From a virus, in the IMG/VR virus record IMGVR_UViG_3300009510_000002: DNA of 64,000 bases, one strand, 5' to 3'. The notes beneath the pieces are model-generated. The model saw only the letters and a list, made by a program, of their open reading frames with translations, searched no databases and was not told the origin of the DNA. Within the stretch, counting starts at the first letter, position 1; every line of letters begins with the position of its first letter. Positions 1 to 64,000 of the stretch are shown one piece after another. The position numbers and the translations under genes are program-made.

Positions 1-176
1 AGTACTTCGCGTACTACGTTATGGGCAAGAGTTAAAGACCTACCAGGGGATGCGTAGCTAGTCCCGTGCTCTAGAACCGGACGATTAAACATCTTTAAAG
101 GGGTTAAGGAAGTGTCGTCTGGAGAGTACCGACCCATAACATTGTCAAAGCTCACATTACCCCGAAAGGGAGTTTG

Positions 177-201
177 GTGAGTACCAAGACTTGGTACTCA
201 C
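177..201. promoter_or_regulatory. Perfect 12+1+12 palindrome GTGAGTACCAAG-A-CTTGGTACTCAC, candidate operator
   Basis: Read directly. It lies about 50 nt upstream of the ATG at 254. The 1-nt centre is too short for an RNA loop, so a dimeric protein site is more likely. Confidence 0.35.
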
Positions 202-253
202 ATATCATACTTATTCTCGCAGAAACCAAGTTAGTTCAAAGAAGAAGGGAAAA

Positions 254-718
254 ATGAGCAAAGTTAAAGAAGCACTCTCCTTAGACACTCAAGAAGTGCA
301 GAATATAGTCAACTCTCTCAACAGAGAGCGTCCAAAAAACTTAATTAAGCAGTATCAGAATGATCTCGCCGAATGGGTCATCCCAAAGTTTCCTCATTTG
401 GGGACTCAAGCGATCGCGGACTCCTTGGCTACTGACCCCCTACCCGCCTTTAAGGAGGTAGTGAAGAGTATGTCTTTGCTGGAATTACAGGAAGTAATAG
501 AGTACGAAACTCCAACTGGCATCGGACAATACATAGCCTCCGGAATCGTTAATGCAGCTGACTTCCTGACACTAGGTTTGGTGGGGAAAGCTATGTACGG
601 GCTGCTAGAGTGGTATTTTGGATTCAAGGTAATTAAGATCTCTAGTAAAAAGCTTGAGCCACTGAAGAGAGCATTGGTCTACATAGCTCTCCTAGAACTG
701 GTAGGAGAGAATAAATAG
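254..718 (+). CDS. hypothetical protein
   Basis: Same frame as ORF-track 191..718. First ATG at 254 follows purine-rich AAGAAGGGAAAA. No recognisable motif. Confidence 0.55.
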   Translation: MSKVKEALSLDTQEVQNIVNSLNRERPKNLIKQYQNDLAEWVIPKFPHLGTQAIADSLATDPLPAFKEVVKSMSLLELQEVIEYETPTGIGQYIASGIVNAADFLTLGLVGKAMYGLLEWYFGFKVIKISSKKLEPLKRALVYIALLELVGENK

Positions 719-778
719 CAGTTCAGGTCACACATATCACACATAACCAAGTTAATTCAGTTAATTCAAAGGAAAATC

Positions 779-1399
779 ATGCTTTATCTTGTTACTTCCA
801 GACCTGAAGTAATAGAAGAGATACGTAAGTCTCATCCTTGTAATATTATCGCAGTCGGCGAACCCATAGCAGGGATTGAGCCAAGGGTAGAACATGGGGA
901 TGTCTTCTACTGGAAAAGTGGTAAAAAAGACATCCAGATTGATGAAATGCCTTTCCCGGTACATTCTTCCCGTCTCGCTTGGGAAGATGGGCCACAAGTC
1001 AAATACAAATCGCAATACCCGTGTATTGCAGCATCCAAGCTTACTGTGGAAAATTATGTCACTGCTGCTTGGATGCAATTGACAAGAGCAGAGATTGTCG
1101 AAAACCTTGATCGCCTGAGAGCGATCGCCTACTTCTCCCAAGGGAACATAATCCCACCTCCAGAGCTACACTACCTTGAAAGCTTTGCGTTGGGGGTACT
1201 GGAATTCTTGGAGCGAGAACAACAGGAGGTCGAAGAACACCGAAGACAACTAGAGCATTGGTCTGCCAGCCTTCCGGGTCTGGGAGCAACTGATGCAAGA
1301 ATCGAAACAAACGAGGAGCTAGTTAACTCGGGATATTTCGCAGTTAGGACCGATTTTTTGGTGGAAGCTTGCACAGGTTATAGGGGATGGGAGGTTTAA
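779..1399 (+). CDS. hypothetical protein
   Basis: 206-aa ORF in a co-directional gene string. The antisense ORFs here are shorter and low complexity. Confidence 0.6.
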   Translation: MLYLVTSRPEVIEEIRKSHPCNIIAVGEPIAGIEPRVEHGDVFYWKSGKKDIQIDEMPFPVHSSRLAWEDGPQVKYKSQYPCIAASKLTVENYVTAAWMQLTRAEIVENLDRLRAIAYFSQGNIIPPPELHYLESFALGVLEFLEREQQEVEEHRRQLEHWSASLPGLGATDARIETNEELVNSGYFAVRTDFLVEACTGYRGWEV

Positions 1400-1656
1400 T
1401 CATGGTCAAACTGAAAGATAAGTTTTGTGCAAATGTGGATCAATTCGTTGATTCACTCGGTATTAATTCAATTGGCAAAGATGAATTAGAGAGAAGGGCG
1501 ATCGCGTGGTTGCAAGACACCACCGATTGGGAAAGTGTCTTCTACTCTGAGAAAGAGTGCGAAGAGTATATTAATGAAATCCTCAAGCAGGAATTCATTA
1601 ATTACTTGCAAGAAGAGTTCAAATATCTACTTACATTTACCATAGGTGCAAGATGA
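1387..1656 (+). CDS. hypothetical protein
   Basis: 89-aa ORF overlapping neighbours at start and stop (operon-style coupling). Alternative ATG at 1402. Confidence 0.5.
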   Translation: MGGLIMVKLKDKFCANVDQFVDSLGINSIGKDELERRAIAWLQDTTDWESVFYSEKECEEYINEILKQEFINYLQEEFKYLLTFTIGAR

Positions 1657-2090
1657 CTGAAGTTAATCATCCCAAAAGATTGGTAGAACTCTATCGCGCC
1701 TTCTACCGTGCAGATAAGCAGTATGATCCAACTGCAAGGAAGGCAGTACAACCAGTCGCCGAGGGAATTGAGATAATAATTGAAGCTGATCCCAGTTTCA
1801 GAAACCCCGACACCTTGACTGATGCTGTCGCGGGTAGATTAGGTAGGCTAATGGCTCAAATTCACACCTCAACAGGTGCGTTGGGGCGGTGGGTTATAGA
1901 AGACTCCGCACAAGAGAGGGAAGCTATTCTAGCTTTTGCCTCGTATTTGGTAAAAGATGTTTTTTATGGAGCATTCCAAGGAAGATTGGATTTGTTCCAC
2001 GGAAGGCAAGCTGATTTGCTTCGTAATACCTGCGAGCTAATTTACCGCCAAATACAGGACAAAGAGAATAGAGAATACGGAGAACAATAA
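1653..2090 (+). CDS. hypothetical protein
   Basis: ATGA start/stop overlap with the previous ORF. 145 aa. Confidence 0.6.
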   Translation: MTEVNHPKRLVELYRAFYRADKQYDPTARKAVQPVAEGIEIIIEADPSFRNPDTLTDAVAGRLGRLMAQIHTSTGALGRWVIEDSAQEREAILAFASYLVKDVFYGAFQGRLDLFHGRQADLLRNTCELIYRQIQDKENREYGEQ

Positions 2091-2159
2091 CTAACACTTG
2101 TAGGCGATCGCACTTTCCCCTGTGGAGGGCGATCGCATCAATAACAAATAGGAGGAGAA

Positions 2160-2498
2160 ATGGTAAATTCATACGGATTCAATGGTGCGATTCCCAAAGG
2201 GGCGATCGCTGCTAAATACAGTATCTACAATGGAGAATTCACTGGAAAGTTTTATTTTCCGCAAGAACTAATACCTGAGAACGATGAAAACTATTCTGTG
2301 GAAGCCCTGTATGGAGTATCTGTTAAAGATGCTCCTGCCTTGCAAAGCAGGAATGATAATTTTAGAGGGGTGTTTCTGATGCCAGAGCAGGCGATCAGCT
2401 ACTCCGATGAATGGGCAGCAGAATATGGCAATAAATATATTGTCCAAGATCTGCTCAATAATGTCGTTATTCACGAATCTAGTGTCAATAACAAATAG
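2160..2498 (+). CDS. hypothetical protein, paralog of the C-terminal domain of 3715..4557
   Basis: Strong SD (AATAGGAGGAGAAATG). Shares IPKGAIA..KFYFP..IPE..EGLY..A(I/V)SY..LLNN pattern with aa ~185-280 of 3715..4557. Confidence 0.65.
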   Translation: MVNSYGFNGAIPKGAIAAKYSIYNGEFTGKFYFPQELIPENDENYSVEALYGVSVKDAPALQSRNDNFRGVFLMPEQAISYSDEWAAEYGNKYIVQDLLNNVVIHESSVNNK

Positions 2499-2512
2499 GA
2501 GGAGAGATTAAC

Positions 2513-3307
2513 ATGACAAACGAAGAAATTCTACAAGAATTTAGACTTCTAGCCTCCACACTGAAATATATATCAGGCTCCAGCGAACTGCGAGTTTGTG
2601 CATACCAATATCCGGATCTACAGTACAGTAGGTTCGAGATAATCAAACCTGATGCGATCACAGTTTCAACTGTTAACAAAATTAAGAAACTACAACACGT
2701 AGTAAACCTTAATCTGAAAGACCGAACAGGGTATGACTGGTATCTCGGTTTTGATGTGGTGGATGAGTTAATTGAACTCGCAGATCGCTCTAAGTTTAAG
2801 GTACTAGATCTGAGGGAATTACCCGCCTTGGATATCAGGGGGAAAGAAGAGGTATCTGTCTGGGATTCTTTGCTATATGGTGGTGATTGGACATCAGAGC
2901 CATACAAAAGTGAGTCCATTTGGGATGGCACTGTTAGTAAGCTGACAGATCAGCAAATGGATTTTGTCTGGGAATCATTCCAGCGCCTACTTGATCACCA
3001 TGTAGGTAAAGATCATGATGTATTGTTCAGAACAGGGTGGAGGGAAATTTATTCCTACTCAGATACGAAATTCGTAGCTGTAATCTGCCAAGGAATGAAA
3101 AGTAAAGATTTTTTTGATTTGGGAGAAAGATGGGCAAAAATGCAGCCTGAGCACTGTATCCTCTCTGAACCCAATGCTTTTAGCGAACTAGTAATAGACG
3201 GAGACAGTGTGAAAACACTACTCTATCTGCGTAAAGCAGACTATTACAGTACCGAAGAAAGAGAATTTTTACCAAAGATAGAGATTAGGAGGATGTATGA
3301 CAGTTAG
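2513..3307 (+). CDS. hypothetical protein
   Basis: 264-aa ORF preceded by the same AATAACAAATAGGAGGAGA SD block as 2160. Confidence 0.65.
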   Translation: MTNEEILQEFRLLASTLKYISGSSELRVCAYQYPDLQYSRFEIIKPDAITVSTVNKIKKLQHVVNLNLKDRTGYDWYLGFDVVDELIELADRSKFKVLDLRELPALDIRGKEEVSVWDSLLYGGDWTSEPYKSESIWDGTVSKLTDQQMDFVWESFQRLLDHHVGKDHDVLFRTGWREIYSYSDTKFVAVICQGMKSKDFFDLGERWAKMQPEHCILSEPNAFSELVIDGDSVKTLLYLRKADYYSTEEREFLPKIEIRRMYDS

Positions 3308-3503
3308 AGCAAAAGCATTGGTAGCCCTGAATATTAAGAAAAATCGATTAGTTTGGGCTGGACGGGGCGAACAACCTAACGCCGATTTCCCACTCGGATC
3401 AGAGATTGGGGAAGTAGTTATAGGTAGTTCTGGTGAAAACTATGTACAGATCAAAAACGAGAGGGGGACGTTCTTTGTGTCCCATGCTGATTACATCTGC
3501 TAG
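3297..3503 (+). CDS. hypothetical protein
   Basis: 68-aa ORF overlapping the previous stop, preceded by AGGAGG. Confidence 0.5.
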   Translation: MTVRAKALVALNIKKNRLVWAGRGEQPNADFPLGSEIGEVVIGSSGENYVQIKNERGTFFVSHADYIC

Positions 3504-3714
3504 ATGCACTAATTAGATGTTCATGCGATCGCTCCTCATGGGTTTACGGATTGGGAGCGATCGCCCTACTAACCAATCTTGCCTGCACGAGTAGGGATTA
3601 ATCCCTCTGTTCAGAACTCCTTGTAAGGGTCAAATTCTTACCAATAAAAGGTTCTAAGACTTTTGAAGGGGATCTACTTGTAAGGGTTTTTTAAATTAAG
3701 GAGAGTCACAAATC

Positions 3715-4557
3715 ATGCTAAGATCATACAGCAGAGCAATTGACTTCAAGGTCGTCTGGGAAGCTACTAAAGCTCTTAGAAGTAATGGCTTCTATGTAGT
3801 CATAGGGAAAATGTTCGACTGCGATTCAGAAATTGCAGCATTAGCCATCTACTCAACACAGACCTATGTATTCGCAGGTTTTGTAAGGTTCGACCAAGGA
3901 TGCCAGATGTACGAAGATGAAAAACGCAATGTACCTAATGTATTTTTCGTCTCTAATAAATATGTTCAGCAAGTCAGGGAGGTTCTTTCCTATGGCGAAA
4001 TACAAGAGAATTTCGATTTTAGCCAATTCCCGCAAAGCTACTACCCAGACATTTTAGACACAACACTGCCTGAAGTATACAGATTCGACTTGGCACAGAT
4101 TTTTAACAGAATTTTGTCTCCTGAACAGGTCAGGAAAGAGTATGAAGAGTATTTGGAAGAAGAGCGGTTGAAGGAGGAAACCAAGAGACAGATAAAAGGA
4201 AACTCAGTGGAGTATATAGAGGATCTGGGAGTGTTAAAAAGTAAGCATTCTTCTAGGGATACTAAAGACATTAAAATCCCTAAAGGTGCGATCGCGGTTG
4301 AGTATAACACAGCAAATAAACGGGTATGTAAATTCTATTTTCCTGGAGACAAGATACCTGAATCCATTGGTATGTTTCGGGTAGAGGGGTTATACCAAGT
4401 CACGACGTTTATTCAGTGCGAAGATGAGGAAGATCCTGAAAGGATATTTTTATACCCACAAGATGCTGTCAGCTATTGTGATAGCTTGAGTGATGAAAGT
4501 GGTAAGAAATGTTTCGTCAGAAATATGTTGAATAACAACTATATTTACGAAACGTGA
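3715..4557 (+). CDS. hypothetical protein (C-terminal domain paralogous to 2160..2498)
   Basis: 280-aa ORF with SD AAGGAGAG upstream. C-terminal ~100 aa aligns by eye with 2160..2498. Confidence 0.65.
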   Translation: MLRSYSRAIDFKVVWEATKALRSNGFYVVIGKMFDCDSEIAALAIYSTQTYVFAGFVRFDQGCQMYEDEKRNVPNVFFVSNKYVQQVREVLSYGEIQENFDFSQFPQSYYPDILDTTLPEVYRFDLAQIFNRILSPEQVRKEYEEYLEEERLKEETKRQIKGNSVEYIEDLGVLKSKHSSRDTKDIKIPKGAIAVEYNTANKRVCKFYFPGDKIPESIGMFRVEGLYQVTTFIQCEDEEDPERIFLYPQDAVSYCDSLSDESGKKCFVRNMLNNNYIYET

Positions 4558-4635
4558 CTAGTGCCAGAAACCCCCAGATTCATCTGTGGGTTTGAAAAAT
4601 AAACAACAAAATCCCCCACTTATTTGCATGAGTGG

Positions 4636-4680
4636 GGAACTCAGTGGAGTATGTAGAAGATCTGGGTTAAAAAGTGCTTC
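4636..4680 (+). repeat. Displaced partial copy of an internal segment (4198-4250) of gene 3715..4557
   Basis: GGAACTCAGTGGAGTATGTAGAAGATCTGGG---TTAAAAAGTGCTTC versus GGAAACTCAGTGGAGTATATAGAGGATCTGGGAGTGTTAAAAAGTAAGCATTC. Confidence 0.7.
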
Positions 4681-4920
4681 CCAGTCTTGAATGAACTATC
4701 CCCCGATAGAGTTGGATTCCTGACGATATCGGATATAATATGGTTAAAGCACCTAATAAAAGGTGAGGATTGGAACACGTTAATGATCCTGGCTGCGGTC
4801 ATCGCCAAGAAGTTTTTACCTCTTGGCGATGACTATATTGAGGTTCTTGTACAGTCCCATAAACCAAAATCCCCCACTTATGCAAATAAGTGGGGGATTA
4901 GTCGTATTAGAGCATATGTT

Positions 4921-5202
4921 CTAATTATAGTAGCAGTTATCAAGAATTCCGTCGTATTTAACGATAATCAAGCGAATGCTTTCAAGCAAAAACTCAACAC
5001 TACATTGTTGTACAGAGTACTTGTTCGATAGCTCCTCAATTATCTCTGACAAATCGTAATCGCTTGGGTTGCCGGGATCTGCATCCATCCAAAATTGATG
5101 GATATCCTCACCAATCTGGCTGTTGTCTAAATAAACTTCCCCTTCCGCGATCGCCATCAACAGACGACGTTCTTTGATTGAAACTATTTGAGGATGTGGC
5201 AT
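4921..5202 (-). CDS. hypothetical acidic protein
   Basis: 93-aa ORF followed on its strand by hairpin ATCCCCCACTTAT/ATAAGTGGGGGAT plus a T-run (4866-4897). Competes with the less protein-like + strand ORF 4687..5031. Confidence 0.4.
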   Translation of the reverse strand: MPHPQIVSIKERRLLMAIAEGEVYLDNSQIGEDIHQFWMDADPGNPSDYDLSEIIEELSNKYSVQQCSVEFLLESIRLIIVKYDGILDNCYYN

Positions 5203-5387
5203 ATAATTACTGTAAATCTAGGTACACCATGTTCGCACCCACCCATTTTTTTAGTGGGTGATTTTTTATGTCTTAAATCTAACTCAATATGTATATATTC
5301 GTCAAGTATAAATACTTTAGCAAACTATTTCACTTTCCTAAAAAAATACCAACTAACATAGAAGTGTAAACTTTTCCCTCTTAAGAT

Positions 5388-5669
5388 ATGCTGCGAAAGT
5401 TACACCTCATAAGGCTAAAAAAGCCACACCAAATTAACTATACGGTGATGTTACTAATAACACTTCTAGCTATTTTAGGTACTACCAAGTGGCATATTGT
5501 CTATTCTTCAACCTCAAATAAACCAAATGGTTGGGAGGTCGAGACTTACCCCGATAAGCTGTGGCCATATACGACAACGTTATTATTTAGCCTTGGTATA
5601 CCCTTTGATAGCATCAACAAGGAAAAAATAGTTAAGCTCATCTCTGCTATCTCAGCATTATATAAATAG
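5388..5669 (+). CDS. hypothetical protein, possible membrane protein
   Basis: 93-aa ORF with a hydrophobic stretch (VMLLITLLAILG). Weak support. Confidence 0.3.
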   Translation: MLRKLHLIRLKKPHQINYTVMLLITLLAILGTTKWHIVYSSTSNKPNGWEVETYPDKLWPYTTTLLFSLGIPFDSINKEKIVKLISAISALYK

Positions 5670-5681
5670 TGGAATATATGT

Positions 5682-6305
5682 GTGATTCAATCAATCTTAA
5701 AAAAGCTGAAAAAAGCTTTACAAAAAACCAAAACTATCGGACAGAAACACCCCAAGGTAATTAAAACGAAATATGGAAAAAAATGCGCGGTCTTCCAAAT
5801 TCATGACCCCCAATTCATCGCCACATTCAGAGTCACACCGTACTCTGTCGAGGTGGGAGATTTTGAGTATATATTCAAAATTCGTATTTTGCCCGGTTTC
5901 GAGGAAGAAATTCTTGGGGAATTCGATGGGGAAGTTATCTCTGTACCATCGGATCTGTCTAAAGATGGCCTGTGTGTATATGAGTTTTCGATACTCGCTT
6001 TATTTCCTAATGGCGCTAGTCGGGTTCTGTATTGTATTTACATCGATTCTTATAATCCCAACCGTACCAGGGTTAGTAGAATCCTCGGCGCCACAGCTAG
6101 GAGGATCGCATATAAATCACTTCAGGTAGTCCACGACCCTAAAAACGGTTTAAGCCACACATGGCGATCGCTGATGGCAGAGAGAAACTGGCTTCTAGAA
6201 CTCAGTGAGGCGATCGCCATGTTTGAAGAATCAGATCCCGATCTCAAAAACCAACACATCAGTACATCGATAGTGCTGATGTATCAAGCGGATTTGTATT
6301 ACTAA
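5682..6305 (+). CDS. hypothetical protein
   Basis: 207-aa ORF with GTG start. The overlapping ORF 5773..6129 looks less protein-like. Confidence 0.5.
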   Translation: MIQSILKKLKKALQKTKTIGQKHPKVIKTKYGKKCAVFQIHDPQFIATFRVTPYSVEVGDFEYIFKIRILPGFEEEILGEFDGEVISVPSDLSKDGLCVYEFSILALFPNGASRVLYCIYIDSYNPNRTRVSRILGATARRIAYKSLQVVHDPKNGLSHTWRSLMAERNWLLELSEAIAMFEESDPDLKNQHISTSIVLMYQADLYY

Positions 6306-6357
6306 CTTTTTTGACATAAGAGTTATCTTTGGTGTTGATAACTCGCAATCAAAAATA

Positions 6358-6570
6358 ATGGGACGAAAGAAACGAAATAAAGATGCAGTAATCCTAAGGA
6401 TTTCACCAGAGAAGCGCGATCGCCTGGAGAAAGCCTTGGTACAGCTAGGTTTCACATATTGTAGAGGTGGAAATCGCTTCGCCTCATGGTCAAAATGGGT
6501 AGAGGCGATCGCAGATGGAGATATAATTTGTTACAAGAAAATCCCCTTAGACATTGACAACGATCAATAA
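6358..6570 (+). CDS. hypothetical small basic protein
   Basis: 70-aa ORF with basic N-terminus MGRKKRNKD. Confidence 0.45.
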   Translation: MGRKKRNKDAVILRISPEKRDRLEKALVQLGFTYCRGGNRFASWSKWVEAIADGDIICYKKIPLDIDNDQ

Positions 6571-6621
6571 CTGATTTACAGTTTCTGTAAGTATTTTCAA
6601 AAATGAAATGAAAGAGGAAAA

Positions 6622-7791
6622 ATGCCAATCGCTGGTTTAAAGCAGAGAACTGAAATAGGCAGAATTAAAATTAAAGTCTACAAAGGTGATCCCAAAAAGA
6701 ATGGGACCACCTTTGGTCCTGACCTAAACGAAAAACTCAGGATTACTACAGGTGATATGGCCTGTATGCACGTACTGAAAAAGTACTATGGTGATGTAAA
6801 GTACGACCAAGTAAATAAACTCTGGCACTTTCACACTGAGTCCATCAATATTTACCTTCCCTATGATCAAGTCACCAAGGTATTTGTTACCGCGATGGAA
6901 AGATGGGATGCTAGTACCTTAAAGCTGAGGTGCGATCGCAATACCATCACCCACGAAATGGTACAAACTAAGGACGCAAAAGGCAATGTTTGCAATAACT
7001 TACTAGAAGTTAACAAAGAATGCCCAGTTGCTGGGGAACATCTAGGGTATGAATGCCCCAACGGATGTGATGCGATCGGTGTTCTGTATTTCTACATCAG
7101 GGAGATAATGGACGAAGGATACCCGCTCATACCCTGCCAGCTAACTACGCACTCCTATGAGGATCTAGTGTATTTTGGGGATGAGGAGGAAGGTCAACTA
7201 GCAAGAATCAAAGAGTGGTTAGGTGGGCTATCGCAATCCCCATTCCCATGCCAAGCCTTTAGCCACTACATTCCCTACACCTTAGGGCGCACGAAAGTTG
7301 ATATTAAGCGACCAGTGCTAGATAACAAGGTGCGGACTGGCAAGAAAGCTGCTGGTGTAACCTTTGCCTTATCTTTGGAGGTTCTGCCTGTATATGTGCA
7401 GCTTTTCCAAGTTTGGCAACACATTCAGAGTCAAAAACAGTATCAGCTTCCGGTTTCTGACAAAATGGTAGCCGGACTGCTTAAGGGTGACATCATCGAC
7501 GTAGATGCTACACCAGTACAAGAAAGGCAGCTACCCCCCGCTGCTACGTCCCAACAACTGCCCCCAGCGGCTTCTTCCACTACTGAAGTTTGGCGTAGCT
7601 GGAGAAATGAGGAAGACGCGATCGCATGGGCGATGGCAGAACTGCCAAATTTCCCCCGTGAGGAGTTAGTTGAAGTATTAGCACAAGTTCTACCAGATCA
7701 ATCTGGTAAAAAAGCACCTGCATTTATGGCGCAGATATTACGATTTCAGCAACAGATTGAGGATCAAGAATATGACGAGAAGGAGTGGTAG
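6622..7791 (+). CDS. hypothetical protein (Cys-rich middle region)
   Basis: 389-aa ORF with SD AAGAGGAAAAATG. No family recognised by eye. Confidence 0.65.
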   Translation: MPIAGLKQRTEIGRIKIKVYKGDPKKNGTTFGPDLNEKLRITTGDMACMHVLKKYYGDVKYDQVNKLWHFHTESINIYLPYDQVTKVFVTAMERWDASTLKLRCDRNTITHEMVQTKDAKGNVCNNLLEVNKECPVAGEHLGYECPNGCDAIGVLYFYIREIMDEGYPLIPCQLTTHSYEDLVYFGDEEEGQLARIKEWLGGLSQSPFPCQAFSHYIPYTLGRTKVDIKRPVLDNKVRTGKKAAGVTFALSLEVLPVYVQLFQVWQHIQSQKQYQLPVSDKMVAGLLKGDIIDVDATPVQERQLPPAATSQQLPPAASSTTEVWRSWRNEEDAIAWAMAELPNFPREELVEVLAQVLPDQSGKKAPAFMAQILRFQQQIEDQEYDEKEW

Positions 7792-8378
7792 TGAGGAATA
7801 AACTAGATCGCTATAACTCACCATTCTGGTATGCAACATACCTGCAAGAAGAGATTCATTTTTACGGAAACATCTTTGAGCCGTGTAACGGTGGGGGGAA
7901 CTTATCTAGGGTTTTAGCCAAAATCCCCCATACAAGGGTTATCACTAACGATATCGATTTAGAAGAGGAAGCTGATTTTCATCTTGATGTCACCGAACCA
8001 TATAGTTGGAAGCATCTACCAGATTGTGATTGGGTGGTCACAAATCCACCCTTTAGTGATGCGTTCCCTATTCTAAAGAACGCCTACCAAAAAGCTACTG
8101 GTGGTGTGGTGATGTTTCTGCGGCAGTCATTTGCAGAACCGACAGGCGATCGCGCCATGTGGCTCTACGAGCACCCACCACACGTTGTCTATGTTTACCC
8201 CCGGTTCAAGTTCAAGATGAACGATAAAGGGAGGTGGCAGACAGACACCAGTACCATTGCTGCCTTTGTGTGGATAAAATTCGCCAAACCACCAAGGCGA
8301 TCAGGTTTGATTAGTGTACCTAAATCGCTAATCAAGGACTATTACGATAACCCCGATAAGGAACCTATCGAACCATGA
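7785..8378 (+). CDS. DNA methyltransferase, amino-MTase type (N6-A or N4-C)
   Basis: Motif I-like FEPCNGGGNL and motif IV VVTNPPFS (NPPF). Confidence 0.7.
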   Translation: MVVRNKLDRYNSPFWYATYLQEEIHFYGNIFEPCNGGGNLSRVLAKIPHTRVITNDIDLEEEADFHLDVTEPYSWKHLPDCDWVVTNPPFSDAFPILKNAYQKATGGVVMFLRQSFAEPTGDRAMWLYEHPPHVVYVYPRFKFKMNDKGRWQTDTSTIAAFVWIKFAKPPRRSGLISVPKSLIKDYYDNPDKEPIEP

Positions 8379-9163
8379 CAACTAAAATCGAGTGGACGCA
8401 GGAGACTTGGAACCCTATTGTAGGGTGTAGTAAAATCTCACCTGGTTGTGTAAACTGCTATGCAATGACAGCGGCGAACCACCCCCGTCTGCAACAATAC
8501 CCCCAGTATCAATCAGTCGCTAAATGGGACGGAACAATTGAGTTTGTACAATCTCAATTGAATAAACCGACGAAGTGGCGATCGCCCAAAAGGATTTTTG
8601 TCTGTTCAATGTCGGACCTATTCCATCCTAATGTTTCGCACGACCAAATACGGATGATAATGAATGTCATCAGGTCGTGCCCACAGCATACCTTTCAGGT
8701 TTTAACTAAGCGGCCAGATAAGATGGCGGAATTTTTTGAAATCAGCGGTGAAAACTCCTACACATTGCCTAATCTGTGGGTGGGCACATCGGTAGAAGAT
8801 AGCAAATCTGCAAAAGCTCGGATTCCCATACTCGCTAAAATACCTGCCGCGATCAGGTTTCTATCCTGCGAACCACTACTAGAGATGGTTGATCTGTCAT
8901 TTATGGGAAAGGAGATTGACTGGGTGATTGTTGGTGGTGAGTCCGGTCCCGATGCCCGCCCTTGTCAAATCAAATGGATAGAGGGAATAGTGCAAGATTG
9001 CAAGAACTCAAAAATCCCAGTATTTGTAAAACAATTAGGAAGCTTTTTCTTGGATGACCCTCATTCTATTCTGTACCCAAAACTTAAGGGTAAGCGATCT
9101 GATTTTGACCTTTTCCCAGATGCTGTACGCTACCGAGAATTCCCAAAACTAAAAAATGCCTGA
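8375..9163 (+). CDS. phage Gp37/Gp68 family protein (DUF5131)
   Basis: N-terminus KIEWTQETWNPIVGCSKISPGCVNCYA is the family signature. Translationally coupled to the MTase gene. Confidence 0.8.
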   Translation: MTTKIEWTQETWNPIVGCSKISPGCVNCYAMTAANHPRLQQYPQYQSVAKWDGTIEFVQSQLNKPTKWRSPKRIFVCSMSDLFHPNVSHDQIRMIMNVIRSCPQHTFQVLTKRPDKMAEFFEISGENSYTLPNLWVGTSVEDSKSAKARIPILAKIPAAIRFLSCEPLLEMVDLSFMGKEIDWVIVGGESGPDARPCQIKWIEGIVQDCKNSKIPVFVKQLGSFFLDDPHSILYPKLKGKRSDFDLFPDAVRYREFPKLKNA

Positions 9164-9347
9164 AAACCTTGATTTTTCTAACCTAGAAACTACTGCACAA
9201 ATCCTATTTAACGCAGTTAGCTCTGTCACAAACTGGAAAGACAGTAATGGTGCTCCAATCCCTAAATGGGATGAACTCTCACCCCAAACTCAAACATTTT
9301 GGGCGATCGCTGCAAACAATTTTTTAATTCTTCCTAGGAGAGAATAG
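9156..9347 (+). CDS. hypothetical protein
   Basis: 63-aa ORF overlapping the previous stop. Confidence 0.45.
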   Translation: MPENLDFSNLETTAQILFNAVSSVTNWKDSNGAPIPKWDELSPQTQTFWAIAANNFLILPRRE

Positions 9348-9351
9348 TCTG

Positions 9352-10089
9352 ATGCTCGACGAAGTAGACGCAATAGAAAGAATCGCAAGCTTTTGTAGGC
9401 GATTCGGGATAAATCACTGGTACTTAGCTTATCATGCTGCTTTCCCTCAGAGAATTACGCCTGAACTTCTTACTGAAATTCGAGAAAGATTTGTTCATGA
9501 TTCACACTGGGGAGCCATTAGTGACCTACTTTTATCCAGACTGTTTCAAGAGGTCGGATATGAACTTTACGAGATGGATGTTACGTTGCGTAATATTTTG
9601 TTACATGAATTAATTTCATTTGAGAAGTATGGTAAGCGACGATTGGTTGAGCTAGCTAACTTTTATCTCGAATGGGTTTCCAAAAATCCAAGAAGAGTTT
9701 CTGAAAAAGGGTTTACACACCCTTCTGTCTGGATACCACTGATCTTGGGTGAAGAACCCACAAAACATCTAAATTACCATCTAGCGATCGCAATTCAATC
9801 AGGGCTACAAAAAGGTGATCTAAAAGAGTTGTTTCGATTAGCAATGTTTGCAGAAAATACCCCACCAGTGTTGGTGGATATTAATCCTTTATTACTCACT
9901 TACTGTAAGGGATTACATGAACTCGTTGTTCTCAGCGGTGGTGTAGAATGTGCGCTAAAAAAGTTCAAGGAGCTTGTAGACCAAGGGTATACAAATCTAA
10001 ATGTTTTTGGTGTTAACTTACCAATCCTTGAAAGAGATACTCTGGAGAAATTGTTGAATCCAAGAAGACAGGAAGTGGAAGAAGAGTAG
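9352..10089 (+). CDS. hypothetical protein
   Basis: 245-aa ORF in the same-strand gene string. Confidence 0.6.
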   Translation: MLDEVDAIERIASFCRRFGINHWYLAYHAAFPQRITPELLTEIRERFVHDSHWGAISDLLLSRLFQEVGYELYEMDVTLRNILLHELISFEKYGKRRLVELANFYLEWVSKNPRRVSEKGFTHPSVWIPLILGEEPTKHLNYHLAIAIQSGLQKGDLKELFRLAMFAENTPPVLVDINPLLLTYCKGLHELVVLSGGVECALKKFKELVDQGYTNLNVFGVNLPILERDTLEKLLNPRRQEVEEE

Positions 10090-10177
10090 CTTTTAAGCTA
10101 TAATTTTGACAAAGATCGATAAATATAAATGCCGGGTGTGTTATACACACCCTTTTTCAAACTTAGGGGGAGATGAA

Positions 10178-10477
10178 ATGAGCGCCAGAATTAGACTTGA
10201 AACAGAATTGAAGAAGTACTTTCCTAATCTTGGATGGCGGATTGAAGGTTTAGGTACATATGCAAGAGCTACATCCGAGGTTTCTATATTATTGTTGAAA
10301 ATAGATACCACGAGTGATGGTTCAAATTACGCTAACGTTTTTGTCGGATCAACTTCGGGTCCTAGACTTTTTTATGTTAATCAACCTACTAAGGTTACTC
10401 TCCATCAAGCAGTTGAATCAATGCAAGTATTTTTGAGAGGATTAGGAACGCAATTAATGGAGGTAACTAATCAATGA
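10178..10477 (+). CDS. hypothetical protein
   Basis: ATG at 10178 preceded by AGGGGGA. The ORF-track start at 10106 is TTG. Confidence 0.5.
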   Translation: MSARIRLETELKKYFPNLGWRIEGLGTYARATSEVSILLLKIDTTSDGSNYANVFVGSTSGPRLFYVNQPTKVTLHQAVESMQVFLRGLGTQLMEVTNQ

Positions 10478-10929
10478 AGGCTTTCTCCGTGCAGCAGCCT
10501 TACGCAGGATTTTTTGTTGCTTTGAATAGGAGCGATAGTACTCCTATTAAGCAGTGGGAGACTGGAAGACTAAAAACAAATTACAGAGGACCAATAGTAA
10601 TTTGTTCAAGTCGTGTAAAAAGTGCAAAAATTAATAGAGAATTACGCGAAAAGTTCGCGGATCTGATAAACCAATCACACCTAAATCAGCTGATAACTTC
10701 TTATGCCGGAAGTGCGATCGCTATAGCTGATTTAGTAGATTGCCTACCAATCACCCAAGAGCTAATCGACCAACAGACAGAATTAGAGAAGAGAGTGGGT
10801 TTTTGGGTGTTGGGCGATCACACTAAATACGCTTGGAAACTAGAGAATGTCCGCCGAATCCCTGTACCATTCCCTGTACGTGGGCAATTAGGGATTTACA
10901 ATTTACCCTACGAAATTGAAATAGCATGA
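10474..10929 (+). CDS. ASCH (PUA-like) domain protein
   Basis: N-terminus MKAFSVQQPYAGFF...ETGRLKTNYRGPIVICSS resembles the ASCH pattern (MKAxSIxQPWA...E.R.....RG.lxIHA). Confidence 0.55.
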   Translation: MKAFSVQQPYAGFFVALNRSDSTPIKQWETGRLKTNYRGPIVICSSRVKSAKINRELREKFADLINQSHLNQLITSYAGSAIAIADLVDCLPITQELIDQQTELEKRVGFWVLGDHTKYAWKLENVRRIPVPFPVRGQLGIYNLPYEIEIA

Positions 10930-11939
10930 TCGACATCGGTAGTATCTGTTCCGGTATGGGAATGGGCTTACACGGGTTAGGTACGCCAAAGTGGGGAATT
11001 GAGTACGATGAAAAGATCGCCCAAGTCTACAAACTCAATCACCCTACCTCACAGATCTATGTCCAACCTGTAGAATCAATCATCCCATCCACGCTGCAAG
11101 ACGTAGACCTAATCATTGCTACTCCCAGTTGTCAAAATGCATCAATCGCCAAAGGTGAGTCCATCGAAGCTCCTGAAGACTACAGGGTAGGGCAGGCGAT
11201 CGCCCAAATAATTTCCACTAAACTCCCCAAATTCTTCATGCTAGAAAACGTCTGGGGATATCGTAATTTTGATGCGTTCAAAACCATTATTGCTGCTCTT
11301 AACAGGAATGGCTATTACTTGCAGTATTATCATCTGAACTTAGCTGACTGGGGTATTGCCCAATCCAGATTCCGTCTTTACCTGTTAGCTATCAGACATG
11401 GTGCGTTCTGGGATGTAGTCCCACCCCAACTACCAAAGGTAGGATGGTATGAGGCGATCGCGGATCTAATCCCCGAACTTCCAGAGTCTCAGTTATGTGA
11501 TTGGCAACTCAAGAAATTCCCCAATTTGTCTCAAGTCTGCCTAATCCCTGACCATTCCAACTGGACTCCTTTAGTCCCTCCCACAAAACCAGCAAATACT
11601 ATTCGCGCTGGACATACCACATTCAAAGCTTTGGTTAAACGGGCTGGTGGTGGACGGGACAGCGATCGCCTTTACCTCCCATCAGACCCACCACCAACTA
11701 TCAAAGCGATGTGTGGTCAGCAGTATCGCCAACTTGATGCAATAGTTGGGGATGCGATCGTTTGTGTGACTCCCCGCGCTTGTCTCCGGTTCTTTGGGAA
11801 TAAGGAGATAGCAGATAATATTTGGCTACCACCTCAAAAGGGTTTAGCTACAAAGGTGGTAGGGAATGGAGCTAGCTGGCAAATTTTCGGGCAATTGTTT
11901 AATCACTTACAACTATCATGTGACATTAACGTCGCTTAA
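10926..11939 (+). CDS. DNA (cytosine-5)-methyltransferase
   Basis: Motif I ICSGMGMG, motif IV TPSCQNAS (PCQ), motif VI MLENV, motif VIII QSRFRLY, motif X GNGAS. Confidence 0.85.
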   Translation: MIDIGSICSGMGMGLHGLGTPKWGIEYDEKIAQVYKLNHPTSQIYVQPVESIIPSTLQDVDLIIATPSCQNASIAKGESIEAPEDYRVGQAIAQIISTKLPKFFMLENVWGYRNFDAFKTIIAALNRNGYYLQYYHLNLADWGIAQSRFRLYLLAIRHGAFWDVVPPQLPKVGWYEAIADLIPELPESQLCDWQLKKFPNLSQVCLIPDHSNWTPLVPPTKPANTIRAGHTTFKALVKRAGGGRDSDRLYLPSDPPPTIKAMCGQQYRQLDAIVGDAIVCVTPRACLRFFGNKEIADNIWLPPQKGLATKVVGNGASWQIFGQLFNHLQLSCDINVA

Positions 11940-11943
11940 AACC

Positions 11944-12354
11944 ATGCTAAAAGTCAATCTTCATATCGCTGACAAAACCAATATTGTTCTTATTGTTCTT
12001 CTGCTCTACGAAGATAAAGAACAATTAGTCCAAAAAGGTTGGACCATGTATTATCCAAGTGACTGTGATGATACTTACTGGGATGCTTTTTATGCTGCAA
12101 CCATCGCCACATTAAAAGATTACCCAGAACAAGTCACAAAAGCTAATGTAGCGATCGCGCTTCACGAACATTTCCACCTACTCTTGGGTGAGACAGACCC
12201 CGACAAAATAACTGAGAACCTGAGCTATATGCGATGGGCAACGGGTATCATCAGGAACTTAAGAAAGGTTTACTACCCTTCTAGCGATAATGAAGTAACT
12301 GGGGAGGTAGTAGTTGAAGTAATCCCTCCAGAGCCATATCAGTGGGAAGGTTAG
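11944..12354 (+). CDS. hypothetical protein
   Basis: In-frame ATG just after the MTase stop. The ORF-track start at 11866 would overlap the MTase gene by 74 nt. Confidence 0.5.
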   Translation: MLKVNLHIADKTNIVLIVLLLYEDKEQLVQKGWTMYYPSDCDDTYWDAFYAATIATLKDYPEQVTKANVAIALHEHFHLLLGETDPDKITENLSYMRWATGIIRNLRKVYYPSSDNEVTGEVVVEVIPPEPYQWEG

Positions 12355-12379
12355 GTAATTTAAATAGGAGGCGCTAGCC

Positions 12380-12601
12380 ATGACATCAACAGTAATAAGA
12401 TATGAAATAGTAGAAGGACTACCAGAGGATCATGGCATTTACTTATTCCTGCTTCGTGATGGTAGTATCAAGGAAGGATTCTACTCGTCATTCCCATTCC
12501 CTCACCATGACAAACCTGTTCGCTACGGGAATCTGAAAGAAGAATTTCTTGAATATGGTGAGCCTACTGGATGGTTGAGACGCTTACCAGAACCGACATA
12601 A
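12380..12601 (+). CDS. hypothetical protein
   Basis: 73-aa ORF with SD AATAGGAGG upstream. Confidence 0.5.
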   Translation: MTSTVIRYEIVEGLPEDHGIYLFLLRDGSIKEGFYSSFPFPHHDKPVRYGNLKEEFLEYGEPTGWLRRLPEPT

Positions 12602-12697
12602 ACGCTTGGTGCGATCGCTAAATTGCCAAAATAGTATTATATTGTGGCAGAATTAGGGTAAAGTAACCTTAGTACTTAACAGAGCGATCGCACTTTA

Positions 12698-13321
12698 ATG
12701 AATCCAAGCATTCCTCAATACTGGGAATATCAACAAGATTTAGACAGAACACCAAAAAGATTTCGTGCGTTCTCACTATTTCGTGATCTTGGTAAAGATG
12801 TGCGAACGGTAGCAAGAGCGTGGGCAGCTTATAAAGGAATTCCGTATAGTGAATACGAGGAAAGTGTCAGGGAACACGTAGGTAGAAAGCAGGTCCCTGG
12901 ATATTTTAGGGAAATGGCAATAAATGCTAAATGGATGGAAAGAGCGATCGCATACGACGCTTTTTTAGACAGAAAACAAATAGAAACTTTCACAAAAGAA
13001 GAAAATATAAAACATAAGAGAAAACTAGAGATACATCGCCAAAAACAAGAGCACGTAGGCAGTTTGATGACGAGTCAAGCTATAGAAGTCTTGAAAGTTG
13101 CCAAAATAGCGATGGGTGAATACTATACAATAAATGACCCAGCAAATCCAAGTGACATTACTTTAAATAGAGTTTTAGATATACGTGAAATTTATAATTT
13201 ATGCCGTATTGCTAAAGAGTTAGGATTAGCAGGTAAACACCTAACATCTGAATCTCTTGGTATTAATCAAATTCTTTTAGAATTAGAAAAACTTGACTTC
13301 CCAAATATAGAAGAGGAGTAA
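12698..13321 (+). CDS. hypothetical protein, candidate small terminase subunit by position
   Basis: 207-aa ORF immediately upstream of terL. The functional call is positional only. Confidence 0.35.
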   Translation: MNPSIPQYWEYQQDLDRTPKRFRAFSLFRDLGKDVRTVARAWAAYKGIPYSEYEESVREHVGRKQVPGYFREMAINAKWMERAIAYDAFLDRKQIETFTKEENIKHKRKLEIHRQKQEHVGSLMTSQAIEVLKVAKIAMGEYYTINDPANPSDITLNRVLDIREIYNLCRIAKELGLAGKHLTSESLGINQILLELEKLDFPNIEEE

Positions 13322-13331
13322 TAATTAAGCA

Positions 13332-15743
13332 GTGAAATCAGTTGATCGCTTAGTAATGGACAGGGCTAGAAAAGCACTCCCATTATTAAATAAAGTTAAA
13401 AGTATTAACAAGAATTCACCCCAAATAGGAAAAGCGATTAAATCTTTCGCCGACAAGCTATGGAAACCACAAGCAGGACCGCAGACTCAGGCATTTAACC
13501 ATCAGGCAGATGAACTGTTATTTGGGGGAGCAGCAGGAGGCGGGAAAGCTCAACCATGCTACTCCATAGAGTGGGCGTTTGAGAATCTTAAATCATTTAC
13601 GGTGGATCAATATAGTAGTGTACTGTCTCAAATACCACAAGAGATTAGAAACAAAGACAGCAAAATACTAATGGGTGATGGACGCTGGAAATCGCTCGCT
13701 GAGATTGTAGTTGGCGATCGCATCATGAATCCCAGTGGTAGAACTCAAGAAGTATTACAGGTACATGAGAGAGGAATACTACACCTTTACCGGATTACCT
13801 TTGCAGATAAGACCACAGTGGAGTGCAGTGGTGATCATCTGTGGGGTTTTTGGAACATCAGGCCTCCTACTGTAAAAACTATTGACTGGGGTGTTAGCTA
13901 CATTTATAACACAAGAGTTAAAAATACGGAGTGGTTGTTTGAACAGTTTAACCAGTGGGGGAAATTTGCTATTCCCATCAATGATGCACTTAATTATACT
14001 GATAAATCCTTAAATAGTAGATGGGAAATCGCACGAAGATTGTTTGATGCTCATGGGGAAATCACTCAAGACAATGTTTTTATTGGGACTTTTGGTGACG
14101 ATTGTGACTTTGTGACTGACTTAGTGCGATCGCTGGGTTACATGGTTAGACACGAAGAAATCGACAGCGATCGCACTAAGCTTGTTGTCGAAGGTAATGA
14201 TAAATGGAAGTTATTTAGCCTTCCCTGTAAAGTAGAAGCAGCGAAAGAACATGAGCCAAATATCTGGGTGGGTAAAAGAATTGAGAATATCGAGGAAATT
14301 GGCTCAACCTACTGTAGATGCATAACAGTTTCTAACCCAAATGGTCTGTACATAACCGACGGATACAACGTCACCCACAATTCAGCCCTGCTACTGATAC
14401 TCGCTGGTCTATCCCATACTCAGTCAATCATTTTCCGCCGTGAATACTCTCGCCTAAAAGATATCATCGAGAAAAGCCGTAGGATGTTTGGCGAATTAGG
14501 GAAAAGCGCCAGGTATAACAGTACTGATAAGATTTGGCGCTTACCCAGTGGAAAGACAATTGAATTTGGAGCGATTCAGTACGACCAAGATATGGAGAAC
14601 TATCGCGGTCGTGAGCATGACTTAAAGGGATGGGACGAATTAACCGAGTTTACCCAAGAAATATACGAATTCGTCAATACTTGGAACCGATCGCCCAACC
14701 AAGTCCAACGCTGTAGAATCGTCGCTACTTGTAATCCACCATCCACAGAAGAGGGGCAGTGGATTATTGATTACTGGGGACCTTGGTTAAAGGAAGATTA
14801 CGAAGGTGTACCAGCACTACCTGGGGAAATTAGATGGTTTGCCCGTATTGGTGACAAAGACGTAGAACTGGAGTCAGGCGATCGCTTTTCCCACACCGAT
14901 GAAGATGGCAGAACCGAGCAAATTATTCCTCGTTCCCGCTCATTTATCCCAGCTAGGCTAGAAGATAATGCCTACCTGATGAACACCAACTACCGGGGGG
15001 CATTGCAACGATTACCTGAGCCACTGCGATCGCAGCTACTCTATGGTAGTTTCAAGAAAATAAAGACCAAAGACCATCCGTGGCAGGTTATTCCCTCGGA
15101 ATGGTACGATCAAGCGGTAGCCAGATGGACTGAAAACCCACCCGCACCACAATCGCATTTAGGTGTAGACGTAGCCAGAGGTGGTGAATGTAATTCAGTT
15201 ATTGCTAGCAGATACTACAACTGGTTAGCCCCACTAATTGTCATTCCAGGGACGGAAACCCCAGATGGTGACACACTGGCGATGGAAATATTAAAACATC
15301 GCCGCCATAATAAGGTAGAAATCAGGATTGACGTACTTGGTGTAGGTTATTCTCCCTATGATTCACTCAATCGCTTGAGAGTAAAAGAAGTAGTAGCGAT
15401 CAATGGTAATGCGAGCACAGGGGAGAAAAAAGATAAATCAGGAGTACTAGAATTCTTCAACCTGCGATCGTTTATGTATTGGCATTTTAGGGAAGCACTA
15501 GACCCTAAAAACCATTACGACATCATGTTACCGAATGATCCTCGACTGCGAAGGGAGATATTAGCTCCGCGATGGGAGTGCACAAAAGGTAGAAGTGATT
15601 TTGGGATTATTCGGGTTGAGAGTAAAGAAGATATAATTAAGCGTATTGGTGGTGGGAGTCCTGATAGAGCAGACGCTACGGTATATGCGTTCGCTGATTT
15701 AGAACTTGATGTTACTGATAATTATGATTGGTTGAGGGGATGA
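13332..15743 (+). CDS. terL: terminase large subunit, interrupted by an intein
   Basis: P-loop GGAAGGGK (aa 65-72), Walker B KGWDELTEF, ATCNPP, nuclease motifs GVDVARGG and SPDRADATVYAF. 803 aa with the Hint insertion, about 525 aa without it. Confidence 0.85.
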   Translation: MKSVDRLVMDRARKALPLLNKVKSINKNSPQIGKAIKSFADKLWKPQAGPQTQAFNHQADELLFGGAAGGGKAQPCYSIEWAFENLKSFTVDQYSSVLSQIPQEIRNKDSKILMGDGRWKSLAEIVVGDRIMNPSGRTQEVLQVHERGILHLYRITFADKTTVECSGDHLWGFWNIRPPTVKTIDWGVSYIYNTRVKNTEWLFEQFNQWGKFAIPINDALNYTDKSLNSRWEIARRLFDAHGEITQDNVFIGTFGDDCDFVTDLVRSLGYMVRHEEIDSDRTKLVVEGNDKWKLFSLPCKVEAAKEHEPNIWVGKRIENIEEIGSTYCRCITVSNPNGLYITDGYNVTHNSALLLILAGLSHTQSIIFRREYSRLKDIIEKSRRMFGELGKSARYNSTDKIWRLPSGKTIEFGAIQYDQDMENYRGREHDLKGWDELTEFTQEIYEFVNTWNRSPNQVQRCRIVATCNPPSTEEGQWIIDYWGPWLKEDYEGVPALPGEIRWFARIGDKDVELESGDRFSHTDEDGRTEQIIPRSRSFIPARLEDNAYLMNTNYRGALQRLPEPLRSQLLYGSFKKIKTKDHPWQVIPSEWYDQAVARWTENPPAPQSHLGVDVARGGECNSVIASRYYNWLAPLIVIPGTETPDGDTLAMEILKHRRHNKVEIRIDVLGVGYSPYDSLNRLRVKEVVAINGNASTGEKKDKSGVLEFFNLRSFMYWHFREALDPKNHYDIMLPNDPRLRREILAPRWECTKGRSDFGIIRVESKEDIIKRIGGGSPDRADATVYAFADLELDVTDNYDWLRG
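13548..14381 (+). mobile_element. Intein (Hint domain) inside the terL P-loop, probable class 3
   Basis: Block A-like DSKILMGDGRWKSLAEIVVGD, block B SGDHLW, block F YCRCITV, block G NVTHN followed by Ser. The C-terminal junction HN|S at 14381/14382 is clear. The N-terminal junction is ambiguous, at 13548 or about 13644. Confidence 0.7.
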
Positions 15744-15841
15744 CTTATGATGACTGAAGTGGAAGAACAAAATCAGCAAAGAGTAGATAAATTGTGTCAG
15801 AAACTGCTATAATCCAAACGAGATGCGGACTCACATAGAAG

Positions 15842-15878
15842 ATCAAAAGCGTCCTGAACAAATTGGGACGCTTTTGAT
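15842..15878 (+). terminator. hairpin after terL (ATCAAAAGCGTCC / GGACGCTTTTGAT)
   Basis: 13-bp perfect stem about 100 nt after the terL stop, with a U-rich 3' arm. Confidence 0.5.
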
Positions 15879-15907
15879 TGCCACCCACTAGAGCGATCGC
15901 CTATAAT
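15878..15907 (+). promoter_or_regulatory. sigma70-like promoter TTGCCA-N18-TATAAT with HIP1 in the spacer
   Basis: Read directly. Same architecture as 16308-16337 and 16808-16837. Confidence 0.45.
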
Positions 15908-15949
15908 CAATTCTAGTTAAGTCTATAATGTAAGTGTGTTATCATGGAT

Positions 15950-16016
15950 ACTCAACACTAATCTGTCCCTAACTACAGGGATGCACCTAAAGATTAGTAG
16001 TTGAGTATTTTTTATT
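15950..16016 (+). ncRNA. structured element A1: long bulged hairpin with inner TCCCT/AGGGA stem plus T-run (sRNA 3' end or terminator)
   Basis: ACTCAACACTAATCT...AGATTAGTAGTTGAGT followed by ATTTTTTATTT. Paralogous to 16079-16146. Confidence 0.5.
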
Positions 16017-16078
16017 TGAAAATCGCCTACAATATTAGTACCAACCTCCCCGTTGGTGCTATTTCCATATCTGTCGGT

Positions 16079-16146
16079 GTTCAACACTAATTGTCCCTAG
16101 TTACAAGGGATGCAAGGAAAGATTAGTAGTTGAACATTTTTATTTG
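16079..16146 (+). ncRNA. structured element A2, paralog of A1
   Basis: GTTCAACACTAAT...AGATTAGTAGTTGAAC followed by ATTTTTATTT. The stems are conserved while the loop sequence differs from A1. Confidence 0.5.
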
Positions 16147-16307
16147 TATGAATATTCGGTTTACCGTAATCTAGAGTTCGGTAAACCGAACAAGCATCAA
16201 GATCGCCAAACAAAAACACACCTTACTGTGGCTGGTAGATAACAGTAAGGTGTGGTGCTTAACTGTCAAAACCTATTTCCGTTATCTTAGTCGATCTTCC
16301 AAAAAAG

Positions 16308-16337
16308 TTGTACTCGGAGGAGCGATCGCACTATAAT
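16308..16337 (+). promoter_or_regulatory. promoter TTGTAC-N18-TATAAT (spacer TCGGAGGAGCGATCGCAC)
   Basis: Read directly. Near-identical to the promoter at 16808-16837. Confidence 0.5.
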
Positions 16338-16499
16338 CAGTCCAGTGCCAAACGGTGAGGATTGGAACGAATAGCCAATGGTCCTGTAAATTCTCCTCCT
16401 TCAACATTGCCCTAGACTCTGCCAAGATCTGGGGCGATTGTTTTGACGTGAGTTATAATCAGTCGAGATGGAGATTCAATCATGATATTATTACATCCT

Positions 16500-16536
16500 C
16501 ACCCTCAGTTTTTGTGACTGAGGGTGTTTTGTTTTT
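16500..16536 (+). terminator. intrinsic terminator CACCCTCAG/CTGAGGGTG plus TTTTGTTTTT
   Basis: 9-bp stem followed by a T-run. Would end a transcript of about 190 nt from the 16308 promoter. Confidence 0.65.
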
Positions 16537-16807
16537 GAGCCAAATCGACTAAAATGCAACCAGGTTGCATATATCGATACTGTCGCTCCTAGTTGCTGAT
16601 GCCTGGGAGCCTTTTTATGCGAGTGCTATAATATTCAAGTTTGGTAAGATTCATTTTTATGTCCCCTCGCTCTCAGCCATTAGGTTCTGGGGGCGATTGT
16701 TTATGATGGGCTATAATATTTCTGTTGCTGATAAAACAGCACGCAAAAAAAGATTTGGGTCTTGTTATCACCTCTGATGTCAAAATCAGGGGTGATTGTT
16801 TATTGAC

Positions 16808-16837
16808 TTGTAGTCTGGAGGAGCGATCGCCTATCAT
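16808..16837 (+). promoter_or_regulatory. promoter TTGTAG-N18-TATCAT upstream of the patatin gene
   Basis: Paralog of the 16308 promoter (spacer TCTGGAGGAGCGATCGCC). Confidence 0.45.
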
Positions 16838-16863
16838 GGTTTCACAAATGTAATTTACCCCCG

Positions 16864-16897
16864 CCCATCTATATAGAATAGATGGGTATTTTTTTGG
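16864..16897 (+). terminator. leader hairpin CCCATCTAT/ATAGATGGG plus TATTTTTTT between promoter and patatin ATG
   Basis: 9-bp stem, 5-nt loop and 7-T run, located 46 nt upstream of the ATG at 16943. Confidence 0.55.
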
Positions 16898-16942
16898 AAG
16901 TTTGGTTATATTTGTGGTGTCCAACCGTAAAGCACAACACTT

Positions 16943-17947
16943 ATGGCTTCCTATAACCGCTTCTACAAAATCCTGTCAATTGATGGTGGTGGTATTCGGG
17001 GGATAATCCCCGCAGCGATCCTAAAAGAGATTGAGCGACGGACCAACAAAAGAATCTACCAGTTGTTTGACCTTATTGCTGGTACTTCTACTGGAGGAAT
17101 ACTGGCTTTAGGCTTAACCACACCTAGGGAATTCAATAAAAATGGAAATTATGCACTATATTCAGCGGAAGATTTACTGAATTTGTACATAAATCAAGGT
17201 GCGGACATTTTTGCTAAATCCAGAACTTTGCCATCATTTATTCCGGACCAATTAGCTAGCTTGTTCTGTCCCAAGTACCGGGATACTGGCAGAGACAATA
17301 TTTTACATAGCTACTTTAAAGATGCATTTCTTGTAGATGCACTAACTAAAATCTTCATTACCAGCTACGATACCGTTGGACGTGTCCCAGTTTTCTTTAC
17401 TAATGATGTTGAACAAATAGGGGTTAGCTATAAAAAGCTATTTAAAGGAATAACAATGAGGCAGGCAGCGATCGCTACTTCTGCCGCTCCCACTTTCTTC
17501 CCACCATTTGAATTAGCTGATTTGTCTTTGGTTGATGGTGGAGTTTACGCCAATAACCCAGTCCACTTGGCTATAACTGAATCAATCATTAACAGCAAAG
17601 GTAGAGAAACCAGAACTCTAGATGATTTAATGGTTGTGAGTCTGGGGACCGGATCGCTCACCAGACCTTATCCCTACAATAAAACTAAAAACTGGGGAGC
17701 ACTTCAATGGGTCGGTCCATTAATTGATGTAGCTTTCGACGCACAGTCAGAGGCGATCGCATCTCAACTGGAACAAATGTTTCCTAGCGATCGCTATTAC
17801 CGTTTTCAAGCCCTATTGACTACTGCTGATGACGACATGGACAATACTTCACCGAGAAATATTTCAGATTTACTTGAAGTAGCCGATCAACTGATTATTT
17901 CTCAGGATAAAAATATAGATCGCCTTTGCCAGAATTTGATAAGTTAG
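16943..17947 (+). CDS. patatin-like phospholipase
   Basis: Oxyanion motif DGGGIRG, nucleophile elbow GTSTGG (GxSxG), catalytic Asp in SLVDGGVYANNP. Confidence 0.9.
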   Translation: MASYNRFYKILSIDGGGIRGIIPAAILKEIERRTNKRIYQLFDLIAGTSTGGILALGLTTPREFNKNGNYALYSAEDLLNLYINQGADIFAKSRTLPSFIPDQLASLFCPKYRDTGRDNILHSYFKDAFLVDALTKIFITSYDTVGRVPVFFTNDVEQIGVSYKKLFKGITMRQAAIATSAAPTFFPPFELADLSLVDGGVYANNPVHLAITESIINSKGRETRTLDDLMVVSLGTGSLTRPYPYNKTKNWGALQWVGPLIDVAFDAQSEAIASQLEQMFPSDRYYRFQALLTTADDDMDNTSPRNISDLLEVADQLIISQDKNIDRLCQNLIS

Positions 17948-18055
17948 TCCTAAAGCAACAACCCCGCCTTAGCAGCAGGGTTGAGTGAGAGTAAAAATTG
18001 GGTTATTAACAAAAAGTGTGAATAAGGTCCGAATCTCTACTAGCTTAACAAATTA

Positions 18056-18454
18056 TTAAGCGGTTGTGTTATTAGTGGTTCCAGAAACGACAGAATTGTC
18101 AACAGGTACTTGTGGTACTGGAGCTACGTTAGGTTCAGGTTCGGGCGTGGGGTTGGTGGCGGTGGAAGCAACATCGGTAGCAGTAGATGCGGTGGGATCT
18201 TCTGTAGATACCGTCGTCTCTTGAGGTGGTTCTGGTGCTGCCGCGATCGCACTAGAACTAGAGCTATCATCAGGTAGTGTAGGAGAAGTTTCTACAGTAG
18301 CTACATCTTCATTTTCACCACCTTCATCTTCATCACCACCATAATATTCTTCAGTGGTGGTAGTACGGCTATGGCTTTCAGTCTCTACAGTTACGACTTT
18401 TTTACGCTCTAATGCTGGAGCGTCGGGGTTACTAAAATCTGGGTTGTTAGACAT
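18056..18454 (-). CDS. hypothetical low-complexity acidic S/T/P-rich protein
   Basis: 132-aa ORF with biased composition. No overlapping alternative ORF in the track. Confidence 0.45.
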   Translation of the reverse strand: MSNNPDFSNPDAPALERKKVVTVETESHSRTTTTEEYYGGDEDEGGENEDVATVETSPTLPDDSSSSSAIAAAPEPPQETTVSTEDPTASTATDVASTATNPTPEPEPNVAPVPQVPVDNSVVSGTTNNTTA

Positions 18455-18597
18455 GGCGATCGCCTTTTATAACTAGAGAACAAACATTTTTGGTAGTACC
18501 ACCAAAAATGTAACTAATTTTTTAGCGATCGCCAAGCTATAATTTAGCTTATGCCCATTCTGTGGACATCTCAAAGGTTAGATTTCATCAATTGAAG

Positions 18598-18627
18598 CAC
18601 CTACCTATTACTTGGTAGGTGTTTTTG
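18598..18627 (+). terminator. orphan + strand terminator CACCTACC/GGTAGGTG plus TTTTTG
   Basis: No + strand CDS lies upstream. A GCGATCGC..TATAAT box sits at 18524-18543. Confidence 0.5.
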
Positions 18628-18630
18628 CTG

Positions 18631-18864
18631 TCAACTACCATTTCTTGTTTTTCCCCGTAGCTGTTTGTTCACCAACACTTTGTTATACTCCTCAGCCATA
18701 GCTCCTAGTCCTTTTGCAAGAACTAACCTATAGAACTCCGCCCTGGTATATCCTTGGGCCTCAGCCATTTCGTGGATCTCTCCAAGGAGGGGTGTTGGGA
18801 CGGAAAAGCTAATCTTGGTCATACCTCCCTTTTTTTCTTGCTCTAGCTCTTGGTCTTCAGTCAT
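18631..18864 (-). CDS. ribbon-helix-helix (CopG/Arc-like) DNA-binding protein
   Basis: KISFSVPTPLLGEIHEMAEAQGYTRAEFYRLVLAKGL fits the beta-strand, helix, helix RHH pattern. Confidence 0.6.
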   Translation of the reverse strand: MTEDQELEQEKKGGMTKISFSVPTPLLGEIHEMAEAQGYTRAEFYRLVLAKGLGAMAEEYNKVLVNKQLRGKTRNGS

Positions 18865-19002
18865 TTGTTTTTCTCCTTAGCTTACGTTTACCCTACATAT
18901 TCCCCACAGCCCCCACACAGAATCTATAGTGTATGCTGTAGAGTATATCCCATCTTTTTGGGAATCTACCAGAGGGAAAGTTGAGGAAGGGCACAATAAA
19001 TT

Positions 19003-19230
19003 ATGACACCACAGCAGTACGCGGAAAAATATGGATTAGCCCCAGAAAAAGTTTCTGAGGAAATAGCGATAGACCTTGGATCGTACTTTCGTTACAACTC
19101 ACGGGGAAAACGTAGGCGGACACCGTCCCCGCAGATTTTAACTATTTGTCAATTACTGGATTTTATTCGCCAGAACGGACTTGAGCCACCAACACCAACT
19201 ATCCCCGACCGGCGGACGTTGACTTTATAA
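19003..19230 (+). CDS. hypothetical protein
   Basis: 75-aa ORF divergent from the RHH gene. Confidence 0.45.
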   Translation: MTPQQYAEKYGLAPEKVSEEIAIDLGSYFRYNSRGKRRRTPSPQILTICQLLDFIRQNGLEPPTPTIPDRRTLTL

Positions 19231-19486
19231 TTTCACGATTTTACTATGCTTTTGAAGGGACATATGGTGAGAATTGTCCACGCAAAACCCTTGAAATACC
19301 GTTCCTTTTTGGCAGTTTACAAGGTTTTTGTCACATTTTTAGCCAAAAAAGACTGTCTCACCATATGTCCAAACCCATACACCAAGTTAGGTTCAAGGAT
19401 TATGACACGGAAAATGCCTATTGTCCCCCAGGGGGTGAAAGCGATCGCCTAAAGTAAAATTCCAGCTAGAAAAATCCGTTCTGCGA

Positions 19487-19942
19487 TTGGAATATGAACG
19501 TGTATTAGGCACGAATATCTCGGACAAAACGTGGAGACGGGTTAAGCGGGATTGGGCGATTGAAGACCAAGACGAAACTACTACCAAGCTATTTCCGTTG
19601 GTGGGGGCGATCGCTAGTCTTAGGAAACTCAATCCCAAAAAAAGAATCAAGGGAATAGATGTGGTAGTCTACACCACAATTTCCCAGAATTTACCAAGGC
19701 TCACCTGCAATGGTGTACAGCTGTACGAAGCTTTGCAGAGATTAAACCCACAACCGAGTGTGAAGACCCTTTACCGCTGGGGAATTAACATCGGAGTTCC
19801 TCTGAGAAAAAGCAAATCAGTTGTCTACACACCACAGCAGATACAGCAATGGGTGCAGAAGATAAGTTCACAAACGAGGTTTAAATTTAATGAACGACAA
19901 GCTAACCAAGTTAAAAACGATGCTCAAAGGGCATCAAATTGA
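19487..19942 (+). CDS. hypothetical protein
   Basis: 151-aa ORF. The competing antisense ORF 19393..19650 is less protein-like. Confidence 0.5.
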   Translation: MEYERVLGTNISDKTWRRVKRDWAIEDQDETTTKLFPLVGAIASLRKLNPKKRIKGIDVVVYTTISQNLPRLTCNGVQLYEALQRLNPQPSVKTLYRWGINIGVPLRKSKSVVYTPQQIQQWVQKISSQTRFKFNERQANQVKNDAQRASN

Positions 19943-20405
19943 AATGTCTGATGAGCAGTTGACTGCTTTCGTCAGGGGAAACGGTAAAAACCCCGAAAAG
20001 TTAACCGATGCTGTGGTTACAGCTTTGGTGAATATTGCGATCGCCCAAAAAGGCAGTATTGTTTCTTCGTCTCAGCAGTCAGAATTAGCCAGCAGTGAAG
20101 AGGGTCAAAAGGCAGCCCCGGTGGAACCCCCCAAGAGTGAATATTGCGAACCATCAAACTTCCAAGACGCGATCGCTAATATGGGTGGTCAAGTTTCTAA
20201 AGAAGTTACGGAACTGACTAACCCAATTATTAAAGGTGCAAAAGATTATGCTCAAGGAAGAGCTATGGAGACACTGCAAGTAATAGCAGATGTCCCTAAT
20301 CTTGTGGGACGGATAATTATTGAAAATGCTGCTGAGTACAAAGGCAATCCAGATGCCTTTCGCACAGCGGGTAGAGCAATTAGTAAGGGAATCTTCGGTA
20401 ATTAA
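19890..20405 (+). CDS. hypothetical protein
   Basis: 171-aa ORF. Confidence 0.5.
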   Translation: MNDKLTKLKTMLKGHQIEMSDEQLTAFVRGNGKNPEKLTDAVVTALVNIAIAQKGSIVSSSQQSELASSEEGQKAAPVEPPKSEYCEPSNFQDAIANMGGQVSKEVTELTNPIIKGAKDYAQGRAMETLQVIADVPNLVGRIIIENAAEYKGNPDAFRTAGRAISKGIFGN

Positions 20406-20473
20406 TCCTCACCCTTGGATGGCAGTTGTTGCCATCTTATTTCAACTCATTGGAATTAGTGTTTTGGTAGGTT

Positions 20474-20845
20474 ATGCAATTATCGAATCAGGAACAGGAA
20501 GTCAAACAACAACAAACACAGAGTTTTACCCCTCAGTCACCACCAGTACCTCCACCACGACAACTGGAATTTACACTCCAACCCAATGGCGGAGTAAAAT
20601 TCGTCGGTACCGCCGACACCGAAAGTATTAGGGACCTACTAGACCAAGCTTACTTAATTCAAAGGCGGCATCTTGAACAGGAAAGATTGCTTTCCTCAAT
20701 GAATAATTGGGTGCTAATTTTCTATGGATTTATAGTTTTCGGACTAGCGATCGCTATCCTCGCCACATTAGGAAATATATACAACCACAACAACCATGAG
20801 TCTCGCATCAATCTTCCAAGGAATGGGATCATTCGAGTCGGGTAA
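20474..20845 (+). CDS. hypothetical protein with C-terminal transmembrane helix
   Basis: WVLIFYGFIVFGLAIAILATLG hydrophobic segment. Preferred over the overlapping frame 20320..20631. Confidence 0.5.
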   Translation: MQLSNQEQEVKQQQTQSFTPQSPPVPPPRQLEFTLQPNGGVKFVGTADTESIRDLLDQAYLIQRRHLEQERLLSSMNNWVLIFYGFIVFGLAIAILATLGNIYNHNNHESRINLPRNGIIRVG

Positions 20846-21239
20846 CGAGTTCGGTTATGGGACTGAATCAGTTACCAGAGTCAACCAAGCGGCCAAGAAT
20901 ACCTTACGTCAACTTGGTTCATTGCCTGCTGGTGTAAGTGTTAGTACAGTTCTGCAACGGGCAAAAGCACATGGTGCATCAAGGGAGCAGAATTATTTGA
21001 TGGGGAAATTAATTGGACACAATACGGGGATAGCCACTGCATTAGTTGAGCGATACGAGGACGCTGTTAATTATTCAAAAAAGATGATGGAGCTAGAGCA
21101 GCGAGTACATCAACTTGACGGGCAACACCAAATTAATGTTGGACGTTACAAGCTAGATCGGGCAGAGCAAAAAGCTTTAGTCAGTGGACACCAAAGACAA
21201 TTACAGATCGCCGAAAACATTTTTTCTGCGAGGGACTAA
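20796..21239 (+). CDS. hypothetical protein
   Basis: 147-aa ORF. Confidence 0.5.
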   Translation: MSLASIFQGMGSFESGNEFGYGTESVTRVNQAAKNTLRQLGSLPAGVSVSTVLQRAKAHGASREQNYLMGKLIGHNTGIATALVERYEDAVNYSKKMMELEQRVHQLDGQHQINVGRYKLDRAEQKALVSGHQRQLQIAENIFSARD

Positions 21240-21523
21240 TGGATAAAGACTTCTTTTTTCATTTGAGTCTGGTTGGTATCGGGTTTATCATGTTCCAGAT
21301 TTTAGGATTTGGGATGGCGGGGTATGGTCTTGGTTTTGTTCTATTAGGTGCTTTAGGTGGTGTTCTTATTTGGCTTGTTGGTTACATCAATAAATGTGGC
21401 ATGGCAGCCAGAAATGGTGGGTACATCGAACCTAGTCAAATCACAATTGCCTACGCACCTTCCATTGTTTTCGGGTCACTAGCAGTTATAGCGATCGCCA
21501 TTGGTGTTTATGTTTGGCAATAA
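21239..21523 (+). CDS. small integral membrane protein (about 3 TM)
   Basis: Almost entirely hydrophobic/Gly-rich segments. TAATG overlap with the previous gene. Confidence 0.6.
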   Translation: MDKDFFFHLSLVGIGFIMFQILGFGMAGYGLGFVLLGALGGVLIWLVGYINKCGMAARNGGYIEPSQITIAYAPSIVFGSLAVIAIAIGVYVWQ

Positions 21524-22961
21524 TTTCAAACACAGAGTTGAAAAATATAAACTCCAAATTATTCTAGAACGGGGACTAGTTTGGGGGTTCTTAATCTGCG
21601 CCCTTGGAGGATCGACAATCCCCGTTATTTTCCACAACCAGTCTAGGTTTAGCAAACTGGTTGAAATGGTTGGGGGACTGGGAAATGCGATCGCCCTATC
21701 GGCCAGTTTGTATTTCCGCCAATCAGATGAAGAGATGTTCCAGTCTTTGGAGAAAGCAAAGACACACCTTGATAGGGAATATCTCAAATCTGAGTTGGTC
21801 AACGATGCCAACAAAATTAAAGTTGACGGTGACAGGCAGTTTGCGGGGAGAATTATTGACCAAGTGCCTGAATATGAGTATCCCCGCTGGGTAGAAACAT
21901 TTGGGCTACATGGATTAATCCCACTGTCATCGAGCAAACCTGATTTTGATGTACAGCTAGAAGATGGGACGGTAGTAAATGTACAAGATTTGCCAGAAAC
22001 CGTCCAATACAATGATCCGCGCGATAATATCTCCGACGACTGGATTAAGTATCTTGTAGCTGGGATGGCTCACCCGGACCCTGAAAAGCGAACGGATCAT
22101 CATTTTAAAGTTGACGGTCCGTCTCAAACAGGGAAATCAACTCTAATTAGCTACATTTTGTTTGGGTTAAATCAAGCATCTCAAAATCACGGTGGTAAAC
22201 TTTACGTCAACTTGATTGACCCCAAATATCCTGAAACTAATTGGATAATTGAGCCTAGCTTTACTGGATACGAGCAAGTAAAAGCCGGAGTAGAAACGGC
22301 TTTTCAAGAATTAAAAAGACGGAAAAACGTGCGGGTTGCAGACAAGCGATCGCACAAACCGCGAACGGTATTCCCCGACTACGTCTGCATTGTAGATGAA
22401 TGGGACAATATTTATAGTGAAGGTAACGGATATGATGGTAAGATATTAGACAAGAATGATGTAGCAGCTATTCGCTCTCAAATTTTAATTATCCTTAAGG
22501 AAGGTGCTGCCTACAATATTAGGCTAATCCTAATTGGGCAATCAGCTAATAGAGAATCACATGGTTTTAGCCATAGCCAGCTAAGGTCAACAACTCGGAT
22601 TACTTTAGGTATTGAAGCTTTACAATGGACAAAAAACTCTGAGTTTCCTTGGAAAGACATTGCAGAGAACCTACGGAAAGAGTTAACCTACTGGATTAGC
22701 AAAAAACAAAGATGTGCTTTAGTCTGTCCAAATATGGGTGTTCCCTATGTAGCTCCCATACCCAAGATAAAAATCAATGCCCCGCAAGATGCCAATAGTA
22801 ATATTCCAGAGTGGGAATTAATTGTTGGGCAATGGATTAAGGATTTGGGGCGACGACCGACAATTGATGAGTTAAAACCAATTGTCCAAGAACATACTAA
22901 TGCATCATTCTCAGACGAAGAAATAAAGATTATCATCAATCATTTTTGCGGGGAGGAATAA
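21501..22961 (+). CDS. FtsK/SpoIIIE-like P-loop ATPase
   Basis: Walker A GPSQTGKST, Walker B YVCIVDEWDN, FtsK-like GAAYNIRLILIGQSA. Start uncertain (TTG at 21501 or ATG at 21510). Confidence 0.65.
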   Translation: MVFMFGNNFKHRVEKYKLQIILERGLVWGFLICALGGSTIPVIFHNQSRFSKLVEMVGGLGNAIALSASLYFRQSDEEMFQSLEKAKTHLDREYLKSELVNDANKIKVDGDRQFAGRIIDQVPEYEYPRWVETFGLHGLIPLSSSKPDFDVQLEDGTVVNVQDLPETVQYNDPRDNISDDWIKYLVAGMAHPDPEKRTDHHFKVDGPSQTGKSTLISYILFGLNQASQNHGGKLYVNLIDPKYPETNWIIEPSFTGYEQVKAGVETAFQELKRRKNVRVADKRSHKPRTVFPDYVCIVDEWDNIYSEGNGYDGKILDKNDVAAIRSQILIILKEGAAYNIRLILIGQSANRESHGFSHSQLRSTTRITLGIEALQWTKNSEFPWKDIAENLRKELTYWISKKQRCALVCPNMGVPYVAPIPKIKINAPQDANSNIPEWELIVGQWIKDLGRRPTIDELKPIVQEHTNASFSDEEIKIIINHFCGEE

Positions 22962-22963
22962 TT

Positions 22964-23170
22964 ATGCGCTACAGAGATAGGCTAGTACCTTGGTCTGTAT
23001 TTTCATTGAACAACACTGGTGAATGGGCGATCGCTAGTCAACAACGTAATCGAGAAGATGCGATCGCCTACGGAAACATTCTTCTAAGACAAGGCGTACG
23101 GAGGGTTAAATTAATTAACTCAGAAACCTTGGAAGAGAAACTACTTAATTCAGATTTAGACGCTGCTTAA
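22964..23170 (+). CDS. hypothetical protein
   Basis: ATG preceded by GGGGAGGAATAATT. Confidence 0.5.
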   Translation: MRYRDRLVPWSVFSLNNTGEWAIASQQRNREDAIAYGNILLRQGVRRVKLINSETLEEKLLNSDLDAA

Positions 23171-23187
23171 TTTAGGAGGAGAATAAC

Positions 23188-23397
23188 ATGGACGTAATAT
23201 TTGCATCAGTTTTAATTTTAAGTGTCCCATTTGGAGGAGCCGGGATGCTGTTTTGGCTGGGTAGAGAATCCTACCTTCAAGAGAGGAAGGCGATTTTACA
23301 AAGACAACAGCTGTCAAGGGATTGGAACCTGACCGTAAATTCAACAGCTTCACCATCTACAAATCACCCAGAAATGCAGGAGCTAAATAAAAATTAA
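23188..23397 (+). CDS. small membrane protein (1 TM)
   Basis: N-terminal hydrophobic helix VIFASVLILSVPFGGAGMLFWLG. SD AGGAGGAG upstream. Confidence 0.55.
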   Translation: MDVIFASVLILSVPFGGAGMLFWLGRESYLQERKAILQRQQLSRDWNLTVNSTASPSTNHPEMQELNKN

Positions 23398-23912
23398 TGG
23401 GATTTTTTAAATCAACATTGGCATTTATTAAATTCCTAGCCCTTGGATTTGGTATGGCGATGGTTTGGTACGATACTGGACTATCAAGGGGCTGGATAGC
23501 ACACAACTTTCACCTTGATAAGTTGTTTTGGAATTTTTCATGGATATTTGCTTTTACTTCTGCGATCGTAGTTCTGTCATTTGGGGCGATCATTACATTT
23601 CCATATAGCTGGCATTTTGTTGTAACCGGTGGCAGAAGGCTAGCGGCAGTTGGTGATGATACAGAAAGAAAATTCTATATTGGGGGGATTTGTCTGTTGG
23701 TTGCCTTTCTGGCTGCTAATTTATGGTTCTTCTATGAAATTGACATTTTGTCAACTTACGAAAAAACCCATAATTGGTATATTACCACTGCGATTGTTTT
23801 CGCACCAGATTTACTTTTTCTACTTGCCAACGCACTTGAATTTATCATCAATTCTCAAGGCGGAGAATCTGGTGGGGCAAGAGGTGGTAAAGGCAGATCT
23901 TACGACAATTAA
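23397..23912 (+). CDS. integral membrane protein (about 4 TM)
   Basis: Four hydrophobic segments, Gly-rich C-terminus. TAATG coupling to the previous gene. Confidence 0.6.
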   Translation: MGFFKSTLAFIKFLALGFGMAMVWYDTGLSRGWIAHNFHLDKLFWNFSWIFAFTSAIVVLSFGAIITFPYSWHFVVTGGRRLAAVGDDTERKFYIGGICLLVAFLAANLWFFYEIDILSTYEKTHNWYITTAIVFAPDLLFLLANALEFIINSQGGESGGARGGKGRSYDN

Positions 23913-23977
23913 CAATTGACAATTTAATTTGTCTGTTGTAAGATTTAAAACATCCAAGTTAGTTCAAAAGGAAAAAC

Positions 23978-24292
23978 ATGCTACAACTCAAAGTCACAGA
24001 AAAAGAAAATTACACTTTAGTAGAAACACAAAAAAATGATAAGCCAACGGGGCAAATTAACCCTGTTCAGCTATCTGATTATTCAGATATTGAATTCCCG
24101 CAAATACGTGGTGAAATTTTAGTAATATCTGGTATGCCAACAACAGCTACTGGTATTATTGCGCTTTACTACAAAGCGTATTTTAAAGTAATCACATTTT
24201 ACAATCCTCGCGAGAAAAATGCTGAGGTAGCTTATTCAATTAATCCCAACATTCGATTAGGTCAGTCCGTTGAGATTGAACCTGTTGAATAA
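23978..24292 (+). CDS. hypothetical protein
   Basis: 104-aa ORF. Confidence 0.5.
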   Translation: MLQLKVTEKENYTLVETQKNDKPTGQINPVQLSDYSDIEFPQIRGEILVISGMPTTATGIIALYYKAYFKVITFYNPREKNAEVAYSINPNIRLGQSVEIEPVE

Positions 24293-24365
24293 GTTAAATT
24301 TTGCATATAACTCTTTAAAACGATCGCCCTCAATGGTGGTCGTTTTTCTTTAGGAGAAAAGGTAA

Positions 24366-25346
24366 ATGGATTTAAGAGTAGATTATGACTATTATATAGT
24401 TGCCTTCAGTGGGGGAAAGGATTCTCTAGCCTGTTTACTGCATCTGCTAGAGATTGGAGTACCCAAGTCCAAAATCGAGTTGTGGCATCATGAAGTAGAC
24501 GGTAGAGAAGGGTCAGATTTATTTGACTGGCCATGTACCACAGGGTATGTAAGAGCGATCGCGGCTCACTTTGAAATTCCTCTTTACTTTAGTTGGAGAC
24601 AAGGGGGGTTAGAAGGGGAAATGATGCGCGATAATACCCCAACCGCTGCCGTTAGCTTTGAAACCCCACACGGATTAGTAAATAGTGGAGGTAAAAGTAA
24701 TCATTTAGGGACTAGATTACAATTTCCTCAAACTTCAGCTAATTTAGCTGTACGTTGGTGTTCTTCTTATGCGAAAATATCAGTAATGGATGTGGGAATA
24801 GCTCATCAATCTAGATTCAGAAATTCCCGAATTTTAGTAATCACTGGTGAGCGCAGGGAAGAATCTACCAATCGGTCAAAATATGCTGAATTTGAGCCTC
24901 ACCGAAAACACTGTCAAATACGCCATGTAGACCACTGGCGACCAGTAATTGACTGGGAAGAACAAGAGGTATGGGGTATTATCAAAAGGTGGTCTGTGGT
25001 ACCACACCCGGCATATAAATTAGGATGGGGAAGAACATCATGTTTCCTGTGTATTTTCTCCTCCAACGACCAATTAGCATCGGCTTGGAAAGTGGCACCA
25101 CATAGGGTTCTCCGAATCGCTGCCTATGAAAAGTGTTTTGGGAAAACCATTAGCTTTAAAAAAGTAAAAGGTAAGGTTGTCCAAGTATCGGTACTAGACA
25201 GAGTCGCGGATGGTACACCTTTTGAAATGAATGAAGATGATATTGCTCAAGCCATGAGTAGTGATTGGTATTCACCTATTACAGTACCTCCAGAGGAATG
25301 GCAGTTACCTTTGGGGGCTTATGGTGATTCTGCTGGACCAAGTTAA
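24366..25346 (+). CDS. PAPS reductase-like PP-loop ATPase
   Basis: PP-loop motif VAFSGGKDSLA near the N-terminus. Size and Cys pattern are typical of phage PAPS-reductase/DndC-like proteins. Confidence 0.7.
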   Translation: MDLRVDYDYYIVAFSGGKDSLACLLHLLEIGVPKSKIELWHHEVDGREGSDLFDWPCTTGYVRAIAAHFEIPLYFSWRQGGLEGEMMRDNTPTAAVSFETPHGLVNSGGKSNHLGTRLQFPQTSANLAVRWCSSYAKISVMDVGIAHQSRFRNSRILVITGERREESTNRSKYAEFEPHRKHCQIRHVDHWRPVIDWEEQEVWGIIKRWSVVPHPAYKLGWGRTSCFLCIFSSNDQLASAWKVAPHRVLRIAAYEKCFGKTISFKKVKGKVVQVSVLDRVADGTPFEMNEDDIAQAMSSDWYSPITVPPEEWQLPLGAYGDSAGPS

Positions 25347-25385
25347 TTCAACCAAACAAGCAAGCAAGCAAGCAAGGACAAAACC

Positions 25386-26396
25386 ATGACTAGTAGAATT
25401 GAGAAAATCCAATCAGACTTACAAGAGATGTGCGATCGCGGTTTAGATTTCTTAGAAGAATTAGGAGCACACACAATAGAAACCGGATTAGACCCCGACT
25501 CTCTACTCTTGTCAAACATCGAGTTGATGGTTCAAAAGTTCAGGAGAGCAATGGTTATTGAAGAAATGAAGTCTTTGGGAGGGATGGAGTTAAGATGGCG
25601 ATACAATGGAGAGGAAATGTGGCGAAAAGAACGCCATATACCTATAAATATTCCAAGCGATACTACTTGGATTACCTACGTAGTTGTACATAGTAGTTCC
25701 CCAAAAGAAGTATCGGCAGTTCAAGGGTCCGCTATTTTAGCTTCATCTGATATCAACAGCAAAGATGCATGGATACAAGCTGCTAACAAATGGGAAAAGA
25801 AGCCCAACATTAGAGAACAATTCAAGCTAATTCAACAAAATTGGATGCAAATTGAGCGCTTGAGAAGTTACTTGGAATCAAAAAATGAACTGGGAAAGTA
25901 TGGCAAAAATGGAGCCAAGGCTTTTGAAGAACTTGCTCAGGAGATAGAATCAGGAGAATCCTACATTAGTTGGGTTGAAGTTGAAGATTATTCGTACTAC
26001 CCTCGCCGCCATGTAACGGTAGTAAACATAGAAGTTCATTGCACAGAGTTAGGTAAAATACTGTACGAGGACCGTCAAATATTTGCAGACGGTACTGTAA
26101 AACAACGTGGATTTAGTTGGGTTTCAGAAAAAATGAGTCCAGTAGATCACAATAACCCTTACTTTACAGCCAGTAGGGCGTTGAAAGAAGAACTAAACTT
26201 ACCAAATGATGGGTTTAGTTTCTTTGATGATCAGCCGATAATAAAGGAAACTACTAGCGATGATTCTTCCAGTTATCCGGGAATTCTCTCGATCTATGAA
26301 CTTCACACCATAAAGGTGGATTTGAAAGCAGAGTATTTCCAAGATGAATACAGGGAAGTTCAAGCGACTAAAACTACCGTTTTTAAATGGAGATGA
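25386..26396 (+). CDS. hypothetical protein (weak, degenerate Nudix-box-like segment near C-terminus)
   Basis: 336-aa ORF. GFSWVSE...ASRALKEELNL only loosely matches GX5EX7REUXEEXGU and carries an insertion. Confidence 0.55.
   Translation: MTSRIEKIQSDLQEMCDRGLDFLEELGAHTIETGLDPDSLLLSNIELMVQKFRRAMVIEEMKSLGGMELRWRYNGEEMWRKERHIPINIPSDTTWITYVVVHSSSPKEVSAVQGSAILASSDINSKDAWIQAANKWEKKPNIREQFKLIQQNWMQIERLRSYLESKNELGKYGKNGAKAFEELAQEIESGESYISWVEVEDYSYYPRRHVTVVNIEVHCTELGKILYEDRQIFADGTVKQRGFSWVSEKMSPVDHNNPYFTASRALKEELNLPNDGFSFFDDQPIIKETTSDDSSSYPGILSIYELHTIKVDLKAEYFQDEYREVQATKTTVFKWR
26350..26393 (+). repeat. direct repeat copy 1 (44 nt) at the 3' end of gene 25386..26396
   Basis: ACAGGGAAGTTCAAGCGACTAAAACTACCGTTTTTAAATGGAGA. 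40/44 identical to 26762-26805. Confidence 0.85.
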
Positions 26397-26728
26397 GCAT
26401 GGGATTGGAATCGTTAGCCAACAGTAAAATGTATTTGTTAGCACTAGAACACATTAAACATTGTTTGAATGAGGAGGAAAAAAGAGATTTAGCAGAGATC
26501 GAAAAAATATTCTCCTATTACGAAGAAGAAAAAGCCATTGAATTAGTTGAGACATGGATGTCAAATAAACCACATTTACTTGCTCCTTTCGCTGTAGAGC
26601 TAGAAAAGTTAGGTAATTTAAGTGGAAATGCCAAACTTCTTTTGGTTTCTTCTTTCATAAAGTCAACAGGATCGATAGTAACTGCTCATCATTTTACCCG
26701 CCATTTTGACATATCACCACCCACCTGA
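26387..26728 (+). CDS. hypothetical protein (gene bracketed by 44-nt direct repeats)
   Basis: 113-aa ORF lying between the two repeat copies. Confidence 0.5.
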   Translation: MEMSMGLESLANSKMYLLALEHIKHCLNEEEKRDLAEIEKIFSYYEEEKAIELVETWMSNKPHLLAPFAVELEKLGNLSGNAKLLLVSSFIKSTGSIVTAHHFTRHFDISPPT

Positions 26729-26761
26729 CATATTTGGCTTGGTGATAATTCTTCGCCGAAA

Positions 26762-26805
26762 ACAGGGAAGTTCAAGCGACAAAGACTACAGTTTTTAAGT
26801 GGAGA
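26762..26805 (+). repeat. direct repeat copy 2 (44 nt)
   Basis: ACAGGGAAGTTCAAGCGACAAAGACTACAGTTTTTAAGTGGAGA. Would encode the same peptide, REVQATKTTVFKWR. Confidence 0.85.
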
Positions 26806-26822
26806 GAACAAGGTGGGGAACA

Positions 26823-27041
26823 ATGATCAAATTTAAAGTTGAAATTGGTGATGAAAATACAGAATATACAACATCATCAATTACCAAAGATACCGCAATT
26901 GATCTGCTAGCAGTAGCAATAATTGTGCTTAATCTTACTCATGCCCCTAAATGGCATATAGAAGTATGGGACGGAGATGAAATTATTTGGAACGAAGGCA
27001 AATCAGATGATGATTCTTTAACTAACACACATTTTTCTTAA
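26823..27041 (+). CDS. hypothetical protein
   Basis: ATG preceded by AAGGTGGGG. The ORF-track start at 26799 is GTG inside the repeat. Confidence 0.5.
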   Translation: MIKFKVEIGDENTEYTTSSITKDTAIDLLAVAIIVLNLTHAPKWHIEVWDGDEIIWNEGKSDDDSLTNTHFS

Positions 27042-27145
27042 GTAACATAGAAGTGCGATCGCTATCATCACAAATTTACAAAAGATGAATAGCGATCGCC
27101 CTACCAATCCCCACAACTTACCAGTTCCCACTCAACATAATTCCT

Positions 27146-28018
27146 ATGCCCCACACACAAACCCAATCCCCCACCCCAGTAAAAGAAACCCCTTCACAGA
27201 TGGATGTGAATACAGAGGAAAAAGAGGAAGGTATCTTCCAAGCAATTGGGATAATTACGGGGGAGGTCACAATTGACCCAGATGGGAAAGAAAACACCAT
27301 TAAGATAGGCAATAAGATTTACCCACTGCTCTATATCCCCCAGAAGATTAGAGCGTTTGAGGGGTTAAAAAAAGAAATCCAGAATACTGGTAAGAAGATT
27401 CAGCGATTGGTCGTCTACCCCAAGGTGATTCACTTCCCTGGTAGAGACAATCCACATAAGATTAGCTTTCAAGTCGTAGGATTCGATACGGGGAAAGTTG
27501 GGAACTCTGTTTCCGAAGAATTGCAAGATATGGAATTTAAGTTTGCTGGGTTTTGGCAATTTATACCTGTATGCCAAACACCTTGTGTATCAATTTTCCG
27601 TAATTTTTCCACATCTCGGATAAATTACATCAAGAAAATTGAGCCATTTAAAAAAGTTAAGTTTATGAAGGCTAGCCATCTGCCTTTGCTGTGGAGGGAT
27701 TCAGTAGTCAGACCTTTTAGGTTTGATCCCAAGGCAGGGAAAGAACAGCAGGGACACCCAACATTCGTGACAGTAAAGGCTAAATTTTTGCCAGACCGCG
27801 ATTTGTTTGGGTTTCTGTCATTGCTATCACCTCCCCAAGATACACCACCTCGCTTTTTAAAAGCCTCCAAGAAGGATAAAGCGACGGTTCTGCATCAATC
27901 GAATAAAAATAAACCACCAACTGCAACAGCGAAGAAGTCAAAGCCAGTGGCACCAGTGGTGGTAAAATCAAACTCATCTACTACACCAATACCTAAACCA
28001 GTTAAGAAGGTCAAATAA
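27146..28018 (+). CDS. hypothetical protein with Lys/Pro-rich basic tail
   Basis: 290-aa ORF with C-terminus KKSKPVAPVVVKSNSSTTPIPKPVKKVK. Confidence 0.55.
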   Translation: MPHTQTQSPTPVKETPSQMDVNTEEKEEGIFQAIGIITGEVTIDPDGKENTIKIGNKIYPLLYIPQKIRAFEGLKKEIQNTGKKIQRLVVYPKVIHFPGRDNPHKISFQVVGFDTGKVGNSVSEELQDMEFKFAGFWQFIPVCQTPCVSIFRNFSTSRINYIKKIEPFKKVKFMKASHLPLLWRDSVVRPFRFDPKAGKEQQGHPTFVTVKAKFLPDRDLFGFLSLLSPPQDTPPRFLKASKKDKATVLHQSNKNKPPTATAKKSKPVAPVVVKSNSSTTPIPKPVKKVK

Positions 28019-28074
28019 GAAATAAAAAAGTATTGAGTTAGATTAGTATCGTCCATTTATTTGTGGTTTTTACA

Positions 28075-28105
28075 GTGCCTACCCATCGAGTTAGGCACTT
28101 TTTTA
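28075..28105 (+). terminator. intrinsic terminator GTGCCTA/TAGGCAC plus TTTTTTA
   Basis: Read directly, downstream of 27146..28018. Confidence 0.6.
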
Positions 28106-28143
28106 TTAGCTATAGGCTAAGATGGACTTGAATAGTTTTTGAA

Positions 28144-29691
28144 ATGTTGTGTCATTTTCCTTACTTCCTGATCAGTAAGGATTTTTTTGAAGAGTGTTTA
28201 AACGCAAACCTAAATCTCCCACGCCCGATCGCTATAACCCTTAAAGAATCAGAGAAAAAGTGTTTAATTGCAAATCTAGCTAAATATAAAAATATGTTAG
28301 TCAGAGATATCAAGTCTGGAAGTACCGCTCAAGTTATGGGGTTAAGTCTCCAGTTATTTGATGCTTTAAATGAAATTGCGCCCAATACTTTAGTCAGTTT
28401 TGAAGACTTAATCGAACAAGGTCTGGTTATCAAGGGTGATGAGGGTCTGGTTCCTTTCTGCCAACCACCAGCTAAAGAAGCATTGGTTAAATTCCTCAAG
28501 GTTCATGGGAAACCAATCACTATCAACAACTGCTGGCGATCGCTATTCGCTCAATATCTCTTGAAGCAGCAGCAGAAAGAGGGGATTATCAAGAATTTTG
28601 TAGCTGAAGTAGGTCACTCCAATCATGGTAGTGGTACAGCGTTAGATGTTAACGAAGCCAAAGAAATAGTGACATTAATGCAATTACATGGGTGGACTTA
28701 CCCATTTCCCGACGGTGATGGGATGCATTTTGAATTTAGACAAGCGGTGAAAGATTTACGAGAGCCAATGATTAAGGCGTTTCAGACACTCTGGAATATG
28801 GCTAACCCAGACAGGGTGATTGAAATTGATGGGTTGATGGGCGATCGTACCTTGGCTAGTATTGGTGATTCACCCGCTGCCGGGTTTTACAACATCAAAT
28901 ATCCCCGAATTCTTAGATATACTTATCCTCAACTAGAAGGCAAAGATGTGGGGGAGCTACAGTTAGCACTTAGAAAACTTGGTATCACTGTAAGGGCTAA
29001 CTGTGTTTTTGACATAACTACTTACTCAGGTGTAAGAACTTTTCAATTAAGTCGCAAATTACCACCAACTGGGGTAGTGGACAGAAAACTACGAGAACTA
29101 CTGGAACTGAAATGGGTAGGAACTGGTGAGAAAATAATTACACCACACCTGCCACCACTACCACCACCTGGCAGCTTTACTCCTACTCACATGCTCACAA
29201 GTTCATTGGTTTCAGAAAATCTAATACCACCTTGTGCGATCGCTCTAATCAAAAAATTCGAGGGATTATCCCTTAATGCGTATACAGACCCCAGGACAGG
29301 TGGAGAGCCAATTACCATCGGTTATGGATGCACTGTTAAACCAGACGGGAGTAAGTGGAAGCTAGGGGACAAGATCAATTTAGAGGAAGCAGAGCAATTA
29401 TTATTAGTGCAATTGCAAACTGAGTACTTGCCATTCCTACAAAAAATTCCCGTGTGGGCAGAGTTAAACCTTAACCAACGGGGTGCGTTACTATCTTTTG
29501 CTTATAATTTAGGTGCTAACTTCTATGGGAAGATCCCAGATTTTGCAAGTATTACCGAGGTTCTGGAAAACAAAGAATGGGACAAAATCCCATCTACTTT
29601 TGCTAAATACTGTAACCCTGGAAGTAACGTAGAAGAAGGATTGAAGACAAGGCGATTAGCTGAAGCCCAATTGTTCTTAAGCCCGTGCTAG
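28144..29691 (+). CDS. multidomain endolysin: M15 (VanY/LAS-type) peptidase + PG-binding repeats + GH24 lysozyme
   Basis: GHSNHGSGTALDV (LAS zinc motif). PG_binding_1-like GKDVGELQLALRKLG...LPPTGVVDRKLRELL. GH24 signature IKKFEGLSLNAYTDPRTGGEPITIGYG. Confidence 0.85.
   Translation: MLCHFPYFLISKDFFEECLNANLNLPRPIAITLKESEKKCLIANLAKYKNMLVRDIKSGSTAQVMGLSLQLFDALNEIAPNTLVSFEDLIEQGLVIKGDEGLVPFCQPPAKEALVKFLKVHGKPITINNCWRSLFAQYLLKQQQKEGIIKNFVAEVGHSNHGSGTALDVNEAKEIVTLMQLHGWTYPFPDGDGMHFEFRQAVKDLREPMIKAFQTLWNMANPDRVIEIDGLMGDRTLASIGDSPAAGFYNIKYPRILRYTYPQLEGKDVGELQLALRKLGITVRANCVFDITTYSGVRTFQLSRKLPPTGVVDRKLRELLELKWVGTGEKIITPHLPPLPPPGSFTPTHMLTSSLVSENLIPPCAIALIKKFEGLSLNAYTDPRTGGEPITIGYGCTVKPDGSKWKLGDKINLEEAEQLLLVQLQTEYLPFLQKIPVWAELNLNQRGALLSFAYNLGANFYGKIPDFASITEVLENKEWDKIPSTFAKYCNPGSNVEEGLKTRRLAEAQLFLSPC
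29051..29106 (+). repeat. left arm of a 56-nt inverted repeat, inside the endolysin gene
   Basis: GTCGCAAATTACCACCAACTGGGGTAGTGGACAGAAAACTACGAGAACTACTGGAA. 54/56 match to the reverse complement of 29945-30000. Confidence 0.9.
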
Positions 29692-29730
29692 GATATGTTG
29701 TATAGCACTTTAAGTCGAGTTGATGAAATA

Positions 29731-29773
29731 TCTCAGTCTTGTCCAACTCTGATACAAGACTGAGACTTTTTTG
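29731..29773 (+). terminator. intrinsic terminator after the endolysin gene (TCTCAGTCTTGT/ACAAGACTGAGA plus CTTTTTTG)
   Basis: 12-bp stem followed by a T-run. Confidence 0.7.
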
Positions 29774-29799
29774 TATTTAAATGAGGAGTAATTGCGCAA

Positions 29800-29931
29800 A
29801 TGGTAAAACTAACAAAATCTGAATCGGCTAGATACCAATTGATTGGGGAAATAATTGGAGCGATCGCTAGATATGTAGTTTTTGTGATTATTTGCCTATT
29901 GGCTTATCAGGTATACGTTAGCCATTTATGA
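29800..29931 (+). CDS. 43-aa single-pass membrane protein, below the ORF-track size cut-off (holin-like or other lysis accessory candidate)
   Basis: My translation is MVKLTKSESARYQLIGEIIGAIARYVVFVIICLLAYQVYVSHL. GAGGAG lies 9 nt upstream of the ATG. Located just after the endolysin gene. Confidence 0.4.
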   Translation: MVKLTKSESARYQLIGEIIGAIARYVVFVIICLLAYQVYVSHL

Positions 29932-29938
29932 TGATTAT

Positions 29939-30340
29939 TCACCATTCCAGTAGTTCTCGTAGTTTTCTGTCCACTACCCCAGTTGGTAGTAATTTGTGAC
30001 ATTCTTCTTCCTGTTCTTCCTCTTCTTCTTCATCAAATGACTCTAACTTCACCTTAAAATTTTCCTTTATTTGAACAACACAATAATCAAAAAAGCACTT
30101 GTCAGGGTCTTCGTTGTAGTGCTGTTCTTCGAGTACTGGTAGTTCAATAACGATACCTTTTGCTGGATTAGGCGTTTCTTCGGGTTGGTATGCTACGTGG
30201 GTATCTTTAAAGAATTTAACATACATCCCTCCACCAATTTCAGTGTTCTCTTTAATGTCTGAGTAGATATCCATCCAAACTCCAGATACATAAAGATCAA
30301 ATTGTTTTTGGATTAATTCTTCTAATGTAGACATGATCAT
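29939..30340 (-). CDS. hypothetical acidic protein whose last 19 aa duplicate an endolysin PG-binding segment
   Basis: 133-aa ORF. The C-terminus KLLPTGVVDRKLRELLEW comes from the inverted repeat. Confidence 0.55.
   Translation of the reverse strand: MIMSTLEELIQKQFDLYVSGVWMDIYSDIKENTEIGGGMYVKFFKDTHVAYQPEETPNPAKGIVIELPVLEEQHYNEDPDKCFFDYCVVQIKENFKVKLESFDEEEEEEQEEECHKLLPTGVVDRKLRELLEW
29945..30000 (-). repeat. right arm of the 56-nt inverted repeat, at the 3' end of gene 29939..30340
   Basis: Encodes HKLLPTGVVDRKLRELLE on the minus strand, the same peptide as in the endolysin PG-binding domain. Confidence 0.9.
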
Positions 30341-30415
30341 ATTCTCCTAGTTTTTAAACTGTTTACGATGTGGTGCGATCGCCCTAACTCAACCTAACTC
30401 AAATTGTTACACGTT

Positions 30416-30724
30416 CTATTCCCCCTCAATTGGAGTCTGAGTTACTTTATCCAACCATTCTTGATAGATTTTTGTTGCTGTTATAAAAGCCAAATTTAAC
30501 CCACCTTGAATAGCGATCGCTTCTCTTCTAGTGGAATAAAGTTTTTTGCCGGTATTGAATTCTTCAACCAATAAAACTCTCTCTTCTCGATTAATCCGAA
30601 TTAAAATTCGTTGATGTGATTTACAATCGTCAAATATATCTTCCCACGCTGTTTTATCAAGAACGTTCTCGAATATTCTGCGGATCTGGGCTAATTCGTC
30701 GATTATTTCTATTTCTTCTGACAT
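30416..30724 (-). CDS. hypothetical protein
   Basis: 102-aa ORF in a minus-strand gene string. Confidence 0.5.
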   Translation of the reverse strand: MSEEIEIIDELAQIRRIFENVLDKTAWEDIFDDCKSHQRILIRINREERVLLVEEFNTGKKLYSTRREAIAIQGGLNLAFITATKIYQEWLDKVTQTPIEGE

Positions 30725-30806
30725 GGTTTTATTCTCCTCGTTTGCAAATTATTTGTGGTTTGTGCGATCGCTATTTCTAAATTTGGGGAATAGCGATCGC
30801 GTTAGA

Positions 30807-31220
30807 TCATGGCTCGAAATATAATCCGCCATCAGATACTAAGTTAGACCAATACTTAGAAAACCTTGCCCCTTCAATTAAGGGATAAGCAGCACTTGAA
30901 CTGGTCCATTTTAATTTTTCCGGGTCCACAGGGGCATTTGGGCGAAACCGTAAAGGAATTGCGGGGCTGAAACCCTCTTCCAAATTTAATGCATCGACTT
31001 CTAGCTGATTGGGTCCCCATCCGCCTTCCACACCGAGCCACATAAACCACTCGCGAGGGAAATACCCGTTTTGGTGCACCACAATGTCATAATAGTCACG
31101 CTGCGGGAGTGTGACTTCGTTCCGCTTTATTGTCCAATTACTAGGTAGGTTAGATGCTACCTGCTCTACAAAGTCTTTTTTGATAGTTAATTTCAAGGGT
31201 TTACGTTGGTTGCTTTGCAT
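30807..31220 (-). CDS. hypothetical protein
   Basis: 137-aa ORF. Confidence 0.5.
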   Translation of the reverse strand: MQSNQRKPLKLTIKKDFVEQVASNLPSNWTIKRNEVTLPQRDYYDIVVHQNGYFPREWFMWLGVEGGWGPNQLEVDALNLEEGFSPAIPLRFRPNAPVDPEKLKWTSSSAAYPLIEGARFSKYWSNLVSDGGLYFEP

Positions 31221-31277
31221 ATTTCTGTCCTCTCGTTCGTTGGTTATTGTGGTGGCTGGCGATCTATTTAATTACCT

Positions 31278-31580
31278 TTACTCCAAAACTTTCAACCTTC
31301 GAGCTTTTTTGTTGAGCTTTCCGTTCCCGTCATCGCCGTTAGATTCACAGACTACGTGGGCATAACGGCAGTCTTGTCGAGGGCACCTAAAACCCCAATG
31401 GTTATACTGGCGTCTTTCTCTATGCTCAACAAGAACTATTTCATCTTTATATACTGGATTTTTACCGCTAATTAGATAGGCATCGCCTAGCATAAAAAAT
31501 CCCAGTCTTGTGTAGTATCGGTTAGTCCCGCTCAAAAGAGTATTCCAGATTGTGTCAAGGTCGATTGTGGCAACGTCCAT
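31278..31580 (-). CDS. hypothetical protein
   Basis: 100-aa ORF. Confidence 0.5.
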   Translation of the reverse strand: MDVATIDLDTIWNTLLSGTNRYYTRLGFFMLGDAYLISGKNPVYKDEIVLVEHRERRQYNHWGFRCPRQDCRYAHVVCESNGDDGNGKLNKKARRLKVLE

Positions 31581-31594
31581 TTTATTCTCCTAAT

Positions 31595-32206
31595 TTAATT
31601 ACTACTAGGCAATAAACCCGCGATCGCCCCTTTCAGTTGCTTTCTTTGCTCAGTAAAGCGAATATCGCAAACTTGAGATTTGCCTCGCCCTATTCTGGCT
31701 AACTTTTTCATGAAGGCGATCGCATCACTATTATCTTCAGGTCCAATATACAGGGTATTGATAATACCCGGATAGTTAGCAGCCACAGACAAAGCTGCTG
31801 TTTCATCATCTGGGATGCCATCAGAGACAACCAAGGTGTGTGAAGGTGTATGAGTTTTGCCAACTATTAACCCTGCCTCTAAATCGGTTGAGCCACTTGG
31901 GTTAGGAATAGATTGGAAGTTGGGGATTCTAAGACAATTACTGGAAAAAGTTAGAATCACCTCATTTGGCATCACATCTCGGTCAACCGCTTTGCGAAGG
32001 ACATCAATTTTTATTTCTCTCTGTGTACCTTTGATTGTCCTAGACGTGTACTCGTTCATCGACTCCGACACATCCAGTAAAATCACACTTTTACCCAATG
32101 GGCGGGGATTAATCCTTTCAGCGTAAAGTGTGATGTCTGCATCAGAAACAGGACTTTTAGCAGCTTTATTGATAAAAGCCTGTAGTGGGTCAATGATATT
32201 ACTCAC
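31595..32206 (-). CDS. von Willebrand factor type A (vWA) domain protein
   Basis: MIDAS motif VILLDVSESM (DxSxS) and downstream LVVSDGIPDD. Confidence 0.7.
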   Translation of the reverse strand: MSNIIDPLQAFINKAAKSPVSDADITLYAERINPRPLGKSVILLDVSESMNEYTSRTIKGTQREIKIDVLRKAVDRDVMPNEVILTFSSNCLRIPNFQSIPNPSGSTDLEAGLIVGKTHTPSHTLVVSDGIPDDETAALSVAANYPGIINTLYIGPEDNSDAIAFMKKLARIGRGKSQVCDIRFTEQRKQLKGAIAGLLPSSN

Positions 32207-32870
32207 GGGTAGTTACCTCCCTGATAATTTCCATGTACTCTTCTAAGTGCTTTTGGGAAGGTTCCATGTCAGGTTTTATATCACCAGACTTGATTCTAAT
32301 ATCACTTTTCCAGTGAGTTGAGACAAGGACCAGCAATTTATGGAGTTTACTCCAAGTCTTATCGTCGTTCTCGTCAAACCAACAAGCCTTACCCTCACCT
32401 TCGATACCCTTGGGGTGACGCCTGTTCCCGACTAAGTACACCGTATAGCACCAGAGGGGTTTCATGCTGTCACTTTTTTTGAAATAGACACGGCGATCGC
32501 TCTGATCGCTGCCCCAGATATTCAGACAAAATTCCCCGTCATAGCCCCATGCACGAATAGCGGCAGCAAAAGCAGCTTTAATTGACCACTGGCGGGTAAT
32601 AGTTTCAGCTTCTCTTTGGATTTTTTCTTGTTTTAGTTGGCGTTCGGTTTCTCTCCGAATCCTTTCCCGTTCTTCAGCTTCTTGTTCAGCTTGGAACTTT
32701 TGAGCCGCCTCCATCCGGATTTGAGCTTTCTCTTCAGCGGAAAGTAGCTCTTGGCTCATGGCGATGGCTATGTCACCACCACGCTTGAAACATTCAGCGA
32801 TCGCACCTTGAGCTAGTGCAAACAACTGCTGATCTGATAAACTTGAAAAATCAAGCATGATACTATACAT
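32199..32870 (-). CDS. hypothetical protein with E/R/Q-rich coiled-coil segment
   Basis: 223-aa ORF overlapping the vWA gene start. Confidence 0.55.
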   Translation of the reverse strand: MYSIMLDFSSLSDQQLFALAQGAIAECFKRGGDIAIAMSQELLSAEEKAQIRMEAAQKFQAEQEAEERERIRRETERQLKQEKIQREAETITRQWSIKAAFAAAIRAWGYDGEFCLNIWGSDQSDRRVYFKKSDSMKPLWCYTVYLVGNRRHPKGIEGEGKACWFDENDDKTWSKLHKLLVLVSTHWKSDIRIKSGDIKPDMEPSQKHLEEYMEIIREVTTRE

Positions 32871-32918
32871 CCCTTGAACTTAACTTGGTTTTTACGCACG
32901 AGTTCCCTCTACGTGCGT

Positions 32919-33191
32919 TTATTTTTGGGGTTTTTGAGGGAGACGAAACCCTCTACCCGGTACGGACTCTAGTCCCCATCCGTGTTTACAGGCTTGGCAA
33001 ATTGTTAAGACGTACTTAGGAGAAAGGTTTAACTCTTTACCAATTTTGGTAGAACTCCACCACCTCCCATCCTTTAAAAGGGAGAGAACATCGATCGCCC
33101 TCTGCTCCATAATTGAGCATGGACTAGAGTAAATACCTTTCAGCATTTGATTTGCAGCATTTCCTAATTTAGCCCGATACTTTTTGTCCAT
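32919..33191 (-). CDS. hypothetical small protein, possible winged-helix DNA binding
   Basis: 90-aa ORF. WSSTKIGKELNLSPKYVLTICQA resembles an HTH. Confidence 0.45.
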   Translation of the reverse strand: MDKKYRAKLGNAANQMLKGIYSSPCSIMEQRAIDVLSLLKDGRWWSSTKIGKELNLSPKYVLTICQACKHGWGLESVPGRGFRLPQKPQK

Positions 33192-33232
33192 AAACCCTCA
33201 AGAACTAATTTTATATTAGATCAAAATTTGAT

Positions 33233-33889
33233 CTAAATCAAGCTAGATTTCTCTAATTTCCTAAGAATTTCTTGGATTTCTGAAAACCTACAAGATAAGG
33301 ACTGTTTGATTTTCTTGTGAACTATTCCTATCGACAATTCTCCATCAAAATGGCCGTAGTTATCCTCCGCTAATCGCATATGACGTTGATAGCCTATCAT
33401 TACTTTCTCATAGAAAGTATAATTTTCTTGCTCAATACGATCCAACTTCTTACCTTTGCGAGAAAATGCAGTTTCATAGCTTACTTCTAGCCACACAACA
33501 TAATCGCATTTAACACCACCAGTAGCTAAATCATTGATTTCCCTGATGGATTTTTGGCTAATTCCTCGTCCATATCCTTGATAGGCAATTGTGGACTGGG
33601 TAAAGCGATCGCACAACACCCATTCATCTTTTGCCAGTGCTGGTTTGATTACTTCAGTAACATGGTGATAGCGATCGGCTGAGTACATTAGTAATTCAGC
33701 CACGGGGGAAATAGAGTATTTTTCGTCTAGAATTAAACTGCGAATTTCTCTTCCCAACAGGGTAGCTCCGGGTTGTTGTGTGGTGAGAACTGGGAGTCCT
33801 AAACTTCTCAACCATTTAGCGCATAAATTAAGTTGAGTCGTTTTACCACAGCCGTCAATACCTTCAAAGACAATTAGCTTTCCTGACAT
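33233..33889 (-). CDS. tmk: thymidylate (dTMP) kinase
   Basis: LIVFEGIDGCGKTTQ P-loop and overall Tmk pattern (DRF..S..AYQG). Confidence 0.9.
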   Translation of the reverse strand: MSGKLIVFEGIDGCGKTTQLNLCAKWLRSLGLPVLTTQQPGATLLGREIRSLILDEKYSISPVAELLMYSADRYHHVTEVIKPALAKDEWVLCDRFTQSTIAYQGYGRGISQKSIREINDLATGGVKCDYVVWLEVSYETAFSRKGKKLDRIEQENYTFYEKVMIGYQRHMRLAEDNYGHFDGELSIGIVHKKIKQSLSCRFSEIQEILRKLEKSSLI

Positions 33890-34371
33890 TATTCTGGTGT
33901 GTTTGGTTTTTCTCTCAAATGTTGCATAAGTTTTTCAAGGGGTATTTCAAAGTGCTTGATTCCCCCAGAGAAACCATGATCAACTTTTTCGGGTTCAGGG
34001 AAGAATTTGATAGTAAACTTACATCCTAGCGATCCAAAACTCAAGAATGTTTCCACCAGTTCTTTGCCCAGAGCATTTAAATGTTCTGTTTCGCAAATAC
34101 CCCATTCATAAGCAGGGATAAGAAACTTATTGCAGTTAGAATTAGTCTCTGGTTCTTTTTCGGCTACAGCTACCCTTCCACTACCAAAGAAATATTCAGG
34201 GTTGGTTGGCAGTTCGGTACAGAAGATAATCGGCAAACAAGCGTATTCTTGTAAGCCTCGTAAAATCACCTTGACTTGTTCATAACAATCTGAATTAGTC
34301 CGAATCAAAATATACGCCCTCGACGAAATTACAGCAATGGAAATGTCGGCAGGCTCTAGAAATCGTGGCAT
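33889..34371 (-). CDS. hypothetical protein
   Basis: 160-aa ORF, translationally coupled to tmk. Confidence 0.55.
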   Translation of the reverse strand: MPRFLEPADISIAVISSRAYILIRTNSDCYEQVKVILRGLQEYACLPIIFCTELPTNPEYFFGSGRVAVAEKEPETNSNCNKFLIPAYEWGICETEHLNALGKELVETFLSFGSLGCKFTIKFFPEPEKVDHGFSGGIKHFEIPLEKLMQHLREKPNTPE

Positions 34372-34515
34372 ATTTTTACTCCCCGACGAACAGAAATTAG
34401 CATTTGTCTAGTCTTATTGAATACCACGGATTGATATACCGTGTCTAGCCAAAAACAGAAAATGTGTTATTTTTTGACTTACTTTCAAAAATGGTAGTTT
34501 TAACGCTACAATACC

Positions 34516-35154
34516 TTGATTAAGGGCATAAAGCAATACCAGATGGGGGGAGATGTGTCGTTAGAATCGAAAATACACGAGGTCTGTTATCTACTGAAAA
34601 TTCGGTTTTTTGGTCGTTTTGACCAGATAAACCCTGCTGATATGGTTTACCTAGTCACTTATATTTTTGACAAACTTGGGTATCCAGCGATGGTGGTATT
34701 GGGAGAACTCCACGGGAAACCACATGCATGGAACCGGATTAATGGCCTTTTTGTAGATGCAATTTACCCAGAGGGGGAATACTCACAAATCTTTACAGGG
34801 AGGGAAGACCCAAGTGGCTACCAGTGGAAGGAATGCTTGGTGATGCGATCGCCCTTCATCGACACAGAAGAAATGAAGATCGCCATTGAGTGGGCAGATA
34901 GCTTAGTAGACTGGCTACCAATTGCATGGACAGAATATGCGCCTATGGACCCAAAAATACTAAGGGCATTTAAAAAATATCAAGACGTATCAGCCAAAGT
35001 CAATGAGTTTCGTGCAAAAGGGGTGAGTTTCTTTATTGATCACCCACCAGATAGAGCGATCGCCCTTGAATACTGGTGGAACATTAACTTTCCTAGTTTT
35101 CCGCTAGACACACAAATAACTACACCTAAAATTACAGCAGGAGCAACAGCATGA
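34516..35154 (+). CDS. hypothetical protein
   Basis: 212-aa ORF. LGYPAMVVLGELHGKPHAWNRINGLFVDA faintly resembles a transglutaminase-like core, but no catalytic Cys is evident. Confidence 0.5.
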   Translation: MIKGIKQYQMGGDVSLESKIHEVCYLLKIRFFGRFDQINPADMVYLVTYIFDKLGYPAMVVLGELHGKPHAWNRINGLFVDAIYPEGEYSQIFTGREDPSGYQWKECLVMRSPFIDTEEMKIAIEWADSLVDWLPIAWTEYAPMDPKILRAFKKYQDVSAKVNEFRAKGVSFFIDHPPDRAIALEYWWNINFPSFPLDTQITTPKITAGATA

Positions 35155-35906
35155 AAGTATCAGAAATTCTTGATTCTATATTTGCCCAGTATCCTTGGTA
35201 TCGCCGCTTGACAGGTGGTAGATGGATTTTAGTGGACAGTGATTTTAAGGACATTAAAGCCCCACAAACTATCTACCCTAAATGGGCCCGATATATTGAT
35301 ATCCTCAAAAGAGAAAAATCCATTGGGTATGAAGAGTATAGGCAAGAACAATGGAGTAAGAGTTTGCAACAACTCGAAAAGTACCAAGGCGAGGTAAATC
35401 AACTTAGGCAGGAACTAAGGGAATCCAATGAGAGGGCTAATAATTTAGCCGAAGAGTGCGATCGCCAAATTGCTACCTATCGACAACCTTACATAGATTT
35501 ACTTCGGGAGAAAGAGGAGATAAAAAATAAAGCTCTTTTGCTGGAGTGTAGGGCGATCGAGGCAGAGAGAAAAGTAGGTATTTCCGAAAATACCATTGCT
35601 GATCTTAGATCAGAAATCGCAAGACTTGAGGATGAGCAGGCTGTTTACAAAACTGCTTTTGAGCAAGAAAAAAATGAGGTAAGCAGACTAAGTTTTATTG
35701 CCGAACACAAAACCGCCCAGTTAGAAAGTGAACTTAGAAAAGCTCAAGATGAGCTTAATAAACAAAGTAGGATAGGAGTGGAGCTACAAAATGCTATTGA
35801 ATATTTAGTAGAAACTGGAGAGAAGAGAATTAATCAACTGGAAAATGATTTAAAAAATGCTCAAGATGAACTTAAAAAGGCAAAACAATATAGTGCATTA
35901 ATTTAA
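35151..35906 (+). CDS. coiled-coil protein
   Basis: 251-aa ORF. The C-terminal ~170 aa is heptad-like and E/K/Q/L rich. Confidence 0.6.
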   Translation: MKVSEILDSIFAQYPWYRRLTGGRWILVDSDFKDIKAPQTIYPKWARYIDILKREKSIGYEEYRQEQWSKSLQQLEKYQGEVNQLRQELRESNERANNLAEECDRQIATYRQPYIDLLREKEEIKNKALLLECRAIEAERKVGISENTIADLRSEIARLEDEQAVYKTAFEQEKNEVSRLSFIAEHKTAQLESELRKAQDELNKQSRIGVELQNAIEYLVETGEKRINQLENDLKNAQDELKKAKQYSALI

Positions 35907-35912
35907 AATCAA

Positions 35913-36356
35913 TTAAGCAAATTGTTTAATATCTATCTCCAATTCTTGCACAGTTGCAGCGGAAACCTTGACCAATATTCCTACACACTTTGGTTGGTTC
36001 CGCTGCTTTCTTATCTTATAAAATCTTCCACTACACCCTACCACATAGCCGGAAGAATCATTACTTAATATCTCTGCTTCTACCATCGCATCTAAAACAC
36101 TGCCGATTAAATTATCAGAATCGGAAGATAGGAAATTAATAAAGTGACACTCCACAAAACAGGGATATGTAATCTTAGGAACCTTAGATGCAATTAAATG
36201 AATGACTGCTGCACTTTTCCATCTTGAATATCTTGGGTCTGTATAAGTGCGTCCGTTGGAGAATCTTGGTCGTCCTTTGCCAACACCTTTATCGGGAATC
36301 CAGATTGAAATCATAGAATTAATTAAAAAAACTTGCCTGAATACCACATCAGACAA
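35913..36356 (-). CDS. rusA: RusA-family Holliday junction resolvase
   Basis: GKGRPRFSNGRTYTDPRY and DSDNLIGSVLDAMVEAEILSNDS match the RusA motifs (RPR..., DxDNxxKxxxDAL...DD). Confidence 0.75.
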   Translation of the reverse strand: MSDVVFRQVFLINSMISIWIPDKGVGKGRPRFSNGRTYTDPRYSRWKSAAVIHLIASKVPKITYPCFVECHFINFLSSDSDNLIGSVLDAMVEAEILSNDSSGYVVGCSGRFYKIRKQRNQPKCVGILVKVSAATVQELEIDIKQFA

Positions 36357-36385
36357 GAATAAGATACCAGATATTTAGAATTATT

Positions 36386-36790
36386 TTAGCCTGCTGCTGC
36401 CGCTTCTTTTGCAAGTAAACCCTCAGCGATCGCCCAAGAGTTTTCAACCACATTAGTAGTGTCGTGGGGCAGGAGGATACTTGGCCCACCTCTTTGAATT
36501 TTTAGATTGATAACTGCCGATGCAATTGAACCAGCAATTTCAGTTGCAATGGGGAGTACCCCATGAGCTTTATTAGCAGGAACAGTTGCTGGGTGAGGTG
36601 TGGATGCTGGTGGATTTGTAGGTGCAGGTGCGGCAGTTGCTACTACAGGTGTAACGGCGTTGGGGGGGATAGCCGTGGGGTTTGTACCAGTAGTTGCAGG
36701 GGTAGTAGTTGGATTAGGGGCAGTGGCAACTACTGGTGTAGTTGTTTCAGATGGTGTAGTCGGATTAGATTCAACGGTTGCGGTAGCCAT
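36386..36790 (-). CDS. P/T/A-rich protein, paralog of 37010..37354
   Basis: N-terminal MATATVESNPTTPSETTTP low-complexity region followed by a conserved C-terminal ~50 aa. Confidence 0.5.
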   Translation of the reverse strand: MATATVESNPTTPSETTTPVVATAPNPTTTPATTGTNPTAIPPNAVTPVVATAAPAPTNPPASTPHPATVPANKAHGVLPIATEIAGSIASAVINLKIQRGGPSILLPHDTTNVVENSWAIAEGLLAKEAAAAG

Positions 36791-36940
36791 AAATTAATTT
36801 CTAGAAAAATTACAACTTATTTAATTATAATCGCCAAAATTTTAAACCACCACTATTAAAAAGTTCTATCAGCGATCGCTAGTGACCGCCAACAGAACTG
36901 ATAAGCATTTACCATTACCCTATAATATCTTAACCACCAA

Positions 36941-36972
36941 TAAAAAGTTCTGTTTACTGGTGTAAACAGAAC
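36941..36972 (-). terminator. terminator GTTCTGTTTAC/GTAAACAGAAC (11-bp stem) with T-run on the minus strand
   Basis: Read directly, downstream of 37010..37354. Confidence 0.6.
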
Positions 36973-37009
36973 GATTTTTAAATCCATCTTGCTTGTAATT
37001 TATTTTAAC

Positions 37010-37354
37010 TCAGTTTTTACTAGTTTCTGCAATTATCTGTTTAGCCAGAGCGATCGCACTCTGGGAGATATTGCTAATATCAGCAGGACTCAGAACCAGA
37101 GGAATTCCTCTGGTTGCCTTGTTTCCTAGAACCTGCCCAGCCGCTATAGCGGCGATATTTAAAGCTGCCACTTGGAGCTTGTTTGGAGCGGGTTCTGGGC
37201 TTGTTGTCGTGGGTGTCGTCGGGGGTGTCGCTGGTTCAGGTACAGCAGCAGTAGTAGGAGGTGTTGATGGAGTTGTATTGCTATTTTCTGGTGGAGTATT
37301 AGTAGAGGGTTCTGGTGGAGTAGTTGGTTGGTTTGCTGTTGGAGTAGTAGCCAT
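37010..37354 (-). CDS. P/T-rich protein, paralog of 36386..36790
   Basis: MATTPTANQPTTPPEPSTNTPP..., C-terminal IAAIAAGQVLGNKATRGIPLVLSPADISN similar to its neighbour. Confidence 0.5.
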   Translation of the reverse strand: MATTPTANQPTTPPEPSTNTPPENSNTTPSTPPTTAAVPEPATPPTTPTTTSPEPAPNKLQVAALNIAAIAAGQVLGNKATRGIPLVLSPADISNISQSAIALAKQIIAETSKN

Positions 37355-37378
37355 ATTTTTAAGTAATAAACTATTTCC

Positions 37379-38488
37379 ATGATAATATACTCAAAACTTT
37401 ATTGGAGAATGGACATGATGTACCCTACTTTGTTTTTGATTCGTGGTATCACTGGCAATGGTAAAACCAGTTTAGCTAAAAGGATTGGAGGATGTGTAAA
37501 TATCGCAGCTGATAACTATCCGGGGTTATATGTGGATGGAGAATATCAGCAGCATTTACAGAAGGAATCTCATGAATGGGTTTTACAAAAAGTAGAAGAA
37601 TGGATGGGATCAAAACTTGATATCGCTGTTCACAATACTTTTGTTCGCACATTTTATCTGGATCAATACCTTAAATTAGCGAAGAAATATGGGTATGCGG
37701 TTCAGATAATCACGTCAGAAGCAGTTATCTTACCAAATGGTGAAAGAACAAAATCAACACACAATGTCCCTGAAAGTGTAATTGACCGAATGAAAGAGCA
37801 GTGGGAACCATTTAACCCACCTACACGCAAGGGGATGACTTTTAAAGATTTAGCTCGTCAATTTCATTGGGTCCCTCAAAAGTATGAGATTAGCTTTCCG
37901 CCAGATGTAATTATTTTTGACAAAGACGGTACAATTACCAAACCAAAAGATGATAATAGAATCTTCCAAAAAACACCTGATGATTTTATCCTCAACCTTG
38001 ACTTTTTTAACCTTATAGACTTTCTGAGCATTAACTCTGTTGAATTCTCGGCTTACGTTATTAGTAATCAGAAGGGAGTATCCACAGGGCAGAAAACTCT
38101 AGATTTTCTGAAGCAAGAAGTTGAGTTAATGCATCAAAAGATCTACAATGCTTTTTCTGGAATTTATAAGTCTTGGCATTTTACAAAAAGCTTTTTTGCG
38201 ATTAGCGATCGCGAGTATTTGACCTACGATCCTAACGAGAGGATTTGGGACAATAGAGCATCTAAGTTCGTGGTCTACAAGCCAGGGATTGAGTTGTATT
38301 GCCAAATTATTGAGAATACAGAAAACTACCAGTCCAAGAAGTTTTGGATTATTGGTGATGCACACACAGATGGATCGTCGGAAGATTGGCAAGCGGCTAG
38401 TAAGGTAATTAATCATTACGAAGATGTGGACATAGCTTACATCCCAATTGAAATTGCTTACCAACTAGCAGCCAGTGCACTGAAATAG
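37379..38488 (+). CDS. bifunctional polynucleotide kinase / HAD 3'-phosphatase-like protein (Pnkp-like)
   Basis: N-terminal P-loop GITGNGKTS. C-terminal HAD motifs IIFDKDGTIT (DxDGT), VISNQKG, IIGDAHTD. Start uncertain. Confidence 0.6.
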   Translation: MIIYSKLYWRMDMMYPTLFLIRGITGNGKTSLAKRIGGCVNIAADNYPGLYVDGEYQQHLQKESHEWVLQKVEEWMGSKLDIAVHNTFVRTFYLDQYLKLAKKYGYAVQIITSEAVILPNGERTKSTHNVPESVIDRMKEQWEPFNPPTRKGMTFKDLARQFHWVPQKYEISFPPDVIIFDKDGTITKPKDDNRIFQKTPDDFILNLDFFNLIDFLSINSVEFSAYVISNQKGVSTGQKTLDFLKQEVELMHQKIYNAFSGIYKSWHFTKSFFAISDREYLTYDPNERIWDNRASKFVVYKPGIELYCQIIENTENYQSKKFWIIGDAHTDGSSEDWQAASKVINHYEDVDIAYIPIEIAYQLAASALK

Positions 38489-38618
38489 AAGACAAAAAGA
38501 ACCCCAAACTATTTACATTAAATGAGGTGAGCAAATAGCTTGGGGTTCAATTAAAAACAATCTAAAAGGACAATGAACTACGATAATTTAACCTGGATAT
38601 ATTATAGTTGTCAACTAT

Positions 38619-39254
38619 TTAAACACTCATCTTTAATTTTTGTGCTTCAGACAAGTTCCCTTCTTGTAATTGCTTTAGTCTCTCCTCGCGGGAGACTTTC
38701 TTCGAGAATCCGTACAAGGAAGTAATTATTTCTTCCTTCGTACACTGTAATTCTTTTCCTCGCCTTTCAAGGAAAAGTTCATATTCTTCATAGTTGTAGT
38801 CTACGAATAGACCCAAACCTAAACATCCAATTTGATGTTTGTCAAACACTCCTCCACCTTCTTCTATGGCGCGCTTGTAAATCCTTTCCGGTACCTGTCC
38901 CCGGAAATTACATCGCCCCTCTGGAGGGAATTGGACAATTGCACTAGCTAAAAGGTTTTCGTGTTTTTTGAGAAATTCTAAGGCTAGGCGCATAGCTTCC
39001 ATAGCTACATGAGATTTACTGTAGCCAAGTGCCCCGCGTACTTGAATCACAGAATTATAAAGATTCGGGGGAACCATGATATTTAGTTCGACGGTTACTA
39101 ATTTAGTAACTAGTTCACCCTTTACTTTTCCTCGGTCGGGGTGTGACTGGATATCTTCTGCTAGTTCATGCTCAGTTTTTGGTTTTTTGCTCATTTTCCA
39201 GGAATCTCGGAACTCTACTAATTTAGATATACCATAATTAAGAGGTTCTTTCAA
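38619..39254 (-). CDS. hypothetical protein
   Basis: 211-aa ORF. Confidence 0.55.
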   Translation of the reverse strand: MKEPLNYGISKLVEFRDSWKMSKKPKTEHELAEDIQSHPDRGKVKGELVTKLVTVELNIMVPPNLYNSVIQVRGALGYSKSHVAMEAMRLALEFLKKHENLLASAIVQFPPEGRCNFRGQVPERIYKRAIEEGGGVFDKHQIGCLGLGLFVDYNYEEYELFLERRGKELQCTKEEIITSLYGFSKKVSREERLKQLQEGNLSEAQKLKMSV

Positions 39255-39345
39255 AAGAAGATCCGATATTCCCGTATTCTCAGCGTAAATACTGTTAAAA
39301 TGGTAAAGTCACGTCAAATGACAACACAAAACACCATAACCCAAC

Positions 39346-39373
39346 GACCCCAACTTTGGGGTCTTTATTTTTA
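39346..39373 (+). terminator. orphan + strand terminator GACCCCAA/TTGGGGTC plus TTTATTTTTATT
   Basis: No + strand CDS upstream. Confidence 0.5.
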
Positions 39374-39409
39374 TTGAGCATCTACCTACGACATGCGCGA
39401 CAATAACGC

Positions 39410-39916
39410 TTGTACTACGACAGACACGTCATCCTCGACATGGACAAAAAACAAGCTGCTGAATTTTTAGGTGTTAGTCAGCGCATGATTGAACGCTATA
39501 CTCAGTCTGGCGAGATTGGGTGTACATATATTAAGCAAGGACGGGTAAATAAGGCTATATATGACGAAGAGGAATTAAGGAGATTTAAAGAACGGCGAGA
39601 AAAACCAATTCGTCCATCCATTACCACTGATACACCACGACAATCTCCGACATCCCACGACATTATACCGTACCCTGACACCTCCGACAGTATTGAAGAT
39701 ATCGTTGAAATAACCAGGATTTTCACCATAGGATTACAGCAAATTAGAACCAGTGAAAAGCTGGTATTAACACTGAAAGAATGTCAGTTACTAACTGGGC
39801 TTTCTCGTAAATATTTGTTGGATGCGATCGCGTCTAAGAAGCTAAAAGCCAAGTATATTGGCAGGGGGTGGAAAATTACCAGAATAGATTTAAAGGCTTT
39901 TACTAGATCCTTTTAG
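39410..39916 (+). CDS. DNA-binding protein with two excisionase/MerR-type HTH segments
   Basis: KQAAEFLGVSQRMIERYTQSGEI and LTLKECQLLTGLSRKYLLDAIASKKLKAKYIGRGWKITRIDLKAF. Confidence 0.55.
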   Translation: MYYDRHVILDMDKKQAAEFLGVSQRMIERYTQSGEIGCTYIKQGRVNKAIYDEEELRRFKERREKPIRPSITTDTPRQSPTSHDIIPYPDTSDSIEDIVEITRIFTIGLQQIRTSEKLVLTLKECQLLTGLSRKYLLDAIASKKLKAKYIGRGWKITRIDLKAFTRSF

Positions 39917-40045
39917 ATCCGTCTTCTAAGAATAGGGGGTCAAACCCCCTATCTATTTTTCTTCCTGCTAAAGATAGATTTTAAGAAACAAGGCTATAAT
40001 TTTTTTTAATTATTGTATTTTGCAAGCAATTTATTTGGTTTAAAA

Positions 40046-40531
40046 ATGTTAACAATTCAGTTAAGTACAGGAAGCCTACGTACATCGCTAAGTAGGTTTT
40101 TGGATACACCCATATTGGTCGAAAAAGTTGGCGACAAATACCAAGGGCTTGTTTTTTTAGATGGGGAGAATTTATTTAAAACCCCACTTTACAATTCCCC
40201 CAAATATACTTTACAAAAACTTCAAAGGAAAGCAGTTGAAAATTATTGCTACTCATCAAGATACCCTACCGTTATGATGAGTATTCGTGGCCAAAAGCAA
40301 AAAGTGGTTGCATTGAACGAATTGGCAGAGAATTTTTTAGGGGACAAATTAAATGGGGAACCTTCGATTTTTAGTAAATGGGGACGGGAATATATGCGGA
40401 AACACTTACTTTCTTTAAAAATTGCAGACATTGATCATTTAAATACAAAAAATGCCTTGATAGAAATTAAAAGGGTATCAAAGGCACTTTTTGTTTATTC
40501 ATTTGTAAATTGGGAGGATTCTATTTACTAA
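40046..40531 (+). CDS. hypothetical protein
   Basis: First ATG in the ORF-track frame. The track start at 40013 is TTG. Confidence 0.45.
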   Translation: MLTIQLSTGSLRTSLSRFLDTPILVEKVGDKYQGLVFLDGENLFKTPLYNSPKYTLQKLQRKAVENYCYSSRYPTVMMSIRGQKQKVVALNELAENFLGDKLNGEPSIFSKWGREYMRKHLLSLKIADIDHLNTKNALIEIKRVSKALFVYSFVNWEDSIY

Positions 40532-41327
40532 TCTCTTCATACTCTAATATCAAGTCTTCAATTAACTTAATAATTTGTTCGTAGCAATTACCTAATTTAG
40601 CGTCCCAAGTACTTTGCAGGGTGGTTAACTTTCTTCTATCCAAATATTCTACCATGAACCAAGCTATGGTATAGAGTGTATTCTCTGATATCTCTATACC
40701 ATCTACATTATTTCTAATATGGTGCAAAGTCTCAAGCGGGATATTGGTCATTCCCGCGCAATCAACCAAAGAAAAATTTCTCTTGGTCAGTACGTATATA
40801 AAAGCTTTTTGTAAGCGATTTAAAAGATCTCCGGAAATTGTACTCTGTCTTTTGTCAGATTGCCCTTTTAATCTTTCGGCTAATAATTGGCTTGATATTG
40901 CGACAATGTTAGCCAGTTCAGCCGTAGAGGCATTCTGAAGCCGAGACTCTAGGTCTTCAGCCTCAGAGACAGTACAGTTTAGTTTGTTTATCAAAAAGCT
41001 GGCCAGTGACATCCCGTAAAATTTAGCCAGCATTGCCAAGTCTGTGACTTTTGGCACATCAGTTTGAGCCGGGTCAGACCAACGCCGGATTTTGTTTCTT
41101 CCTATTTCCGGAATTTTACTTTCTATTTCTGCGGACAACTTATAGGGTGTTAGATCTTTTTCTCTGGCTTCCTGCCTGAAAAAGGTTACGAGCTTGGCTT
41201 TAATATCTTCCTCGGGTGGAAAGTAATTCGCCGATTTTACGTTTCCACTTACATCACGATCATCACGATAATTATTATCTTCCTTACCATTCACTGAAGT
41301 CTCACCGCTTAGTAACACCATAACCAC
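40521..41327 (-). CDS. double XRE-type HTH regulator encoded directly downstream of the Cas12-like gene
   Basis: KIRRWSDPAQTDVPKVTDLAMLAKFYGMSLASFL and SLVDCAGMTNIPLETLHHIRNN resemble two XRE HTH units. Confidence 0.55.
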   Translation of the reverse strand: MVMVLLSGETSVNGKEDNNYRDDRDVSGNVKSANYFPPEEDIKAKLVTFFRQEAREKDLTPYKLSAEIESKIPEIGRNKIRRWSDPAQTDVPKVTDLAMLAKFYGMSLASFLINKLNCTVSEAEDLESRLQNASTAELANIVAISSQLLAERLKGQSDKRQSTISGDLLNRLQKAFIYVLTKRNFSLVDCAGMTNIPLETLHHIRNNVDGIEISENTLYTIAWFMVEYLDRRKLTTLQSTWDAKLGNCYEQIIKLIEDLILEYEEISK

Positions 41328-41455
41328 ATACTACCGCTTTGCAACTACACATATCTTATAATATTATCAAATAAATATTTTTGCAAAACAAGTATATTTT
41401 TGCAAATCGCATGAAATACTTGTGGTGGCAGTATTTCAGCGATTTCGTTTTTAGC

Positions 41456-43336
41456 TTAAGTTTTCACCACTATTGGTTTTATTCTCTTTGTTTTAGCCGT
41501 TTTTGGTTTAACAGCCTTTCTGGTTTTTTTGATAGTGCGTTTTTTGCTGTCTACACCCTCTAGCGATTCAGGTGGCACAGGCTTGTCAGTGCGGGTAATA
41601 TGAGAAAACCATTCATAGTGCTTAATATCTTTTTCATCACAAAAAGCACCGTAATAATCATTTTGTGCAGCATTTGTATCAGCGTTTTGTTGAATTTGAT
41701 AAAGCTTACAACGTTCGTTTAAGCAGTAAAACTCAAGAGCTTTTGGGTGTCTACCTAGTTCCCCACAACAGTGACATATCTGGCTGGAATAAGGAGATGG
41801 GGACAAAGTGAAGCTATCTGGTCCCCTAAATCGCCGACATTTCTCCTCCACCAGCGATCGGTATCGTCCCCATCTAGCATCTAAAATTTCGCGATTTAAA
41901 TCAGATTGGTGTTCCGCACCATTTGGTTCATATCCTTTACCATCTGCACTTGGTATCGGATCCGGACGCTTCACCATCTCGTCTGTCGGCATTTCCTCAA
42001 TAGTTATTTTCCCAAAGCGGCGTACCAGAATAGTTGAGGATTTATGCAAAAATGCATTGGCGGGTCGCCGGATCTTGGTTTCATTGATTTTACCTTTTCG
42101 GTGGAGCGTTTTTTTGTAATTATTACTATCTCCCCGCAAATGATCCACGGACAACCCTTGCTCTTGGCGCTCCTTGATTAATTTTTTCCTATCGCTGCGT
42201 TGTCTGGCTAGTTTACGCTCGATTCTTGCTAATTTTCGAGCTTGTTTGGCAGCAAACCGAGGATTTTTGACATGGCTACCAGGTTCGTCACTGGACATGA
42301 GGTTGATTAGCCCCGTATGGACAGCTATTCCCCGCTTCCGAGGTTTAATTTTGGCTTTTTTACGTACCTGTATTGATAATTCTGCCTTTAAATCACTGAT
42401 TTGCTGCTTAAGCAACTCTTTTTCCACAAACTCCGGAGTCTTTTTCAACTGAGCTTCCAGTTTACGAATTTTAACTTCCAAAGGATGGGCACTGACAATA
42501 CACACATACCACCCGGTGGGTTCTTCCTTAATAGTTACCGCCCTAATGGCTCCGGGGGTAGATCGCACCTCTTCGGGAATTCGCTCATGATTCTTATTTA
42601 CAAATCTTAGTGATAAAGGATGCTGCTTACCTTCACCATCTACCCATTTACCAGGGAGCCTAAGTCTATCGCCATCAAACCAGATCTGCTCTGGACTAAT
42701 GCAATGGAATGATGGCAACATCTCATTCTTTTTAAAATTAGGCATACAAGCTTTTTCTATCTTGGGGTTCAAATAAGCTTCCCAAGCAGCAACTAAGCGA
42801 TTAAACACAGTCCCCTTCATCCAAGACGACGGTACAGTGAGTTCCCCCAGTAGTTTTAGTTTCGGCTGACCCTTTTCTACACGATCCTTATTTATTAGCC
42901 GCCGGCGGGAGTCTTCTTCTTCACGCATCAAATCACATCTTGTCTTAGTCAGGTACCCTGTAAGGGTCATAAAAAGGTCTGGATTTTTGGGTCTAGCCTT
43001 ATTTTCAGGGTAATGGGACAACAGAGTTGGTTCCTCTGGTAGCATTTTTGGGGGTATGGGGGTGTAGACTCCATTTTTAATAATTGCAATTTCACAAGTT
43101 GGCGATGCCCATGCCCTCTTTTTATTTAAGCGGAGCCTACAGCGGAGAATCCCGTTCATGTTGATTTTTTCTTTTGCTGCGTTTTTTAACATGAACTCGT
43201 AATACCTAAACTGCTGATACTCAATCAGCAACTCTAGCGCCTTGTTCCAAATCCACCTTAAATTAGCTGCATTTCTGCCAGTAAAGAAATTTTTCTCCCA
43301 ATCATTCATGTAGATTTTGCACTCAGTCGTTATCAT
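41456..43336 (-). CDS. TnpB/Cas12-like RNA-guided effector candidate (type V-like), RuvC-I Asp replaced by His
   Basis: TnpB-like WED/REC strings. RuvC-I position reads RGIAVHTGL (H340), RuvC-II ITIEEM (E447). Zn ribbon C521xxC524...C538x4C543. RuvC-III NADTNAAQN (D553). Adjacent CRISPR array. Confidence 0.8.
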   Translation of the reverse strand: MITTECKIYMNDWEKNFFTGRNAANLRWIWNKALELLIEYQQFRYYEFMLKNAAKEKINMNGILRCRLRLNKKRAWASPTCEIAIIKNGVYTPIPPKMLPEEPTLLSHYPENKARPKNPDLFMTLTGYLTKTRCDLMREEEDSRRRLINKDRVEKGQPKLKLLGELTVPSSWMKGTVFNRLVAAWEAYLNPKIEKACMPNFKKNEMLPSFHCISPEQIWFDGDRLRLPGKWVDGEGKQHPLSLRFVNKNHERIPEEVRSTPGAIRAVTIKEEPTGWYVCIVSAHPLEVKIRKLEAQLKKTPEFVEKELLKQQISDLKAELSIQVRKKAKIKPRKRGIAVHTGLINLMSSDEPGSHVKNPRFAAKQARKLARIERKLARQRSDRKKLIKERQEQGLSVDHLRGDSNNYKKTLHRKGKINETKIRRPANAFLHKSSTILVRRFGKITIEEMPTDEMVKRPDPIPSADGKGYEPNGAEHQSDLNREILDARWGRYRSLVEEKCRRFRGPDSFTLSPSPYSSQICHCCGELGRHPKALEFYCLNERCKLYQIQQNADTNAAQNDYYGAFCDEKDIKHYEWFSHITRTDKPVPPESLEGVDSKKRTIKKTRKAVKPKTAKTKRIKPIVVKT

Positions 43337-43489
43337 CCCCGTTACCCCTAAACCGTGACATGAACTAATTTAATCCAAAAAAGAACATCTTGCCTTTTTT
43401 GAAATTATGGATCATAATGTGTTTACTTTGAATTTTTCAAAGTCTACGCGGCTTGGTCTGCGGAAGTTAAAGCTTGTTCTGAACTTAAG

Positions 43490-43804
43490 TTCAGTATTTG
43501 GGGGACAAAATACCAGTGGGAGTACCCCCAAGCGACCAGTAGGTGAAAGCCCTGGATTGAGACAAGTCCCTCAATGAGCGGGCCGGAATCCTGCTCCGAT
43601 CCCGGGCAACCGGAATACCTACACTCTTAGAGCGATCTGCTACCTGAACCTTGACAATTGCGCGCGTGCCACCCTTGCGATCTTTGCTCTGCAACGATTT
43701 TGGGTATCTGCTGTATCTCACGCGGGAATAAACACAGCTTGTTTACCTGAACTTCGGAAACCCTTTCTGGAATTCTTTCTACGACTGGGTTCTGGAGGGG
43801 AGGG
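43490..43804. ncRNA. ORF-free GC-rich structured region between effector gene and array: tracrRNA/leader candidate
   Basis: Stems such as GGGGG(43500-04)/CCCCC(43525-29). Anti-repeat CTTGCGATCT at 43674-43683 is complementary to the repeat 3' end. The ORFs predicted here look spurious. Confidence 0.5.
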
Positions 43805-44654
43805 GTGGCGATAGGCTTTAGATGTCTGGGTAGTCGCAAGCTTGTAATGCCCAAACTTTTTGGTGTGCATCCCTAGCGGTGGCGATAGGCTTTAGATGTC
43901 TGGGTAGTCGCAAGTTTACAATAGGCAGATTCTTGATCAGCTAACGCTTAACGTGGCGATAGGCTTTAGATGTCTGGGTAGTCGCAAGCTCAACCAGCTA
44001 ATTCCTAGCTATACTGGACAATCAGTGGCGATAGAACTTAGATGTCTGGGTAGTCGCAAGTGCCTATGATCCTCTGTTCCTTAGAGTGTTGGTGTGCTCT
44101 GTGGCGATAAGCCCTAGATATCTGGGTAGTTGCAAGAATACGAGTTATTGCCGCATCTTTATCTAGGTCAACTGTAGCGATAGGCTCTAGATGTCTGGGT
44201 AGTCGCAAGAATCACGGTTGGCACGAGAGCGTTTTTCGCTCAATTTCGTGGCGATAGGCCCTAGATGTCTGGGTAGTCGCAAGCTGATCCATTCTTTCGT
44301 CACTTTCCACCCCCAATCCAGGTGGCGATAGGCCCTAGATGTCTGGGTAGTCGCAAGGTTGACATAAGTTACTGAATTTAAGTCTCGATTTAATTAGTGG
44401 CGATAGGCTCTAGATGTCTGGATAGTCGCAAGTGGAGTTATTGGATTTGGATAAACACCACGAAAAAGTGGTGATAGGCTTTAGATGTCTGGGTAGTCGC
44501 AAGTAAAATTTGAGTGTTTACTTAAATCAGGGGGTTAAAAGTGGCGATCGCACCTAGTAGATGTTAGACAGTCGCAAGACACAGAATACAGGTTTAAACT
44601 TGTTAATGACAGCATTAAAGTCGCGATCGCACTTAAATATTTAGGCAGTTGCAA
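43805..44654 (+). CRISPR. CRISPR array: 10 conserved plus 2 degenerate 36-nt repeats, 35-41 nt spacers
   Basis: Consensus GTGGCGATAGGCTTTAGATGTCTGGGTAGTCGCAAG. Repeat starts at 43805, 43879, 43953, 44025, 44101, 44174, 44248, 44322, 44397, 44468, with degenerate copies at 44541 and 44620. Strand is inferred from the degeneration gradient. Confidence 0.9.
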
Positions 44655-44690
44655 TTCTGACTAATTATTAAAAAAGGTTAAGATCCGGGA

Positions 44691-45331
44691 GTGGCGATCG
44701 CAAGTGATAGTTCTGAATGATCGCAAGTTATCTTCCTGGTTGCCACAATTTTGGGGATGCCTGGCGAAAATCGCAAGTATCCAGGTCAGGACAAGACAGG
44801 GAATAGGGATTGCAAGGGTAAGGAATTTTAGGTCTGAGCGATCGCAGGTCCGAGTATGTCGCAAGTTGAATCGTGAGCCATCGACTGTTAAAGGTCTAGC
44901 GCAGGTTTAGACAATTCCCCAAAAAGTTGTTTTCTCCTGAAAACCTTACCCCACAAAGGTTTTGGTTGCACAAGTATTTGTACTTTGATTACGAAACACA
45001 TAAATTGGGCGTAGGTCGCAAGTCAGCAGGAATTTTATCACTTAGGTTCTCACAGGCAGTTTTAGGATTGGTGGCGATCGCTAAGTATTACAGTTTTCTA
45101 GTCAAGTAGGAAAGAAAGATCGCAAGCTGTGAACAATTACTTTAAATAGGTTTAGATCGCCAAGGATGAATAAAAAGATGAGATCGCAAGTCATGGGATT
45201 GGCAAGTCGCAAGACAAATTTCTCTCCCTATTCAGATCGCAAGCTGATCCAAAATGTCAGATAGACTATTTGCTTAATGTAGTGCGATCGCAAGAACGAA
45301 GGGAACATTCCGAGTTTTGATAGATCGCAAG
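44691..45331 (+). repeat. trail of 11 exact (plus ~7 near) copies of TCGCAAG, the 3' end of the CRISPR repeat, at irregular 17-69 nt spacing
   Basis: Exact copies end at 44704, 44727, 44777, 44865, 45022, 45126, 45190, 45213, 45243, 45294, 45331, all on the + strand. 44691-44704 GTGGCGATCGCAAG is a collapsed repeat. Confidence 0.8.
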
Positions 45332-45340
45332 CTGAAAAAC

Positions 45341-45994
45341 TTATTTACTGCTTCGTAAAGAAGATAGCCCAAAAGCTTTGAGAATTTGATTTTCTACCTG
45401 AACCTCAACAAATGAGGGAATAGAGCCTTTGGGTGCGAGACTTGGTACGTGATTATTGATCACAGTTCCAGCTTTCCAACATTTATCAAGAACTGACCAA
45501 ACTTCTACAGTATCGCCCAATGAGGGGTATTCTGCTAAAAATTTTTCTTGTTCAACTACTGCCGATTTTTTAACTTCTTGTGGTGCTATCAGAGTAACTT
45601 CACCTCCGTAGCATCCAGGTGAAAGCTTTTCCAAGAACTCTGCTACATCGTGACGGTGGCAGGGTTCATTTGGTTTTTCGTAGCATAAAAGCGTTACGGG
45701 TTTTCCTGCTGACAAGGTAGAATTGAGCCAATTAGTAATTTGCTCAGAATTCTTCCTCAGAATATTCAAAAAAGCTGGTTGGTAACTAACGGTATACAGA
45801 TTTTTTAAATAAGTCGAATAGTTTTCAACCTCAGCAGTTTTTGCTTTTTTCTCTATGAGTTTCCACTTTTTTAGTAGCTCCTCAGACGGGGCAAGCATAT
45901 TTAAGTGTGTCCCAGTGAAATTTTTTGGGGGACGACGGGAGATAGAAATACCTTCCCCGATAATTGGTCCGGAGTAGTAACTGGTGTGAATCAT
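45341..45994 (-). CDS. hypothetical protein
   Basis: 217-aa ORF, last gene of the replication-module string. The N-terminus faintly resembles DUF488-type proteins (not verified). Confidence 0.55.
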   Translation of the reverse strand: MIHTSYYSGPIIGEGISISRRPPKNFTGTHLNMLAPSEELLKKWKLIEKKAKTAEVENYSTYLKNLYTVSYQPAFLNILRKNSEQITNWLNSTLSAGKPVTLLCYEKPNEPCHRHDVAEFLEKLSPGCYGGEVTLIAPQEVKKSAVVEQEKFLAEYPSLGDTVEVWSVLDKCWKAGTVINNHVPSLAPKGSIPSFVEVQVENQILKAFGLSSLRSSK

Positions 45995-46809
45995 GCCAAC
46001 AGCCCCAGTAGTGGATAGTTTTCTTTGCAGTTTGGACTAAGCCATAAACACTCAACACCAGTACGAGAGCCATTAGTTTTAGCGTCCCACTTAATACACC
46101 GCCAGTCAGACAGCGATCGCTCATAAACTTCAGACCCGTACCCAGAAAGAATAACCATTGCATCTACTGATTGAAGTGTGGAGAGTAATTCTTGATGCTG
46201 GTGAATACTCATCTCATGGTCATAAATATTTTTGCTGACCCGCGAATCTGCGATGTAGGGAGGGTCACAGTAAAGCAGAAGGTCTGGATTTTCCCCTACA
46301 CGGCGAATTAGCTTTAGGGCATCCCCACATTCAATCTGAACCAGCTTTAGGCGATCGCGCACCTGCTCCAAATGGTTGGTTCTATTCCAAGTCTCAACGA
46401 CGTTTCGGCTATTGGATTGATGAATGAGTGACCATCCCCCGTTTTTAGTAACCGATGTTCCGCCGCCGTGGGTCTGCCAGCTGCGAATATAGAAATTAAC
46501 GGCACGTTGCAAGGGTTCGGTAGTTGGTTCAAAAGCTTTCTTCCAGACGGTTCGGGAGTAGGGAGTATTCTCTATCTGCCAGAGAAACTCCTGATAGCGA
46601 TCGCGGAAAACCTGGAAGAAATTAACCACGTCGTCGCTGAGGTCGTTGATAATTTCAACTGGGACTGGAGGTTTCTGGAGGAGTACTGATGCTCCGCCAC
46701 AGAAGGGTTCACAGTACGCAGAATGGGGAGGGAAGTGGGAGATAATCTTGGCAGCATCTCGGTACTTCCCCCCAAAGTATCTGAGCAATGGGGGTAAATC
46801 GGCGATCAT
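45991..46809 (-). CDS. dam: Dam-family DNA adenine methyltransferase
   Basis: LRYFGGKYRDAAKIISHFPPHSAYCEPFCGGASV and the catalytic motif LYCDPPY. Confidence 0.85.
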   Translation of the reverse strand: MIADLPPLLRYFGGKYRDAAKIISHFPPHSAYCEPFCGGASVLLQKPPVPVEIINDLSDDVVNFFQVFRDRYQEFLWQIENTPYSRTVWKKAFEPTTEPLQRAVNFYIRSWQTHGGGTSVTKNGGWSLIHQSNSRNVVETWNRTNHLEQVRDRLKLVQIECGDALKLIRRVGENPDLLLYCDPPYIADSRVSKNIYDHEMSIHQHQELLSTLQSVDAMVILSGYGSEVYERSLSDWRCIKWDAKTNGSRTGVECLWLSPNCKENYPLLGLLA

Positions 46810-48134
46810 TGATGCCTTGGTAGAATATCTCTAAAGGTGGTAAATTGTCTGTCAAACAGCATTTTTACTGTTCCGGTAGGACCATTACGGTGTTTGGCCA
46901 CGTTTATCTCAACTATTCCCTGTTCCTCTGACTGAGGGTTGTAGTAGTCGTCACGGTATAATATCATGACCATGTCTGCGTGTTGCTCGATAGCACCAGA
47001 CCCCTTTAAGTCGGATAAAAGTGGGCGCTTATCATTTCTGGATTCACACCCCCGATTGATTTGACAAAGCAGGATAACCGGTACTTTTAGCTCACCACTT
47101 AGCTGCCGGAAAGCCAAAGTAATCGCATCTAACTCTGATACTTCATTTGAAACTTGATTAGATTTACTCATTAACTGTAGATAGTCAACAACTACAGCCC
47201 CCAAAACACCATTGTTTCGTTTCTTGGCCCATCGGCATTGGGCAAGTATAGAGGACGGGGTAATATTCCGGCTATCGTTTACGTAAATCGATAATCCAGA
47301 AATTTTATTAGTAGCCTCAACTACCTTATCCCACTGAAAATCTTTTATATCCCTCATCTTGAATATGTTTGTGGGTAGTTGAGATTTTGAGCAAATCATT
47401 CTTTCTACTAATTGCTGACTGCTCATTTCTAGGCTGAATACAACTACTGGGGCAACTCTGGAAATATTCTCGGCTATCTCTAGCCCCAGGGCAGTTTTAC
47501 CCATTGATGGCCGTCCAGCAATAATTGTCAAAGTTGATTCACTAAGCCCCCCAGTTAGTCCATCTAGTGCAAGATACCCAGTTTTGACACTGGGGGATAT
47601 ATCACCACTTTGGACTCCTTCTAATTTTGTAAATCCCGCGATCGCTATTTCACTAATTGGTTTTAACTCAGAGGTAATGCTTTCTTGGAAACCATCAATT
47701 ATCCTTGAACCGTAAGCCAGTATTTCTTCATTGGTGTTTGCAGGGGTTTCTGCAAAATCCAAGAGTTCCCTAAATTGGGTAATTATTTGACGACGTATCC
47801 ATTTTTGGATCAACAAATCGGACAGCTGGTCGATGTTAACATCTGAAACTGTCCGATCTAGTAGGTCTGCTAATTTCGACCTACCCCCAACGTTGTGTAA
47901 TTCTTGGATTTCCTCTAGCTTATTTGCTACAAACATGGCATCCGTCGGTTTCCCTTCTAGACGCAGAGTAAGTATAGCTCTATAGATTTTTTGGTGAGTT
48001 ACCAAGTAAAAAGCTTCTTCCCTCAAGGTTTCAATCACCCTTTCTATGGCACCTGGGGATAACATCAAACCACCCAGAACCGCCTCTTCTGCCTCAATGC
48101 TGTTTGGTGGGACTTTCAAAAATTGAGATTCCAT
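46806..48134 (-). CDS. dnaB: replicative DNA helicase DnaB
   Basis: N-terminal PPNSIEAEEAVLGG, Walker A AGRPSMGKTA, DYLQLM, typical length of 442 aa. Confidence 0.9.
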   Translation of the reverse strand: MESQFLKVPPNSIEAEEAVLGGLMLSPGAIERVIETLREEAFYLVTHQKIYRAILTLRLEGKPTDAMFVANKLEEIQELHNVGGRSKLADLLDRTVSDVNIDQLSDLLIQKWIRRQIITQFRELLDFAETPANTNEEILAYGSRIIDGFQESITSELKPISEIAIAGFTKLEGVQSGDISPSVKTGYLALDGLTGGLSESTLTIIAGRPSMGKTALGLEIAENISRVAPVVVFSLEMSSQQLVERMICSKSQLPTNIFKMRDIKDFQWDKVVEATNKISGLSIYVNDSRNITPSSILAQCRWAKKRNNGVLGAVVVDYLQLMSKSNQVSNEVSELDAITLAFRQLSGELKVPVILLCQINRGCESRNDKRPLLSDLKGSGAIEQHADMVMILYRDDYYNPQSEEQGIVEINVAKHRNGPTGTVKMLFDRQFTTFRDILPRHQ

Positions 48135-48183
48135 AAAATTGCTCGGTTTTTTGTATTTAGTACAACAGGATACTACCTAAGCT

Positions 48184-50118
48184 CTAAGCTGTTTCTTGCA
48201 TTAAGTGGCCATATCGTTGGAAAACTTTTGGCGATCGCGACATTTTTACTCTGAAAAGACGACCGAATCCAGACTTACAAATATGCTCACCCCAGCGATC
48301 GACCTGAGCCTGATCACGGAAGAGTCGCCCAATATTAGACTGGGTAAGAAATTCTTCAAACCCGTGGATTTCAATTTGGTCCATCACATTTTCATGATGA
48401 ATTGAATCAAATTCCACAAAAAAGTCTACTTCGGGTTCCGCTTCTTTTTGGCGGAGTTTGCGAAGATAAGCTAAGTAGTCCTTGTAATATTCTTTCGCCC
48501 TGACGTAATTGCCGGAAATCTCACTCATGCAATTAACGCGCGTCGGTTGGTAATTGCTCTTACCGTTGATATTCGTGAGTTTACATTCCTCCTCACGTAC
48601 CTTAATATACCATCCGAGAAAATTCCTGTCAACATTATCACCATTCATCCACGGGTCAGCGGACGAACTGCGATGAACACCCTTGATCGGGTTAAGGTGG
48701 CGTTTCAAAAGTGAACCGCAGTATTCGTCTAGCTCATCATCGGTTTTGTTAATCCATTCATCCGTATGATCAGCAACATTTGGTCTATGTAATATTGGCT
48801 TGGGGATATTAGTTCGATTGTTCGGCTTTGTCGAACGAGGCGCGGAACCTTCTTTTTTAAATCCGTTGGGAAATGAGTGATCTGTGTGCTGCTTAATTTC
48901 TTCACATGGCGAAGATGTTGTTTCTGGTTCTTCTTCAGTTGTGCTGCTAACGGTAGGTTCTTCTGAAATTAACGTCAGGTTAATAGCTGGTAGATCTTGG
49001 ATTACCTCAAATCCAGGGATAAGGGGTAAATCTGGAAATTCCTCTTTGGCCATTTCTTCTTTCTCCTCCGATTTTGGAACAAAATCCTCCTCACTTGTCT
49101 TTGGGTGGGGGGTGGGATTTGTATTTGTAGTAGTTAATGAAGTAATAATTGAATTCCTTATATATAGGGTGTCTTCACTTCCTTCATTCACTTGGGGTGA
49201 ACAGTCTTGGCTACATACGTCTGTAGATGGGCCCAAAAAAACAGCCCCTGAATCCTGTAAACTAAGATCCTTTATCTCTGTCTTGTCAGGTACGAGAGAT
49301 AAGTGAGCTTTATCGGATCTAGAAAGCCCTCTCGATTTTTTTGATGATTGTTTGGATTTAAACTTCCCAGTAAGTATTGCAATTTTGCTGTGGTTCCTAA
49401 AATACCACGTCGTTCCCTCTAAGTGGTCGTGATAGCTGCAAAAGTATTTTTCTTCGCCATCCTCACTTAAAAATGGGTTTGGTGATGCAATAAACTGGGT
49501 GTAAGATTTATGCTTAACACCAATTTTGTCAAAAGCTGTTCTGAACTGAAATTCGCTAAAACCTAGTTCCTCGGTCCAACTGTCACCTAACCTGTAATGT
49601 CGGTTGTCGTTGGGGGATAAAAATTTGTAGAAACCTTCGCCTTTGGTTATGTCAAACCAGTATTCCAATCTGGTAAAGACAATAGCGGCGTTAATATCTT
49701 TTACAAGGTCAAGAATTGGGCGACTGTAGCCAATAAAGTCCATACGTTTTATACTGAGAAAGTTAGAAAAATTAGAAGAGTGCGATCTATCTAGATGTGT
49801 TTGGTGTGAACTTGAGTTTATATGCGACTGTTCACACGATTGGGCATCTATTTTTGTTGTTGGTGTATTTATGGTGGGCGACGAAAACATACTATCCCTG
49901 TCTCCGCCCCCATTCTTTTTTGCACCTCTGGGGCTAATACCTTTTTCCCTTACGGTAAGGAGATCTTGAGGCTTGTAATTTATAAAAATCTCAGAATTCT
50001 TGTTGACAGTATCGCTAGAAAATGATATATTCAGCATTGATTCTTTGTTTAACATTTCTTGCTCCTTCTTCTGCTGAGTTAGAGGTGTTGTAGATAAAGA
50101 TCCTTCTTTAGCTAGCAT
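48184..50118 (-). CDS. hypothetical protein, candidate replication initiator/organizer by position
   Basis: 644-aa ORF directly upstream of dnaB with a repeat-bearing AT-rich region upstream. Possible winged-helix segment (INAAIVFTRLEYWF...ELGFSEFQFRTAFDKIG). Confidence 0.55.
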   Translation of the reverse strand: MLAKEGSLSTTPLTQQKKEQEMLNKESMLNISFSSDTVNKNSEIFINYKPQDLLTVREKGISPRGAKKNGGGDRDSMFSSPTINTPTTKIDAQSCEQSHINSSSHQTHLDRSHSSNFSNFLSIKRMDFIGYSRPILDLVKDINAAIVFTRLEYWFDITKGEGFYKFLSPNDNRHYRLGDSWTEELGFSEFQFRTAFDKIGVKHKSYTQFIASPNPFLSEDGEEKYFCSYHDHLEGTTWYFRNHSKIAILTGKFKSKQSSKKSRGLSRSDKAHLSLVPDKTEIKDLSLQDSGAVFLGPSTDVCSQDCSPQVNEGSEDTLYIRNSIITSLTTTNTNPTPHPKTSEEDFVPKSEEKEEMAKEEFPDLPLIPGFEVIQDLPAINLTLISEEPTVSSTTEEEPETTSSPCEEIKQHTDHSFPNGFKKEGSAPRSTKPNNRTNIPKPILHRPNVADHTDEWINKTDDELDEYCGSLLKRHLNPIKGVHRSSSADPWMNGDNVDRNFLGWYIKVREEECKLTNINGKSNYQPTRVNCMSEISGNYVRAKEYYKDYLAYLRKLRQKEAEPEVDFFVEFDSIHHENVMDQIEIHGFEEFLTQSNIGRLFRDQAQVDRWGEHICKSGFGRLFRVKMSRSPKVFQRYGHLMQETA

Positions 50119-50154
50119 TTCTTGCTCCTTCTTCTGCTGAGTTAGAGGTGTTGT
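50053..50154 (-). repeat. tandem duplication (two perfect 39-nt copies, 63-nt period) duplicating the RBS and ATG of gene 48184..50118
   Basis: Copies at 50053-50091 and 50116-50154. The minus strand reads ACAACACCTCTAACTCAGCAGAAGAAGGAGCAAGAAATG. Confidence 0.85.
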
Positions 50155-50185
50155 GCTTAAATTGGTGAATTGATTTCAAAAAACA

Positions 50186-50236
50186 GTTCATCGTTTTACC
50201 TCACTTGACCGACTGTTACTTGACCGTTCATCGTTT
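50186..50236. promoter_or_regulatory. nested direct repeats GTTCATCGTTTT (x2) and ACTTGACCG (x2), iteron/operator-like
   Basis: Repeats at 50186-97 and 50225-36, and at 50203-11 and 50217-25. Lies in the divergent intergenic region next to the replication module. Confidence 0.4.
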
Positions 50237-50502
50237 TTCTTTGTTAATTGCCCTCTCCCCCGGTATCCCATACGCTCCCCGTGCCAATGAGGTAGTATGT
50301 GTGGTACATTAAGAGGAATTAAAACACCGATAAAATTTGAGTAAAATATTTTGCTTCTTGTCTCCTTCCCCCCCTGGGTAGGGGATATTTTTTTTGTTCC
50401 TTAGAGAACATACCATTTTACACTCCGTTTGACAATAAAATAAAAAAATCACAATTTTCAAAAAAGAACGAACAAATATGATATAAAAAATCTTATCAGA
50501 GT

Positions 50503-51372
50503 TTGGTCAAAAAAGTGCTGGCCGATAAAATTTCCACACAACCGACATCAGTTTCAAAAACGTCACCCGTAGACTGCTTTGTGGCAACCGTGCCTGAGCC
50601 AAAGTCTAAACTGCCATACGCCTCACAGATCGAGGCGTTCAGAAATGATATTCGAGTTCTATCCGATTCCCTTTCCCCCAATGGGGTAGCTTGGCTTTGG
50701 TGCAAGGATTTTATATGGAAGCCCATACCTAACTGGGATCTACCAGGTATAGGAGTTTCCTATCGAGATATAGCAAAAGATTACGTAGCTCGCCTATTGG
50801 GGGCAGAACCCCCTACTAATCCGCAGGATGAACCAAATAGGGAAGATTTTTGGTTTAAAGATGCAAGTCAAGGTAAATATATCTCTGTCCATGTAAAGTG
50901 GGTTCCCAATGGGAAAGATGCTTGCTTAGAAGTTGATTTAGGGAAGCTAGCCTCTGATGTTTATGTGCTTGTTCAAGGTGAAGAGATGAACATCTTAGGG
51001 TGGGCTGGTATCAATTATCTAAAATGTGTTGGCCCTACAAATCGTGGGGATGGATCTGGTGCTAAATATTATTTGCATCACACACGGCTTTTACCCTTTG
51101 ATGCTATAGAAGCACATTCACAATATCTTCGTTGGGGAGAATGGGCCCATTTCCCATCCCGGATAGTTAACCTGCTGCGGTGTGCTGGTTTTTTTATCCA
51201 AGAATTTAGGAAGGAAGATGATCGCCACATCCTGCTCGCCTCAAAAAGCAGAAGGACGACACCCGATCGCACTCCCCGGACATATCAAGACTGCATCGAA
51301 TTGGTCTGCGATCCATTTGACTCCCCAGTGGTTAGAACCCACTGGGGATTTTTGCGGGAAAAACGGAACTAA
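50503..51372 (+). CDS. hypothetical protein
   Basis: 289-aa ORF with TTG start in the track. True start uncertain. Confidence 0.55.
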   Translation: MVKKVLADKISTQPTSVSKTSPVDCFVATVPEPKSKLPYASQIEAFRNDIRVLSDSLSPNGVAWLWCKDFIWKPIPNWDLPGIGVSYRDIAKDYVARLLGAEPPTNPQDEPNREDFWFKDASQGKYISVHVKWVPNGKDACLEVDLGKLASDVYVLVQGEEMNILGWAGINYLKCVGPTNRGDGSGAKYYLHHTRLLPFDAIEAHSQYLRWGEWAHFPSRIVNLLRCAGFFIQEFRKEDDRHILLASKSRRTTPDRTPRTYQDCIELVCDPFDSPVVRTHWGFLREKRN

Positions 51373-51392
51373 CACAATTTAAAGGAAGCAAA

Positions 51393-51683
51393 ATGGTACG
51401 TATCTTTAGAAACATCCTTGCTGTCAGCTATTTCCTCGATAGAGGAACAATAATCAGAAATGTAAAGTGTCAGGGTAATGTCCTAACTGGACAGTTCTGG
51501 GATAAAGATAACCCCGACCAGGTTTCTAGTGTGGAAATCGTTCTAGATATCCCCAACCTTAAATACTCCCTATTCGTATCCAACCCATCTGGGGCTGGTT
51601 CTGCCTCTAGAGGTATGAACCTAGCCTACGCCAAAGGGTGGGAATCTCTGCTGTCAACTGCAAAATTACCTATAGCCGCTTAA
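51393..51683 (+). CDS. hypothetical protein
   Basis: 96-aa ORF with SD AAAGGAAG upstream. Confidence 0.5.
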   Translation: MVRIFRNILAVSYFLDRGTIIRNVKCQGNVLTGQFWDKDNPDQVSSVEIVLDIPNLKYSLFVSNPSGAGSASRGMNLAYAKGWESLLSTAKLPIAA

Positions 51684-51686
51684 CTT

Positions 51687-54137
51687 ATGTTCCCCCAATC
51701 AGCAACTTGTGCGTTCCCCGTGTTTTATAAATCTTACTCTCGCTATATCAAAGGAGCTAGAGAAAGTTGGAAGATGACGTGCGATCGCACTACACAAGCT
51801 TTGTTTGAATTGGGGGATTTTGCGGACTGGGAGCGACAGCTAGTCCGAGAGAGCCTAGATAAATTACACGTTATTCCCTCCGGCCGCTGGTTATGGGTGG
51901 GGGGAACAGAATGGTTAAACAAACCAGAGAACTACTCTGGAGCCTTTAATTGTACTGGTACAGATATTATTGATTGGCATAGCTTTGGCTTGCTAATGGG
52001 GTTAGCTATGCAAGGCAGTGGTACTGGTGCTGTCTTAGAGCCTCGCTGTATTAATAATCTGCCCATGATTCGCGTTCACATTGATGTGGAAGTTGCAGAT
52101 AACTTAGGGCAGAATTACCCCTATCCAGAGGGTGTAGGAGACACAACTGAAGTCCACCTAATTAAACCTGGCTTTTATAGCATGTCCGTGGGGGACTCCC
52201 GACAAGGGTGGGTAGATGCATATCAGTGGTTCTTGGAAAAGTCCAGCGATCCTGATGAGTTACCCAGTATTAAAGTCATCGTTGATCTATCCTTTGTTCG
52301 CCAATCAGGTTCTCCACTAAAAGGGTTTGGTGGAACTGCTAATCCAGTAAAGTTGCCGAACCTATTTAAAAAAATCACTAAAATTACCAACGCAGCTGTA
52401 GGCAGATATCTCACCTCACTTGAATGTTGCCTATTAATAGATGAAGCTGCTTTGTGTGTTGTAGCTGGAAATATCCGCCGTAGTGCCGGAATCCGCCAAT
52501 TTTGTGCCGATGACCTGATCGCAGAAAACGCTAAAACTAGCCTTTGGCAGCAAGATAGTTTAGGTAATTGGAAGATTGACCCAGACCGTGATGCCCTGCG
52601 GATGGCAAACCATACCCGTGTCTTCCACCGTAAACCTACCCTTGATGAATGTATTGGCTCGGTTCGGAAGCAGTACTATAGCGGTGAAGGTGCAATTCAA
52701 TGGGCTGGAGAGGCGATCGCCCGTGCCAACGCGGATATTCTTAACACCTCAGAATTAAAGCAGCAGTTTTTAGATAGCTACGAGGGAAATAGATTTTATG
52801 CCGCAAGCACTCTGAGGGCGATCAGTTATCGGGCGGGTGTTGAAATGGATGAGGATGAGCTAGATCATCGGATGTCTAGGTATTCTCTTAACCCATGTGG
52901 AGAAATTTGTGGTAAAGATTTTCACTGTAACCTCTCTGAGGTGCATTTATCACAAATTAACCCATTAGACTTTGAATCCCAACGTAAAGCTTTTAGGGCA
53001 GGAGCTTTAATCGTCTGTGCATTACTTAAGCGTGGATTCACCGAAGAACGGTACCAGCGATCGCGCGATTTAGATCCGATTGTGGCAGTGTCGTTTACGG
53101 GATGGTTTGACTTCTGCGTGAATCTGTTTGGTGTGAAGTATTTAGAATGGTATGCAGCGGGTCGGGGTTTAGATTGGGGGCAATACCCGGATGAGAAGTT
53201 TATCATCCTTAAACCCAACGCCACTTTTGATAAGTATCAATCTGTTCTGTATAAAGATCACCTGAAAATCTTTCTACCACCTGAGATTTATCGGATTTGT
53301 AGCGATCGCTTTTTAAGGCTTGGGGATGAGTTCCGGCAAACACTAGGTCAGGTATTCCAAATAATTGAGGAAATATATCTTTCGCAATGGAAAGGTATAG
53401 TTGCCCAGATGGTTGAGAGTTACTGTGACTACCATTTACTCAAACAACCAAACCGATTTACCACTGTTCAGCCCGCTGGCACCAAAAGTCTCCTAACTGG
53501 CTCAAGTCCAGGGTGGCATCCTCCCAAGGATACCTACTACCTTCGCCGGATTACGATGCCCAAAAATGATCCGGTGGCTCTAGCATGCATTGACTACGGT
53601 TACAGTGTGGTTCCCTCTCAGCTAGATAAGGATAAGCATGGTGTTCTGCTAGATGACCCCTTTGACCCCCGCTGTACTGAATGGTTAGTTGAAATTCCTA
53701 CTTGCACTAATTGGGCACATCTGCCGGGTGTTGATCAAGTTGATATTTCCCAACTCCCATTTATTGCCCAATGGCGAGCCTATATGACTGTCCAGCAGCA
53801 CTGGACAACCTTCAACACCAGCGCCACTTTGGAAATTACCGCAGATGAAATCGAGGAAGCTGGACGCTGTATCCACCAAGCCATTGAGCAGGACCAAGGA
53901 TATGTGTCTGCTGCAATCCTAGCTCGGTTCCATGATAAACAAACCTTTCCCCGCCTCCCATTTGAGCCAATTACTAAAGATCAGTACGAAGTGTTGATGG
54001 CGATCGCTCTAAGTAGGCGAAAAAATGATGATTTTGACTATTTAGTTAATTTACACACACCTACAGACTTTTCTCAATCTAAAGAAGCTGGTGATGGTGT
54101 GGTGGGATGTGATTCAGGAGCCTGTTTATTGCCATGA
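51687..54137 (+). CDS. nrdJ: ribonucleotide reductase, class II (B12-dependent)-like
   Basis: N-terminal PVFYKSYSRY...RESW, catalytic region SLNPCGEICGKDFHCNLSEV, C-terminal redox Cys pair CDSGAC. No nrdB seen nearby. Confidence 0.8.
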   Translation: MFPQSATCAFPVFYKSYSRYIKGARESWKMTCDRTTQALFELGDFADWERQLVRESLDKLHVIPSGRWLWVGGTEWLNKPENYSGAFNCTGTDIIDWHSFGLLMGLAMQGSGTGAVLEPRCINNLPMIRVHIDVEVADNLGQNYPYPEGVGDTTEVHLIKPGFYSMSVGDSRQGWVDAYQWFLEKSSDPDELPSIKVIVDLSFVRQSGSPLKGFGGTANPVKLPNLFKKITKITNAAVGRYLTSLECCLLIDEAALCVVAGNIRRSAGIRQFCADDLIAENAKTSLWQQDSLGNWKIDPDRDALRMANHTRVFHRKPTLDECIGSVRKQYYSGEGAIQWAGEAIARANADILNTSELKQQFLDSYEGNRFYAASTLRAISYRAGVEMDEDELDHRMSRYSLNPCGEICGKDFHCNLSEVHLSQINPLDFESQRKAFRAGALIVCALLKRGFTEERYQRSRDLDPIVAVSFTGWFDFCVNLFGVKYLEWYAAGRGLDWGQYPDEKFIILKPNATFDKYQSVLYKDHLKIFLPPEIYRICSDRFLRLGDEFRQTLGQVFQIIEEIYLSQWKGIVAQMVESYCDYHLLKQPNRFTTVQPAGTKSLLTGSSPGWHPPKDTYYLRRITMPKNDPVALACIDYGYSVVPSQLDKDKHGVLLDDPFDPRCTEWLVEIPTCTNWAHLPGVDQVDISQLPFIAQWRAYMTVQQHWTTFNTSATLEITADEIEEAGRCIHQAIEQDQGYVSAAILARFHDKQTFPRLPFEPITKDQYEVLMAIALSRRKNDDFDYLVNLHTPTDFSQSKEAGDGVVGCDSGACLLP

Positions 54138-54340
54138 TCGAATTAACAACAGAGCAGGAGTTTAAAATTCATGCTTTTAAATTACAAGTTGAAAGCATGA
54201 ATGATGAACAAATCAAGAGTATGTTGGTTAAAATACATGAGCGGATAATCGTAGCCGATACCTTGTATATGCGAGAAATTAAGAAACGGTGGGGATTAGA
54301 TGCACCAGATGCAACTGTACTACCAGAAAGTTTAGGTTAA
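54134..54340 (+). CDS. hypothetical protein
   Basis: 68-aa ORF coupled (ATGA) to the RNR stop. Confidence 0.5.
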   Translation: MIELTTEQEFKIHAFKLQVESMNDEQIKSMLVKIHERIIVADTLYMREIKKRWGLDAPDATVLPESLG

Positions 54341-54356
54341 AAATATAGGAGTAAAA

Positions 54357-54728
54357 TTGATTAAAGTATCTGATGAACAAATTGAGTTAGCTGCTAAGCG
54401 GGTTTTCTGTGCCTACTTCCCAGAAAAAAATTGGGATAATATCCCAGAACAAGAACGCCAAACTTGGATTCAAGATGCTAAAAAGGCCATAACTGGAGAA
54501 AAAATGACTGAACAATTTACAGTAAAAGAAGTAGTAATTAACGAACCTGCGGTAGCCGAACTTGATATGTCCGCGATCGCTGAATTATTGTATGAAGCCT
54601 ACGGTGACGCAGCTTGTTGGAAAAATTATCAAGGTAAATCAATGCCAAGATGGGGAGACTTACCAGAGAATATTCGTACTTACTGGACTGCATCGGCAGA
54701 TAAAGCTAGGACAATTTTTACATCTTAA
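54357..54728 (+). CDS. hypothetical protein
   Basis: 123-aa ORF with TTG start and AGGAG upstream. Confidence 0.5.
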   Translation: MIKVSDEQIELAAKRVFCAYFPEKNWDNIPEQERQTWIQDAKKAITGEKMTEQFTVKEVVINEPAVAELDMSAIAELLYEAYGDAACWKNYQGKSMPRWGDLPENIRTYWTASADKARTIFTS

Positions 54729-54732
54729 TCCC

Positions 54733-55191
54733 ATGTCATCCCCTGTATTTTCCTTTGAGTATGATGACACCCAACTACAGCAAGCACTAAAAAGATTGTC
54801 TGTTGCTTGTAATGACCTTACACCTACAATGACAGAAATTGGTGAGGCAGCATTGCTTTCTATTGATCTGCGATTTCAGCAAGAAGTAGACCCAGATGGA
54901 TTAGCGTGGAAACCATTATCTACCTATACGCTAGCTCTCAAAAAATCTGAAGGCAGAATCCTCAAAATTCTCCAGTGTACAGGAATGATGCGAAGCAGCT
55001 TCCGCTATCGTGTTACCTCCAATAGTTGTACCGTAGGGACTAATGATCCAAAGGCAGTTAAACACCAGTTAGGGATTGGGGTACCTCAGCGGAAAATACT
55101 GGGTTTCAACGAAGAAGATAAGCAGGAGTTCTTAGCAATAATTGAAGACAACATAGCATCAGCAATTAATAATACTAAATTAAACGGATAA
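54733..55191 (+). CDS. phage virion morphogenesis protein (Mu gpG-like)
   Basis: In-frame ATG at 54733 of track ORF 54562..55191. LTPTMTEIGEAALLSIDLRFQQEVDPDGLAWKPLS...LQCTGMMRSS matches the family pattern. Confidence 0.6.
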   Translation: MSSPVFSFEYDDTQLQQALKRLSVACNDLTPTMTEIGEAALLSIDLRFQQEVDPDGLAWKPLSTYTLALKKSEGRILKILQCTGMMRSSFRYRVTSNSCTVGTNDPKAVKHQLGIGVPQRKILGFNEEDKQEFLAIIEDNIASAINNTKLNG

Positions 55192-55211
55192 ACGGAGGGT
55201 AATAAAATGGC

Positions 55212-55424
55212 ATGGAAAAATACTTTGTAGAATTTGCAGCTTACGAATGGACAAAATTAGTAGCAAACGGTAGTTACGAAGTTTATTGTTGTAATGACGG
55301 ATGGTCTTTCTCAGCAATTACTAAACTTAAAAAAGAGATTATGGAAAAAGTAGAAGCTAAAGGGCATACACCTACTTATATTCAAATAATTAATTTATAT
55401 CCAATAACATCTGAAACTTCATAA
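55212..55424 (+). CDS. hypothetical protein
   Basis: 70-aa ORF. Confidence 0.45.
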   Translation: MEKYFVEFAAYEWTKLVANGSYEVYCCNDGWSFSAITKLKKEIMEKVEAKGHTPTYIQIINLYPITSETS

Positions 55425-55432
55425 ATTAAATC

Positions 55433-55831
55433 ATGAAAACCTCCCCCTACTGCAAAAAACGGCATGGTACCCCCAATGGTGCCTGCAACTCATTCCCGGT
55501 TCCCGACTGTAAGATTTGCGGACAGAAAAACCTCGACAACCATAACTGGTACTGCCCTAATTGCTTCCGCTGCCTTGAGTGCGAAAAAGTAGTTGAAAAG
55601 TTTGTCAAAGATGGTGAATTACCGGAAATTCCTTCAACTATTTTGGTTGATCCGCATAGGGGAAAAGATAGAATTAGAATTCCTAAATTCACTCACTCTA
55701 AAGAGGTTTGCAGGGTTTATCGTTTTAGTCCTGTAAATAATGCTTATGTTAGCGATCGCCCCACAGGAATAGTATTGAAAGGTGAACAAATTGGTCAATT
55801 ACTCAATGGCAATTTAAATTTGTTAAGATAA
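55433..55831 (+). CDS. Cys-rich zinc-ribbon protein
   Basis: CxxC pairs: CKICGQ...CPNCFRCLEC. Confidence 0.55.
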   Translation: MKTSPYCKKRHGTPNGACNSFPVPDCKICGQKNLDNHNWYCPNCFRCLECEKVVEKFVKDGELPEIPSTILVDPHRGKDRIRIPKFTHSKEVCRVYRFSPVNNAYVSDRPTGIVLKGEQIGQLLNGNLNLLR

Positions 55832-55858
55832 AATTCAAGTGTGCATATTCTTTTTTTG

Positions 55859-55897
55859 ACCCCCAAGTAAGTTTGAGTATTTGGGGGTTCTGTTTTG
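55859..55897 (+). terminator. intrinsic terminator ACCCCCAA/TTGGGGGT plus TCTGTTTT (copy 1 of a duplicated ~56-nt module)
   Basis: The module GCATATTCTTTTTTTGACCCCCAAGTAAGTTTGAGTATTTGGGGGTT recurs at 56567-56623. Confidence 0.7.
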
Positions 55898-55989
55898 GCT
55901 TTTTTATTGACTTTATACGTATACTACTATATTGTTTAAATAATCAATTATTTCCAACCAACCAATTAATCAATCAACCGAGGTGCGAC

Positions 55990-56526
55990 ATGGCTAATTT
56001 TCGGGCTTTTTTCCCTAGAACAGATAACTTGGTAAGAGTTGCAGGCTACAATTTATTGCACAACAAAATAGTCCAATTACCCGACGGCATGCACAAAACT
56101 ATTGTGGATACAAATCATCTGACCAGCGTTGATTTTAGATTTAGTATTGAAATCATTATCGATCCACACAAACTTGAGAAAACAGGAAAACCTGAATTAG
56201 TTTCGCTATTTAACTCCACGGATACCTACAATTTAGGTATCATCCATGATGGAGAACTCATGGATGATGAAGATATCATAGCGTTATTTAATCTGGTCAA
56301 ATCCAGGCTAAAGATTGTACACGCTATTAAAACGTCCCACGCTTCTTATAGCCTCCAGTGTGAGGCTGAAAATGATTGGGAACTGTTAGAATTTTGCCTT
56401 AAGTATCAAAATTTGATATCTGACAGAGCAAAACACGAATCTGCTATAAATTCACTCAAGTCACTCAAGCCTCTAAAGCCAAAAAAAGATGAGCAAGAAG
56501 ATGAGGAATATTATGTATGTAGATAA
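55990..56526 (+). CDS. hypothetical protein
   Basis: ATG at 55990 (MANFRAF...). The track start at 55873 lies inside the terminator. Confidence 0.55.
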   Translation: MANFRAFFPRTDNLVRVAGYNLLHNKIVQLPDGMHKTIVDTNHLTSVDFRFSIEIIIDPHKLEKTGKPELVSLFNSTDTYNLGIIHDGELMDDEDIIALFNLVKSRLKIVHAIKTSHASYSLQCEAENDWELLEFCLKYQNLISDRAKHESAINSLKSLKPLKPKKDEQEDEEYYVCR

Positions 56527-56583
56527 AATAGTCTAAAATAATCTTGTTAACCCTGAATATAGGCTTGCATATTCTTTTTTTTG

Positions 56584-56621
56584 ACCCCCAAGTAAGTTTG
56601 AGTATTTGGGGGTTTTGTTTT
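56584..56621 (+). terminator. intrinsic terminator, copy 2 of the duplicated module
   Basis: Same stem and T-run as 55859-55897. Confidence 0.7.
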
Positions 56622-56687
56622 GGGTGTTAATGGCGATCGCTACTTTATTCAAGTAAAATAATTATGTAATCATTGTATAAAAATAAT

Positions 56688-56954
56688 ATGAACACAGTCA
56701 CTCAAGAACAAATTACCGCTTTATTGGATGAAGCAGAAACGCAAGAACATACTTTTTGGGGAAAAGAATTAGTGGTTAGTTACAAACTAAAATCGGGTTT
56801 TACTATTTTGGGTAGAGGGGCATGCGTAGACCCAGCTAATTTTGTTTTAGAAGTTGGCAGAGAATGGGCACGTAAAGACGCTGAACGCCAGTTATGGCAA
56901 CTTGAAGGATACATACTTCAAAATGTTTTAGCTGGTACAATTACAAAACAATAG
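56688..56954 (+). CDS. Gp49-like (N4 gp49 / Sf6 gp66 family) protein
   Basis: VSYKLKSGFTILGRGACVDPANFVLEVGREWARKDAERQLWQLEGYIL matches the family core (GeSAC.dP.NFd.eiG...A...A...iW.LEGY). Confidence 0.65.
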   Translation: MNTVTQEQITALLDEAETQEHTFWGKELVVSYKLKSGFTILGRGACVDPANFVLEVGREWARKDAERQLWQLEGYILQNVLAGTITKQ

Positions 56955-58763
56955 GTGAAAGCCTATTTCTTAGCGATCGCCATTAACCCGCCTAAAATTA
57001 CTCCGGAGTATTCCGGAGTAAAAATTGACCTTTTCTAATAATCAATTTTTTCAGTCTTTTTAAAACGGGAAGCCATGTATAGTAATGACTCTGAATTTTG
57101 CGGAATATTCCTGAAAATTCAAACACAAGTCAATTCTTTAAAGGAGATAATATTAGTAATTAGTTCACATTATGGGGTAATTCCCATTTTTGCAGGATTT
57201 CCTGCAAAAATCAATGTGTCGTAAATGATTTAGCTTTTACCAAAAAGTGGTATCACAGTTAAACCCTTGCAGGGCAGGTATTCTAGCCAAAAAATTTAAG
57301 AAGTGGTAAGTAAAACCTTCAAGTGAAGGCGATCGCCCTCACTTGAAGTCCGGTTATGATCCAAAGCATAATAATGGGTACTGCCTATTTGTTATGCTTT
57401 TTGGTACTCTATATAACCCAGAAATAGTCTGAGTATACTTAAAGATCTTAGATGCACCAACATCTAAGGCTTTTTCTTTCTGATATATCCATCATATCTT
57501 ATCCGCCTTCACTTGTATTTGTCAGAAAATTGATTTTGTTACATATTCAAAACCGTTCCGGGAATTCCCGGAACGGGGAAGTACCCTATATCAAACAATC
57601 TTGAAAATTACCTGAAACCTTATCTTCGTAAGGATTGAAGGTTCATATTGAATGATCCTGAGGTCGTAAAGTTGTCATAGATGAACTTTGTCAAGCTATT
57701 GCTAAATATTATGCCTTTGATGCTCGATCAATGCTTTCAGCTTTTAATTATGGGGATGTTTTTAGGATTTTTGGTCACATATCAAACACGGGATTTCCCG
57801 TAATTGAGCAATATCAAGGGTTTCAGCTACTCAATACGGAGAAATATTGATTTAGCCCCAAAGGGTATCAGTTGCAGTGATACCCTTTTTGAAACTGTTA
57901 CAAGTTCAATGATTTTTCCGGGTTCAAACCGGAAAAATAAAAACCCAAAAAAGTAAACACTCTCAAACATATACCAGAAGCAAGTTTCAAGTAATTTAAA
58001 TATAAAAAAGTAAACACCTCCTATGATATCGTAACAAATTCAAAACAGTAGTAAGTTTAACTCACTGGGGAGCATGCCATCTTTGCAATGGAGTGTTTAT
58101 ACTCATGACTCAAAACGCTCTACTTATAGGCTTTCAACTACCTCATTGCCCAGGCACTCAATTTATGTATCTTCAAAAGTGACATGGTCCCACTCGTTGC
58201 CCTGTAAAGATTTAAGGGACGTGAGAGGTAATATACCTTTCAGCGATTTAATCACTATTTGATTTATTTCGGTCAACCTGAAAATATTGCCAAATGGTAG
58301 TTTTGGGAAATAAAGTACATTATTTCGGTCAACCTTAAAGGGTACAAACGATCTTCGTACCTTTTATTGATTCCGTTACAAGCTTAAAAAGGGTATAGCC
58401 ATAACCTATACCCTTTTACTTTAGTGGTTTAGTACGGAGGGTTTGGCGATCGCCAAACCCATCCGAACGAATTTAATTATTTTTCTACTTTAATCCTTGC
58501 AAATGCTGTCTTATAAGGATTTTAGTAATGTGGGCGATCGTAAAAGATGAAAGTTCATTCCGGGAATTTATAGGGTCAAATAGCCCAGAAGCTTTGCCCT
58601 ATAAGGATTTCAAATCCGGGAAAATTAAAACCGATGATACAATTTTGATTAACCTCAAAGGGTAAGAAGATAATTCTTACCCTTTATTGATCCTGTTACA
58701 GGTTTTAGAAAATTATCTGCTATCCTTAATTGAAAGTGTTACAGAATCAAAGGTAATTAGTTT
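56955..58763. repeat. 1.8-kb ORF-poor, repeat-dense region: TTCCGG/CCGGAA-type palindromes plus a family of AAAGGGTA..TACCCTTT hairpins followed by GTTACA
   Basis: See findings. The only track ORF here (58074..58262) is unconvincing. Confidence 0.7.
57553..57576. promoter_or_regulatory. perfect 24-nt palindrome CCGTTCCGGGAATTCCCGGAACGG (strongest member of the palindrome family)
   Basis: Read directly and checked to be self-complementary. Confidence 0.5.
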
Positions 58764-59060
58764 ATGCCGCGTGGTGGGACTAGGTTAAATGCGGGGGCTA
58801 AATTTAAGTGGAAGCGTGGTAAAACTAAGGTAATAAGAGTTCCAATCTTGCTATCCGATAAAATACTTGATTATGCTAAATCTCTCGATTCTGCACAGGT
58901 TATAGAAATCGAAACAGAATCAAAAACTTTAGATTTATCAGGAATAAGTATTCGAGTTTGCAATGGTAAATCCGCTGTTTACTTAGAAGATTTAGCTAGG
59001 GCAGGATTTGAAATCCTACCTGAGCGACTAGGAAGAATTTTCAAATCTATTTCAGGCTAA
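58764..59060 (+). CDS. hypothetical small basic protein, possible DNA binding
   Basis: MPRGGTRLNAGAKFKWKRGKTKVIRVP basic N-terminus. Confidence 0.5.
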   Translation: MPRGGTRLNAGAKFKWKRGKTKVIRVPILLSDKILDYAKSLDSAQVIEIETESKTLDLSGISIRVCNGKSAVYLEDLARAGFEILPERLGRIFKSISG

Positions 59061-59229
59061 AGCGAAAAGGGTCTGGCTTCAAGTATTTCTCCGTTTTGAA
59101 AACGGAGTGAACTAAATCTATCCTGCCCAAGAAAGAAATTGGCCCGCACCCTCAAGCCTTGATATATCAATGGTTTCAGCATAAAATATGAAGAATTGGC
59201 CCGCACCCCCTTTTGAACTTGTAACAGAT

Positions 59230-59844
59230 TCAAGCTAATGTTAGTTTCAGGTAAGTTTGGTGATTCGCCATAAATGCTGTCCTTGTGGCAGGGACTTCCC
59301 ATTTTTGTACAGATTTTTGCCACACCTCACCCCATTTTGTGGAGTAAGCTAGAGCGTGGAATTTTGTGAGTAATTTACTATCGGTTAATATCTCTTGTCC
59401 TTGCGGGCAGTTTTTATGCACCATTACCCACAAGAAAGTGTCATCTACTATTTTTGGGCGTGGGTACATTCCCCCTAATATCCTTATCTCGCTACCAAGA
59501 ATCCCTTGTAAAAATTTATCAACTTTAGTAAATGCAAATGCACCGATTTTCTCGATGTTTTCTTTTGTATAGTCTAAAATGGCTCGGATTGTCTCAATCC
59601 TGGTACTTGCATTTGTTATCGTTATATTTTTGACTCCTATTGATTGTTGGAGTCTCAAAATATCCATCATCATATATCCCGTGACAGTATTAATATCCTC
59701 CTGAGTTAAAAACTTTTTGGTTTCCCATTCCTCTAATTCGTCTAAAAACCTATAAGCTTGATCCATCGCTTTCTCCTTTTGGCTTTTTGTAACTGCAATA
59801 TTTAACTCCTGAATTCCCTGTGAACTCTTACGCCTTGCTTTCAA
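59230..59844 (-). CDS. hypothetical protein
   Basis: 204-aa ORF coupled to the upstream regulator gene. Confidence 0.55.
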   Translation of the reverse strand: MKARRKSSQGIQELNIAVTKSQKEKAMDQAYRFLDELEEWETKKFLTQEDINTVTGYMMMDILRLQQSIGVKNITITNASTRIETIRAILDYTKENIEKIGAFAFTKVDKFLQGILGSEIRILGGMYPRPKIVDDTFLWVMVHKNCPQGQEILTDSKLLTKFHALAYSTKWGEVWQKSVQKWEVPATRTAFMANHQTYLKLTLA

Positions 59845-60605
59845 TTGCGGACAGAAGTTATTGATACCTCCGAGGTTAATGCAACTTCCTCCGCCTTCAC
59901 TTGACCCTCAGAAGCGCGATCGCTATTTACCTCTATCTGCGTTTCTAGCGATGGTGACAATAATTGCCGATGTCGCTTACCACAATTCCCGCAGAAATAG
60001 TACTGATACATCTTACTACCACCAAAATGAAACCTTCTGTATGACTTGATGAAGAAATAGCAGGAACAGTTGGTGCATTTTGGTGGTAGCTTGTCTTTGA
60101 ATCTGATGGTTTCATCGTTTTCTATAATTTCACAAGCAAAATCTTTGCGGCAGTGAATATTGGTGCAATGGTAAAAGGTAAATTGCTTATCAAATATTGT
60201 TTTATAGGTCTGTATTAGTGATAATTTTTTGCAGCTAGGGCATTCTATTGGGGATAAGTATTTAAACTCTCCCTCGGTGACTTTAACTAGCTTGTTATAT
60301 TTATGTCTAATATCCTTAATTTTGTCTTGATTTAATAGAGATAGGTTATTTTTAACCGAAATCTCGTCCGTGCTACTAACTCCAAAAAAAGCGCAAATCT
60401 GTTTTAAAGCTACATAGCAGAGTTGTTTTATGTGCCCTGCCTCTAAACAGGAGATGTTTCTCCCTGAATAGTGAATAATTCCACCAAACTCTATTTGGCT
60501 CAAGGGTACCATCTCTCTTAGATACCTGATGTTATCTCCAATAATCAGGTATATTTTATTGCGTTCTTCGATGGGAACTATGGATCGCATTGCCCAAATT
60601 TGCAA
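59841..60605 (-). CDS. XRE-family HTH regulator with C-terminal zinc ribbons
   Basis: IGDNIRYLREMVPLSQIEFGGIIHYSGRNISCLEAG (HTH) plus CPSCKK...CTNIHC...CTNCSC...CGNCGK. Start uncertain (TTG at 60605 or ATG at 60590). Confidence 0.6.
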   Translation of the reverse strand: MQIWAMRSIVPIEERNKIYLIIGDNIRYLREMVPLSQIEFGGIIHYSGRNISCLEAGHIKQLCYVALKQICAFFGVSSTDEISVKNNLSLLNQDKIKDIRHKYNKLVKVTEGEFKYLSPIECPSCKKLSLIQTYKTIFDKQFTFYHCTNIHCRKDFACEIIENDETIRFKDKLPPKCTNCSCYFFIKSYRRFHFGGSKMYQYYFCGNCGKRHRQLLSPSLETQIEVNSDRASEGQVKAEEVALTSEVSITSVRN

Positions 60606-60725
60606 ACAAGGAATGTTGATATTCCTAGTGTAGTTCTAAATCTAGAATTATTGGAATCAATTACTCACTGCACATAAATAACTAACATCAGTGATATAAG
60701 TCAATTTTTAGGCACACATACGAAA

Positions 60726-62207
60726 ATGGCAGTTAGGGTTGATGCTTGTAGGACTACACGCAGTCCCGTTTTTAGGGAAGATGGTACCGCCATACTAGAG
60801 GGATGGTTTGCCAAATCTGGTGTGTTGGAATACAAGACACCCGATGGCAAAATTATTAGGGAATTTCGCCCTCCAGAAGAAAATGCTAAAGCTGCCCACA
60901 AGTGGGGGTTAATTCCAGTTACTTTGGAGCATCCTCCGGGGTTGCTGGATTCTTCAAGTAATCCCAGTTATTTAAAAGGGCTAACCGGCTCAGAGATCAA
61001 CACTACCAAGGATGGTTTTATTGGTGGGTTTATCACTGTTACCCACAAAGATGCAGTTGATTCCATTGTTCGCAAAGAAACTGTAGAACTTTCTACTGGT
61101 TACAAATGCCGTATTGACCATACCCCAGGAGTATGGAAAGGGCAAAAATACGATCGCATTCAACGTGATATTGAACCTAACCATGTAGCACTTACAGCTA
61201 AAGGCAGAGCCGGTCCTGAAGTAGCTCTGCACTTGGACAGTGCTGATGACGATTTTGCATATCAATTAGAAGAAGAAACTATGGGCACAAATCCTACAAT
61301 TACTACCAGATTAGATATGGGCAATGGGGTCATCATCGACAACCTTGACCCTAGTATTCATGCCGCGATCGCTCCTCGGTTTGATGATTTGAATCAGACT
61401 ATTGCTAAATTGACCGAAGAGAAAAATAATCTGGAACAAGAAAATGAAGAGTGGCAATCAGCGTATCAAGAGATAGCTTCCTTAGTTATTAAGGAAGGCT
61501 ACGAATGGGACGACCAACTAGGTACTTATGTTCGTGGCGATAGCAAAAAATCTAAGGCAGAAGATGATGACGACGACGATGAACCACCCAAAAAGAAATC
61601 ATCTTCTAAAGGTAAGAGTAAAGCCAAAGACGAAAGTAGTGACGATGGCGATGAAGATGATGACGATGACGAAGAAGGGTATGACGGTGACTATGCCGAC
61701 GATGATGATGAGGATGGTGGTAATGACGATGATGATGATGACGATGAAGATGATGACGACGACGACGATGAGGAAGAACCACCCACAAAAAAACCAGCTA
61801 AGAAAATGTCAGCAAAAAAATCCACTAAGAAAGATTCTAGTTCCAGCGACCTAAAACATTTTGCTGCTCGGTTAGCAGGTGCTGCTGTATTGGCTCAACA
61901 ATTAAATGTTCAAGTGAACATGGATTCTGTTGAATCACCAGAAGATATCTACGATGCAATTATTAAGGAGCATCTTCCCGAGATTAACCCTGAAATGTAC
62001 TCTGCTGCATACAAGGAAGGGGTTATCGAATCTTTGCTGGACCAAGCTTTAAAGACAGACAGTGAGGATGAAAGCAAACATACCAAAAATCTAACTACTG
62101 CTGTTTGGTATACCCAAAATCACGATCCTGAAAAAACTCGCAAAGACTCAGCAGAAACTCCTGAAGTTGAAGCTTGGAAACAACCTCTTGCTTTGAATAA
62201 AAAATAA
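60726..62207 (+). CDS. head scaffold/prohead protease-like protein (DUF2213-like) with hyperacidic tract
   Basis: N-terminal RSPVFREDGTAILEGWFAKSGVLEYKTPDGKIIREFRPPEE...IPVTLEHP resembles DUF2213. D/E-rich tract at about 61555-61790. Sits before the capsid gene. Confidence 0.6.
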   Translation: MAVRVDACRTTRSPVFREDGTAILEGWFAKSGVLEYKTPDGKIIREFRPPEENAKAAHKWGLIPVTLEHPPGLLDSSSNPSYLKGLTGSEINTTKDGFIGGFITVTHKDAVDSIVRKETVELSTGYKCRIDHTPGVWKGQKYDRIQRDIEPNHVALTAKGRAGPEVALHLDSADDDFAYQLEEETMGTNPTITTRLDMGNGVIIDNLDPSIHAAIAPRFDDLNQTIAKLTEEKNNLEQENEEWQSAYQEIASLVIKEGYEWDDQLGTYVRGDSKKSKAEDDDDDDEPPKKKSSSKGKSKAKDESSDDGDEDDDDDEEGYDGDYADDDDEDGGNDDDDDDDEDDDDDDDEEEPPTKKPAKKMSAKKSTKKDSSSSDLKHFAARLAGAAVLAQQLNVQVNMDSVESPEDIYDAIIKEHLPEINPEMYSAAYKEGVIESLLDQALKTDSEDESKHTKNLTTAVWYTQNHDPEKTRKDSAETPEVEAWKQPLALNKK

Positions 62208-62239
62208 GCCGTTTATCTAAATAAAATCCCCTAAAACTT

Positions 62240-63157
62240 ATGGTTTTTACCCCTCCCGGCACGATGCCGTTTAATATGTTCACTGGTTACGACGTACAAG
62301 GTGATAGCTTGTACAAGCGTTATATGGATGAAGCTGTACCTGGGCTATTGGCTGGGTACGGACAAGTCCTGATTGGACCAGGGATGAATACTCTGGCAAA
62401 CCCAGATACTTTCACCTTGACCCCACCTACGTCACCTGATAACTCTACGGTTTACACAATTAACGCATCTTTTGACGTTAGTTCTGAGTCTGTTAGCTAC
62501 ACTACCGTCTCAAGCAGTAGCCCGGCCGACCTGATGACTGGTCTATATAATGCCATGTTGGTAGACCCACTGTTCTACTCAATATGCAGCATTAGTTTAA
62601 ATACCAGCACTAATGTCATTACTCTGCAAGGGCGATCGGCTGGTATTTCTTTAGCTGTGACAGTTACCAGTGTTAATACTAACTTAATTACCGTCGCTCA
62701 TACCGTAACAGCTAGTACTAACCCCATTATTCCCTTTGGGCGGTTTGTTGGTTATCAATCCACCTACCCCATTGACGGTAATGGTGTCCCAGCACTGACT
62801 CTGATAAATACTACTAGTGGGTGGACCATCTACGGTGTAACCAAGATCTACGGTCTGACGGAACAAGTTGGGCTATTTCAAAACGCACAACAAGGTTATC
62901 CCTTTGGATACATCATGGAGGTGGTACGTAATATCGGTACTTATAATGGCATTTGGGTAGATACTGTAGAGTCCAATATTGCCCCTGGTACTACTCCTTT
63001 GTATATTGCGACTTCCGGTGCTAATGCTGGGATGCTTACAGCCACTAGTACTGGGAACTTGGTAATTCCATCTGGCACCGTGAGCATAGCCCAAGGTACC
63101 CGTCCCGCACTGGGTCGAAACGCAACTTTAATCCGCTGTGCTTTTGCAACGCCCTAA
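62240..63157 (+). CDS. hypothetical structural protein (between scaffold and major capsid genes)
   Basis: 305-aa S/T/G-rich ORF. The structural call is positional only. Confidence 0.5.
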   Translation: MVFTPPGTMPFNMFTGYDVQGDSLYKRYMDEAVPGLLAGYGQVLIGPGMNTLANPDTFTLTPPTSPDNSTVYTINASFDVSSESVSYTTVSSSSPADLMTGLYNAMLVDPLFYSICSISLNTSTNVITLQGRSAGISLAVTVTSVNTNLITVAHTVTASTNPIIPFGRFVGYQSTYPIDGNGVPALTLINTTSGWTIYGVTKIYGLTEQVGLFQNAQQGYPFGYIMEVVRNIGTYNGIWVDTVESNIAPGTTPLYIATSGANAGMLTATSTGNLVIPSGTVSIAQGTRPALGRNATLIRCAFATP

Positions 63158-63219
63158 TTAGCTTGGTTGGGAAGGTGTGTTTAAGGTCTGAATCACCAGC
63201 AAACTACACCTGAAATACT

Positions 63220-64000
63220 ATGGGCCTTTCTACGCAAACTAGGGCAGATGCTCTAAATATAGGTTTTTTTGAGCGGGAGCTTGAGTATCGCGAAACCGAA
63301 ATTAAAAAGCGACTACTCCCCGACTACCCGGCCGCAGAGGGAAAGATTGTCCCCTTCGATACTGAAGAAATGCGTTGGGCACAACGAACTTCCTACAAAG
63401 TCATTGACGGTATAGGTAAATTTGAGCGTGGTACAGCCATGACCTCTAACCTGCCAATGGTGCAAATGGTAGGGAAAGAATTTGCTCAACCTGTGCAGGA
63501 ATACCGTTCTGGATACATGATTAGTGAAGATGAAATTATCGCTTCACAAGAAAGAAATATCCCCATCGAAGAACAGAAGATCGCTCTTGTACAACAGGCA
63601 TACGTTGAGCAGTTGAATCTGTTAGTTTTACAAGGTGATTATTATGATCGGATGCCAGGATTAATTAATAATCCCTCTTGGCTTTACACCAAATCATCTA
63701 TTAAATTAGATGGCTCTACCACAGACCCTCGCACCATTCTCGCTCAGCTTAATGCTGGTGTGCAGGCAGGTTTGACAGTTACCAACAAAATCATGAAGTA
63801 TGATACGTTGCTGCTGCCAAAAAACCGCTACGACTTGTTACTGTCTGAACTGTACATGAGTGACCTTAACCTCATGTCAGTGTTGACTTACTTCCTGCAA
63901 AATAACCCCAGTATTACCAGTGTTCAACCCCTAGCTGAATTAGAAAATGCTGGAATTGATGGAGGGGCGATCGCTATTTTCTATAAGCGCGATCCCCTGT
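63220..64000 (+). CDS. major capsid protein, DUF2184-like, truncated by the window end
   Basis: My own translation from the ATG at 63220 is open to the window end (260 codons): MGLSTQTRADALNIGFFERELEYRETEIKK...NLPMVQMVGKEFAQPVQEYRSGYMISEDEI. Not in the ORF track because it has no stop. Confidence 0.6.
   Translation, partial: MGLSTQTRADALNIGFFERELEYRETEIKKRLLPDYPAAEGKIVPFDTEEMRWAQRTSYKVIDGIGKFERGTAMTSNLPMVQMVGKEFAQPVQEYRSGYMISEDEIIASQERNIPIEEQKIALVQQAYVEQLNLLVLQGDYYDRMPGLINNPSWLYTKSSIKLDGSTTDPRTILAQLNAGVQAGLTVTNKIMKYDTLLLPKNRYDLLLSELYMSDLNLMSVLTYFLQNNPSITSVQPLAELENAGIDGGAIAIFYKRDPL

Follow-up and report, generated by a model that had tools for sequence, protein, structure and literature searches.

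Behind a CRISPR array in the phage DNA analysed here, the end of the repeat, TCGCAAG, recurs along a trail of some 640 nt. What is this trail: the remains of an older array, a set of units that yield guide RNAs, a set of decoys, or sites that act at the DNA level? The stretch that was analysed, referred to below as the window, comprises 64 kb of a 134-kb contig. It belongs to a phage genome, in which profile matches identify genes for a large terminase, a head maturation protease, an endolysin, a tail completion protein and a cement protein, and it also encodes DnaB, a Dam-type methylase and ribonucleotide reductase. The cyanobacterial HIP1 palindrome (GCGATCGC) is present at 101 sites in the window, from which we conclude that the virus is a cyanophage. 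Two contigs from other samples, L172 and L173, are 100% identical to the window, the first spanning the whole trail (44475-50082) and the second spanning 45231-46225; the trail is therefore not an assembly artefact.

The locus is divergent from an effector gene and is ordered as a tracrRNA stretch, ten repeats, two degenerate repeats and the trail. Its components other than the trail are as follows.

41456-43336, minus strand: effector gene, 626 aa, Cas12p/V-U2-like type V (Pfam, NCBIfam and PDB matches)
43495-43702, plus strand: candidate tracrRNA, ~200 nt, G+C-rich (sequence and GC profile, with a fold of 43660-43715; boundaries inferred)
43674-43683, plus strand: anti-repeat CTTGCGATCT, 131 nt upstream of repeat 1
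43805-44503, plus strand: intact CRISPR array, 10 repeats of 36 nt (GTGGCGATAGGCTTTAGATGTCTGGGTAGTCGCAAG) with a period of 71-76 nt (repeat family D1)
44541-78 and 44620-56, plus strand: two degenerate full-length repeats (R11d and R12d), the 5' ends of both HIP1-converted (GTGGCGATCGCA...)
45341-45994, minus strand: DUF488 gene, convergent; the DNA after the last trail unit, T17, runs antisense into its stop codon

The effector matches the Pfam model Cas12f1-like_TNB and is thus a TnpB/Cas12-type protein. Against the NCBIfam C2c8 (V-U2) model it scores 170 bits, which does not reach the cut-off of 350, and its best match among solved structures is Cas12p (PDB: 9jfs; E value 3e-32, residues 164-572). 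The aspartate of RuvC-I is replaced with a His residue at position 340 (GIAVHTG vs GIDPG) in two independent alignments. Glu447 and Asp553 are retained, and the intact Asp-Glu-Asp triad of RuvC (D378, E478 and D582 in Cas12p) is not present. In an exhaustive search of 1.8 billion representatives the nearest database relatives share 32-39% identity; a word-indexed protein search returned no match except the effector itself, and scans of viral, genome and metagenome collections for related loci returned distant TnpB-like matches only. Judged from its sequence, the protein appears to be a phage-encoded Cas12 most similar to Cas12p ("Cas12 hacker") and V-U2, and is an orphan cyanophage protein with a predicted non-canonical RuvC-I site.

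The candidate tracrRNA is likewise divergent from the effector gene and ends in the anti-repeat CTTGCGATCT, which is followed by a hairpin and a U-run. The locus joins an array of 36-nt repeats with an adjacent candidate tracrRNA of predicted extent, whose anti-repeat can pair with the 3' end of the repeat; at 43674-83 the canonical repeats form seven Watson-Crick pairs and one G-U pair. Neither nhmmer nor blastn found tracrRNA homologues among the relatives, and an Rfam scan gave no match at the locus. The pseudoknot of Cas12p, in which the last four repeat nt would engage the region near the tracrRNA 5' end, could be placed by eye and by folding in an ambiguous manner only.

The V-U2 (C2c8) system of the cyanophage vB_AphaS-CL131 (PMC6293099) offers a comparison, as it too combines a small cyanophage type V effector with an array. 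Its 36-nt repeat is visibly homologous to that of the window (...GATGTC...TAGTTGGCAAG), and in it, too, a sequence complementary to the end of the repeat precedes the array by ~120 nt: in CL131, CTTGCCA lies 121 nt upstream and the repeat ends in TGGCAAG, where the present locus has CTTGCGA 131 nt upstream. The CTTGCCA/TGGCAAG combination constitutes a compensatory change, and thus supports both the anti-repeat pairing and its orientation. The two systems differ in that the proteins share 25-29% identity over part of their length only, and in that the CL131 array follows its effector gene in the same orientation and stops cleanly at the gene beyond it, without a trail.

A recount confirms that TCGCAAG is found 11 times exactly on the plus strand between 44698 and 45331 and not once on the minus strand, at the irregular spacing of 17-69 nt that had been given in a preliminary description of this DNA. 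With one substitution allowed, the trail holds 14 copies on the plus strand and 1 on the minus strand. Ten copies reside in the CRISPR repeats (9 of the 10 intact repeats, plus R11d), and all 21 copies of array repeats, R11d and trail are on the plus strand. For the whole window the total on both strands is 24, as compared to a mean of 4.8 and a maximum of 12 in 100 shuffles. The preliminary description had noticed a single other copy in the rest of the window; the 62 kb outside the CRISPR region actually contain three on both strands, at 9383 (+), 35617 (+) and 43674 (-), the last of which is the tracrRNA anti-repeat.

These counts bear on the concern, raised at the outset, that the motif might be no more than a background word of a HIP1-rich genome, which has 101 HIP1 sites in the window and in which the motif overlaps GATCGC. 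However, GATCGCAAG is found zero times on the plus strand outside the locus despite 95 HIP1 sites there, and on the minus strand only as the anti-repeat, while TCGCAAG itself has 3 copies in the 62 kb outside the locus versus 11 in the 0.64 kb of the trail. Within the window this explanation is rejected, and we accord it practically no probability.

The near variants that had been claimed are all present, i.e., TTGCAAG at 44810, TCGCAGG at 44842, TCGCTAAG at 45078-85 and TCGCCAAG at 45157-64, and further ones occur as TGGCAAG at 45200, GCGCAGG at 44899, TTGCACAAG at 44966 and TAGTCAAG at 45099-45106. Five copies of AGATCGCAAG had been counted, of which four are exact (45117, 45181, 45234 and 45322) and the fifth reads AGATCGCCAAG; that AGATCGCAAG is the perfect complement of CTTGCGATCT at 43674-83 holds, as does the identity of TCGCAAGCTGATCCA at 45237-51 with the junction of repeat 7 and spacer 7 (repeat family D7). 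The trail is composed of the following features.

44691-44727, plus strand: R13, degenerate full-length repeat with two TCGCAAG (gapped alignment)
44756-44777, plus strand: T3, repeat positions 17-36, GATGCCTGGCGAAAATCGCAAG (gapped alignment)
44807-44816, plus strand: T4v, GGATTGCAAG (inverted pair I6)
44838-44865, plus strand: R16, degenerate and internally deleted repeat, with T5v, GCGATCGCAGG, at the 5' end and T6, GTCGCAAG, at the 3' end
44873-44905, plus strand: R17, degenerate full-length repeat, ending in GCGCAGG (T7v)
44940-44967, plus strand: weak A+T-rich hairpin, unconvincing as a terminator (fold and terminator scan)
44964-44974, plus strand: T8v, GGTTGCACAAG (sequence)
45006-45022, plus strand: T9, repeat positions 23-36, TGGGCGTAGGTCGCAAG (gapped alignment)
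45071-45106, plus strand: R20, degenerate full-length repeat; 5' end GTGGCGATCGCTAAG (T10v), 3' end TAGTCAAG
45115-45126, plus strand: T11, AAAGATCGCAAG, 12 nt perfectly complementary to the anti-repeat (inverted pair I4)
45146-45164, plus strand: T12v, ATAGGTTTAGATCGCCAAG, repeat positions 7-19 joined straight to the 3' end
45181-45190, plus strand: T13, AGATCGCAAG (motif count)
45200-45213, plus strand: T14, TGGCAAGTCGCAAG, repeat positions 23-36 (gapped alignment)
45234-45243, plus strand: T15, AGATCGCAAG; the next 8 nt match the start of spacer 7 (family D7)
45260-45294, plus strand: R26, degenerate repeat, positions 6-36; a TGCGA insertion creates a HIP1 site, and the 3' end is T16
45314-45331, plus strand: T17, the last unit, GTTTTGATAGATCGCAAG (gapped alignment)

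No ORF longer than 68 aa is found in the trail, and a coding repeat was rejected on this ground. The hairpin at 44940-44967, which had been described as splitting the trail in two, is weak (-8 kcal/mol, z = -0.14) and was not called by the terminator scan; both its role as a divider and its candidacy as a terminator were dismissed.

Whether the units descend from the array repeats was addressed by alignment. When anchored on the motif and left ungapped, the units reveal no conservation upstream of position -9, and positions -9/-8 read GA in the trail vs AG in the array. With gaps allowed, the 30-nt stretches that precede the motifs, taken together, resemble the repeat more closely than control sequence does (P = 0.0005). 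Iterative local alignment over 44504-45345 identified 12 significant repeat-like segments, whereas control segments had 3 on average and 7 at most; the 12 segments cover 323 of the 842 nt vs 62 in controls, and the opposite strand has just one. Several units are full-length repeats with indels (44691-44727, 44838-44865, 44873-44905, 45071-45106 and 45260-45294), and the first of them, R13, is in register, 71 nt after R12d. The leader-distal position, the common strand and the residual repeat homology are those of a degenerate array tail.

Part of the motif count is due to the other end of the repeat. In the old repeats, the initial GTGGCGATAGGC has been converted to GTGGCGATCGCA..., which is a HIP1 site; the repeats at 44541 and 44620 have undergone the same change. 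T1, T5v (TCGCAGG at 44842) and T10v (TCGCTAAG at 45078) are such HIP1-converted 5' ends of degenerate repeats and not handles, i.e., not the repeat's 3'-terminal stretch. In R13, T1 lies within the converted 5' end and T2 is the true 3' end. The sequence GTGGCGATCGCAAG at 44691, previously interpreted as a repeat with its middle 22 nt deleted, is rather the HIP1-converted 5' end of the full-length degenerate repeat at 44691-44727. These converted 5' ends explain why the trail seems to have double the motif density of the array. The units of the AGATCGCAAG type arose by an 11-nt internal deletion, as is shown by ATAGGTTTAGATCGCCAAG at 45146-64, which has the remainder of a repeat attached. Counted by true 3' ends, the trail has 15 units, 10 of them exact, and the period from one 3' end to the next is 78 and 71 nt at the start and thereafter 20-84 nt, with a mean of ~40. 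We are highly confident that the trail originated as the decayed tail of the CRISPR array.

Degenerate terminal repeats are commonplace in CRISPR arrays, and the trail resembles ordinary array erosion in its leader-distal location, in sharing strand and register with the array and in a decay that grows with distance. Ordinary arrays, however, usually have one or two degenerate repeats, whereas here there are ~15 units at half the period with the guide-handle end selectively kept. When the repeat is divided into its 30 overlapping 7-mers, the trail is enriched in the 3'-terminal one and in no other: it has two copies of the first, GTGGCGA, and those in between do not rise above background. Outside the 3' 7-mer, a generous gapped estimate puts the identity of the trail units to the repeat at just 63%, as compared to 60% for random controls. 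At 63% identity the probability that a 7-mer is intact is 0.04, and that of at least 10 intact among 15 is ~3e-11. The decay is thus not uniform along the repeat, as neutral decay would be: 10 of 15 units retain an intact 3' 7-mer, with the remainder of the repeat near random. Ascertainment does not rescue neutrality, because even 30 original units would leave ~1 intact 7-mer. The loss is also one-sided, with at least eight 3' ends lacking a recognisable 5' end, while each recognisable 5' end has a 3' end within ~40 nt. An eroded array with a conserved tracr-binding handle, one of the readings first proposed for the trail, is supported by strand, register, gapped alignment and the enrichment of the 3'-terminal 7-mer. 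Selection on the handles, now or recently, is supported by these statistics, which derive from one sequence only.

The same observations have to be weighed against a functionless relic, in which the tail of the array is dead and its 3' ends persist through the mechanics of deletion and not through selection. Loss could proceed by slippage between short homologies, e.g., the TCGCA created by HIP1 conversion of the 5' end, or the tail could have been stranded recently when a newer effector-array module recombined in. The clear repeat ancestry and the many indels agree with such a history, as do the converted 5' ends, which yield a 5-nt direct repeat, TCGCA, inside one repeat. HIP1 sites are absent from 39832-44543 (effector, tracrRNA and repeats 1-10), and six are present in the 760-nt tail, which suggests that the two parts differ in age; this gap is, however, just marginally significant, with P ~0.06 by our own estimate after allowing for the choice of the largest gap. 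A retention of the 7-mer far over the neutral expectation and an asymmetric loss, which leaves 3' ends without 5' ends and no 5' end without a 3' end, argue against a relic, and slippage at TCGCA accounts for A-type units only and leaves most units unexplained. Targets, as set out below, were not found, and some units do not leave enough room for a guide, both of which speak for a relic. On balance we regard it as a serious, though less likely, alternative.

What the conserved end could do is suggested by its complementarity to the anti-repeat. The 13 units whose motif is exact or carries one substitution can pair with it over 8-13 contiguous nt, 10 of them over at least 9 nt and one over 12 perfect pairs; T4v together with the following GGT can pair over 16 nt. 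Such handles of 7-12 nt, complementary to the anti-repeat and downstream of the array, are as expected of V-K-type units. Since GA precedes 49% of all TCGC in the genome, part of the extra complementarity may be a by-product of HIP1. AGATCGC, on the other hand, accounts for 5 of the 10 GATCGC sites in the trail vs 9 of 118 elsewhere (P ~4e-4, binomial estimate).

That pairing with the anti-repeat is more extensive for several handles than for the canonical repeats, and that ~15 such sites lie on one strand, could also speak for a sponge or decoy, whose transcript would titrate the tracrRNA or effector of the phage or of a related host system in the manner of RNA anti-CRISPRs. Guide-mimicking phage RNAs are described in two preprints (bioRxiv 10.64898/2026.06.01.729453, 10.64898/2026.06.03.729762). 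The phage would thereby inhibit its own system, however, and the units are decayed and heterogeneous and do not form a clean repeated decoy; we consider this improbable. Still less probable are DNA-level binding sites for a phage protein, such as iterons, an origin or a packaging site by the replication module of DnaB, Dam and DUF488. The trail adjoins replication genes and has a 4-fold excess of GATC, in a phage with a gene for a Dam-type methylase; this excess is nevertheless attributable to HIP1 and to the handle sequence itself. Moreover, the motif is identical to the end of the CRISPR repeat, the units have repeat ancestry, and they lie on a single strand at irregular spacing with no helical phasing.

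Comparison of the sequences that follow the handles with the 64-kb window revealed no self-targets beyond chance, the longest matches being 11-14 nt, not adjacent to a handle and approximately at chance level. Searches of phage and plasmid collections at E values up to 10 yielded chance-level matches only, apart from two others, and no protospacers were found. In several units, the next handle follows after no more than 7-16 nt. Scans detected no promoter-like site inside the trail and no terminator between array and trail.

A scan of viral contigs for the exact repeat gave no matches, and the degenerate repeat pattern GATGTCNNNNTAGTNGCAAG proved too loose when applied to genomes, where it produced a flood of single chance matches. 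Searches with the neighbouring DUF488 gene recovered identical copies of the same phage only, and a related phage was not found in the collections. The one resemblance seen elsewhere is to a solitary element of Picosynechococcus pAQ7-type plasmids, which is 85% like R12d.

Among the loci with which the trail was compared, the array of L177 has a clean end and no trail. In L022, whose effector is 32% identical and whose repeat ends in GGTTGCAAG, two repeats are followed by one truncated copy, TTCGCCAAG. L170, with an effector of 28% identity, has the same inverted layout and five or six half repeats ending in GCTGAAAC, with no full array on its 10.9-kb contig; this cluster hints that such arrangements may recur in the family of the effector.

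Comparison with characterized systems bears on what the retained stretch would provide. Cas12p (type V-P) is a phage-borne family whose members are 500-700 aa long; its tracrRNA measures 185 nt and its repeats 37 nt, and its PAM is GTN. In the cryo-EM model the crRNA comprises a 10-nt part of the repeat and a 17-nt guide, and the last four nt of the repeat form a pseudoknot with the tracrRNA (bioRxiv 10.1101/2025.01.20.633832). The present system shares with it a phage-encoded effector, a predicted dependence on a tracrRNA and repeats of 36-37 nt, and the trail keeps the very stretch that is resolved on the Cas12p crRNA. It differs in the His that replaces the RuvC-I Asp, in a repeat that ends in CAAG and not AAAC, and in an RNA module that is inverted relative to the effector gene. 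The features that define Cas12p include the GTN PAM and activation by thioredoxin, and no trail of truncated units has been described for it. Because Cas12p was modelled with a 10-nt repeat part and a 17-nt guide, truncated mini guides are mechanistically plausible.

For type V-K transposons, comparative genomics led to the proposal of a truncated repeat-spacer unit, located at the array end or past it, with a tracrRNA-pairing repeat part of ~13 nt and a 17-nt spacer thought to act as the attachment-site guide (bioRxiv 10.1101/2021.02.06.429022). The trail has a comparable location and keeps the tracrRNA-pairing part. V-K elements, however, carry one unit each, directed to a tRNA attachment site, along with Cas12k and Tn7-like genes, unlike the ~15 visibly decayed units seen here, for which neither transposase genes nor a target were found. 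A scan of 32 ORFs (mostly at 29.9-64 kb) gave no match to a transposase or Tn7-like family, the window has no tRNA genes, and no spacer matched a site next to the element beyond chance within the 64 kb. A type V-K transposon was rejected, the effector not being a Cas12k and none of the scanned ORFs encoding a transposase.

Other precedents come from inactivated nucleases. Phage-encoded nuclease-dead relatives of TnpB use guides of 9-16 nt (bioRxiv 10.1101/2023.11.30.569447), and an evolutionary route from array to half repeats was proposed for inactivated derivatives of Cas12f (PMC10691335). The proposed route, by which an array in nuclease-inactivated relatives shrinks to half repeats that retain just the 3' scaffold end, resembles what is seen in the trail. 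Those Cas12f-derived inactivated TnpB systems have half direct repeats next to the tracrRNA, with the half repeat fused to the scaffold and whole guide RNAs duplicated, whereas the half repeats of the trail are free-standing and follow a normal array. Taken together, the precedents of Cas12p, V-K, TnpB and Cas12f indicate that the stretch retained in the trail is what such an effector needs.

We return to the eroded array tail with selected handles and propose the following scheme. The trail is the old, promoter-distal tail of the type V array of the phage, with ~15 further repeat units compressed from a period of 74 nt to ~40 nt by internal deletions, indels and HIP1 conversion, and the last 7-10 nt of each repeat, almost untouched, correspond to the stretch that is complementary to the tracrRNA anti-repeat. 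Transcripts of the array may read through into the trail, where each handle would pair with the tracrRNA and be processed, so that the effector could be loaded with a short crRNA made of the handle and the ~17 nt after it. Selection for such RNAs, operating now or until recently, may then have preserved the handles. Given the His in place of Asp in RuvC-I, the outcome may be DNA binding and not cutting. That the trail yields short crRNAs for an effector whose RuvC site is altered is inferred from homologues. That the trail is an eroded tail whose handles are or recently were selected, and that it probably still gives short crRNAs, is a reading to which we assign an even chance. The stronger proposal of a working multi-guide locus, i.e., about a dozen read-through crRNA genes, each a 10-nt handle with a short guide, by which a Cas12p-like protein with altered RuvC would bind and not cut the DNA of the host or of rival phages, appears rather unlikely to us.

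Should the trail be a relic, it would represent a clear case of old repeats remodelled by HIP1 conversion and internal deletions in cyanobacterial or cyanophage DNA, with little wider consequence. If the handles are selected, it would provide a natural example of the minimal repeat needed by a tracrRNA-dependent type V effector, and an array shrinking to handle-only units would correspond to a route that has been proposed to lead to nuclease-dead RNA-guided regulators. If the multi-guide reading were true, the phage would possess a natural multiplexed array of short guides for RNA-guided repression.

HIP1, a cyanobacterial palindrome that occurs on average 1.6 times per kb in the window, is absent from a 4.7-kb stretch (39832–44543) spanning two unknown open reading frames, the gene of the Cas12p/V-U2-like effector, the candidate tracrRNA and repeats 1–10 of the array, whereas the 760 nt of decayed tail immediately downstream, in which mostly the last 7–10 nt of the repeat are kept, hold six sites. 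The significance of the gap is only about P = 0.06 once the choice of the largest gap is allowed for. The difference in HIP1 content suggests a working module of more recent origin than the decayed tail, or one brought in by recombination within the array.

One decayed unit also shares bases with the array beyond the repeat itself. The 8 nt CTGATCCA directly follow both this unit of the tail and repeat 7 (shared stretches 45237–45251 and 44277–44291), with the sequences diverging beyond them, and CTG continues two further AGATCGCAAG units. This common continuation indicates units of putatively shared ancestry, or what would be guides with a common seed.

Two segments of the region resemble sequences on cyanobacterial plasmids. 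The 22 nt at 44937–44958 (CTGAAAACCTTACCCCACAAAG), which form the weak hairpin of the tail, are matched exactly (22/22 nt) at positions 1501–1522 of L174, a sequence from plasmid pAfl69 of Dolichospermum flos-aquae, a match that may be due to chance given its E value of 5. On the plasmid, a tyrosine integrase gene ends immediately before this sequence, with its stop codon adjoining it, and D. flos-aquae belongs to a plausible host group for the phage; CTGAAAACCTTACCCCACAAAG could be an attachment-site or terminator sequence common to both. The second degenerate repeat, together with 4 nt downstream (44613–44658), shares 85% identity with an element (L175 2501–2543) that stands alone and without annotation on the pAQ7-type plasmids of four Picosynechococcus strains, with neither an array nor an effector found alongside.

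In the effector (41456–43336, minus strand), alignments place a His at residue 340, the position of the RuvC-I catalytic Asp in its relatives and in Cas12p, while the remaining two RuvC catalytic residues are retained. The protein may bind DNA without cutting it, or may make use of a non-canonical site. The window further encodes a protein with HTH_17 domains and, at its start, an RNA of a known family:

39410–39916, plus strand: 168-aa protein carrying a pair of excisionase-type HTH_17 domains, at a distance of 1.5 kb to the effector
1–160, plus strand: HEARO RNA (Rfam match, 100.8 bits), its 5' part lost at the window start

By analogy with CvkR, the MerR-type repressor of V-K systems, the former is a possible candidate regulator. 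HEARO RNAs are the guide RNAs of IscB-type HNH nucleases, and on the basis of this match the phage may carry a second RNA-guided element, unrelated to the CRISPR system; the open reading frames that come next (191–718 and 779–1399) have no match in Pfam.

Repeated or repeat-derived sequences were also found at the loci of related effectors and of a TnpB-like protein:

L024 (Cylindrospermopsis phage Cr-LKS4) 3159–3849: tandem duplication, period about 364 nt, 91–100% identity, upstream of a TnpB-like 'transposase'
L171 5119–5347: two clusters of four closely spaced, iteron-like GGTTCACA motifs, upstream of another effector relative
L170 5397–5645, minus strand: cluster of five or six half repeats, each (TTAATCYCTGGAAG)GGGCTGAAAC, spaced 28–110 nt apart
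L023 (phage CL131) 5768–5802: hairpin between gene and array, in which CTTGCCA is complementary to a copy of the repeat 3' end, TTGGCAAG
L177 3264–3285: solitary 3' half repeat, then a hairpin, 199 nt upstream of the first repeat

The duplication in Cr-LKS4 may represent a guide RNA gene in two copies. In L170, upstream of and divergent from an effector 28% identical to that of the window, a scaffold-like region is followed by the half repeats, each of them the 3' half of the 37-nt repeat that makes up the L177 array; a full array was not found on this contig, and the group may be a second example of a handle-only cluster. The arrangement in CL131 and L177, judged by its sequence, looks like a single-guide-like unit built into the tracrRNA region of the effector's family.
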